This document shows positions 1 through 64,000 of a stretch of DNA of 64,000 nucleotides, piece after piece; the stretch's first letter is position 1, and every line of letters starts with the position of its first letter. The stretch is from Eledone cirrhosa (lineage: Eukaryota). The DNA lies in the NCBI GenBank assembly GCA_964016885.1, contig OZ024755.1:10974001-11038000 (forward strand), written 5' to 3'. Below the pieces are notes generated by a model. That model made no database searches. It was not told where the DNA came from and was given only the letters and a program-made list of their open reading frames with translations. Made by a program: the position numbers and the translations under genes.

Positions 1-276
1 GGTGGTTGCCATAGTGGTGATGATGGTTTGTTGTGGTAGTAGTGGTTGTTGTTGTGGTAGTGGTGGTAGTGGTTGCCATAGTGGTGATGGTGGTTTGTTG
101 TGGTAGTAGTGGTTGGTGGTGATGGTGGCTGAGCGTGACTGGTATTTGTGGTGGTGATTTTTGTTTTCGTGGTTGTGGTGGTGATAGTGATTGGTGATGG
201 TTGGGTGAGGTATTGGTGATGATGGTGGTGTTGATGATGGTGATGATGGTGGTGTTGATGATGGCAATGATGGCGG
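1..276. repeat. (GGT/GAT)n low-complexity trinucleotide tract
   Basis: Degenerate ggt/gat/gtt triplets. Confidence 0.9.
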
Positions 277-741
277 TGGAAAAACGTGGAGGAGATTTGG
301 CCGTGCCTACACAAAAGCATCTTAGACCCTCTCTCTTCCTCCACCTTCTTGGCTCAGACACAGATTCTACTAATCCTGACTACCTACCAGAGAATAAACA
401 GCAGTTTAATTCCCGCTAGCTGCAGTCAGAGCTGGATTTAGCCTTGGGGTGGGTGCCAAACACAAAAGAAAAGTAGAATACACAGCAATCTCCCCAATTT
501 TAAATATCAAAGTTAGCTTGGAGCAAGTAATTGGAATTGAGAAGTTATACATATGGATATTAAAATGAAAAATTCTAACCATTCTAAAATATAAAGCGCA
601 GCTGAGGGAACAAATAACTTACTATAACCTTCGCTGGTAGCGCCTCCTACCGCAGCGGACCTGGGGCAATTGCCTTCTTTGCCTCCCATTAAATCTGGCC
701 CTAGTTGCAGTGGTCTTTTGGGTTTGTTAATGATCACTATG

Positions 742-772
<31 letters not shown>

Positions 773-821
773 ATGCATGTATGTATATATATGGGTGTTA
801 TACACACACACACACATATAC

Positions 822-893
<72 letters not shown>

Positions 894-1171
894 AAACATA
901 AATTATCGAGATTCGCATTTCGGCCCACGAAATAACGAAAAACAACCTCCGAGATGTGAGGCAAGTGCTCAATGGTTCAGATGAACCAGAGCTATAACAA
1001 ACGTTAAACGCCAAACGCACTGAGACGATGGTTAAACAATCATTCGCATAGCCAAAAAAAACGATCAAGTAATTCGGGTATTGACAAAGGCTAAAGGGTC
1101 ATCTCTCCCGGTGATGTTTTGTACTGGGATACATGTTACCAGTAGCACCAACTGGTGACCTGACATGTATA

Positions 1172-1230
<59 letters not shown>

Positions 1231-1339
1231 CAACGTTTGATGTGACAAGTAGTAGTTGAAGACTAATTAACCAGTTAAAGATGTTAAATCTAACAACAGT
1301 AAATTTATGTAGACGACACCTTTAAGTGTAGCACTTCTT

Positions 1340-2340
1340 GTTACCGTTGCTGCTGTGGTTGTTGCTGTTGTTGTGGTTGCTGCTGCTGCTGCTGCGGACA
1401 TGAGTATCTATATTGCGCTTGTTGTTGATTTTTATTTTGTGTTATTATAGATATTGTTGTTGTTGTTTGGTGTTCATTCTGTCGCTCTTACTGTTGTTTC
1501 TGGTGGTGTTGTTGTCGTTGTGGTGGTGGTGGTGGTGGTGGTGTTATTTGTGTGTAAGGGGGGAGGTTAGATGGTGGTGCCGGTGGTGGCGGTGGCGGTG
1601 GTTGTGTTAGTGGTGGTGGTGATGATGGTGGTGGTGGTGGTGGTGGTGGCGGTGGCATTGGTGGTGGCGGCAGTGGTGGTAGTGGTGGTGGTGGTGGCGG
1701 CAATAGTGGTGGTGGTGCTGCTGGTGGTGGTGGTGGTGGTGGTGGTGGTGATAGCGGCAGTGGTGGTGGTGGTGGTGGTGGTGGTGGTGGCGGCAGTGGT
1801 GGTGGTGGTTCTGGTGCTGGTGGTGGCGGTGGTGGTGTTAGTGGTGGTGGTGGTGATGGTGCTCTCGGTTTTATTTAGGTTGGCGTTGGTGGTGATATTG
1901 TTGCTATAATTGTTGTTGTTCTAGTTGGTGTTGTTGCTACTATTGTTGTTGTTGTTGTTGTTGTTACTGATATTATTCTTGTTGGTGATTATATTTTATT
2001 CTATTTAATATTGTTGTTGTTGATCTAGGTGTTGGTGATGATGGCAGGGTTGTTGTTGGTGATGGCTTTGGTTTTAGGGCCAATGGTATTGGTGCTGGTG
2101 CTGGTGCTCGTGCTCGTGGTTGTGGTTGTGGTGGCGGTGACTACGACTGGTGTAGTGGTGGTGGTGTTGGGAAGTGTTGGTTATGGTGATGTTGGTGGTG
2201 GTGGTGGTGGTGGTTTTTGGTATTAGTGAGGCTAGTGATGGTGTTAGTGATGGTGTTAGTGATGGTGTTTGTGGTGGTGTTTGTAGTGGTGTTATTGGGG
2301 CTGTTGGTGGTGTTGGTGGTGGCATTTGTTGTTGTTGCCT
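1340..2340. repeat. (GGT)n/(GTT)n/(GCT)n low-complexity block
   Basis: About 1 kb of degenerate triplet repeats; source of the poly-V/poly-P ORFs. Confidence 0.92.
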
Positions 2341-2535
2341 TTGGTATTAAGTGTGAAAAGACTTCATTAAATAAAGAACCAATTAATCAATAAGATACAT
2401 AAATAGACAATGAAATAAACTGGGATATAGGTCGTAACGATTAGAAGTACTTATTGGTTTACACACGGCCTTCTTTCCAATCATGATATATATATGTATG
2501 CAAGTAGGTTTGTATATATATATATATATATATAT

Positions 2536-2576
<41 letters not shown>

Positions 2577-2715
2577 TATGTATGTACGTATGTAAAAGTA
2601 TGTATATTTATGTGTATATATATATATAGTTGAAAATGTAGTTTGTGTGTGTGTATTTATATCAGTTTATAACTTTACGATTTTATATCGCACGTAAACA
2701 CTTTTATATCGCGTT

Positions 2716-2770
<55 letters not shown>

Positions 2771-3275
2771 ATGTAAGTATTCAGTTTTGAACTTCGGTAA
2801 CTATACAGACAACAATACCTTCCTTTCTGTTTCCTTTCTTTCTTTTCCAATGTCAGTCACTTTATGTATTGGTAAGACTAACTAGAGCAATAACAATAAA
2901 AATAACGGCAGTGAATCCTATGAAACTTCAAATAGAATAATAAAACACAACGGTAGTAATGTGTGAATGATTGGATAAGTGACTAAGTGCTGATAATAAC
3001 AGATAGTAAACAGTGAATTTGATAGAAATGTCAAAATGTCGGATAAAATACCTTGTGGTATTTATTACGACTTAGTGTGATTGGAGTTCAAATCCCACCA
3101 AGGCCAGCTTTGCTTTTCATCACTGCTTTGTCGATAAAAGAAATAACATTTCTGTCCATAGCCCGTGTGCTTCAACTATATATCTTAAAATCTCATGCAA
3201 GAGCCTCAAAATTAGGTCATAATTTTGATCTTTCTTGCAATTTGGAGATGTGATCAGTAGTGACTTTGCTTATTA

Positions 3276-3362
3276 ATAAGTCTAATGAGCAGATCGGGCT
3301 GGAGTCGGGTCCATAGCTTTTATATAGATCCTCAGTCACCCATCTGTGAAACGGTCATAACT
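3276..3362 (+). ncRNA. Degenerate hammerhead ribozyme-like motif in a Penelope-like remnant
   Basis: CTAATGA (3282-3288; G5>A) - long helix II gcagat..ggg.ctg / cag..ccc.atctgt - GAAA (3348-3351) - C-G-GTC; followed by AATAAA and a tail running into (TA)n at ~3488. Confidence 0.45.
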
Positions 3363-3481
3363 GAGTATAATTAATAAAGACCTTAATGTGAAACCTCGCT
3401 TTCTTTTCAATATATACACTCTGCCTCAGTATATAGTGCTGATTTTGATACCCGTCTCAGTAAACCACGAATCTACTGAAT

Positions 3482-3552
<71 letters not shown>

Positions 3553-3554
<2 letters not shown>

Positions 3555-3660
3555 CAAAGAAGGTGTGTTAAGATACCAGGTGGACCATAACGCACCAGAG
3601 TACTCGATACTTAGGGTAGTATAGTGGGTAATAGGAAAAGAGTCAGGACTCTTTTCCTAT
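3553..3660. mobile_element. Fold-back element family A, short copy in (TA)n
   Basis: Homologous to 19622-19798 (reverse) and 40818-40968; terminal hairpin ataggaaaagagtc / gactcttttcctat; TA repeats on both sides. Confidence 0.75.
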
Positions 3661-3685
3661 ATATATATATCGAGATAGAGAGAGA

Positions 3686-3716
<31 letters not shown>

Positions 3717-3728
3717 TGAGGGAGAGGG

Positions 3729-3950
3729 ATGACTTCTACAGGATTATAACTGTTTTATTGAAATCATCAGAAATGTACTGATGATTTTCATACATCCTGT
3801 TCATAATTCCATACGGATGAAACAATTTTTTTTAGTCCTGGAGAAGACATTTCTATAAGAAATAAATATGCTTATTCTCTAGTAACATATTGAGTACCAT
3901 ATTTAAGTGTTCTTTTTTTTCTGATCCCCATCGGAATACCATCCTCAATT
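3729..3950. mobile_element. Decayed fold-back element with CTGATGA..GAAAC..GTC remnants (family shared with ~51390-51550)
   Basis: Central hairpin gaaatcatcag / ctgatgatttt; arms atgacttctacagga / tcctggagaagacat; tail ends in (TA)n. Confidence 0.5.
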
Positions 3951-4512
3951 ATATATATATATATATATTACCATAGAGATAACAAAGATTTATCTCTCCG
4001 ATACAATATTGAAAAGAAAAGAAAAGATTTTTATGTAAGTATATTTCCATATTTTGTCAATCTAGTCGCAGGAGCGATTAATAGAAATGATTGCTATCGT
4101 GGGTAAAAGTAATATATTTATCTATGTAATAGCACCAATTATTTCATCTCTCCCACCAACAAAAATATCAAAAATTGTATTTCCATCACTAATATTCTAA
4201 TTTAGATAACTATTATTTAATACTTTTTATTTTTATTATTATCAACATCATCATCATAGCATAAACTATTAAGCTGGTTACATATTAGACTTTCTACAAT
4301 GTTCTCAGCCATCGTACGTCCTTTTTTGTTGCAAATGTTTAGTAATAAGAGAGATTAGTTTATTTTTTTTAGGGTTTTTTAGTGGTGGTGTGGGGGTATT
4401 AGATGTCTATCACTGAGTGCTGAAATAATATGCATTATTATACTTAGTTATTGATAATATATTCTTATTAATACATTTCATATTCACAGAACTTATACAT
4501 ATATATATATGG

Positions 4513-4621
<109 letters not shown>

Positions 4622-4678
4622 CCTTATCGAGTCCTCTTTGGATTGATTTTGGTCTTTGTATTTATTATTACTATATAT

Positions 4679-4720
<42 letters not shown>

Positions 4721-4738
4721 ATATATATATATATATAT

Positions 4739-4830
<92 letters not shown>

Positions 4831-4849
4831 ATATATATATATATGCATG

Positions 4850-4894
<45 letters not shown>

Positions 4895-4989
4895 ATATAT
4901 ATATATATACATGTATGTATATATATATACATGTATGTATATATATATATATATATATATACGCATGTATGTATATATATACATATATA

Positions 4990-5147
4990 ATTGGTGTTGG
5001 ATGCTTAAAGCGTCCGTATGCGGTAGGCCGTATGAGCACTCGATGCTCTCATTGAGCAGAGTATGATATCACAGAAAAAAAGAGAATCATTGTTGCGACG
5101 AATGGAATATGGAATAATATGTCCAATAAATTCCATTCGTCGCAATA
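4990..5147. mobile_element. Fold-back element between (TA)n tracts
   Basis: Perfect 16-bp inverted repeat ttgcgacgaatggaat (5093-5108) / attccattcgtcgcaa (5130-5145); left arm extends ~100 bp further; TA flanks. Confidence 0.6.
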
Positions 5148-5173
5148 TATTATATATATATATATTATATATA

Positions 5174-5259
<86 letters not shown>

Positions 5260-5595
5260 CCGCTCGTATTGGTGACAAAATATATAAATATATATAGTTT
5301 GATTGTTTTTTTGTTTTTGTTTTTTGAAAGGTTATTAAGAGATTGTAATAAAATCTCTTTCGAATCTTTAGGTGACATATTCATTCGTATAATTTTGTCA
5401 TATCGTTTTAGTTAATTCGTATATTTCTGTGTCTTTGTTTACACAGCGCTGTTGGAAGTTTATGTGTGTTTGTATCTGTATGCGTGTGTGTGTCTGTGTG
5501 AGTGTGTCTGTGTGTGTTTGTGTGTGTGTGTTGGCAATATTTCTTTGTGGCACAACCCATATCCTATCTTAAAGAATATTTCTCATTTATCACTT

Positions 5596-5655
5596 TATCA
5601 CGACGCAATATATAATCATGACGCAATATACAATCACGACGCAATATATAACCAC
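5596..5655. repeat. 18-bp tandem repeat x3 (cacgacgcaatatataat)
   Basis: Three consecutive near-identical units. Confidence 0.9.
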
Positions 5656-6146
5656 CCATTTTTTCTCACATTGTTCCTTCCCTCCTCATCCTGTTTTATT
5701 TCAAAGATATTTGTTGACGTATAGAACAAACAATGTGAAAAAATTAGTTTTCTTTGAATTAAAAACACCTGCCTGCTGTGATTATGACATATTGTCTATT
5801 CGACTACAGTGGGATTCAAACCTAGATTGCAGAGAACTGGAACATATATCGAGGTATTTAATCCGAGGCTCTAATGACTTTGCCAGTTTAGAGCCATAGT
5901 AAGAGTTATCCTTCCGCATTCTGTAACATTCCTTCTCTACAGATTTCAATGTAATTGTAATAAATTAGTTTTAACTGAGAATCCCCAACTGTTTATTAAG
6001 CCACATCAACATGGTGCTCATATTATTTCTTCTGCAGTATTTCAGATATTTTCTGCATTATTTATAGGATATTACACAATCTGTTTAATCCTTTATGTTT
6101 AGAGTCAGACTGTAGAAATTCTTTTATTAATGCCTCCAATTACTAT

Positions 6147-6262
6147 AATTGTTTCTACTTTAGGCACAAGGACAGCAATTATCCAGTGAATTACTGGTAC
6201 TTTATTTTATCGACCCCGTAAGGATGAAAGGCAAAGTCAACCTCGGCGAGATTTGAACTCAG
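6147..6262 (-). mobile_element. SINE family 1, 5'-truncated
   Basis: Reverse complement of the tctgagttcaaat..gccgaggttgactttgcctttcatccttacggggtcgataaaataaagtaccagt..ccttgtgcctaaagtagaaacaatta consensus seen many times in the window. Confidence 0.88.
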
Positions 6263-7069
6263 ATAATAATGATGGTGATGGATCCTCTTCCGTCGATTTC
6301 AACGATGAACATTCAGTCGTTCGATCAACTGAATATCCTAATCGCTAATGAACTTGTAAGTGGTTACGTATTCCACGGACATGTATATCTTCATGTAGAA
6401 TCAGTGTGACATACTATATCGCATGGTTGGTTATTTGAATTCCATGTACAAATCCCTGCGACGAGATTTCAAATTCAACATACAAATCTTGGGTATATCT
6501 GAAGCTATAGTAAAGATACACTTGCTCAAAATGCTAGGAATGGTTGTTATAGTATTAAAATGTCTCCGAATTATTTCAAAATTAGTGTAAGATAGTTAAA
6601 GTATCAGGGTTTTGGGGGGGTTTTTGTCATTCTCAAAGGCAAAATATTTCGTCAAGTAGAGCTGCAGCATGTTTATGGCCAAACATATATCTCGTTCTCT
6701 TCTCTGTAACTATTCCCAATACTGCATTGCCTATTTACAGTTAAGGAAGATTGTACATTTGACAGTTACCCCTTTCGTTGTTATATTTTGAAAGATTTAA
6801 TAATGTAGCTACATTTTTCTTTATCAAACTGGTGTTTGGAAAATAACTTAACAAAAGTTCTGCCATAAAATAACGGTGAAATTTTTTTATATAAATATAT
6901 ACAGTTTTGTATTGTAGAACCAGGGGCAGTTTCGTATCACGGATGTTATCCATAGTGTCAACATAGTCCCTCTGACTGGATACATACTCTTGTACCTTTC
7001 TTTCCTTCAAAGTTTTAACCAAATTATCGTCTGTTTATACAACGTCGTCTGCTTGAAACATGAAGATAT

Positions 7070-7750
7070 CTGTCTTCTGTGTTTGTGTGTATATGATGAA
7101 AGTATGTACTATAGTGTGTGAGAGAGTATTTCTGTTTGCCTATGTAAATGTATGTATATGTATTTACGATTGAACGTAAGTGCATGTGTGTAAGTATGTA
7201 TGCGAGGATGTGAGAGTGTATGTCTGTGTATAAGTATGTACGTGAGAGTATGATGGAAATATGTATGTCTGTATATGTGAGTGTACGTGTGTAAGTGTGT
7301 ACACGATGTTGTGAGGGGTATGTTTGCCTATATGAGTTTATATATGGTGTATGTACAATGGAGTGTGAGATTGTATGTCTGTTTGCCTATGTGAGTATGT
7401 ATGTGTATGTAAGTATGCAGGACAGAGTGTTAGGAAATGTGTTTGTGTATGTGAGAGTGTATGTATGTAGCGTATGAACGAATGTGTGCGTATTTGCCTG
7501 TTTGAGTGTGTATTCCTTTGCCTATGTGAGTGTGTATGTAGCTGTTTGTATGAATGTGTATTTATTTGCCTGTGTAAGTATGTATTCGTTTGCCTATGTG
7601 AGTGCGTATGTAGTGTAAGTATATAGGAAAGTGTGAGTGTGTATGTATGTAGTGTAAGTAAGTAGGAGAGAGTATGTGTGAGTGTAAGTAAGTAGGAGAG
7701 TGTATGCGTGTGTATGTATGTATGTAGGAGAGTGTATGTGAGTGTGTAAA
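7070..7750. repeat. Degenerate GT-rich minisatellite (tttgcctatgtgagtgtgtatg units)
   Basis: Motif tttgcctatgtgagt and variants recur about 7 times within TG/TATG repeats. Confidence 0.7.
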
Positions 7751-7939
7751 ACAACTTCTAACAAACACTCAACAACGTAGTCTTTGTGTCAGACATTTCA
7801 AGAGATATTATTATATATTAGACATCAACAGACGTATGAAGCATGTGAGCAAACTAATTGTCGCTGACCCAAAATTTCATAATTACTTAAGAATTTAATT
7901 AGTAAAACCAGTTGAGTGTCTTCGTTTAGGTTAGATGAG

Positions 7940-8882
7940 AAAGTTAACGAGAGACAGCTAGACAAATGGATAGAGACGAACAAGAAGATGATAATAGAGG
8001 GATAGAGGAATAGTAGTAGAATAGAATGGTAGACAGGGGCAAGAGAAAAGACGAACAAAAATATGATAATAGAAGAATAAAGGGATAGAATGAGAGACAG
8101 CCTAGGAAAAAAGATGAACGAGTAAGGGATAATGGTGGGATAGAAGGAGAGACAGGGCAGGAGAAAAGACGAACAAGAAGGAGATTATTGAAGAATAAGA
8201 ATATTGGGATAAAATGATAGAAAACGAGGGAAAAGAGGGTGAAAAGGTAGAAGGATAGATATAGGTCGAATGATAGGATAGATATAGGTCGAATACCCAA
8301 TTGAGAATGAAAGAGATATAAGGAAAGATAGAGATCAGGAAGTAAAGAAAGTATAGAAATAGATTGAGAGAAAGAAAGAACTAAGGAAAGGAATATAAAT
8401 AAACTGAGAGAAGGAGAGAGAGAACAGACATAGACAAGTGAATGAAAAATGACTGAATGAGATATAATGAAAGAAAGATAGTGATGAGAAAGAAGGGAAT
8501 AAGCAGATTGAATGAATGAGAGTGAATGAGATAAATAATATGAATGAAAGACATGGAGTTAAAGAGATGCAGATGAAAAAAAACTCTGAAAGAAAGAAAG
8601 AGAACAGGAATAACCACGACAGGTAGAGAGTGAACGAGGAGAGAGAAATATGTCGATCAAGAGTGAAGGAATTAAAGGGAGTGAGAGGAAGAGAGGAACA
8701 GACCAAGTTAAAGACAGACCGTCAGTAAGTGAATGAGAGAAAGGGAGCAAGTTAAAAAGGGAGAGGGGCAGAGAGAAAAGGGACAAGACCGAAAGAAAGT
8801 GAGAGAAAAAAAGGCTGTTAAAAAGAGAAAGTGGGGAGAGAGAGAGAGCAATAAGAATAGACTAGGAGATAGAGAGCTTGTT

Positions 8883-8945
<63 letters not shown>
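7940..8945. repeat. Purine-rich low-complexity tract ending in (GA)n
   Basis: About 1 kb strongly A/G-biased on the + strand. Confidence 0.85.
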
Positions 8946-8948
<3 letters not shown>

Positions 8949-9269
8949 GCTTCAGTTCAACAACAATAACAATAACAATAGTAATAAGACCAACATAAAA
9001 CAACAATACTAAAATATATATAATATAAAAAAAACTACAATACAAACATCTTAGAACAACCAAACGTCTTTACTGATGAATGTTCTGTAACTAATTGTGT
9101 TTACTGATGACGGCGGTGTTGTAGTTGTTGTTGTTGTTGGTGGTGGTGGTGGTGGTGATGGTGTCGAATATGGTGGTGGTGTTACTGGAGGAGGAGGAGG
9201 AAATGAAGGTGTTGGAAGTGATGGAGGAGTGGTTAAAAAATGTGCTACTTAATTATGAGATTCCCCTTG

Positions 9270-9545
9270 GCCTTTTACGTTCTGAGTTCAAATCCTGCCG
9301 ACGTAAGCTTTGCCTTTCATCCTTACGGGGTCGATAAATAAAGTACCAGTAATGCACTGGGGTCGATTTAATTGACTTTCCCTCCCCAAAAACTGTTGGC
9401 CTTATACCTAAATCAGAAATCATTATTATTATTATCATCGCCGAGGTTAACTTTGCCTTTCATCCTTACGGGGTCGATAAAATAAAGTACTAGTAATGCA
9501 CTGGGATAATTGCTGGCCTTGTGCCAAAAGTAGAAACAATTATTA
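9270..9545 (+). mobile_element. Two tandem 5'-truncated SINE family 1 copies
   Basis: ttctgagttcaaatcc..cctttcatccttacggggtcgataa at ~9280 and again from ~9437, each ending in an (ATT)n tail. Confidence 0.88.
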
Positions 9546-9562
9546 TTATTATCATCATCATA

Positions 9563-9710
9563 ATAACTGTTTCTACTTTAGGCACAAGGCCAACAATTTC
9601 AAGAGGAACGGAAAGTCGATTAAATCGACCCCAGGGCGTTACTGGTACTATATTTTATCGACTCTGTAAGGATGAAAAGCAAAGCTAACCTCGGTGGGAT
9701 TTGAACACGG
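9563..9710 (-). mobile_element. SINE family 1, inverted relative to the adjacent copies
   Basis: tgtttctactttaggcacaaggcc..ctggtact..aaggatgaaaagcaaagctaacctcgg..gatttgaac. Confidence 0.85.
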
Positions 9711-9865
9711 AATAATTATTATTATTATTATTTCTTTATATGAAAGCGGTGTGGATCGTTTATGACGTCAGAAAGAAAGTGATGTCGATAGACTTTAAAA
9801 AAGACTTTTAATCGCAAGTCTCTCAATACTATCTATCTATCTATCTTTCTTTCTTTCATACACAC

Positions 9866-9936
<71 letters not shown>

Positions 9937-10767
9937 CACTATATTTCTTCCTCAATAACAACATTTTACACCTCCCCTTTTCGCCCCTGTTTATATTTAT
10001 GTGTTTAAAGTTGTTGTTTTGGGGAGAGAAATACAATAAGAGATAGAGAGAGTGTGTGTGAAAGATAGATAGATAGATAGCTAATGAAATGTGTCAATTA
10101 GTTATTATGACGTCACTGTATTGTTTAATCTTCAACGAGAAAGTCAATCTAAACATTATTTGAACAATTTACGAAGGTACGTGCATGATTAACAAATATT
10201 TTTACCGTCAGCGTAGTGATAGATTTTTACTAGTAATAATAGTTTTTACTAGTAATAATAATAATAACAATCGTTAAGTTGATTGTGTTTTGTTCTGTTA
10301 ATACTACCATATCTTTCTGATTAGTCTGTTCAATCACTGCCATGTTTGTTTCAGTTACCATAACTCTTATTTCTTAAATAAGGTGTTTCAGAATCTTAAA
10401 TGAAAGATAGTTAGTTTGCTAATATCGCCATTTATATATAAATAAATGACATTCATTGATGTTCGTGTTCTTTACGTAAAATTTTAATCTAACACCGTTT
10501 TCACTCGTTCTCTTTATTGTTATAAATTAATTAAAGTTCCTCTCATTTTCCTTTCGATGTGGACTATTTAATATCGATGTTCTACGTTCTAGCATTGTTG
10601 TGTAATAAGTTATGGTTGTGAATGAAAGACTTGAGTGTATTCATTTTTAATTAACTTTAACACGTTTAGTATTATCCATTTAAAAAGAACTGGCTACAAA
10701 TCATGTTTTCGTCCTTCGAACATTAAACATTAACATTCACTCGCAACATTTTACAAACTAACTCCGA

Positions 10768-10806
<39 letters not shown>

Positions 10807-11188
10807 TACACAGACGCATACACACGTATACATGCACATACACACATGTGTGTATTATTATGCGCCATGTGTATTATTATACTGGATTATTCAACATAAT
10901 CACGGTAATTCTTCTACACAAGATAGATTTGGACGCACTGGGGATCGGATTATCGACGCAGGGACTAAATTTGTTTTAAGCTGGTCACTATCTCAGAATA
11001 TTTATTCTAATCCCTCATTATTCTGAGCTCTCGTTACTCTAAAGCCAAACCTGAAAAACCATTATTCCGTGTTCGACAGCGAAAGTACTTAATAGGATAC
11101 CAGAATAGGTATAGTGGAATCTTGTCTGCCCATTACAATAAAGTCTTTATACCATAATATGTAACTAGTCTTTAATACATACATTTAT

Positions 11189-11266
<78 letters not shown>

Positions 11267-11271
11267 ATGTG

Positions 11272-11345
<74 letters not shown>

Positions 11346-11350
11346 ATGTG

Positions 11351-11413
<63 letters not shown>

Positions 11414-11788
11414 TATCATAAAAGAGAGAGAGAGCGAAAGAACAAGATTACATTGAATTTGACAGGCTAAAGTAGGCAGCTCGACCAATCTTAAACTTAA
11501 CAAAAAACTGAGGCAGAAATGATTGCCTACGGTGGAACATATACAGATGATATCTAAAATGGCGACATAAGATATTTGCGATCAAATATAGGGTACAAGA
11601 GTTTTGTAATTATATACGAAAGTTCTAAATCAATAGTGTGGTAGTTTTTTGTTGTGCTTTTCTTCTTTTTATTATTATTTTGGTATCAAATGTATTTTGA
11701 GTTCTGCATCGTTTGTATGCTATTGTATGAATTAACTCACTATATATACGTTTGTCTATAACATGAACTCTCTTACTGCCCTCATATA

Positions 11789-11853
<65 letters not shown>

Positions 11854-12191
11854 ATACATACATACATGGTGGCTGCCAACTCGTTTTCGAGTACGGCCAC
11901 TACTTTATATCCATGTAGGAGAACCCCTACCGATGCGCTGAACGAGTGTGACTTTTTAGTCCAGCCAGCGACTTGAAAACTCTGGTACAAACACTACACT
12001 TATGACAATTATTGACACATAGGGCTGGGCCCATGGTACCATGTGACGACAAGTGCAGAGAGATCTCCAGATATAAAGCAATGCCTGTGCCGTGAAGCTT
12101 TTATAGTGAGCAAAGGCACACACAGATACAGATAAAAGTTACAGATACATACATACATACATACATACATACATACATACTCATACACACG

Positions 12192-12222
<31 letters not shown>

Positions 12223-12604
12223 CATTATATTACATTACATTACCGTTTGACCTCAACGTTCATCCGAAATGCTCCGATGTCTCATAAAGAAAACTGAAGA
12301 GATCCGTTTCCTTGTTGCTATTTGTCGTCGATGTATCATGTGGATTATATATAGTTTATTTTTGAAATTTTATACATATTTGTTTTTTTTCTGAGTTTTC
12401 ACTATAAGTACGTTGTTTGTTGTTTTTCCGTGCATTTTTATACTTAACATTTCTACAGTCGCCATCTTGTCTGCATTTTAATAGCTAGAACGACTACGAT
12501 TAATAACAAAATTTATCACTCCACTTCACACCAGTCGACGCGTTTCATTTAGAGGAAATTATATATATAAAAAATGTGTGTATGTGTGTATGTACGTAGG
12601 TGCT

Positions 12605-12654
<50 letters not shown>

Positions 12655-12774
12655 GATACAGATAGAAGTTAGATACAGATTCACATATGTATTGAAGTTT
12701 GAAATGAAATGATAGACAATTATATATTGACATAACCAAATATATGTGTCGATGTATGTGTGTATGTATGTATG

Positions 12775-12822
<48 letters not shown>

Positions 12823-12886
12823 TATGTATACACACACTTATCTATATATATCTATATATACATATGTATATATATATATGTATATA

Positions 12887-12976
<90 letters not shown>

Positions 12977-13372
12977 GTATACACGCATACACATATAAGT
13001 ATATACTGGGTATAGTTTGAAGATTAAAGTGGACGCATATCATACATATAAACTAATGTATAACTAAAGAGACAGATATCTGATATTTTCGAATGATTGA
13101 ATATAGAGACATTTTAGATTAGGTGTAATGCGGAATTGAATCGTCCATACCCGCAGCATAATCCATATTCAAAAGCCTATAAAGAACCATTTGTACATAC
13201 ATATTTATAAACACACACATACGGTCTGGTGTACGTTTGGATAAATGTATAAATATATATGTGTGTATGTATTTATATATAGGTGTGTATATATATGCTT
13301 ATACATGTATGTGTGTGTATGTACATATATAGAGAGATACAGAGATAGACAGATAGTTAGATAGATAGAAAG

Positions 13373-13445
<73 letters not shown>

Positions 13446-13497
13446 TATAGATAGATAGATAGATAGATAGAAAGATAGAAAGATAGATAGATAGATA

Positions 13498-14198
13498 AGT
13501 TTCTTTTATTTGCCACTAGGGCATCAAAAGTGGGACAAGTACAAAGGGGGGAGTTTACACAAAAAGGCGTCCTCAATAAGGAGGAGGCAATAACAAAATA
13601 TAAAAATAAAATAAGATATAACAAAAAATAAAATTTTTAACAAAATCCTCAATAGAGAGGAGGCGCCTTGGGGGGTCGCACACACCCCCGAAAAAAGTGT
13701 GCAACCCTTTTCCTCAGGAGCACAGAGAGGGGGTGCTCCCTCGTTCCTTCCTCTTTTCCACCTACAGGCTTATGTAAAGAGAAGGCCCATTCACACGGGC
13801 CATTCTCGCCACTTTCACCCACCTTTCATAAAAACGACTGGGGTGCAGCACCTCTCTCTCCATCCTGATCCTTCTTCCGAAATGATATCGGAAGAAACGG
13901 ACCAGTTGTTGGCCAGAGAGAAAGGTGCCTGACCTCAGTCCTTTCAGACGCGTCCACCATACAACCTCTTTCGCCATGGCTATTACGCACAGAAACACCG
14001 CCTCTGCTTCATCTTTGAAGGGGGGAGGCGGCTTGATCATTACAATAGACTCGGTGGTCAACCGGATCGGTCCCACCCTTGACAGCAGTTGTTCGACATA
14101 GCCCCACAGATCGGCTACGCCCGAGCAGTGTACCAATGCGTGTGCAACGGTTTCCTCGTCGCACACGCATCTGGGACAGATCTTTTTGGCGGGGTCCC
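13498..14198 (-). mobile_element. Tx1/L1-clade non-LTR retrotransposon, 5'-truncated (ORF2 C-terminal Zn-knuckle region + 3' UTR) within (GATA)n
   Basis: Open frame PAKKICPRCVCDEETVAHALVHC...W.YVEQLL..AKEVVWWTR..F.ERW (CxxC..ET..H...C zf-RVT-type motif), stop at 13762, 3' UTR with AATAAA; (GATA)n on both sides. Confidence 0.88.
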
Positions 14199-14223
14199 TA
14201 GATAGATAGATAGATAGAAAGAT

Positions 14224-14329
<106 letters not shown>

Positions 14330-14421
14330 ATAAATAAATCGATAGCTAGATAGATAGACAAATAGACAAATTCATATATATATATATAGAGAGAGAGAGA
14401 GGGAGAGGAGCAAAGGTGTAG

Positions 14422-14511
<90 letters not shown>

Positions 14512-14979
14512 CATACATATACAGTACAAGATGGGAGGCGTGATATCTGTGCTGTGATTTCTCTGAGGAATGTATTCTTAATGCTATGTTGGCCAAACAC
14601 TTATTACTAGGCACAAGTAGATGTTAAAAAACCTGTGGGATACGAAACGAAGGGATATATAAGTTTGTTAAGACAGAATGGAATTGTGAAGTACAGAATT
14701 TGAGGAGAGCAAAGAGCATACGAATATAAACAACAACAACAGCAGCAAAAACAATAATAACCACATCAAATAAATGAACCAGAGAGATAAATACGCTGAT
14801 TTCTCCTTTTAACTCTTCCAAAAGCTGGACTTTAATGGCTTCTAAATCCTTATTGCATGTATTTAAACTTCACGTTTCTATTTAGGACTATAGCTTTTTA
14901 CTAATGAGTTTTAGAATTAATGAAACTTCATAAATCTATATTAGCCAGGTAAAAAAAATGCTGAAATGTAATTCGTGGT

Positions 14980-15710
14980 TGGGTGCGATTGATCCTCGTC
15001 ATTTAGCCGTCGACGTTGCCGTTTTGCCATCGCACAGATTGTGTTATTTGTAGTTAAATATGGACATTGTAAATCATCTTCTTTCCTTCGTATTCCCTAC
15101 TTTAAGGAATAAGCATCGGTTAATGATCCTTGATCATCTTAACGGATACTGGGAATATTTCATTTATTAACACGGCAAGAGCTTCGAAAGATTTTCGCAC
15201 CGTCCCTCTAAATTTTTATTTTAAACTGTTCTGGATGGTTATAGACGAAGAATCGTGCTTCTGAATGTTGATCCTTTTTATAACCGACCCACATTTTGGT
15301 TCTGTAAATATTATTCTCTTTTATGCGCCTTATGTAGCTTACATATGCCCCAGTGTTCACACTTCCAGAAGCTGATGCTAGGGACATTTTTGTTTCATGA
15401 AGTATTAAATATATTAATTGAACAATTATGCATAAATTTAGACTTCCCTTTCTGTCTTAAAACCTGTCATGTTTAATCCAGTACTTCCTTGAAAATTATC
15501 AAATATTGCAAGCAGCAACGATAAATGTAACCTCGAAATGACGATGGCAAAACGGGGACAGCGCAACGGTGACGTGGAAACGGTGAAACGGTGACGGTGG
15601 CGATGAAACGCTGACAGTGAAATGGTGGTGGCGAAATGGCGATGGTTACAGCGAAACGGTGACGGCGAAACAGTGTCGGTGAAACGGCGACGTCTATTTG
15701 TACCAATTCG
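14980..15710 (-). mobile_element. Decayed DNA transposon remnant with FLYWCH-like coding fragments (MULE-type) and subterminal repeats
   Basis: Minus-strand fragments QKGKSKFMHN (~15425-15455) and ISFWKCEHWGICK (~15338-15377); gaaacggtgacggc-type repeats at 15535-15695 with inverted relatives at ~15000-15030. Confidence 0.45.
15535..15695. repeat. GC-rich minisatellite (~14-bp gaaacggtgacggc units)
   Basis: About 10 degenerate units. Confidence 0.8.
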
Positions 15711-16102
15711 AAACTGTTCACTATCAATGTACATATTAAATATTTAGTCTGCCAAGTACTTAACTTTACTATCCAGCTGCCATTATGCACTCGTCGGGAA
15801 AGAATTTTTCGATTTCCTCGAGAGGAAATTCCAAGGAAAAGATTGGACGGGTTCAACACCTCTTAAATATTGGATAAAACATAAGACACTAGACTTTCCT
15901 TTTATATTCTAGCCATAGTTTCATAAATCTTTCTAAATGTGATTAGGATAACTTGATTTCTATTGTCTCTGTTGTCTTTTCCTACTCAACAGCTTATTTA
16001 TGTTGACCGTGTCTATGGCTGATACGTGGAGGAATACAAAATAGAGTAAACCTTCTCAGCCTCTCTTTCTCTTTCTTTCTATATCTATATCTATCTATCT
16101 TT

Positions 16103-16166
<64 letters not shown>

Positions 16167-16361
16167 ATATATGTGTGTGTGTGTGTGTTTGTGTGTATTT
16201 ATTTATATATATATGTATGGGTGTGTGTTGTGTGTTTACATTTCCCCACTATGTCTCCACATTTCCTAATTCCTTCGCTCTCTTCTCCCACTTTCTCTCC
16301 TTCGCTATCTATTCTTCTTTTTAAGTCTTCATCTCGTTCACTTTTTATGACTTGAATTATT

Positions 16362-16420
<59 letters not shown>

Positions 16421-16666
16421 CGACAATAATCATAAACCCCTTGTCGTTTTCCTGTTTTATAAGGTGTGTGTATTTACATACTTAATAAATAGTAATTAGA
16501 ACTTTGCGGAACTTTATCGTCTTAGTAACACACCATATAAAGATACAGGGAAAAAGAGAGGGAGGGACAAGGGACAGAGAGAGGAAGGGGTAGAACGACA
16601 GTGTCTTAGTAGTGTGTATGTTGTGTAGGAAGAAGGAGTAGAGCTAAATATATATGAACAGAGAAG

Positions 16667-16697
<31 letters not shown>

Positions 16698-16733
16698 GTA
16701 TATATATATGTGTGTGTGAATAATATATTATTC

Positions 16734-16841
<108 letters not shown>

Positions 16842-16933
16842 TATATATATATAAAATATTAAACAAATAATGAATAAACAATTCCTTATATTAAACAAAA
16901 AAAGTTCATTATTTAACTACATATATATCTACA

Positions 16934-16964
<31 letters not shown>

Positions 16965-16989
16965 TTATATATATATATATTTATATTTA

Positions 16990-17034
<45 letters not shown>

Positions 17035-17104
17035 ATTTATATTTATATTTATATATATATATATTTATATTTATATTTATATATAACTACATTATTTATC
17101 TACA

Positions 17105-17137
<33 letters not shown>

Positions 17138-17220
17138 ACATATATTTATATATACTTTAAGAATAAAGAAGACAAACACAGAAATGCTAAAACACAAATC
17201 CTTATTAGATTCATATACAC

Positions 17221-17342
<122 letters not shown>

Positions 17343-17767
17343 AGAGAGAGAGAGATAGATAGATATAACACTTAGGTGTAAACATAAGCACGTAACACTA
17401 AAGAGAGATTTTGCTTAGCGCCAGTGAAAGAGTCTGGCTAATCTTGAGTACTTTATCGAAAGCCTAAACACGTGTAGAAATGTAATTTACCTTTAAAACA
17501 CTGAAGGAATATAAAGGATTTCCATAATATATTTATCTATTGAGACATCAGCTCTGCTAGCTTAGAAAGTTGAACTAATAGAAAGATTGTTATTTAGAGA
17601 CTGGGTGACAAACATTGAACTTGACGTCAATAATACGAACAACACTCTGTTATTAGTTAAATATGAAAGAAGTGGGAAAATATTTATTTAATTACTCGTT
17701 TACACTTTTATTCTTTTATTCTTTTACTGGTTTCAGTCATTAGACTACGTCCATTATATAAATATAC

Positions 17768-17871
<104 letters not shown>

Positions 17872-18498
17872 GTCTCTCTCTCTCTGTATATATATATATA
17901 ATATATATATATATGCGTGTGTGTGTCATATATATATGAGAATTTTACAGAAGTGAAATAGACAATCAATTTGAAGATTTCTTTCTCTTATTCTCACTGA
18001 GTATTGAGGTATACATATTTAAATGAAATACATACAAAGTGGAGCAAGTCAGATGCTCCGGGTTGAACCTACTTCAGTGCAGGTGGACTTCTTAAATATT
18101 ACCAAAGCAATTCAACAAACAGTAGTAGGAAATACATAATGAAGACAGGGGAAAATGCTAAACGAATTGAAAAGATCACTTGCCAATAAAGCCATTGCCG
18201 ACATCATGTACAAACAAGTAAATGAAACTGTAATGAGCTTATATACATGTTCATCAATGTAAATTCGGGAAATTGTCTGCCATGTATATATTCTCTTCAT
18301 TCTCTTCACAGATGATGACTTAGCATGTACTAATTGTTGTTGTGGCACACAAAAAAGAATAGGGACGAGACTGAGAAATGATATAGAGAAACATAGAGCG
18401 GTATAGAAATATATAAAATTATAAAGAAGGTGACACCTAGAAAATGAAAGTAAATCCGTTTATATTTAGTAAAACAATCGAACAAAATATATAAAATA

Positions 18499-18576
<78 letters not shown>

Positions 18577-18953
18577 TATATAATATATATAGATATAAAT
18601 ATAGTTATATATAGGTTATATATGCATACATATATAGACCAAGATATACCTCCGGGCACAGATACATACATGCATGCATATATGTATGTGTGTGGTGTTG
18701 CATGCATGTAGGTAGATGTGTATGTATAAGATTAAATGAACAATGACCAGGAAATGAAAGTCAAACATACACACAGCAGTAGACAGTCAATTTGAGAGAA
18801 AAGAATCAAACATTTGGTAGTAACCTATCAAAACATATTATGGTACTACAGACAAAATGGTTGAAATGTTTAAAATAAACATGTCGACTTCTCTAAAACA
18901 ACGTATTCAAACAAATATTCTATCTTACAAATCGTGTTGTTCCACAGACAGAC

Positions 18954-19032
<79 letters not shown>

Positions 19033-19033
<1 letters not shown>

Positions 19034-19170
19034 TTCTTTATTTGCCACAAGGGCGCACAAGAAAAGGGGACAATACAAGGACACATGCCGGGAATTTTAC
19101 ATACAATCGTGTAAAAAAATGTTTTAAACAAACAAATTCAACAATCGAAATCCCTAATAGGGGAGGCGTT
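19033..19170 (-). mobile_element. 3' UTR-only copy of the Tx1/L1-like LINE next to (GATA)n
   Basis: tttctttatttgccacaagggcgc..gggacaa..aatccc.aataggggaggcg is similar to 13500-13667. Confidence 0.75.
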
Positions 19171-19339
19171 ACAAATGTGTTGTTTAATACCCCGTAGATA
19201 GAACAACCCTTAAGATAGATAGATAGATATCTTTCTTTATTTATTGCATCATTTACTGTTTATTTATTTGATAGATAGATAGGTAGGTAGGTAGGTAGGT
19301 AGGTAGTTAGACTGGCTTATAGATAGATAGATAGATAGA

Positions 19340-19478
19340 TTTCTTTATTTGCCACAAGGGCGCACAAGAAAAGGGGACAATACAAAGCCATATGGCGGGG
19401 ATTTTACATACAGTCGTCTAAAAAAAGTTTTAACATGAAAATATAACAATCGAAATCCCCAATAGAGGGGAGGCGTTA
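19340..19478 (-). mobile_element. 3' UTR-only copy of the Tx1/L1-like LINE between GATA repeats
   Basis: Near-copy of 19033-19170; agatagatag on both sides. Confidence 0.75.
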
Positions 19479-19621
19479 GATAGATAGTAAGACAGACTCC
19501 TAAAAAATTCCATCAGTTCACCCTGGGATTCACAAATATAAAATTTATATAGCTATATATATTAATATAAATATTAATATTATTTAGCATGTAGTTTATG
19601 TTAATATATATATATATATAT

Positions 19622-19794
19622 ATAGGAAAATGTTCACGACCCCGACGGCAGAGCTTAAGCCGTTTCGACGGCTATTTCTGGACTCCAGAAATAGCCGTCG
19701 GGGTCTTGAACATTTTCCTATTACCCACTCTACAACCCAAAGTATTGAGTACTCTGGTGCGTTATAGTCCATCTGGTTCCTTACCACACTTCCT

Positions 19795-19798
<4 letters not shown>
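19622..19798. mobile_element. Fold-back element family A in (TA)n
   Basis: Inverted arms centred at 19683 (tttctgga-c-tccagaaa); the left arm carries a hammerhead 3' half on the - strand (GAAA-CGGC..GCCG-TC-ggggtc); the right arm extends 80 bp further. Confidence 0.8.
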
Positions 19799-19849
<51 letters not shown>

Positions 19850-20804
19850 TTGTGGTGGAACGGTGTAAATATAAATAGATAGATAGATAGATTTATTAGC
19901 GCCTTCATCTTCTAAACGAAATTATGCTAGTGGCGGTTTTTTGGCGTATTTCTGTTGCAAGCATCAAGGGAATTATGTAATTAATGCGATCCTCATTAAA
20001 CACTGGCTAACACCAGTCTTTATTTCAAGTGTGCTCTATCTCTCTATGTTATATTGTTTCTATTCTGTCGTTACTAAAGCTTCCACAGATAATTGTCTTG
20101 CTTTCCTTTTGTTTCGTCTTTTGTGGAATTCTATATTGGGTGTTTGTTTTATCAACTGTTTTCTTCTTCTTAAATATAGTTTTGTTTCGTGTTCTATATT
20201 ATAATGTGTTGCAATAGCTTCTTGTTGTAAAAGCATAGCCAAGCGATAAGAATGTATTGTACGTGCTTGAATGTCGGCTGTATGTAATAGTTCCATTGAT
20301 GAAGTTTAATCTATCATCTTTTCATTAAAATGTGTACAGTATATCGGTTGACTGAAGTATGTTCGTCAGATCGAACCAAGAAAAAGTGTTCCCATTGGTC
20401 TTTCCAGTGCTGATACTAGTTGGCTATAAGAAGACTTGATTGGAAAAACCGAGATTTGACCTCATAGCACTCAGGGTCGAATCAAATACCGTAAAGCCCG
20501 TGCAACTCTTTAACAACTTCTATATTCCACTACTCCTGGAATGGTACCTTCTTATTTAACCCCGTCATGGGATTCGAATACATAACGTTGGTAAGTGGAA
20601 CAAATAACGACGTGTTTCGTCCGACGCTCTAGTGACTCTGGCAATTCGCTGCCGGAAACAAAGACGGCTCATGCAATTTGAAGATTTGAGACACAGACAA
20701 ACAAATCCATCCACCTATCTGTGTCTATCTATATATATATTTATCTATCTATCTGTCTGAATGTCTGGCATGATGGTTGGCTGTCTTTCTCGTAGGGTTT
20801 TGAA

Positions 20805-21122
20805 GACTCGTGACTTAGTGGGTTGTGTGTTCAGCTCACGATCGTAAGGTCATAATTTCGATTCCCAATTGTTCGTTGTGTCCTTCAGCAAGTCACTTTA
20901 TATTGCATGGCTCAAGTCCACCCTGCTGAAAAAGATTATTTGTGTCTGTAATTGAAATGGCCAGACTTGCCACACACTATGTCCCGCTAAATCTCCCTAG
21001 GAATTATGTTAACACTACACGTGTCTGTGGAATGATCATCCACGTGTTTTTTTTTCTTTCATGAGCCCTCTGTTCCATTGATCAAACAACTGAAACACTC
21101 GTCATCGAAACCGACGGAGCCG
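20805..21122 (+). mobile_element. SINE family 2 (tRNA-like head), degenerate near-full copy
   Basis: A/B-box-like gtgacttagtgg..ttcgattcc, core gtgtccttcagcaagtcacttta; body matches minus-strand pieces at ~6280-6420, 24530-24620 and 31629-31800, and heads at ~51247, ~61620 and ~62390. Confidence 0.65.
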
Positions 21123-21446
21123 CCTCTCCACATACACACACTCACATAATAGCATGTGTATGTGTGCACGCGTGTGTGTGTGTGGTTAGGTGCAAATATT
21201 GTTGAAATAATATGAAAATCTTTCAGATAATCATATATATGGACTGGCTTTTTTAATCTTTATCGTCTGAACTCGATGCTCCCAATTACAGTCTAATGTT
21301 TATTTAGATAACATCCTCATTTAAATCACTATCGATTATATATATATAAATATATATATAAGTGTATGTGTGTGTGGTATGTGTATTATACGTGAATGCA
21401 TATATATGTGATATCTGTTTTGTGTTTACACACACACACACACACA

Positions 21447-21544
<98 letters not shown>

Positions 21545-21738
21545 TACATATATATATATATGATGCATACCAGATGTTTTTTCTATATCACAATCTGTAA
21601 TTACCTCAGATATATTTATTTGAATGTTCAACATAAAATACCATATGTACATACACATATATACAAAATATATATTTATATATATGTGTGTCAGTATGTA
21701 TTTATATGTAAGTATATATATACATACACACACATAAA

Positions 21739-21779
<41 letters not shown>

Positions 21780-23749
21780 CTTTGATTTTTGTTTATTTGC
21801 TAGTAGAAAAGCAGTAACCCACAACCTTGTTTGATATAAGTTTGTGTGAGTTGCAAATGCGTAGAATTTGATATTAATCCAGTAAGTTTTCAGAAACAAC
21901 TCACAGGAGAAAAGTCGCAATCACATTTTATTTAAATACCATAAGAAATAGTTAATTTAATTTAAAAGGAAGAATATAAGAAAAATACTGGAATCATTTA
22001 ATTTCCGGTTTTGAACCTTTTTTTTCTAGGAAAAACTAGCTTATTTTTTATGGGATTTTTTTCCCTGTGATTTCATTTCCGTTTACCTCCGACATAAGTT
22101 TATTTTTGTCGATGGTAAAAATGTATTTCAATCAGAATCATGGTTTCTTTTAATTGGCCTTTCAGTGAAGTGAGAAAAAATACCTGTAACTGTGTAAACT
22201 GTGAAAATCGAAACCATTGCGTTTTCAAGTAATCACATGAAAGCTGAAGTCAACTATCAAGTTGTGAACGACAACAACCTGAGACAGCAACAGTCAAGAA
22301 GAAGAAGAACAAGATGATTTGTCAAGTATTATGAGCGTCTTCTTCGAGAGTTTTGAAAAAGAAATCTAGTTATGTGTTGGGGGTGCGTTAACTCTGCAAC
22401 GAACTGGCTTAACGGCAATGAAACCATGATAGGCTTTGATCTGAAGAACCTCTGGGCTTGCTATAGACTTAAAATTGTTTTTTTTACTAAGTTTTACTTC
22501 GAAATGAGTTGATATGGCAAATATTGTGACATTCCATTTTAAGGCAGAAGTCGCAGCATTTACATTTGTTCCTAAACGGTTCTGCATTATCTAAATATTA
22601 TAAAAATAATACATAAAGGATATTCGTTATTAATAGTGTCTGTTAAGGTATATAGGCTGAAGTAATCGTTTCAAATTTTCAACGTATACACTTGGGATAA
22701 TATATGGTGTTTGATCTACACATATTAGTTCAAATTTATGATGTTAGCGCTAAAGATTTTAATGTGGCACGTGCATACTAAATGAGCTAAATACCTGGTG
22801 TAAAATGAAATGCTTTGATGAATATTTACAACTTTAAATAATCTCATTTTTTCTTGTTAAGTAGGTTTCTATTGTTTGATAATTTCCATACATTCGGTCA
22901 TACATAAGCCAGTCTCGCCATATGAATAAGCTCGTCTAATTATTGAATTATTATATGTGATTTTTCCGTAGTTTCCAAAATTATCCCCACAAATGAAGTT
23001 TGAAATTTTTTGTTTTGTATTAATGAATGTGGTTAGACTTCTGGTGTTCTTGGCCTCAGGACCACCTCCCTACTCACCGCGAGTGTCAGTCACGCGAGCT
23101 GGAATAGCTCTTCTAATGGATCTCCTTGACCCTCCTTCAGAGAAACGCTTTCTCTCTTCTGTCTGCCGGGGCCGCGGGGTGACCAGCACAAGGGTCCCTG
23201 TTTGTTTATAATAGCCAGAGATGCGAAGAGCGAGATGGGCGGAAACAGTGACAGTGGGAGTTTGGTTCCATTGTGCTCGGACCTGGTGTATATGAATATA
23301 TTTATTTACCACACCACATTAATACTTCACAGGCACTTCAGTTTAACTACTAAACGATATAGGATTTAAAGCAACGTTGAGCTTGGCGTGATTTGATCTC
23401 AGAACACAGAGATCCAGAACGAATATCGCAAAATATTCTATCCGACCTTCTAACTGCTTTGCCAATTTGCTGTATCCGTGTACGTGTGAGCCCATGTGAA
23501 TATGTGTTTGCATATATATGTTTCTGCCTGTTTGTATATGTATTTGTATGTGTATGTATGTGTGAGAATGTATGTGTGTTTATTTGTATAAGTCTTTAAG
23601 TGGCTGGATGCGATAAACAGCTCTTTGCTTCAGTGAACAATCCTTTTAGTCACGATTGATTTTATGTGTTTATTTCCTAGTTTTATGTTATGGAACCACA
23701 AGATGTTTGTATTCTATTCAGCCTTCCATAGCAGTGTCACCTCTCACAC

Positions 23750-23870
<121 letters not shown>

Positions 23871-24079
23871 GCTCCTATGTATGTATATATGCATGTATGT
23901 GTATTTATTTGCCAGTTTTGTGATGTAGAACCACAAATTGTTTGTTCTGTTCAAGCTTCCATAGCATTGATACAGTTACATACAGTCCTGCTTTGCAGCT
24001 AAAAACACACCAGAAAAACAAATGTCTACACACATATTCACACGCGCACACATTAAGTCTGTGATTTTTTGTGTATTTG

Positions 24080-24112
<33 letters not shown>

Positions 24113-24125
24113 ATGTATGTATATA

Positions 24126-24198
24126 CAGGGTGTCCCAGAAAAGGTATGCATACTTCAACAGCATTCTAATGAATACGTGTATACATTTTTGGGACACC

Positions 24199-24201
<3 letters not shown>
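24126..24201. mobile_element. 76-bp Tc1/mariner-type MITE
   Basis: TA-CAGGGTGTCCCA...TGGGACACCCTG-TA terminal inverted repeats with TA duplication; a related half copy at 45191-45280. Confidence 0.88.
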
Positions 24202-24253
<52 letters not shown>

Positions 24254-24281
24254 TATATATATATATATATATTAACGTGTG

Positions 24282-24313
<32 letters not shown>

Positions 24314-24491
24314 TGTATGTATGTATGTATGTATGCATGTATATATGTGTGTCTGTATACATGTATATATGTGTGTCTGTATGCATGTATGCATGCATAG
24401 ATGTGTGTTTGGAATCGGAAACACCAATGTAGACTTAAACATTGATAAAAACAAATAGATAAAAAACATTGATAAAAAACATTGATAAAAA

Positions 24492-24526
<35 letters not shown>

Positions 24527-24770
24527 TACGACGTTAAATATTCCCTAGACACGTGTACCCTTAACATAATTCTTGGGAGTATCCACATGATACAATGTGT
24601 GACAAGTCTACCCCTTTAAATTAAATGTCCATTTTAGCGGCAGGCTTCGAAATAGTTTCAGCCCACCCAATTTTACTCACGGGGCTTAGGTCAATCTACG
24701 GCTATGATTAAAAGAAAAAAAAACACTTAGCTAAGCTACCTACAATGGAGTGGAACAGAGCCAGGTTCAT

Positions 24771-24818
<48 letters not shown>

Positions 24819-25758
24819 AAACTTATGTTGTTTCTTCGATTAACTCTTCACCAATGACTATTAGAAGTTCAATACATTCGTGTGACTTATGCTTTGAGAA
24901 ATGCATTACCATTAGCTAGTTTAATTTCTTTTCTATATAAATAATATGGCCATAAGACTAACATAACATAAGCCTAGACCAATAGATAAATCATTAGATG
25001 TAGGCGAAAAGGTGTTTTTTTATATTTGGTGTGGTGGGGCATCGTATGTTTTATCTGTCAGACTAGGATTTCTAACAAGCATAAATTTAGATCTTATTTC
25101 AACACATTACGATACGTTAAATGAGAAATCGGCGTATTTATTTATTGGTCTACATTTATTTGCTATTAGTGTTATCAGGGCTGGTGCTTCCATTGAGGCC
25201 AATTAGTCAGCCGCCAAGAACGCAGACTTTAGAGAGTTGCATTACTGTGAACCTTAAAGAATCGCCATTTCATTCATACTTGTATAATAAACTTAAATAT
25301 ACATTATAATAATTTTCAGCGATCAATAAATAATTCGGTAAACGTCTCTCCCGCGTATCAATGCTGTGGATATATCCAAAACAGTTGAAAGGGTCATGTG
25401 GCTTTATTTGGCGTGGATGAGTGTGGACTGTGTAGTGGAAAACGAAGGCTTAGAAATGTTCTTAAAGTGGTAAGAATAAGAAGTGTCTAAAAACCTAAAT
25501 ATGTCAACTTTCCCAAATAGTATATTGAGATTATTTTATTTGGGAATTGGGGTGCATAACTGAGAGAATGGCATACACATTGTAGAACTAGCCTAGAGCA
25601 CTAAATGCCTGGTCGCTGTTCCAGATTGCTGTTGTTGTTGGTTGTTGTTGTTGCTTGTTTCTTTTTTTGGGGGGTGGGTGCTTAGACGAGATTCTGTACT
25701 TCTCTAATTCCATTCTGTTTTAACTAACTTATATATCCCTTCTTTTCTAATTCCACAG

Positions 25759-25849
25759 GTTTCTCACAGTCTTCTCGTGCCTAGTAATGAGTGTCTTGGC
25801 AACCATAGAAGGGTATGAAGATATCATGCGACTAGCCTTGTTTTACGTG
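25759..25849 (+). CDS. KCNQ: KCNQ (Kv7) voltage-gated K+ channel, internal exon (S1 and S1-S2 loop)
   Basis: Polypyrimidine tract + CACAG acceptor, GTG|GTAAGT donor. 91 nt = 1 nt + 30 codons FLTVFSCLVMSVLATIEGYEDIMRLALFYV, resembling vertebrate KCNQ exon 2 (FLLVFSCLVLSVFSTI..Y), which from recall is also 91 nt with the same phases. Splices in frame to the next exon. Confidence 0.93.
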
Positions 25850-26060
25850 GTAAGTACAGATTCCTTCTTGTATCAAGCGACTAGTCTTGTTTTATGGCGA
25901 AATTAAAATGCGACTAGCTTTTGTTTTACGTTATATATTAAATGGGATTTACTTTGTTTTACGTGGTAAATACAATGTGATCAGCCATATTTTTGGGGGT
26001 AAATACAATGTGACCAGCCATGTTTTACGTGGTAAATACAATGATACCAGACATTTTTTA
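25826..26060 (+). repeat. ~33-bp minisatellite derived from the KCNQ exon end and 5' splice site
   Basis: Unit atgcgactagccttgttttacgtggtaagtaca is reiterated about 6 times in degenerate form in the intron; donor-like GT at 25966, 25999 and 26032. Confidence 0.85.
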
Positions 26061-26484
26061 GAGTCCTACATGAATTCTACACCTTACAATTTAGAAATAA
26101 AAACAAGAAAGAGACAATGAAAAAAGAAAAAGTGAATGAAAAAAAAGCATGAATTAAAAAAAGCTGAAAAACAAAAACAACTATGAAACAGCTAAAAGTT
26201 TCTGTTGTTGAATCTTTTCGTAGCCTCCATATACTGGAAGATGTTGTTTATGTGTTACAATTTCTAATCTTATTTTCTGGCATCGTACATATATATCTTT
26301 AGACAGCTTGTTTGTCAAAAAATAAAAAAAAATAAAACATCGTCAGGAAATTACTGGTGTGTTTCCTTCATTAGATAATATATATTTTACGTCATCCACC
26401 GCTGTCTTTCTTTCATTAGAAAATGAAAATCTATCTGTTGCTATATCTACTCAAACAGCAAGAGCTGCCTGCCTATAACACATA

Positions 26485-26585
<101 letters not shown>

Positions 26586-27355
26586 ATCAGTGTTAGTTGA
26601 TCTGTCTCTCTTCCTTTTCTTGAATATATATATAGGTACATATATATATGTACCTATATGCAAACTGCATACCCTTGGTTGGACGTTGGCTGCACCCACG
26701 GGCTAGATGGCGAAACATTGCCGCAAAGAGCAGCCAACGATACCTTCTACATTAGCCATTCTACCTGGCAGGGCTCCTTCCCCAGTCGAATAAATTATTG
26801 ATCCAATTTTTCTTCATTGGTTACCAATCAATAGTAACCAGTCAAGCAACAGTGCCTGACCAGAGGTTGGTTTGGGGTGTTAATCATGGCACTCTATGAG
26901 GAGAGGGTTTGGGTTGACTAGCGTTTAGTATTCGATAGCGTTTAGTATTCGATAGGTGTGTGGAATGGAGAAGGTGTGATTAGATTTTGGCAACCATTAA
27001 GTTTAGTGTTTTATAGCATCTGTTTTATTTTTTCGTTATTGGATTATTATTGTTTTATTTTATTTATAATTTATATTTAGAATTTTACAATTTATTTTAT
27101 TTCATTTTTTATTTTTTTATTATTTATTATCTTCTTTTTTATTTTTTTTCTATTTTGTATGCTATAACTGGGTTTGGTATAAATTAGAGAAGTACTTGAC
27201 TTAATAGATAGATCTAGTGTTTGGCGGTGTAGTGTGAGATTGAAATTGTGTTTCTAGGGGATCTTTGCTTTAATGTATTTTGTTGTGGTGTATCAGATGA
27301 CGGATTTGTGTTGAGGGAGGTATTGATGGGTAAAGCCATTACTTTTGTGAGCCTG

Positions 27356-27402
<47 letters not shown>

Positions 27403-27615
27403 GGTAACAAGTTATAGTTATAGGTAATCCAGTTAGAGGTTGTAAGTACTCTGCGTCGCGGATAGTTTTAACGTACGGCTTTGTTTAACTCAACAAGATG
27501 TTTCCATAGTTAGGTAGCGAGTTCGCGGTAATTCCTATGTAGGTTATACTTGGAGTAATAATAGAGAAAGAATGAAGAGTAACATGGTTGGTTGTACAAC
27601 AAGGGGCTTTATTTC

Positions 27616-27730
27616 AGGTATTGACAATTGTTTCATTGATCAGGTGAGTCTAGAGGCCGCTAATCGCTCGAAGTTGCGTCACTCGATCTCCATTACATTA
27701 TTTACCTCTGACCAACTCTTCAGAATACCT
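27616..27730 (-). ncRNA. Type I hammerhead ribozyme (complete, extended helix II)
   Basis: Minus strand: aggtatt-CTGAAGA-gttggtcag[..]ctgatcaat-GAAA-CAATTG-TC-aatacct; 7-bp helix I, palindromic helix III, GUC site. Confidence 0.85.
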
Positions 27731-27735
27731 TAGAA

Positions 27736-27847
27736 TATTCTGAGGAGTTGGTCAGAGGTAAATAATGTAATGGAGATCGAGTGACACAACTTCGAGCGAT
27801 TAGCGGCCTCTAGACTCACCTGATCAATGAAACAATTGTCAATACCT
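27736..27847 (+). ncRNA. Type I hammerhead ribozyme (helix I shortened by the inversion junction)
   Basis: tatt-CTGAGGA(27740-46)-gttggtcag..ctgatcaat-GAAA(27829-32)-CAATTG-TC(27840)-aata. Confidence 0.75.
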
Positions 27848-27899
27848 GAAATAAAGCCCCTTGTTGTACAACCAACCATGTTACTCTTCATTCTTTCAC

Positions 27900-27957
<58 letters not shown>

Positions 27958-29047
27958 CACGCACACACACACACACACACATATATGTGTGTGCGTGTGT
28001 GTGTGTGTGTGTATGAGTGTGCATGTGCAAATGTGTTTGTGTGCATGTGTGTGTATTGGTCAATATGAGACTTTGGTTGAGTGACACATGCCCAAAGTGC
28101 CAGCTGTGGTTGTGGAGTAACCTTTTAATCACAGCTATACCTAAGACAATTAAGTATGATATTGTTGCTATTTCTAGCAGGTCTAGTTACACACTATAGG
28201 TGCCATATAGGTTTCATATATCTCGTGGAAGAGAATCAATGTAGTGTTATTATTTTGTGGTCTTATAGTCTTTATCTTCTGTGGCCTGCTTTTGCTCCCA
28301 GCCCCTTTAGGAAACACCTGTTTGACCCCCAATACCATATCCGGTAGATTAATGTTATTTCCAATACACACATATACACTCACACAAACATGCACATGTA
28401 TGCATACACACACACAAACACTCGTAATACATGCGCATGCGCACACAGTGATATGATAAGCCAAACTATATATACAGCTGTTTTCATTAAGGACTCGTAC
28501 AGTCCGATGAATATCCATTGTACCTTCAAAAATACATTTGTGCGCGTGTGTATATATGTATGCCTGTATGTATGTATGTATGTATGTATGTATGCATGCA
28601 TGTATGTATGTATGCCTGTATGTATGAATGTATGTATGTATGTATATGAATATATATATGTGTGTGTGCGTGTGTACAGTCCGATGAGTCTCCATTGAAA
28701 TGAAACTGATCACTAACTTATATTGTACCTTCAATAATATATATGTGTATGTGTATGTATATAGGTATATATGAGTGTGTATATATATATATATGTATGT
28801 GTGCGTGTGTGTGTTTGTTAAGAGTGTATACATATCCTGGAACAAATTCCATATTAGTTTTCTCTTTTTATTTATAAAAAATCAAACTGTGTTTATTGTA
28901 GTGTGAATAATTGTTAAATTGAAAATCTATCTGCCTATCTATTCATCTCTTTTATACACACACACACATAATATATATACACAGACACATATGCACGTAC
29001 ACACATGCCTACACATCAACGTACATACATTCACACGCAATCACTTA

Positions 29048-29116
<69 letters not shown>

Positions 29117-29270
29117 ATAAATATACATATACATACCTTTGCACAATGGATGTAGTTTATATCTTTTTTGTCTCTTTTTTTAACTAAGTTAACTTTATTG
29201 TGGTGTACATAATTGTTAATATAGATGTCTCTTGCGCTACAAATGGTAAAGACGTCTATATATTATATTA

Positions 29271-29445
29271 AGTATCGGTAGAGGGTTGGACGCCATGCTT
29301 TCTAGCATAGTTAAGTCCCTTTATGGTCTGAGTTCAAATCCCGTCGAGGTCAACTTTACCTTTCATCCTTAAGGGGTCGATAAAATAAAGTACCAGTAAT
29401 GTACTAGGTAATTACTGGCCTTGTGCCAAACGTAGAATCAATTAT
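29271..29445 (+). mobile_element. SINE family 1
   Basis: agtatcggtagagggttggacgccatgc..tctgagttcaaatccc..cctttcatcc..ggccttgtgcc, close to 42578-42756. Confidence 0.9.
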
Positions 29446-30669
29446 ATTAATCTAGAATTGGCAGATTCATTTTAGCTTTGAATAGAATGCTTTGCAGTAT
29501 TTGTTGCGGATCTCTGCACTCTGTGATCTAATCTGGTTTAGGTCGATTTTGTCTTTCATTTAACACATCTGTGACTTCACCAATATATTTTCCTCACTCA
29601 CAAATAGAGACCTACCTAAAAACTAAAGAGTTGAACATCACATTGAACTTGCGAGTGTAGGAAGACCTCCAAACGTCGTGGGCACTGATCCTATTTTTCG
29701 CTTTAATTAATAAAAGCAATCTATACTGCTTCGCCTTGAAATCGAGCTCAATTCCCAAACCATTATTTCATACACCATTATATAGATAACCTTTATTTCC
29801 TGGCGGAAACGTAAGAGTGCCGTCATGAGAGACAGCCTGAATTTCAGCATTTTTAAATATAGCAGGGCCCGCACCAGTGAGAAGTGGGAAGAGTCGGTAT
29901 CAGTATTGAACTGCTGCTTTATATATAGGCCACGAAACGAAGAAAGGCAACGTTGACCTTCGCGGTGGGGTTTGAAATCAGATGGCTGTGAGCCCGAACA
30001 AAAGCAGAAGTATATTTTATGCGACTCCCGCCAACGCATATACTAATTCCCCACTTTAACAGTATATAATGTATACGATTATAACAATGTGTAGTACTGT
30101 ATGTAACAAAGAATGTTTCTCCTGCAGCTCATGTGGATTTTACTTAGTTGAAAACAGAAGTCACTAATTCGATTAAAATCTCTATTGTGAAGCGGCTTTG
30201 GTATTGGAAATGTTTCTGGGGTCAATAGTAATGGTTCCTAAACAGTTTATCTTCTTTATTACTGCAAGCTAAATGTTTTTCATGTTACTACTCTACATAC
30301 GTACACACACACATATATATATATATATAGCTATGTGTGTGTCTGTGTATATGTATATGTCTGGGTGTGTGCATATGCGTGCGTACTGGTGTGCTTTTGT
30401 AAATGTGTGTCTTTGTGTAAGTGTGTGTCAGTGTAGGTGTTTGTGAGTATGTTTTTGCTTGTGTAGCTCTGTGTATCAATATGTTATTGTGTCTGTGTAT
30501 ATCTGTTTGAATGTGTTTGTATATATATATATGTATCTATGTCTATAAGTGTGTTAATTCCCTCTGTTTAATCATACAAACACACCCAAATCCTCCTCAA
30601 TATACACTTTCAGTGTATTTCACTTTATAAAATCAATTGTTTCTTAAATTTAATTACGTAACACACGCA

Positions 30670-30741
<72 letters not shown>

Positions 30742-30905
30742 TACATATATAGATATATAGCAACAAAAACAGCTATATATAAATGCATACATGAATATAT
30801 CTCTATACATATGTGTGTGTATCTATATATATATATGTGTGTGTGTGCGTGTGTGTATATGAGTATGTGTGTGTGTATATATATACATATATATGTGTGT
30901 GTGTG

Positions 30906-30972
<67 letters not shown>

Positions 30973-31106
30973 GTGTGTGTGTGTATATATTATATACTAG
31001 TGTGCCATGCCTTCAATAATGACATCATATGTTTTTGTCTTACATAATTGTATTAAAATTGATTATGAAATGAAGTGAAAATATATGCAGTTTGTTAGTA
31101 GTAGTA

Positions 31107-31175
<69 letters not shown>

Positions 31176-32038
31176 CAACAACAACAACTGCAGCAGTATT
31201 AATACATCGTAGTTCACAATAAGGACTTATATGGATGTATATACAATACGTTCATGTAATATAAACATGCACACATAAGTCTCCATGTGTATATTTTAAG
31301 GTCACAGTTATCTGAACAATCACGTTAGCACTACTGCTAATTAATACATGTTTTACTATTAATTCAAGCCTGGAATAACAAACAAACAAAACTGGTTATT
31401 TTCTTTACATAAATGTAAAGCAATACCTTTTCTTTAAGGGAGATCGTAGTTATAACTATTAGAACCAAACAGAAACAACTTCTGGATTACTGATTCATTC
31501 ACTATGGCTAGACAGATTTATCTTCGTTTGGTTTTTTTTGGTTTTCCATCTATTTTTTTTAAGACACGAAGTTTCATTTGCGTCACGTCATATCTTTTTA
31601 GAATGAAAATGTCAGCTAATCTTGTGATGGATCCTTCGTCGGTTTCAACGATTAACATTGTCCTATAATCAACGGAACAGCTAGTTCATGAAATTAACAT
31701 GAAAATGGCTGAGCATCCCACAGACGCGAATATCCGTAACGTAATTCTCGGAGTGGTTCAGAGTGAGACAGTGAATGAAAAGACGGCCCCGTGTGAATCA
31801 CATGTTACTGTCTAACTGACGGGCTTCCAGATAGTTCCTGTTTTACCAGGTTCACTTGCCTAATATGCCATGCAATGGGACCAAACTTGGGACCTCATGA
31901 TGGCAAAGCGAACCTCTTGACCAGTCAACCAGGCCTGCGTCCACAACACAGTAATACCTCATAATGCCACGACAAAACAATTACCTGTTACATTATGATG
32001 TATACAGATACATAAAACATGTTCAGCCTTGCTTTATA

Positions 32039-32595
<557 letters not shown>

Positions 32596-32800
32596 TTACA
32601 TATTGTACACAATAATATAATTGTTGTATTATGACGTATAAAGATATGATAGACAATAGCAAAAGAAAATTGACGCGTCTACGCTGTTGTAAAATGATTG
32701 ACGTCAGTGTTTGAATGAACCGAAATAAATAATTTCCAAGATTTTTTATTAACTAAGACGGAAATATAATACAAATGGACAACAGAGCATATACATATAT

Positions 32801-32870
<70 letters not shown>

Positions 32871-33155
32871 AGTTTGTGTGTGTGTATGTGTATCACACAC
32901 ACATATATATATAGTTTGTGTGTGTGTATGTGTATAAATGTATGTATGTATAAATGTATGTATAAATGTATGTATGGATATATGTATGAATGTATGTATA
33001 TATGTATGTATATATGTATGTATGTATAAGTATAAATGTATGTATGTATACTGTGAGAGATAATGCAGACGTTGGCTTAAATTAGCAGAAAATGGCTAAC
33101 ACTAACCGCAGGGATAATGTATCAGTCAGACAGAACACAGACACACAGCCATACA

Positions 33156-33251
<96 letters not shown>

Positions 33252-33557
33252 GTATATATATATATATGTGTGTGTGTGCGTATATATATATAATTTGTGT
33301 GTGCATGTGTGTGTGTGTGAATGACTATATGCATGTACATCCATGCAAGCATATACATACATACGCACATACACACAGGCATACTTTCATACATACATAC
33401 ATACGTATTTTTTAGATAATTTTTAATAAACGAAAACTTATATTTCTATTATTTCAGAATTTTTAAATGTTTGTAATCTATTAAAAGTTATTTATTTAAT
33501 ACCGTCTTTGAAAAAACATTATACGTTAGTATATAAAAGCGGTAGATAGACCAAATG

Positions 33558-33959
<402 letters not shown>

Positions 33960-34438
33960 TATACATATATATAGATATATAGATATATAGATATATATAG
34001 ATATATATGTGTGTGTGTGTCTCTGTGTGTGTGTGTGTTTGTCTGTCTGTCTGTCTTCTCTGTGAGTGTGTGTTTGTGTGCATGAATGTGGGTGTGAGTG
34101 TGAGTGTCTGTGTGTGTGTGAGAGAGAGAGAGAATGTGTGTATGTGTATGTGTATGTCAGTGAAAGAGAGGATGAGAGAAAGATATTCCTTCTTCCTCTT
34201 CTAATATTACTACTTCTGTTTCTTTTACTTCTCCTTCCTCTTCTTCGTTTCCTCTTTTTCCTATTTCGTCTTCTTCACCTTATTTTTCTTATTTTCCTTT
34301 ATTTCTTTTATATATATATATACGATGCGTGTGGCTCTGTGTGTGACTTTGTGTGTGTATGTGTTTGTGTATGTGTACATGTACGTGTGTGTGCATGTGT
34401 GTGTGCGTCTGTCTGTGTGTGTTCTTCTGTGTGCGTGT

Positions 34439-34481
<43 letters not shown>

Positions 34482-35172
34482 ACACACATACACACACACT
34501 GTGCATGTGTGTGTGTGTGTGTGTTTACATGTGCATATGTGTGTCCATCTGTATATATATGTATCTGTGTGTATTCTTAAATTATTTTTACTCACCATTA
34601 TATATATATATATATCTTCTCATTTTCACTGTGTTTTTTTACTCCTCGGAATGTTTTATCTCCTAGTTTCTTAATCAACAATAAAATTATATTATACGAA
34701 TACAAAAAGCTAGCTATAGCATTTCTTTTTATTTATGATACAAATATATTTTATTACATACTTTTTCTGTTTGTTTGGAGGGATGTTGTATTTTACACCA
34801 TATTATTACATATTATTTTTATATCTATTTTAGTCTCTGTTTTTATTCTATTTATTATTATTTTTTCTTGTTTTTTCTTGTTGTTGTTTTTGCTTTGTTT
34901 TATATGATATGTCTATGTAATTGGATAAAAAATATCTGCTTTTGATATTTTCTTCGTCACCGCCATCTTTAACAGCGGCAGTATCGTCATCGTCGTCGTC
35001 GCCGTTGTCGTCCATCATCATCATCGTCGTCGTCGTCGTCTTCATCATCCTAATCATCATCATCATTTTCACCAAAATTTTTATTTTCATCATCTTTATC
35101 ATGAAGATGATCATCATCATCGTCAGCATAATGATCACAACGATCATCACTATTATCACATCTCTGAAGAAC

Positions 35173-35229
<57 letters not shown>

Positions 35230-35302
35230 GGTGTGTGTGTGTGTCTGTGTGTGTCGATATACATGTGCATATACATATATAACATATATATGTGTGTGTG
35301 TC

Positions 35303-35334
<32 letters not shown>

Positions 35335-35470
35335 TAAAGAAAGAAAAATAGCTAGATAAACCGGAACGTAGATAATTGATATATAGATATATTGAGATAT
35401 GAATTGATACATATGTAGAGAGGAGCAGATGGCAGAGACAGGCGGACTGTTAGCTAGTCAGAGAGAGAAT

Positions 35471-35549
<79 letters not shown>

Positions 35550-35550
<1 letters not shown>

Positions 35551-36132
35551 GGGTTGTACACACCCCGAAAAAATGTACAACCCTCATCTCCAGGAGCACC
35601 AAGAGTGTGTACTCCCCTCCTCTCTTCCTCTTTTTCCTCAACCTACAGGCTTATATAGAGAGAAGGCCCAATCACTCTGGCCATCTTTGCCACATTCACC
35701 CACCTTTTATAAAATTTGCTGGGGTACTGTACCTCTCTCTCCATCCTCATTCTTCTTCCAAAATGATATTTGAAAAAACGAATCAGTTGTTCGCCGGAGA
35801 GAAAGGTGTCTGATCTCAGCTCTTTTAATCTCGTCCAACATATAACCTCTTTCACCATGGCCATAACACATAGGAAAACCGCCTCTCCCTCGTTTTTGAA
35901 GGGGGGTGGCGGTTTGATCATGACAATGGACTCGGTGGTCAACTGGATTTGTCCCACCCGCGACAATAGTTGTTCTACATGCCCCACAGGTCGGTAACGC
36001 CCGGGCAGTGTACAAATGCGTCAGCGACGGTTTCCTCGTCGCGCACGCATCACGGACAGATCTTTTTCGAAGGGTCCCTGCCCGGGCGCCCGTGTCTGTA
36101 GAGCTTGTCTCGAACTGGTAGAGCTCCTTGTA
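35550..36132 (-). mobile_element. Second Tx1/L1-clade LINE fragment (ORF2 C-terminus, disrupted) abutting (GATA)n
   Basis: GALPVRDKLYRHG..DPSKKICP*CVRDEET, then VEQLLSRVGQIQLTTESIVMIKPPPPF..GPSLYISL; clearly homologous to 13762-14198. Confidence 0.88.
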
Positions 36133-36142
36133 AAAATGATAA

Positions 36143-36191
36143 ATATCTTGAATCGATTTTCAAAGCTCTTTGGCTTCTCATCAGAAGATAT
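36143..36191 (-). ncRNA. Minimal type I hammerhead ribozyme, intact
   Basis: Minus strand: atatctt-CTGATGA-gaagc caaaga gcttt-GAAA-ATCGAT-TC-aagatat; perfect 7-bp helix I, 5-bp helix II, palindromic AATCGATT helix III. Confidence 0.88.
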
Positions 36192-36574
36192 ACGTAACTA
36201 GTAGGTAGAGGTGGACATATGTATCAAATCGCTTATAGTTGCATCAATGAACATACTAATCTGTATATTGTTAATGCTCATGTAAATCCTCATTTTGATA
36301 TTTATTAAGTTGCTTATTGTAAACTGCTACCACACAAGTTTAACTATAATTTGGACATTGACAGATACAAGTTCGATATATGCAGTCAAATCTGTTCACA
36401 TTTTCCATCTCAAGTGGTTTACATGGCCAACATATTCGACTAGTTTATAAGTTAAACTTGCATTCATGTAGCTTACATAGGCTAACATTCGGATAAGCTA
36501 AAATTTGAATATGTTCAACTCATCGTAAAACGAATATTTATATATATATATATATGATGTATATATATATATAC

Positions 36575-36985
36575 AGATGTAAGAAAAACCACAGACCCTC
36601 CATCTCAACTCTACTTTTGAAAAGCAGAAGGAACTGCGAAACCGGTAAAGGAACCAAATAAATATATATATATTTTTTTAAATAAGATTCCAGTTGCATT
36701 TTCGATTTCATCTTTTTTCTTTAGACGTTCACTCGTGTAGGACACCTCGGTTATTGTTTTCACCACTCCAAATAATGACGTTAAATCTTCGTTTTTTTTT
36801 CGTTCTTTGCCAGGAAACGTTTCCACGAACCAAAGTATCGTCTTCCTGTCTTCCTTTTCGGTTGCAACGTTTTTCGAAATATTTACTTTTGCGTTCACAG
36901 ATTGATTTTTTGGGTTTCAGAAGATCCCGTTAAGAGTGAAAGCAACGATTCTTTGCTTAAACTTTAATCTGTTATTTTAATAAAT
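36575..36985 (+). mobile_element. Penelope-like element family C, single arm in (TA)n
   Basis: Homologous to the arms of 38669-39003; TA tracts on both sides. Confidence 0.75.
36613..36651 (+). ncRNA. Hammerhead ribozyme, U3-A8 core variant
   Basis: ctt-TTGAAAA-gcag aaggaa ctgc-GAAA-CCGG-TA-aag. Confidence 0.7.
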
Positions 36986-36987
36986 TA

Positions 36988-37018
<31 letters not shown>

Positions 37019-37033
37019 CATACATACTCACAT

Positions 37034-37110
<77 letters not shown>

Positions 37111-37172
37111 CATATGCATACACATGTATACATAGATATATATGCAGGTGTATGTATATATATAAATATATT

Positions 37173-37304
<132 letters not shown>

Positions 37305-37799
37305 ATGGTGAATTTCATAATGTACATGTGCAATTATGAATTTTAAATGATTTTATAATTTTAGTTGTATAAATGACAGAATTAATCTGTAAAAATACAT
37401 TTAGCAGCCGAAAGCATGTAATTTTATCGGCTCCAATCAAAACGGTTGTTTATTAATTTTTAAAAATATTAATAGTTATTTGTACTTTACTTCATGGGGA
37501 CATGTAAAAACACTTCTGTTTATTCAACCAAACCTCGTTATCTAGGTGACTTGCGGGCTAAGATATATAATGCGATTCGGGGTAGAACTAATTAGCGTAT
37601 TTCTAGATTTTCAGAATTGCATCATGGGCAAAACATGTAATGATGGTGGCCATGTTGTAAATTAACAATTTCGCAAACAAATTTATTTTCAAATATAATA
37701 AATTCTTCCATTTCTGCTTTTCAGAGATTTATTCTGATATGAATATAGAATTAATGTTATACATATTTAAAATTGTCTGATGAACGTGTATGGATGTAT

Positions 37800-37818
37800 G
37801 TGTAGATATATATGTATA

Positions 37819-37849
<31 letters not shown>

Positions 37850-37864
37850 GAATATATATATATA

Positions 37865-37960
<96 letters not shown>

Positions 37961-38047
37961 TATATATATATATGAATATATATATATATATGAATATATA
38001 TATATATATGAATATATATATATGAATATATATATATATATATGAAT

Positions 38048-38089
<42 letters not shown>

Positions 38090-38124
38090 GAATGAATATA
38101 TATATATATATATATATATGATAT

Positions 38125-38157
<33 letters not shown>

Positions 38158-38379
38158 GAATATATATATATATATATGAAATATATATATATATATATAT
38201 ATGAATATATATATATATATTCAATATATATATATATATATATATGAATATATATATATATGAATATATCTATATATATATATATGTGTACTATATATAT
38301 ATGTATATAATAATTGTATATATAAATGTGTATATATGTATATATAATTGTATATATATATGTGTATATATAAATTATA

Positions 38380-38432
<53 letters not shown>
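37800..38432. repeat. Long compound (TA)n with periodic 'tatgaa' interruptions
   Basis: About 630 bp almost purely A/T. Confidence 0.9.
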
Positions 38433-38436
<4 letters not shown>

Positions 38437-38612
38437 CCGCCCCATCATCCCCCAAAAACCCATTTCCCCTGTGAAAAAATAGTTTAATTAGGAATAAGTA
38501 TAAACTAGTAATAAGTATTAGTTTACATTCAGTTTTAGTTTTAAATTTTTACCCGGTTGCGCATTTCTTATGCTTTTCAAAAATAATTTTGAAATAGAGT
38601 GCTCGTGATTTT
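38433..38612 (-). mobile_element. Family D element, single diverged arm with variant hammerhead (38546-38586)
   Basis: Homologous to 54195-54340; minus strand TTGAAAA-gcat aagaa atgc-GCAA-CCGG-GTA. Confidence 0.7.
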
Positions 38613-38805
38613 TGTATATATATATGTATATATATATGTATATATATATGTATATATATATATATATAATTAGAAAGTGAGGTTTTTTTTACAAAATGAA
38701 AAATAACCGAGGTGTCCTACACGAGTGGAAGTATAAAGAAAAAGGGATGAAATCGAAAATGAACTGAAGTCTTATTTTTTTTTAAATATATATATTTATT
38801 TGGTT

Positions 38806-38843
38806 CCTTTACCGGTTTCGCAGTTCTTCTGCTTTTCAAAAGG
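38806..38843 (-). ncRNA. Hammerhead ribozyme, U3-A8 variant (inverted arm)
   Basis: Exact reverse complement of 38891-38928. Confidence 0.75.
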
Positions 38844-38890
38844 TGAGTTTAGATGGAGGGTCTGTACCACAGACCCTCCATCTCAACTCA

Positions 38891-38928
38891 CCTTTTGAAA
38901 AGCAGAAGAACTGCGAAACCGGTAAAGG
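38891..38928 (+). ncRNA. Hammerhead ribozyme, U3-A8 variant
   Basis: cctt-TTGAAAA-gcag aagaa ctgc-GAAA-CCGG-TA-aagg; helices I and II paired, palindromic ACCGGT helix III, GUA site. Confidence 0.78.
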
Positions 38929-38996
38929 AACCAAATAAATATATATATTTAAAAAAAAATAAGACTTCAGTTGCATTTTCGATTTCATCCCTTTTT

Positions 38997-39084
<88 letters not shown>

Positions 39085-39092
39085 AGAAACAC

Positions 39093-39131
<39 letters not shown>

Positions 39132-39188
39132 AGAAACACATATATTATACATATATATATATATTATACATATATGTATATATATATG

Positions 39189-39312
<124 letters not shown>

Positions 39313-39955
39313 TGTTTCAATTAGCATTAACACAAATATAGCGTGGTTAATAATAGTGGTGTACACTTTATACTTTATTTTATTTTACGCTTTATGCAAA
39401 TGGACATCTACAGCCAACGATCCATGCGCAAAAACACAAATATTTTGCTTATTCATATAGTCTGTAGCAAGTGTGAAAATGTTACTAATAGTGAATAAAA
39501 TTTCGCAAATGAGTGTCTGACATTCTAATGAGATAGTTGTGATCATATCACAGCTTAAAACATTCATAGAGAGATTCTTGGCTGTTAATTGTACATAAAC
39601 ATATTATAGATGTATTCATATCCACTCCTATTATACATGTGTAGGCCTGCATTTGTTTGCATGTATGTATGTATCTATGTATGAAGGCATGAGTAAAGGA
39701 ATCGTTGTATATTGGCATTTCTTCCAGTCGGAAGTGTAGAAAGCAATGTGCTTCGGTCGGTGGTCCCCAACATCATTTGAAAAGTCACCAACAAAAAAAA
39801 AAACAGCAAATTAAAGCTAAGTGGAAGTAATATTCATCACTGCAACATATACAGAAAGGAATGTAAATCCTTGGCGGAACAAAGGAGTCATATTCGTGCC
39901 GCCCATGTGTGAAAGAGAGGTTAGGTGGTGGCAATGCTTGAAATCGAGATGCAGC

Positions 39956-40033
<78 letters not shown>

Positions 40034-40080
40034 GTAGAACACTGGAAGGTAATATCCGTAGAGGTAGAGCACTCGTTTTA

Positions 40081-40118
40081 CGAGCTGAGGATCCGCTAAG
40101 GTGAAACAATTGTTCTCG
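40081..40118 (+). ncRNA. Minimal type I hammerhead ribozyme (weak helix II) in a ~120-bp element in (TA)n (40030-40150)
   Basis: cgag-CTGAGGA-tcc gctaa ggt-GAAA-CAATTG-TT-ctcg. Confidence 0.7.
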
Positions 40119-40407
40119 ATATGGTGAACTAACTGTTGTCTAACCACTTCTATATATATATATATATATATATAATAGTAATAAAAGGATGATTTGTTAT
40201 GTCTTCATTACGTTTATTGAGTAGTGATCAGCTCAAGGTTCGATGTGTATCGATCTAGCTCGACTTTGTAATCGAAAGCTCGTCGGACCAATGCTGTGGT
40301 AATGAGCGCATCGAGTTTTCACTCGGGTGAACCATAGTAACTGCACGAAACACTCCCTACTAGATAATATATATATCTATATCTATCTATATATATATCT
40401 ATATCTA

Positions 40408-40454
<47 letters not shown>

Positions 40455-40783
40455 CAGCAAGATGGAAGAAAAGTGTTCATATCTTCTACAATAATTACGT
40501 TTGTGGATATAGATTCGATAAAACAAAATTCGTTACTTTTGCTTTTCAACGGAATTTCATTTATACGTATATATAGATATATATAGAGAGATATGGATAC
40601 ATCTATATATGTGTGTGTGTCATGTTATACTTTTTATATTTTATACTTTTAACATTGACATGCACAATAAGATTGCAACTGCTTTTCAATGCTCATTTGT
40701 AAGAGTAGAGTACACATACGCTTATTATTTTTCGCAAATGTTTCTGTTGAAATATATGCATGTCCCTTTCCATACACAGAAAC

Positions 40784-40816
<33 letters not shown>

Positions 40817-40817
40817 A

Positions 40818-40963
40818 TAACGAAGGAAATGTGGTAAGGAACCAGATATGGACCATAACGCAACAAAGTACTCAATACTTAGGGTAGTAGAGTGGGTAAT
40901 AGGAATGAGTTCAGAATTAGCCGTCGAAACGGCTTGAGCTCAGCCGTCGGGGTCCTACTCGTT

Positions 40964-40968
<5 letters not shown>
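40818..40968. mobile_element. Fold-back element family A in (TA)n
   Basis: Homologous to 3553-3660 and 19622-19798; ataggaatgagt / actcgttcctat inverted; hammerhead 3' half GAAA-CGGCT tgagctc AGCCG-TC-ggggtc on +. Confidence 0.78.
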
Positions 40969-41022
<54 letters not shown>

Positions 41023-41218
41023 ATGTACTTATGTATGTACGTATGCATGTATGTATATATATATGTATATATATAGAGAGAGGAGGAGGACCGAAATGGA
41101 ATGTGTGAGTCAGGTATATACATTTAAACTCCTGTTGCTAAACCCATATATATATATACATCCATACATACATATATACATACATGCACACATATATACA
41201 TCAATATATATGTGTATC

Positions 41219-41261
<43 letters not shown>

Positions 41262-41262
<1 letters not shown>

Positions 41263-41276
41263 TTTGGGTATAGCAT

Positions 41277-41372
<96 letters not shown>

Positions 41373-41387
41373 ATGCTATACCCAAAA
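41262..41387. repeat. 17-bp perfect inverted repeat enclosing (TA)n
   Basis: ttttgggtatagcatta / taatgctatacccaaaa; the right arm continues ~90 bp to another TA tract. Confidence 0.8.
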
Positions 41388-41472
41388 CTGTGTAGCGATA
41401 TAAGCTCACATGAGACACTCTATGCATGCATACAGAAATATAAATACGTGAATTTATACTTTTCTGTATCTC

Positions 41473-41549
<77 letters not shown>

Positions 41550-41932
41550 GTAATGTACATATATTTACACATATATGTGTGTGTACCACCATTTTTTGTG
41601 TAAGTCATTGTATTTTAGCTGGTATCCCGAAGGAAGTAATGTAATATGTTGGTATCACGTTTTCGATATGATACCCCAATAAAACTTGCTTCTCTGTTAC
41701 TCTCAAATGGAAGATTGTTCAAAATGCTTTATTAAAATATTCCCAAATGGATTTCAGTACAATGCTTGCTAGGCACAATATCGATATCTATCTATCCATC
41801 CATCTATCTATCTATCTATCTATCCATCTATCGATAGATATATGTACATATATATGTGTGTGTGTCTATGTGTGTGTGTAAACGTATACTCATATATATA
41901 AATACTCACATATATATGTATATGAATATCAG

Positions 41933-42010
<78 letters not shown>

Positions 42011-42577
42011 ACTGTGTGTGTGTGCGTCTTTGTGTATGTTGATGTTTATCCATGATGAAAAAATTAAGTCATTTTATTTACCTTACACGTGTTTCTGCAA
42101 ATATGTGATGGAAAATAGAAACGGTGAAAAAATATTTCACTCCATTATTAATAATATAGATGTGTCTACATTTTACAATTTCAACATTGTGTAAGATATA
42201 CAAAACGTTTTAACATGTTCATGTTGGATATCCCTCCATTTTTATTTATGTGGTCTGTACATCTGCATTCATACGGCACGTCGGGTGTGTTTACTCAAAG
42301 TTTCATTACTATACTCTACAGATTATACATGTGTAGAATTGATTCTAAGTTTTATTTCTATTTTGCCGATTGCGCTACTGCATTAAGCTTGAAATTTGTT
42401 GGCATAAATTTCATTATCCCCACCTGAACTTTTACTCTCCATATATATATATATGTCTGTGTGTGTGTGTGTGTGTAATATATATGTGTGTGTATGTTTA
42501 TAGAAACAGAGAGAGAAAGAGAAAACGACTCTTCGTTTTAAGGGACACACACATCTGCCACTTAACTCTCTCCATGA

Positions 42578-42756
42578 TTGGCAGTATCGGTAGAGGGTCG
42601 GACGCCATGCTTTCCAGCATAGTTACGTCCCTTTACGATCTGAGTTCAAATCCCGCCGAGGTTGACTTTGCCTTTCATCCTTACGGGGTCGATAAAATAA
42701 AGTACCAGTAGTGCACTGGGTAATTGCTGGCCTTGTGCCTAAAGTAGAGACAATTA
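42578..42756 (+). mobile_element. SINE family 1, near full length
   Basis: A-box-like tggcagtatcgg, B-box-like gagttcaaatcc, conserved core cctttcatccttacggggtcgataaaataaagtaccagt. Confidence 0.9.
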
Positions 42757-42835
42757 ATCTGTAAGCCTCTGTATATATAATATATATAGATATATAAATA
42801 TCTATATGTGGTGTGTGTATATATACATATGTGTG

Positions 42836-42873
<38 letters not shown>

Positions 42874-43019
42874 TGTGTGTGTGTCTGTGTGTGTGTTCGT
42901 GTGTGTGTGTGTGTGTTGAACAATGAACACAAAACAAAGGGTGAAGATAGGTTCTTAGTTCGTAGTTTTACGATCGTTTCGAACAGGCTGGCATGCAGAC
43001 AGATAGACGAATGGACGGA

Positions 43020-43920
43020 CAAACTCTTACTTCAGCCATGTTTCAAGATGGGTTAGTAATTCATTTTGTTACTGAAATTTCAAAACTATTGATCCAGGAA
43101 TAATCATTTATCGCATCGTTAGATTTAGTTTAATGCTCCTGCCCATTCTAATGTATTACAGTATATTTATGCTGAAATGAAAGTTGTATTTTTGCCTCCA
43201 AATACCACAAAAGAAATCCAGGCAACTGATAAAACTATGATTATCGACTTTCAAGAGATATTACATGGAGAAAGCTGTTAAACAGCCTATCAACGCAACA
43301 GAAAAGAAAAATAGATGAACCAAAACTAAAAGAGTTCCGGAAAGGATACAATATCTTAAATGTTATCAGTAATATTGGAGTCTGTTGGGATAAGATGAAA
43401 TAATCAATGAAAGGTTGCTGGGGGTGGGGGGGGGGGGGGGGGGGGGGGTTATGCCTAAATAAAGGTTTCGAGATTACCCCCTAAAGCTGTCACAGAGGGA
43501 GTTGTTCAGCTTGTGAATCAACTTGACTTGCAATTCATTTCTGAAGATGTGAATGAACTAATTTCATCGTATTCAGAACCTACAACCTTAGAATCCATGA
43601 TTGACATGCTAGTGTACAATATTAATAATGATGATGATGATGGTGATGGTGATGATGATGATGACGACGACGACGACTGTGACAAGGAGCAGGAGGAAAT
43701 CAACATTTAGAGGGAGAAGAAAATTAATAGAGTTGTTGTTTTTTTTATCCCTAGAACAGTTTTTAAACATTTTAGAAGAAGAATTCTGAAACGTACAAAG
43801 AAGTTCACAGGTTCGCAGAGTTATTGATAAAAATGCACTGTGCTACAAACTTCTTTACCGAGAGAAAATTAAATGTGGTGCAAAGCAAAATACTGATGAT
43901 TTTTTAAAGAAAACTGATTA
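43020..43920 (+). pseudogene. pogo/Tigger-type DDE transposase remnant (C-terminal half, with stops and frameshifts)
   Basis: Fragments TSAMFQDGLVIHFVTEI, NAPAH..MKVVFLPPNTTKEIQATD, FRKGYNILNVISNIGVCWDKMK, EDVNELISS, NVQRSSQVRR..CYKLLYREK..QNTDDFLKK in the order expected for Tigger/CENP-B-like DDE_1 proteins. Confidence 0.85.
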
Positions 43921-44245
43921 TAATTTATAATTAATCCAATATAACACTACTGAATAATTATAGCAATAAATATCTTTTATTAATTAATTTTTCGTCCTTA
44001 ATTTTCATGTTCCTATATCAAGGACTAGATGTATCGATGTGTATCATCATTGCACGTAAATCCAATGACACTACAATGACCTTAAGGATTAATAAAGGAG
44101 TATTTATCCGTATGTTTGGAATGTTAAAATTCCCCGGAGAAAATGCTCATGGGAACGGAACCTCACCATTGATATGCGATTCAATGACTCAAACTTGGTA
44201 CATTTGGAAAAGGGTAAACTCTAATTAATATGTAGCTCAATAATT

Positions 44246-44286
<41 letters not shown>

Positions 44287-44311
44287 CAAATGTATATTTA
44301 CATATATATAT

Positions 44312-44342
<31 letters not shown>

Positions 44343-44369
44343 CATACAAATGTATATTTACATATATAT

Positions 44370-44401
<32 letters not shown>

Positions 44402-44402
<1 letters not shown>

Positions 44403-44486
44403 CAGAAATAACAAAGCAAACAACAGAGTACAATGAAGAAATATATTAGTTTAACGCTTGAAATAACAAGATAAAGAGTTAAAATA

Positions 44487-44548
<62 letters not shown>

Positions 44549-44635
44549 TGTTTTAACTCTTTATCTTGTTATTTCAAGCGTTAAACTAATATATTTCTTC
44601 ATTGTACTCTGTTGTTTGCTTTGTTATTTTGTTTT

Positions 44636-44640
<5 letters not shown>
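44402..44640. mobile_element. Fold-back element with ~88-bp arms around a central (TA)n
   Basis: 44402-44490 is a near-perfect inverted copy of 44545-44632; TA tracts inside and on both flanks. Confidence 0.85.
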
Positions 44641-44718
<78 letters not shown>

Positions 44719-44735
44719 TGCATATATATATAATG

Positions 44736-44784
<49 letters not shown>

Positions 44785-45279
44785 TAGTAAAGACGGAGGA
44801 CGCTTATTTATAAAACATTCATCATATTTTCTGTTGCGTTTATTTGCTTGGAGAATTATATGGAAATCGATGGATTGGTTACAACTACAGCTACCAGAGT
44901 ATCGATCATCAAAGAATGGTTTGTCGAAGTTATAAAATTCCCGTTTGCAAAACATACATAAAGGCACATTATATAGTGTATCCCTATTTATATAAACATA
45001 TGCCTCTAAAATATATGCTGTACCATGATATTATAATTATATACCATATGCTATTTGATATAATAATGGAGTTGGTTCTCAACAGAAGCAGAATAACCTC
45101 ATATTTAACAATCACATTATAACATGCTGCCACCTTTACACAGATAACTTAATACACTCACAAATACACATACAGATACACACACTAAATACAGGGTGTC
45201 CCAAATATATATATACAAACTTTGATTACCTGTACAGGCAATATTTATTAGAATGCTGTTAAAATGTTATACATTTTGT

Positions 45280-45373
<94 letters not shown>

Positions 45374-45412
45374 GTACATATATATGTGTGTGTTTGTGTA
45401 TGTGTCTGTATA

Positions 45413-45457
<45 letters not shown>

Positions 45458-45661
45458 GTGTGTGTGTGTTTAAATAGCGAGAGAGAGGGGGATGATAATG
45501 TTGGGTTATAAATTTATAGGTATAACTGTAGCAAATCGTATTTATTTTATGCCCTATGTATCTTGGCTGACTGATACTTAAGTTTTTAGAGCCAGCCTCT
45601 AATTCACACAACACCAATACACACAGAATAATACACACTTATATATATGTGTCTGTACGTC

Positions 45662-45807
45662 CAGGGTTCTAATCCCACAATTGCTCCTGTAAATAGTTAT
45701 TTCGCCAAAGTTACTCATAAATTTAAACCTGTTTTTGAAAAATGACCTTGCAGCTCTGTATCTCAATAGGGTTTCCCTACGAGTCACACGGGAGTTACGG
45801 AACCCTG
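45662..45807. mobile_element. Possible small hAT-like MITE just upstream of the KCNQ exon
   Basis: cagggttc-taa-tccc ... ggga-g-tta-cg-gaaccctg imperfect TIR; the 8-bp flanks tgtacgtc / catgcatc differ only by transitions. Confidence 0.4.
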
Positions 45808-45953
45808 CATGCATCCTACGGCGTACCTATTCTATCCTACAATATATCCAATGATATTGTCGGGGTTATTAACGACATGGTTCCACTAGTAGTTGATATA
45901 AAATATAGTGTAGATAATCTTACTAAAAACCTATATATTTTATATTTTTGCAG

Positions 45954-46080
45954 GAAGTCGTCATGGTTGTGTGGTTCACACTGGAGTATCTGCTCCGAAT
46001 TTGGTCTGCCGGGTGTCGATCGAGATATCAAGGATGGATGGGGAGGATCAAGTTCGCCAGGAGGCCCTTCTGTGTGGTAG
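45954..46080 (+). CDS. KCNQ: KCNQ (Kv7) channel, internal exon (S2 and S2-S3 linker)
   Basis: TTTTTGCAG acceptor, G|GTAAGT donor. 127 nt encoding [42 protein letters not shown] + G, with the diagnostic KCNQ motif R.WSAGC.SRY.GW.GR..FAR.P; same size and phase as vertebrate KCNQ exon 3 (recall). Confidence 0.96.
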
Positions 46081-46699
46081 GTAAGTTATCTTTTGTATTC
46101 CATTGGCTAATCGATACCATGGCAGATACCATAAGTGATTTGTTCAGAGAGACGGTCAAGAAAACAGCAGCAAATACAGAAAAAAAATTTGTCTGGAATG
46201 AAAGCTTGCACATAGCTAGCTACATACAAACATGGATACATACATACATACATATATACATACATACACACACATACATACATGCATATATACATACATA
46301 CATACACACGCACACACATGCTCACACGCACACACACACACTCACATATATACATGCATACATACATACACACATACATGCATACAGACAAAAAGCGCGA
46401 TAGCTGGCACCTTCAAAATTTGCAAAACATTCTTGCGATTCAAGGGATGACAATTTCTTTTCTTTCACAACCTTGCCACCAGGAAGGTGGCCGGTCAAAA
46501 AAATATACTCGAAATTAAGAGAAAGAGAAAACATATATACATACATACATACACACACATACATACACACACATGCACACACACACACACACATACATAT
46601 ATAAATACATGCACATGCATGCATGCATGCATACACTTCTTTCTTTTTTCATTGCTCTTTCTTCTCTGAAATCGTCTTTCTCCATCTTCCTTCTCTCTC

Positions 46700-46807
<108 letters not shown>

Positions 46808-48469
46808 TTCTTTCTCTCTCTTTCTCTTTCTCTCCCTTACTTCTTTCTATCACTCTCTTTATCGTTCTCTCTTAATATAGCTCTTCTCTCTTCCTTTCTC
46901 TTTCTTTGACGTTCTCACTGTTTATATATGGTCGCTCAGTATAATATAAATGAGTGTATGTGTATGTGTGTATAGTCTTTCTTGATTTGATACAATATTT
47001 TTAACTTACTCTCCTACTTCTTTCTAAATGTGTTCCTATATTATATTTGCTCAATATCCATATAACGAACTTACTGAATTATACTCTCAACTGAGAATCT
47101 TTGGAAAGTAATATTAAATTCCTCTATGACTGCAAACTGTAGAGACGGGTGGGAGCGGGTGGAGTAACCGTTACCAAAAACTACCAACCATTTAATAAAC
47201 TGGTGAGAGGGGAAAAGGCGCAGTTTTCGAGCATTAAATAGACTTAAATAGAAGACAATGTCGTTGTACCCTGTTCTGTTGTTTTTACGGCCTATTTGTA
47301 TTATGAGCTGTGGGGACTATAGTAACTTTATGATGGTGTTCCAATATCGTTTATAAACCATATTTAAATGGCAACCACTAAAACTGAATGACTCTTTAAA
47401 CAGAATAGATCAGATTTGGTAAATTATAAATTTCTTTGATATATATTGTTAATAATGCTGGTGAGTAAAAGAACAGATTAAGAGATGCTTTAAATGCATT
47501 GAATTCTTTACGTTAGTTTGTGACAGTTATGCAGTTATATCCCTTTATGTTCTGAATTCAAATCCTGTCGCCAATCCATTTCTCTTTCATCTTTCATACC
47601 TCTGAGCTCGATATCAATAAATACCAATACTGTGATCGATATGGTATACTATAGTCTCTAGCCAGTGAAATAACCGGCCTTGTTTCTACGTTAGAAATCA
47701 ATGTTTGACAAAGGAACAAAGCTAATTGATTGTACGTGGGGGGATGAAGTGATTTACTCTTGATGTAATGGAATCTGTGTAGGTGGACAAATAAGAAGTA
47801 AACTGAATTCGTGATGGGGGGTGTGCTCTTAGAACGTAAAGGGAGACTGTATGTAACGCAAATTTGGAGGAGGGTATAGTCGATAAGATAGATAGGATAG
47901 ATAGGATAGATCCCAATACCTGACTGTTAGTTTATTTTATTGATCATTTTTGTCGAACCGCTAAGTCACAGGACATAAATACAGATACTGACACATACAT
48001 ATATACATATATAGAGAGAAAGAGTACAAGCTTCTGTAGTTTCCGTCTACCGAAATTTCATTCACAAGAGACTGGTCAATCTAAGGATATGGTGGCTATG
48101 TAAACCTACTTAGGATTAAGCTGTAAATTTCATTTTATTTCTCATTTTATGTGGCGTCAGAAAAGTGTAAGTTGTAAGGACGTTAGTAACAGTCGGATGC
48201 ACTGGGTAATTGCTGGCCTTGTGCCTAAAGTAGAAACAATTATATTTCTAAATGAAGTGACTAGAGAAACAAGTGCACAAACAAGAAAATAAAGTCAAAG
48301 CCAAACGAAAAAAAACAATAAGAGAAAAATATAGAAATAATGACGTCATATAACAAACCAATTGAAGATTAATTAATGTATTTAAGTGGTAGGAGAGGGG
48401 ATGTAACATACCACACAAACACAGCCATTATTCGATCCTAAATTGATATCATCGAATTATATATTTATT

Positions 48470-48670
48470 ATAAATAGACGGAAAAGCTGGCCGACTGGAT
48501 CAGTAGAGACGGAATAAGAAACAGAAGCAAATATGAGAAGATGGAGGGATAAATTAAATAGATTTGACAAGAATTCTAGATCGGGCGGTCAAGCTGAAGG
48601 TTATAGAGAGATAAGGAGAAGACGTTCTTTAGCCAACAGTGAAATGTGAAATATGAATGGCTTAATGGAT
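48470..48670 (+). mobile_element. Decayed RTE-like LINE 3' end
   Basis: MRRWRDKLNRF and GE..QQ-like fragments typical of RTE ORF C-termini. Confidence 0.35.
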
Positions 48671-48872
48671 TCAGTGAATTCTAAATATATAATTCAAAGG
48701 ACTCACAGGATTGTGTGTGCGTATGTCTGTATATGTGTATGTGTGTGTATGTGTATGTATGCTTGGGTGTCTGCGTGCGTTTAGGTTGACCAGGTCAACA
48801 ACCAGCCACTAGTGGTTTCTTAGACAAGCGCTCGCCATTGTAATCGGTGTATCTATGCCTGTGTGTATTCAT

Positions 48873-48934
<62 letters not shown>

Positions 48935-49047
48935 GCATACACATACACACACATATATATATACATACATATATAAAAAAAAATATATATATATATATGC
49001 ATACACATACACACATATATATATACATACATATATAAATATATATA

Positions 49048-49440
49048 TACGATATTAACAAATGGAAACTATATTTATAAAACCATATTTATTTCATTAT
49101 ACATATTTCAAGGACACCAAGTTAAATTATGGTGTGCTTTCATCAGATAAAATATAATATAGATCAGTTTTATAAATAAATATTGACATACCCTTAAAAA
49201 ATGCAACCATTACTGTTGGAAGCTCCCAGATAGTGGAGTTGAAGCTTAATTATATTATTATTAGTAATTTAACTTGGTGTCTTTGAAATATGTATAATGA
49301 AATAAATATGGTTTTATAAATATAGTTTCCATTTGTTAATATCGTATTTTTACTCCAAATATTTGTTGAGTGCTTTATATCAGTTATAAACATTTATATT
49401 TGTCGGACTTCCAACAAATTAAATACCCCTTCTACTCATA
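49048..49440. mobile_element. Fold-back Penelope-like element family E in (TA)n
   Basis: ~82-bp inverted arms 49048-49129 / 49266-49347; right arm extends to 49440; homologous to 59669-59945. Confidence 0.82.
49095..49151 (-). ncRNA. Hammerhead-like motif (core and helix II intact; helices I/III imperfect)
   Basis: Minus strand CTGATGA-aagcacacca taatttaact tggtgtcctt-GAAA-TATG-TA-taa. Confidence 0.6.
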
Positions 49441-49659
49441 TATATATATATATATATATATGTATAGCGTGGAAAATGGACGTTAAACGAAAATGATGAT
49501 GATGATGATATATATATATATATACGTGTAGTGCGTGTGATTATAATAGCTACACCAACTCAACTTTCGAGGACTGAATAAATTCGAGCCAAATTTAAAT
49601 TACAATTCGAATTAAATTCAGTTGACATTGACAAACTAGAAATGATAGTCAACTTCACC

Positions 49660-50010
49660 ATGATCATCATTATCATGACCATCCTCATCATCATTGTTAT
49701 CGTCATTATCACCATCGTCATCATCACCCCACCATCCTCATCAACAATGTTATCATCATCCCTATCATAATCATCACCATGATCAATATTATCTTCGTTG
49801 GCTTCGCGATATACATGATCTCCAACACCACCCACAACCACACACCACCACTACACACCACTACACACCACCACCCACCACCACACACCACCACTACACA
49901 CCACCACACACCACCACCAATCCACCCACCACCACACACCACCACCACACCATCACCACCACCACACCCCACCACCACCACCACCACCACACCACTATAC
50001 ACCACCTTGA
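49660..50010. repeat. (CAT)n/(CAC)n low-complexity tract
   Basis: Degenerate triplet repeats. Confidence 0.9.
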
Positions 50011-51698
50011 TGATTTCTAGGCTGTTCTTATTCATTCTAAGAATTCTTCTTTCCCTACACTAGCTGTTAGTGTTTCATGGATATTTGTACCAAGTTCCTG
50101 AAAAGATCGAATTGATGAATTGGAGTAGAAATCTTTGATTTGTTCAAAGAACCATTGATATTTTTCATAACGACTGATTCTCTACGGTTTATCAAGGATT
50201 TCTTATTCCATCTTGTCTTTGATCTTCGATATATTTTTACGTTATATTACTATGATTTTTGACTCACACTTCTTTTTTAATTGTATCGTTGTCGTTATTA
50301 CTGTTATGTATATTGTCTTTGTAACGTACCCTTCATCCGACGATTATTATTATTTTTATTATTAATATTATCATCATCATCATTGGTGGTGGTGTTGTTC
50401 TTGTTGTTTTTCTTCTTGCGTATGTCCTTGTCGTGGTTTTTTTTATCTTGTAACAGAGCTTCCGAAAAAAGATATTTTACCACGTTTACTTAATAGCAAA
50501 AACTTTTTTCTAACAAATGAGATTTGGATCATTTCAACATCAATCTCATTATTCTGTACTAATAAAGAAGATTTCTCTTTTGGTATTTTTTTATTGCATA
50601 CACATTTTTGACAAATATCAATTTTCATTTGTTTATTACTTACTCAAAATGTGTAACAAGAGGAGACGATGGCCACAAACGCAAACGCCCCCGAAAATTT
50701 AAGTAACCTGGAGATATGTTAGATGAAATGTTTTGCTCAGTGATTTAATGAGTCGTCCTCTCTAGGAAATGTTAAGACCATGAATCAAAAATATGATGGG
50801 ACAGTTCTGACTGGAAATCCGTTGGTCATAAGTCTGCTTGAGCAGAGCTGGTAGGGGCTAAATTGCAACAACAATAGCAACAGCAGCACCAATTTTATCC
50901 TTAATTGTTGTTATCATGTTTTATGACTTGTTCGCGAACAGCTGGAACACTCGTCGTCTGAACCGATGGAGATCCAACATACACATATGAATGACATTTA
51001 TGTGTTATGGAATCACAGATTAAACTATAAAGTGAAAGAATCATTCCTTTATTTATTATTCATTCATACAATTATTTCTTGCGATTCTCTTAAAATCGAT
51101 AGTTAGAAAGAATGATGTCTGGGCTGGGAGTGTATTGGTTAAATTGAAAATATTGATAAAGCGGAGATAAGCTTGGAGCATTGCGGTAGCGAAGAGGAAA
51201 CTAGGTTATGAATAAACAGAACTATTGTGAAATATACAGCAAGTGAAGGCGCTTGGCCTAGTGGTTAGGGTGTTGGTTTTATGATCTATAGGTCATGGGT
51301 TTGAATCTTGGATCAAACTACGGGTTATGTTCTTAAGAAAGACTCGGCTGTCCTTGCCCAACATCTACTTGTTTTGGAGTGGGTTGGCTTTGTGACTTTT
51401 ACAGAACGTATTCTATTTCATTTGTTAATGAAATCGTCGGAGATTTCTGACGATTTCATCATCCAAAGAAACAGAGCTTGTCACGTATAAGTCATTTCTA
51501 AATCAAAGAGAATTAAGTACCCTCTTTACCTGATGTATTGAATATCTTACTTTTATTGTGATTCCAATCCGCTTATATATGTATGTATGTATATTAGAAT
51601 GGTGTTCCGTAACAGCATTCTAATATACATACATATATATATGTATGCGTGTATGTATATATGCATGTATATATGTATATACATATATATATATATAC

Positions 51699-51753
<55 letters not shown>

Positions 51754-51936
51754 TTTGTCTATGTGTGTGTACACAATATATGACCTATACAATCCTGAAC
51801 CACTTTTAAACTTCGAGATCAAAATATTGAAACAGGTTATTACTCATGAATGCTTATTTATAATGTATATGCATAAATACAGCCAAATAGACTGTGACCC
51901 AGAGAGAGAGAGAGAGAGATAGAGAGATAGATAGAT

Positions 51937-51990
<54 letters not shown>

Positions 51991-52797
51991 GGTAGAAAGG
52001 CAGAGAGAGAGATAAATGGCGACAGTCCATGCTATACATAAAAGTCGATACGCCTTTAGTGTATATCGGATATAATTTTTGTCATTACTTATTGGTTAAC
52101 TGTCTTGGATTTGTATTAGAATTTATCCCATTTGAAGATATCCATATGTAGATTAAATTGTATATTCAGTGAGTTCAACGATCTTTGATCCTATCCTACC
52201 CCCAGAGTGTTGTTATCAATCATGTCAGAGAGGATCGTGAGGAGTTTTACGTTTAGTCATAGAATTCGTGTATGTAATGAATGGCTCTTTACTCGGGTTT
52301 CCAACAGATACGGCTCCCTGGCTTTCAATTGTAGACCTTATTCTGATCCTAATAGCTGTATAGTACTTGGTATGAATGATACATCAACAGTATGCAAGTT
52401 ACTGAATACTAAAATTAAAGCCATATAAACTGCTTCCATTAATAGGATGTAAAGAGATACGGCATATTGATTTGAATAGCTAGTTTAATTTACCAAGGGA
52501 CTGTACAAATTAATCGTTAACGTTGGCATGTAGTAAAATAATATTTCATCGTCGTATATGAAATAGCCATCAGCCGACAACGGACGGTTTTTGTATTTCT
52601 CAATGTGAATTATTTCAGGGGAGATAATTTTATTAATATGCCATAAAGCTTATCAACCAGTTTTTTTTAGTAAAGAAACAAAACTGAAAACGAAATTATC
52701 TTGTTCAATTATACATTTATTTTACTTTGAAATTAGACGGGTTGTTTTTAGTTTTTTTGATAAATATTGTAGTATTATAATAATATTATTTGATTGG

Positions 52798-52831
<34 letters not shown>

Positions 52832-53479
52832 GCTCTCTCTCTCTCAATCTATCTATCTATCTCTCATTTTATCGGAGCCTGCTTCTATTCAATAAATTGT
52901 AATAAATGTGAGAAAAAAAAGCTTAGAAACTTGTTCATTGTAGCTGTAAATTTACACGATAGCCCAACAATTCCGTTAATAAAACTTTGCCAGAAACATA
53001 TATTGAAATAATTATATTTGTGTTAATATTTTTGTTAACTCTGGCGCATTGCCACAAATTTTATAGGAAGAGAAGAGTCGATTAAATTGACCTCAGCACT
53101 TGATTAGTACATATTTTATAGACCCTGAAAGCATAAATGGAAGGTCGAACTCATTGGGATTCGCTACTCTGCCACTTAATCGCCATTCACGTGTTATAAA
53201 TCATATTAGTAATGTTAATTACTTTCTTAAATGACTGTGAGATAATGGAGAACATGATAACATGCATTAGAGAAGTTGGTTTTATTCTGACCTCAAATCC
53301 CACGGAACTTAAATAGTGTATTGAAGCTGAATCAATGGAAATGATTCATTGCAGGTATAGGGAAAATAGCTTACGAGATTAAATACATTACAAAAGTTGG
53401 TGTCATTCTCAAAAGTTCTGAGCTCAAATCCCACCGCGAAAAGAAAAATGAAATGGTGCGATCAAGTGACAGGGTTTGG

Positions 53480-53700
53480 GGGATTAACCAAGACTATCCT
53501 GTAATGAACATATTTAGGTGATAGGCCAACGACATGAGAAGAAAACTTGGATGAATGACATTAAGGAGGAATGTACTGGTAAATCTTCTCGACAACCCAA
53601 ATCCTAACTCGCAATAGAGAGATATATAGTGAAATGTTAAACTACACCAGCCTATAGTGCCTAGACGACAGAAAAGCGTCCTAGAATCGGTAATGGTAAC
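53480..53700 (+). mobile_element. Decayed RTE-like LINE 3' end
   Basis: GLTKTIL, KTWMNDIKE and RNRE..PRR fragments resembling an RTE C-terminus. Confidence 0.4.
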
Positions 53701-54075
53701 AGTATAGATTACGGAAGCTGAATCAATTGAAGCCTTTTCATTACAGATATGGGAGAAATATAGTGATTCAGTAATCTTTTCTAAGGATCAAATATGAAAC
53801 AAGATATTAGAAACGTTAATGAGATTGTGAAATTATTTACTCAATCCTTTAGGAAAATAATTGCATAAGGGAAATGATATGTTTTCTATCAGTAACTGAC
53901 ACCGAGTCTCCAAGACTTTCTTTTCTCTATATGCTCAAAATGTATTGATTCTTTTAGGTATTCTCAAAATCTCTATATATAAACACAGATTCACACATAC
54001 ACGCTCACTCACTTGTACACATACACACATATACTCACATGTGTATATTTATATATATATATATATGTGTGTGTA

Positions 54076-54117
<42 letters not shown>

Positions 54118-54121
<4 letters not shown>

Positions 54122-54542
54122 AAAGAATAGAGGTGTAACACACAAGTTATTATATATTGGTAAACGGAATAGAAAATGCTGACAAATTGTTAACAGTTGA
54201 AAAATGGTTTAATTAGGAATAAAAGAGTATTAGTGATTGTATGGGTTAGTATTCAGTTGTGGTTTTAAGTTTTTAAGTTTTTACCGGTTGCGCATTTCTA
54301 AATGCTTTTCAAAAATAATTTTGAGATAGTGTCCGTGTTGTTTGCTCTGATCAGAGCAAACAGCACGGACACTCTATCTCAAAATTATTTTTGAAAAGCA
54401 TTTAGAAATGCGCAACCGGTAAAAACTTAAAAACTTAAAACCACAACTGAATACTAACCCATACAATCACTAATACTCTTTTATTCCTAATTAAACCATT
54501 TTTCAACTGTGAACAATTTGTCACCATTTTCTATTCCGTTTA

Positions 54543-54550
<8 letters not shown>
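54118..54550. mobile_element. Fold-back element family D in (TA)n, ~400-bp palindrome
   Basis: Arms 54151-54350 / 54351-54550 with zero spacer (ctctga|tcagag) and only a few mismatches; 33-bp extension on the left arm. Confidence 0.9.
54386..54425 (+). ncRNA. Variant hammerhead-like motif (U3-A8 plus GCAA); mirror copy on - at 54278-54315
   Basis: ttt-TTGAAAA-gcattt ag aaatgc-GCAA-CCGG-TA-aaa. Confidence 0.55.
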
Positions 54551-54628
<78 letters not shown>

Positions 54629-54720
54629 TATATGCATGTGCAACCTAAGTACACAGTACACAGCACAAACAAAAAGATGGTGTAGGACAGAACAAAGGAG
54701 AGACACAAAATAACAAATTA

Positions 54721-54760
54721 GTCACTGAGGAGGTCACAGAATATGTGACGAAAGTATAAC
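54721..54760 (+). ncRNA. Partial hammerhead motif
   Basis: CTGAGGA-g-gtcaca gaata tgtgac-GAAA-GTATA; helix I not evident; lies in an island between TA tracts. Confidence 0.4.
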
Positions 54761-54836
54761 AATATATGTTTCCACACACGTTTTCAAATAAGAAATCTTG
54801 TAAATACAAAAATAAGTGTATATATATATATATTAT

Positions 54837-54946
<110 letters not shown>

Positions 54947-56979
54947 ATATATATATACGCAAATAAATCAGCTATTTGCATAATGAAACATAAAAATGAT
55001 CACACTAATCATGTATATGTACACACATACGGACGCGATACACTCACTCACAGACATACACAACCTTATAGATACAACAGCAAACACGTACAGCGTTTTA
55101 ATTTCAGTAGAGGAAGAATAAGTAGAAAGAACGAACGAGAAATAGAAAGACAGTGAGGAAGTGAGAGGTAAAGAATTGGAGTGAAAGAGAGAGATGCACG
55201 GAGTATGGAGGAGAGAGGGGGAGAATAAAGAAAGAAGATTAGAGAAAAGTGTAAAGAAAAGAAGTCAATAAGTAGAATAGAAATTTTAACAACTATTTTT
55301 ACTTTGGAACCGTCTCGTCCTCGAATCCTTTAATAAGTAATTATTAAATTCATGGTTCATTAACTCTATAGTCCCACTAATAACAACAACGAAAAAACTA
55401 GTCGCCATTTTGCTTTACTATTTTGTTTAATATTTGTTTTCTCCTCGTTATTTATTGTTTCGTTTTTGTTTTGTTTTTTCGAAGTTTGTTTTGTATTGTT
55501 TTTGTTTATTGTTCTCTGGGTGATTGGAAGAAAAAGGAAAGGAGAAGAGCGCTGACAGCGAATTTCGATAACATTTGTTGAAAGTATTTCTTAAAAACTG
55601 TTCTAACTAAATCGTATTATACTATCCTGAACCGTTCGACTGTAATAGTTAACTGTCATGTGTAGAGAAAAGAGAAAGAAAGGACAGTTGTTCGTTTAGT
55701 TGTTGTTGCTATTGATATTATTGTTGTTGATGATGATGTCCATGATGACGATGTTGATGGTTATGATGACGTAAACAGCTTTATGTTTTAAATATACATT
55801 TGTGTGTTGTTTATTAGGTTGTAATACATAGACACCAACATCATCCCACGCTGAAAGTTAAAGATATGTTCCCTTACCGACACATACCAAATTTTCTCTT
55901 TAGAAATTTCAAACAAGCCTTCATCGACTCAATGACAGGCAACAACTGACCATCTACATTGCTTACAGCCCTTAAATTAATCGTATTACGATCACACTCA
56001 CTGGTAGGCACGTTGGATAACTCGAACGAAAGTACAGATAGGTTTATGTAATTCTTGTATATTGCACATGTATTAACAATAAGACTATACACATTTTCAA
56101 TATGATTTCATATGGTGTTTTAGTCTCACAAATATGTGTCTACATATACACACTTTTACACACGCACATATACATATATATACATATTTGTATACATATA
56201 CATATATATATATATATATATATACATATATATCTGTATATATATATATACATATGTGTGTGTGTGTGTGTGTGTGTTTTGTTCGAACAACTGGAACGCT
56301 CTTCGTTGTATATGACGGAGATCCAAGACACGCAGAGACTCTCTCTGACGACAGATATTCAATCACAGTCAAGTAGAGGTGGTTTAATGAGTGGGTTTCA
56401 TAAAGACGTTTCGTTTCATCTTAATATTCAAAGAAACACGTTTGGGCACTTCAACGAAAAGAGTGGGGCTTAATCTGATCTTCTTCAAATATTCTGTTGC
56501 ACTGTAAAATTGAGGAACATGTCATTAGCTTCCAGCGTTCTACTCGGTATGCGGGGGTGAACGAGGTTGTGTGCGTATATACGTCTGTGTGTGTCTGTAT
56601 ATACATATATGTGTGTGTGCGTGCTTTTATGGGTGTGTATATATGTGTGTGTGTGTGTGCATTTATGGGTGTGTATATACGTGTATACATATGTGATGTG
56701 CGGGTGTGTTGTTATGTGTGTGTGTATATATGTGTGAATACATGTGTGTATATATGCGTGTATACATGTGTGTATGTCTAGATGCGTGTGTGTTTGTGTG
56801 TGTATCTGTGTGGAGGGTTTTTATTTTTCAGATTGCTTTCAAATGGAGTAAAAATACGGTCTCTAACCCAGAAATAAGGTTTATCTATTGTAATTAAGTC
56901 AAGGTGAATTAGGGTGATATGTATGCATGTATGTATGGATGTATGGATGTATGTATGCATGTATGTATGGATGTATGGA

Positions 56980-57074
56980 TAAAAAGCTAACCTTGGCAGG
57001 ATTTGAACTCAGAAGGTAAAGAGCCGTAACTATATGCCTCAAAGCATGTTGTTCGATGGTCTGCCGATATGGCC

Positions 57075-57075
<1 letters not shown>
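56980..57075 (-). mobile_element. SINE family 1, 5' part
   Basis: aaagctaaccttggcaggatttgaactcagaa..aagcatg. Confidence 0.75.
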
Positions 57076-57121
<46 letters not shown>

Positions 57122-58154
57122 CGACTACAATAACAACTAACTAAATAAATAAATGAACAAATAAATAATGAAACAAAATGAACCAAAACAAAAACTACAA
57201 ATTGATGGGAGAGAGAGACTAGGGGTTGAATGAAGGCATCTAATTCTTTTCAAAATTCCATACGTGTTTTATTACTATATTTTCGCTATAAATACTTACA
57301 ATGTGTTGATGATAAGAGACGAAACTTATCGATTATATATTGATGAAGTTAGACGAAACCTATCGATCTCGACAATTAAACCAATTTCATCGGAGAATTA
57401 CAACAAAGGTGTAAAGGAGAACTTCTACCGAACTTAATGTGTAAAAGTTTCCCAATTAAATCATTACTGTTGATTTATAAGTAACTTTATTTTATTAATT
57501 CAGAAATAATATGTCTGTCTGGGCAAATACCTATACGGAAATAAGAAGCCCCAGGCAAAACGAATCTGCACTGCAACCCAGTTTTGATTCAAGATAAAAA
57601 GAATTATATATAATATTGATAATATTAATTCCCCCGACTGTTACTACATTTATTGTCTGCGTTTGTAATGCTATCATTTCCAAATTCATATACCTATCTA
57701 TCTATCTATCTATCTCTCTCTCTATCTCTCTCTCACTCTCAAGCTCTCTCTCTCTCTCACTATATATTTTTTTTTTCTGAAATGCTTGTGTAATCTGAAG
57801 CTGATGTCTGTAGATGTCTGAAGCTGATGTCTGTAGTATTGAAAAGTCCAAGTAGCTCCACACCTTACTCTATTACCTGAATGTGTCCCAATCTGTATAA
57901 CTAACCCAGTTATTAAAACAGAATAAATTGTTGATAATGTTATGGAATTCTTTTGCTTCCTATTTTGAGATTTTAATTGTTATTGTGAACAATTTTAATT
58001 GTTCTAACTATGGAGGAAGCCAAATACCATACTATTTTCTTTTCCAGTTAAACTGAATAGTTAGCCATTTACGTTTCTTAGATTCTTCTATCAACAAGTT
58101 CATGAAAAAAAGGTATTTTGGGATTAGATTTTAAACAAGATTTTAAACAACCTA

Positions 58155-58288
<134 letters not shown>

Positions 58289-59668
58289 AGTGTGGCCACA
58301 ATCTAATGACTATATATGTACATAGAAAGAACCAGAGAGAGAGAGAAACAAGATCGCTTGAATTACAAAGCATTGGGAAATTTGAAATTGGAAAATGCAT
58401 TCGCCACAATGCAGTTTACTATAATAATAGTTGAATAAATCGTGAATTCTACCAAGCACATCTTTAATCTCATGTGGCTTGTCTACATATGTGGGATTAG
58501 AAAAATGATTTTAAATGCGTGTCTAGAAGTATCCGGCGAGTAACAATGTGTCACAGAGTTTCCTGAGAACGATCGGCAACATTAAGACAGCTTCTCCAAG
58601 TTAATTTTACTTTTATACTTTCGCTTTTTTTGTGTGTATGTATTTAAGTATATATTATGTATGTGTGTGTGTGTATGTATGTGTATGTGTGTACATGTGA
58701 TTATGTGTATCTATGTCTGTGTTTTCTTTTATGCCTGTGATTATATCTTAGTTAATAACTTAGCGGTACGATGCAACGAAGTCAATCATATAAGAACCAG
58801 ATTTGGAAAGAACAATAAATAATGGGGTCGATATGATGTACTCAATATATTCAAGGCAGTGTTCCAGCATGGCCGCGATCTAATGACTGAAAAGAGTGAA
58901 AGAGTAAATGAGTGAAAGTGTTTATATTTTCAAGTTTTCTTAACTTGAAGTTTAAAACTTTCATTTCTTTCTTTCTCTCGATACTAAATCGTTTCATCAA
59001 CAATTGATGACTAACTCTGATTACAAGGAAAAGACAATCGATACCAACACATTTCCATGTGATAAATGAGGAAACTCATTGATTGATTAATTGATCTTCG
59101 ATTTTCATATTCCCGGTCAGTTAATAGATATAAATTACATTATAGTGTTAATAAGATTCGTTCAATAAATGTATATACATTCGTACATATGTACACACAC
59201 ATACAATATATATATGTATGTATATATATGTGGGGGGTGTATACTATGTAATGGTATCGATGTATATATATATATATATATAAACGTTTTATTGTAAATC
59301 TTCGTTTTATCCGTTTATTTACATGTGTGTGTAGAAGCGTTTGTGTACAGTCATACATGCCAGCTATATATTCATGGCAGTGCCCATAAGTATAGAGATT
59401 AAGAGAGAAGAATTGGTGAGAAAGTCTGGAAGCAAAGAAACGATCGAACAGATAATTGTATTAGTTTTACCTGAGCGGTCGTTCACCGTATCGCCGTGTT
59501 CTAATACCTGACTATTAATAGCCTCATAATCCAACGCACCTGTCAAGAAATTAGTCTCAGCGTGTTAATTGGAAAATAATTATACAAATGCATATATTCA
59601 AACACACACAGACGTACACAATTCAAATGTATGTATATACACACACACACACACACACACATATATAT

Positions 59669-59942
59669 GCAAAAGTTCTATTTAAAATTGTTGGGATACA
59701 ACAAGTAAATATTTTATAACTGATATAAAGCATTCGACAAGTTTTTGGAGTAGACAGCTTCCAAAAACAGCTTCCAGAAATAATGGTTGCATCTAATAGG
59801 GTACGTCAAAATTATTTATAAAACTGTTTATATATTGTATTTTGTCTGATGAAGGCATACCATATTTTAATTTGGTATCCCTGAAATATATATAATGAAA
59901 TAAATATGGTTTTATAAATATAGTTTTCATTTATTTAATATC

Positions 59943-59945
<3 letters not shown>
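59669..59945. mobile_element. Family E element, second copy, with hammerhead-like motif on + (59841-59897)
   Basis: CTGATGA-aggcatacca tattttaatt tggtatccct-GAAA-TATA-TA; the left 85 bp is the inverted distal tail seen at 49350-49440. Confidence 0.75.
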
Positions 59946-59989
<44 letters not shown>

Positions 59990-62100
59990 TGTGTGTGTGT
60001 GTGTGTTGGGCATCCACTGATGATTTATAAGTGCCCACCTGCATATATTCCTATAGACTATGTGTAGGCTTCTACATAACCTGGACATTATTTTCCCAAC
60101 TTGTAGAAAACTTATAATGAAACGATCGTTTTGAAAGAGGGATGTATTTTTTTATGTCTCATATAAAATAATACAACTGGCTATCCGCAAAATACGTATA
60201 GTTAACACCCCAAACGTATAATTGGGATTATATTAAGGTATATCCTAATGTTTGTTGAGTGAGACGGAAGTCGATCGGAGTATTGCTTAAAGCTTTCTCT
60301 GTTAATGTATTAAATACATATATATATATATAGTGAAAATGCGGTTTAAATTCGCTGAAGGGAAATGGAATAGGAAGGAGGAGCAAAAAACGAGGTTAAG
60401 TAAAATGTACTAAAGTGACCTCAAGTGGAGAAGTAAGGAGGCATTCAAAATCAAGTGGGGAGGTTATACTTCACTTTTGTCTTGATGGAATTAACTTTCG
60501 TTCTCATAGAAGGTATTAAATTATCCTTCATAAATTCTATGTTGCCAACTCTGGTTGTGTAGACCTATGTCTAAAACCATTTTCATACCAAACTGCCTGA
60601 AACTAACCCTGGTTCTATGATACAAAACTTTTTGTTTTAAAGTGTCTATATTTATTTATAAAACTTCCATCGAGATTTTATGTATGAACCTTTTTTTTAA
60701 CTTAAGTTCGAAACACCAGAAACTGAATTATATTATTAAATCTTTCAAATTCCTTGATTATTTTCTAAATCATTTAAGAATGATATGCAGTGTCTTTCAT
60801 CAGACTTGGTAATGAAATGAGTTAAAAGCGCTCTGACATCACCATTCCATCTAATATTTAGAATATAGTGTAGTTGCTCTTCATTCTTTAAGGGTGGATA
60901 AAGAAAGTGCCAGTCCAGTGCTGGTGCTGCCCTGTCACATGCCGAATGTTTCACTGGATAAATTTCAAGAGTATAGAGGGTGGGTCTGTGTCTGCTCATA
61001 ACTGCTTTAGTATCTAAAACCTTTAGCGAAAGCATCGAACTTACTACCAAGTTATACTCTTTTACGTGTGGCTGCCGTAATCTTTAGAAATTTAACCAAC
61101 ACTATATTATACAATGTATCTTTAATGTTTTAAGGTTTGCTTTTAGCTATTTTTTCCTATATTATTTACAACTCGTTGAAGAATTAATTTTGAGTTTTGA
61201 AAGCAAAAGAAAATATTTTAAATTAGAAGTTATGAAAAATTGTATTCACCGAGGAAATACACACGGAAATAATTAAATTTCAAATGAAATCAAATTATAA
61301 TTAAACAAATTAGTTATTTTTTATTGTTGAAATGATATTCTAAATATGTTTTCAGCTAACACATGACAAAACACAATTTTTTTTAAAATATATTCTTAAT
61401 AATTTCAGAGTTGTAATTCTCTGGCAAGTGGCTTGATTTGAGACGATGTAAACTAATCATATCATGAAGGAGGCATTTTTGTGTTAGTGACTAGGTCACT
61501 GACACAGCGTGAACCAGTGATGAGGTCACTGGGTCATGCTGATTCTCCCTGATAATTATATTGGTGGCTAAGGATAAAACGTACCATCAAGAATTGAAGT
61601 CTTGACTCTGTATTCGCGATCCAATCCCCTTAGCCACTAAGCCACGCACCTTCATATGAAATGAATGACACTTTTGTTTATTCTGTAACTCATCTGACAC
61701 TATCTATCCTATTGGTTTCCGTCAATGTTTGTTCTAAAACCTTTTGATCTAATCATTTATACTCGTGCAACCATAATAATAAGTGGTATTCTTTCACTTT
61801 TTGTCCTTTATCTCTCAGCCAAGCATATACTTCCTCTCATACTACATCTGTTTGCTTGACACACTGCCTATGTAATACATTTTTCTTTTGTTTTACTTTC
61901 TTTACAGATTTTTTTTCCTTTATTTCTTTTTTCTTTTGTCTTTTATGAAATGTGTTTTTAAAGCTATTATGTTATAAATTCCCCCATTGATCTTCATGAC
62001 TGCACATATATGCTTCGTTTTGCTTTACTTTCCCCAGCATACTTCTCTATTCATATCATGTTTTCATGTGTACCAAGCATGCATCATTTTTCTTGCTCTG

Positions 62101-62187
<87 letters not shown>

Positions 62188-62247
62188 CATCTCCTCATCT
62201 CTCTCTGTCTCTCCATCTCCTCTCTCTCTCTCTCTCGCTCTCTCTCC

Positions 62248-62286
<39 letters not shown>

Positions 62287-62596
62287 ATTTATGCAAGTTG
62301 CTAATGTTGCTTCCTGGATGATGCAGATTGCACTTTGCTAGCAGCTATCTATTATTTTCATTAAGCTGTCTTTCTTGTTTGTCTAGTGATACGGGTGTCG
62401 GGCTCTCGATGGTAAAGTTGTGGGTTCAATTCCCAGAACTGTAGGCATCTTGTGCTTTGTGTGATGCACTTCCTCTCGCGTTCATCTAGTTTCTTTATAT
62501 GTGTGTATATGTCCGTATCTCCTGGTGGAGTTTTAGAGATACTGCAGTGACATACGGCGTTTCTAGGGCATTCTTTTAAACGTGGCGAGTAATGAT

Positions 62597-62785
62597 AATG
62601 GTTTCTGATTTAGACACAGGTTCAACAATTGGGGGGGGGCGAGGAAAGTCGATTACATCGACCCCAGTAAATGCCTCCGGAAGGATGAAAGGCAAAGCTA
62701 ACCTTGGCGGGATTTGAACTCAGAACGTGAAGAGACGTAACTCTATGCCGAAAAGCATGTTATTCAACCGACGATCTACCAATAG
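62597..62785 (-). mobile_element. SINE family 1
   Basis: ggtttctgatttagacacagg..gtcgattacatcgaccccag..aaggatgaaaggcaaagctaaccttggcgggatttgaactcagaacg. Confidence 0.85.
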
Positions 62786-63362
62786 CTTCAATTAATGATA
62801 ATGTAGTATACTTATTGGAAATATTGGTAATCATTAATATCGGAGGTGAAGGGAAATTAAAACATCTGTAGACATCTGTAGAACGAAACACTGAACGACG
62901 TCTGTAGAACGAAACAAATTCATTGTATTTTACACCTCGACAGAGTCGCCCATAAAAATAAACTAAAAAAAACACCATCAAACTTTACTAAACTTTAAAC
63001 AATAGACTGGAACCTTCTCTATAATAGACCTTTGCCCAATTCATACGAATAAACATTTATACGATCGAAAGATTTAGTATCTCAAGAGAATACACTTTGT
63101 TTTTGAAATATTTATTTTTTAATATCAAATGTTGGTGGGGAGAGAAGGGGGTGTTTGCACGTAAGTCTGTCTGGGTGATAATAACAATAGTAATAACAAT
63201 GCTGCTGCTACTGCTGCTACTTCTGCTGTTGCTACTGATGATGATGATGATAGTGATGATGATGATGATGATGATGAGAAGGAGGTGGAGGTGGAGGATG
63301 TTGCTGTTCTGCTCCATACTCTATTGCGCAGTCATAAAACTTCAAACGTTTTGTGCTTATAT

Positions 63363-63447
<85 letters not shown>

Positions 63448-63495
63448 CATATATATATGTGTGTGTGTGAGAGAGAGAGCCTCTGTGTGTGTGTG

Positions 63496-63530
<35 letters not shown>

Positions 63531-63622
63531 TACATATATATATATACATATAAGTTTTTCTCTCACAAGCACACACATTTACACACATACACCACACGTT
63601 TGTGAATGTGTATATATATATA

Positions 63623-63681
<59 letters not shown>

Positions 63682-64000
63682 GTGTGTGTGTGTGAGTGTG
63701 TGTGTGTAAATGTGTGTAGAGAAATTTCGAGAAATGAAAAAGCTCTAAAATCTGTTTATATATTTATTTGTTGTTATTGTATTTACTTCTGAAAAACGCA
63801 TTCACTTCAAACCTAAGTATTAGGTCGATTAATCACTCACTTCCTCACTCTCATTCACGAAGTATTCCGTCGTGGCCCAACATGGAGTGGAGTGTGAACC
63901 ACTAAGACTTAAAGTACCCAAGACACGCCATGCGTTTCAATGGCGACCTTACGACTTTAATTTTAATTTTCAGGAGACCCAGGAGTAGAACTAAGACTGC

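Follow-up and report, generated by a model that had tools for sequence, protein, structure and literature searches.

Among the systems described so far, the minimal hammerheads of metazoan Penelope-like elements (PLEs; Cervera and de la Pena 2014, PMC4209133) are the closest to the locus considered here, and within that paper the nearest forms are the U3-A8 hammerhead of Schistosoma mansoni Cercyon and the small hammerheads with a palindromic helix III of shrimp, Drosophila and mosquito. The U3-A8 pair is a known natural covariation in PLE hammerheads (PMC4209133) and elsewhere (PMC3088659), opposite-strand hammerhead pairs 100-700 bp apart have been noted in PLEs, and in Drosophila Penelope the end of an intron maps to helix I (PMC4209133). 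Fig. S3 of that paper shows 56 representative PLE hammerheads, every one with GAAA and none with GCAA, from a search whose descriptor favoured GAAA. The marks described for PLE insertions are an inverted 5'-truncated copy, a tail of 30-40 bp at one end and microsatellite targets; PLE hammerheads may process RNA or may merely be carried along, and the Naiad PLEs, which lack canonical hammerheads, are present at high copy number (PMC8557442). In Poseidon PAc of Anolis carolinensis, insertion was unaffected by catalytic mutants of the hammerhead and mainly used unprocessed RNA as template, the cut site coincided with neither the start nor the end of any RNA-seq read, and the hammerhead cleaved only with its protein; deleting the 5' side of the pLTR as far as +20 of the ORF left insertion intact, and the tail corresponded to the distance between two reverse-transcription start sites (PMC11167929).

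The repeat family at the centre of this analysis, termed family D, resembles the hammerheads of PMC4209133 in its type I topology, U3-A8 pair, G10.1-C11.1 pair, dimer-suited palindromic helix III and short helix I, and resembles the PLEs of that paper in occurring mostly as dispersed truncated copies and in opposite-strand pairs 100-700 bp apart. It differs from these hammerheads by a family-wide C13, a helix I of three A-U pairs, a hairpin that traps U3-A6 and the lack of an extra base between positions 9 and 10.1. With PAc it shares a hammerhead shortly upstream of the 3' end of the copy, an optional tail of 30-40 nt, AT-rich targets and copies that span the cleavage site, whereas the core of PAc is canonical and cleaves with the help of protein, and the PAc ORF begins within stem II, no ORF being seen in family D (PMC11167929). 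Non-LTR retrozymes (bioRxiv 10.64898/2026.07.22.740005) are likewise non-coding, carry a type I hammerhead and are probably moved by PLE proteins, but they are head-to-tail tandem repeats, unlike the single or head-to-head copies of family D in the window. The A6C, U13a insertion and U15.1-A16.1 variants also depart from an 'invariant' core base, A6C and U15.1-A16.1 keeping low activity; these are assayed, rare single loci, whereas the A13C of family D is known from sequence and is not named in the available parts of those papers (PMC3088659, PMC7151607). A13 is altered in two cricket clones (PMC2837043). A family-wide A13C was not found in the hammerhead and PLE literature surveyed, which left out Lunse et al. 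on PLE variants and the mutant heat map of PMC9901934, and C13 in a PLE hammerhead is apparently undescribed.

The window, i.e. the whole 64,000-nucleotide stretch of DNA that was analysed, has a G+C content of 32.6% and looks like non-coding animal DNA rich in repeats. None of its ORFs (69/69 scanned) reaches the cut-off of any Pfam family, the PLE domains (RT and GIY-YIG) are absent among the Pfam matches of these 69 ORFs, which include two weak sub-cut-off matches, neither of them to a PLE domain, and no recognisable ORF was seen by eye in the window 3' of the family C and D cores. Two copies resembling the 3' end of a LINE ORF (13673-14529 and 35551-36078; 81.5% over 531 bp) give a weak zf-RVT match (Pfam, E=0.0079) under the cut-off. 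A multi-copy SINE-like repeat occurs at 6139-6269, 9270-9712, 29271-29451, 32198-32407, 42576-42756, 48185-48246, 56983-57069 and 62590-62783, and presumably resembles a repeat common in octopus genomes. Further hammerhead-like motifs are also present. A third palindrome (27566-27897, 97%), the left arm of which is about 130 nt longer and is followed by (TA)n, holds a core at about 27740-27840 (+) that is mirrored on the minus strand and that, judged by eye, is canonical (CUGAGGA...GAAA) and combines a palindromic helix III with a helix I of 4 A-U pairs and a very long helix II (~80 nt). A fourth hammerhead family, at 36184 to about 36151 (-), is a canonical type I form (CUGAUGA, GAAA) with a palindromic helix III and a 7-bp helix I, directly downstream of which lies a LINE-like fragment. 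A weaker hammerhead-like match at 51447-51482 (+), with CUGACGA, GAAA and a 3-bp helix II, sits in a 64-bp imperfect palindrome.

The earlier note had read both arms of a palindrome near 54 kb, together with a diverged copy near 38 kb, as a hammerhead-like core with U3-A8 and GCAA, and this reading was confirmed base by base (Table 1). In standard numbering, the family D core consists of U3 U4 G5 A6 A7 A8 A9, helix II, and G12 C13 A14 A15.1, followed by the palindrome CCGG, U16.1 and A17. All three copies in the window carry the UUGAAAA box with its covarying U3-A8 pair, and all three have GCAA in place of the hammerhead GAAA at positions 12 to 15.1; G5, A6, A9, G12, A14, A15.1-U16.1, G10.1-C11.1 and A17 are intact throughout. 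Helix II has 4-5 bp and is closed by G10.1-C11.1, with predicted pair probabilities of 0.94-0.99 in the 54-kb copies and 0.70-0.88 in the 38-kb copy. The combination of A15.1-U16.1, H17 and a palindromic helix III is complete in two of the three copies, namely both 54-kb arms; the 38-kb copy has CCGGG, the extra G of which breaks the helix III palindrome. Helix I can form three U-A pairs, followed by an A-A mismatch, in line with its earlier description as weak and A-U only. A pattern left open at position 13 matches the window six times, three times with GCAA (54391+, 54312- and 38580-; family D) and three times with GAAA (36617+, 38839- and 38895+; family C), and has no matches in 100 dinucleotide shuffles. 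Both departures behind the label 'doubly variant' are present, but the novelty was overstated, U3-A8 having already been described (PMC4209133, PMC3088659).

Table 1. Coordinates of the family C and D features in the window.
Feature	Position	Strand	Details
Family D core, right arm	54391..54421	+	U3=54391, helix II 54398-54411, G12=54412, C13=54413
Family D core, right arm, 3' part	CCGG 54416-54419, U16.1=54420, A17=54421	+	Predicted cleavage after A17
Family D core, left arm	54282..54312	-	U3=54312, C13=54290, A17=54282
Family D core, 38-kb copy	38580-38550	-	U3=38580, C13=38559, A17=38550
Competing 6-bp hairpin	54379..54394	+	Pairs U3-U4-G5-A6 with upstream bases; mirror 54309-54324 (-)
Head-to-head palindrome of two family D copies	54158..54545		97.4% self-match, centre about 54351/54352
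32-nt tail, left arm only	54119..54150	-	Arm-to-arm match stops at 54151/54552
(TA)n flank, right	54546..54630		Left end flanked by (TA)n/(TG)n at about 54045-54118
Independent diverged family D copy	38436..38607	-	Between (TA)n tracts
Family C palindrome	38736..38999		U3-A8; normal GAAA; helix I of 4 bp, two of them G-C
Single family C copy	36589..36985	+	Core 36617-36647

A shifted core register, in which helix II takes in the GC of GCAA, loses G12 and was rejected by inspection; a reading frame opened by the ATG in helix II would end after four codons. No Rfam family was matched at its gathering score in the whole window, and no hammerhead was among the 28 weak Rfam matches at 54100-54600; this silence is uninformative, because at the gathering score Rfam also missed the canonical 36184 hammerhead as well as family C. 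Weak matches to miRNA precursors in the same interval reflect the palindrome only and were rejected. The source cited for inhibition values of hammerhead core mutants is reportedly Ruffner et al. 1990. By those values (PMC4075628, citing its ref. 9), changes at A6, A9 and A13 inhibit 10-100-fold and changes at C3, G5, G8, G12, A14 and A15.1 more than 100-fold, A13 being one of the milder core positions.

Of 24 listed sequencing runs, 20 contained part of the stretch, none of these being an RNA run; the results below come from four runs, which were compared with the left arm of the 54-kb palindrome at 80% likeness and with a 2% reporting floor, and make no use of the other 20. Run X1 contributed 1,453 contigs (540 at at least 99% likeness, then 441, 314, and 158 below 90%), across which no base other than C13 reaches 2% of depth at position 54290. 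No substitution at or above 2% occurs anywhere in 54244-54326, where the only common change is the loss of 1 nt from loop II (19% of depth); a 2-nt insertion lies just outside, at 54327, and 54149-54243 has 12 substitutions at or above this level, one of them private to the window copy. Summed word depth is near 9e5 over the core, which marks a very abundant repeat and is not a copy number, and depth does not drop across the cleavage site (806k at 54279-54286, 945k at 54287-54294). Run X14 gave four low-depth contigs, one across the core with no differences there, and run X17 gave one low-depth contig with U4 changed and position 13 unchanged; both may be traces, and no horizontal transfer is claimed from them. 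Run X22 yielded 0 reads and carries no weight. The earlier note had asked whether the family consensus would prove to be GAAA. It came out as GCAA with C13 fixed in X1, within the limits that X1 is possibly the source of the window, that contigs drop rare variants and that sequences below 80% likeness are unseen.

Family C provides the comparator with a normal core. The scaffold match between the two families that had been pointed out earlier reflects homology, with 32/43 columns identical in the core and 11/14 upstream, and the families share the U3-A8 box, the ends of helix II, the CCGG helix III, upstream sequence and a palindrome with one longer arm (the left arm, by about 65 nt, in family C). 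Family C differs from family D in having GAAA and, in its 38-kb copies, a helix I of four pairs, two of them G-C, and an active dimer predicted to lie at most 1.4 kcal/mol from the best fold. The single family C copy continues in the 3' direction for about 200 nt beyond the end of the palindromic one (36721-36985, +), and then runs into (TA)n; this extension may be the start of the element body. Given that GAAA is found in family C and in other hammerheads, A13 is likely to be the ancestral state.

The surroundings of the cores in family D are those expected of a PLE end. The two 54-kb arms are joined at their 5' ends, with their 3' ends pointing outward into (TA)n, and differ by three substitutions, one 2-nt indel and two unpaired central bases. 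The distance from A17 to the end of the copy is 131 nt in the right arm and 163 nt in the left, which places the hammerhead near the 3' end. Both family D insertions have (TA)n on both sides, which is weak evidence alone because simple repeats make up 17,220 of the 64,000 bases. The structures described for PLE (EN+) pseudo-LTRs are nevertheless present together, i.e. an inverted 5'-truncated copy joined at the 5' end, a one-sided tail of 32 nt, an AT-rich or (TA)n insertion site and a hammerhead near the 3' end. By analogy with the insertions described in PMC8557442, 54158-54545 would represent a PLE pseudo-LTR fragment and its inverted 5'-truncated copy. This membership is by structure only, because no RT or GIY-YIG ORF was found. 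The cleavage site lies inside all six family C and D copies, which start at 54352, 54351, 38607, 38868, 38867 and 36589, 27-42 nt upstream of U3, the two independent family C insertions having nearly identical starts; this common start may mark the 5' end of an RNA rather than random truncation.

The two 54-kb arms are probably the product of one insertion event, and the sharing of A13>C by separate insertions accordingly holds for two independent insertions rather than three. The near-identity of the arms had been attributed to recent activity or gene conversion. Gene conversion is unneeded, an inverted 5'-truncated copy with a one-sided tail being the usual structure of a PLE insertion (PMC8557442). 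At 54192 the left arm has a private base, the base of the right arm making up 99.8% of X1 depth, and at 54179 the base of the right arm does not appear in X1 at the 2% floor; the arms have thus drifted apart since they were inserted. With the arm differences being private changes, a single insertion and later drift account for the palindrome. No family D member was found in the viral, metagenome and prokaryote collections scanned. Thirty-two loci in these collections (13 viral, 9 metagenome and 10 prokaryote) agreed with the pattern only, with a best BLAST match of 29-30 nt, and were rejected as chance and excluded from all counts, as were four more prokaryote loci with only a 22-nt pattern match; a second pattern had no matches in the viral collection.

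Folding predictions indicate that the family D core is occupied by a competing structure. In all three copies and in all three window sizes, U3-G5 are predicted to be paired at about 0.99 and helix I has a probability of 0.0, and the hairpin at 54379-54394 is also part of the best fold. The corresponding probability of helix I is 0.30-0.68 in the two 38-kb family C copies and near 0 in the family C copy at 36617. The active domain-swapped dimer of family D, computed for the right arm only, lies 15.2 kcal/mol above the best dimer fold, the gap in the three family C copies being 1.4, 1.4 and 4.8 kcal/mol, all of these being nearest-neighbour energies that leave out tertiary contacts and protein. 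Folding z-scores of the short motifs are insignificant (-0.88 for family D, -0.23 for family C). An upstream UCAA able to pair with the core UUGA occurs at an equal spacing of 8 nt in family C (38883-38898) and family D (54379-54394), the pairing being extended to 6 bp in family D and to 8 bp in its 38-kb copy; this may be a shared off-switch or just descent. The hairpin that would trap U3-A6 tilts the balance towards a crippled ribozyme, although the poor predicted fold does not prove inactivity, since the Anolis hammerhead is inactive without its protein. The 54-kb palindrome itself is not a working ribozyme locus, because its transcript would form a hairpin of about 194 bp. The earlier note was sound in reading a hammerhead and in naming two outcomes, a core variant that still cleaves or a family that keeps moving after losing catalysis, but it had overlooked this hairpin.

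Whether the motif is better conserved than its flanks was also considered, the copies compared not being independent of one another in any of these statistics. Between the 38-kb and 54-kb copies, ungapped identity is 41/42 in the hairpin and core and 61/72 in the 3' flank (Fisher p=0.053); with gaps counted the contrast is 41/44 vs 62/101 (p=5e-5), inflated by a repeat indel of 7-8 nt. In X1, variable sites number 0/43 in the hairpin and core and 11/155 in the flank when the windows are set by the motif (p=0.13), and 0/83 vs 11/117 (p=0.003) when the boundary is drawn after seeing the data. The possibility, raised earlier, that the motif is no better conserved than its surroundings is therefore opposed by a trend in favour of the motif, but only at a borderline level, and the comparison points to constraint with the same reservation. 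The upstream bases of the family D-specific hairpin are identical at 12 of 12 positions between the 38-kb and 54-kb copies; with the trapping hairpin conserved to the same degree as the core, any constraint could have a cause other than catalysis.

The explanation to which we give slightly better than an even chance is that family D is a crippled hammerhead within a PLE end fragment (pseudo-LTR), or within a non-autonomous derivative of one, that spread without cleavage. Three handicaps would stack, namely the 10-100-fold cost of changes at A13, a helix I probability of 0.0 and the modelled gap of 15.2 kcal/mol, and by analogy the PLE anatomy, the continued insertion of PAc catalytic mutants and the abundance of Naiad argue in the same direction; the six of six copies that span the cut site and the even X1 depth are as expected if uncleaved RNA was copied. 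Set against this are the absence of further core decay in the three copies and in X1, a core better kept than its flank (p=0.053), the milder effect of changes at A13, the protein requirement of PAc, the helix I probability near 0 in the family C copy at 36617 as well, and, for the PLE part of the reading, the lack of an RT or GIY-YIG ORF, with membership by structure alone. Several of these points would also fit a possible, though doubtful, alternative in which a natural U3-A8/C13 variant cleaves slowly in a domain-swapped dimer joined by the palindromic helix III, the hairpin being an off state freed by a PLE protein or partner RNA. Such a variant would be expected to keep every other catalytic position intact and fixed, as observed, and its core better than its flank (p=0.053, and p=0.003 for the post-hoc 0/83 vs 11/117); changes at A13 cost just 10-100-fold (PMC4075628), the natural A6C and U15.1-A16.1 forms keep low activity (PMC3088659, PMC7151607), PLE hammerheads can be protein-assisted (PMC11167929), and a shorter upstream pairing of equal spacing exists in family C. 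It is less easily reconciled with the stacking of the handicaps and the 15.2 kcal/mol folding gap, the insignificant X1 contrast with motif-set windows (0/43 vs 11/155), the loss of the helix III palindrome in the 38-kb copy and the occurrence of GCAA in none of the 56 PLE hammerheads of Fig. S3 in PMC4209133, whose descriptor favoured GAAA.

If conservation is real, it may also reflect a motif that does not cleave and is selected for another job, such as a structure bound by the PLE protein or an overlapping promoter or splice signal of the pseudo-LTR. The hairpin (12/12 upstream bases) is kept as well as the core though it opposes the active fold, all six family C and D copies begin within the same short distance upstream of U3, and the intron end of Drosophila Penelope falls in helix I (PMC4209133); the 5' part of the Anolis pLTR is, however, dispensable for insertion down to +20 of the ORF (PMC11167929) and the conservation signal is borderline, and we regard this explanation as improbable. 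An origin outside the PLEs, as a MITE-like foldback or chance palindrome in which the hammerhead likeness or C13 is an accident or assembly error, is barely credible: it would agree with the lack of an Rfam hammerhead match and of a PLE ORF in the window, but Rfam also missed family C and the canonical 36184 hammerhead, none of the 100 shuffles matched, C13 is present in all three copies and fixed in X1, and the repeat is homologous to the normal-core family C and has a one-sided tail.

Under the favoured explanation of a crippled hammerhead spread without cleavage, family D carries U3-A8, C13, a helix I of three A-U pairs and upstream bases able to pair with U3-A6 in a hairpin, with C13 fixed among D-like sequence in X1. 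The ancestor of families C and D would have had GAAA, with A13C arising once in a source element, and most likely this source element gained A13C and a stronger hairpin, lost most of its cleavage and amplified on. Its insertion may have proceeded as in the Anolis PLE, the RT-endonuclease nicking both strands of AT-rich DNA and reverse transcription starting from two nearby sites 3' of the hammerhead on uncleaved RNA, which would leave two inverted copies, one of them with a tail. Cleavage being unneeded for insertion, a source element that cleaved little or not at all could still amplify.

The presence in one genome of family C, which is intact, and of family D, with its A13C, weak helix I and trapping hairpin, offers a natural pair for testing the need of PLEs for their hammerheads. 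A silent family D would lend genomic support, of a confirmatory kind, to the in vitro result that PLE spread does not depend on cleavage; an active one would add to the natural core variants and mean that descriptors demanding GAAA undercount these ribozymes. A more specific version of the latter case, which we consider unlikely, is that family D is a family-wide U3-A8/C13 hammerhead that still cleaves, its U-turn being closed off by a dedicated hairpin that either the Penelope protein or another copy of the RNA would have to open. If true, a highly amplified retroelement would carry a ribozyme that can be switched and is slow by design, and searches based on GAAA would miss such ribozymes in many animal genomes.
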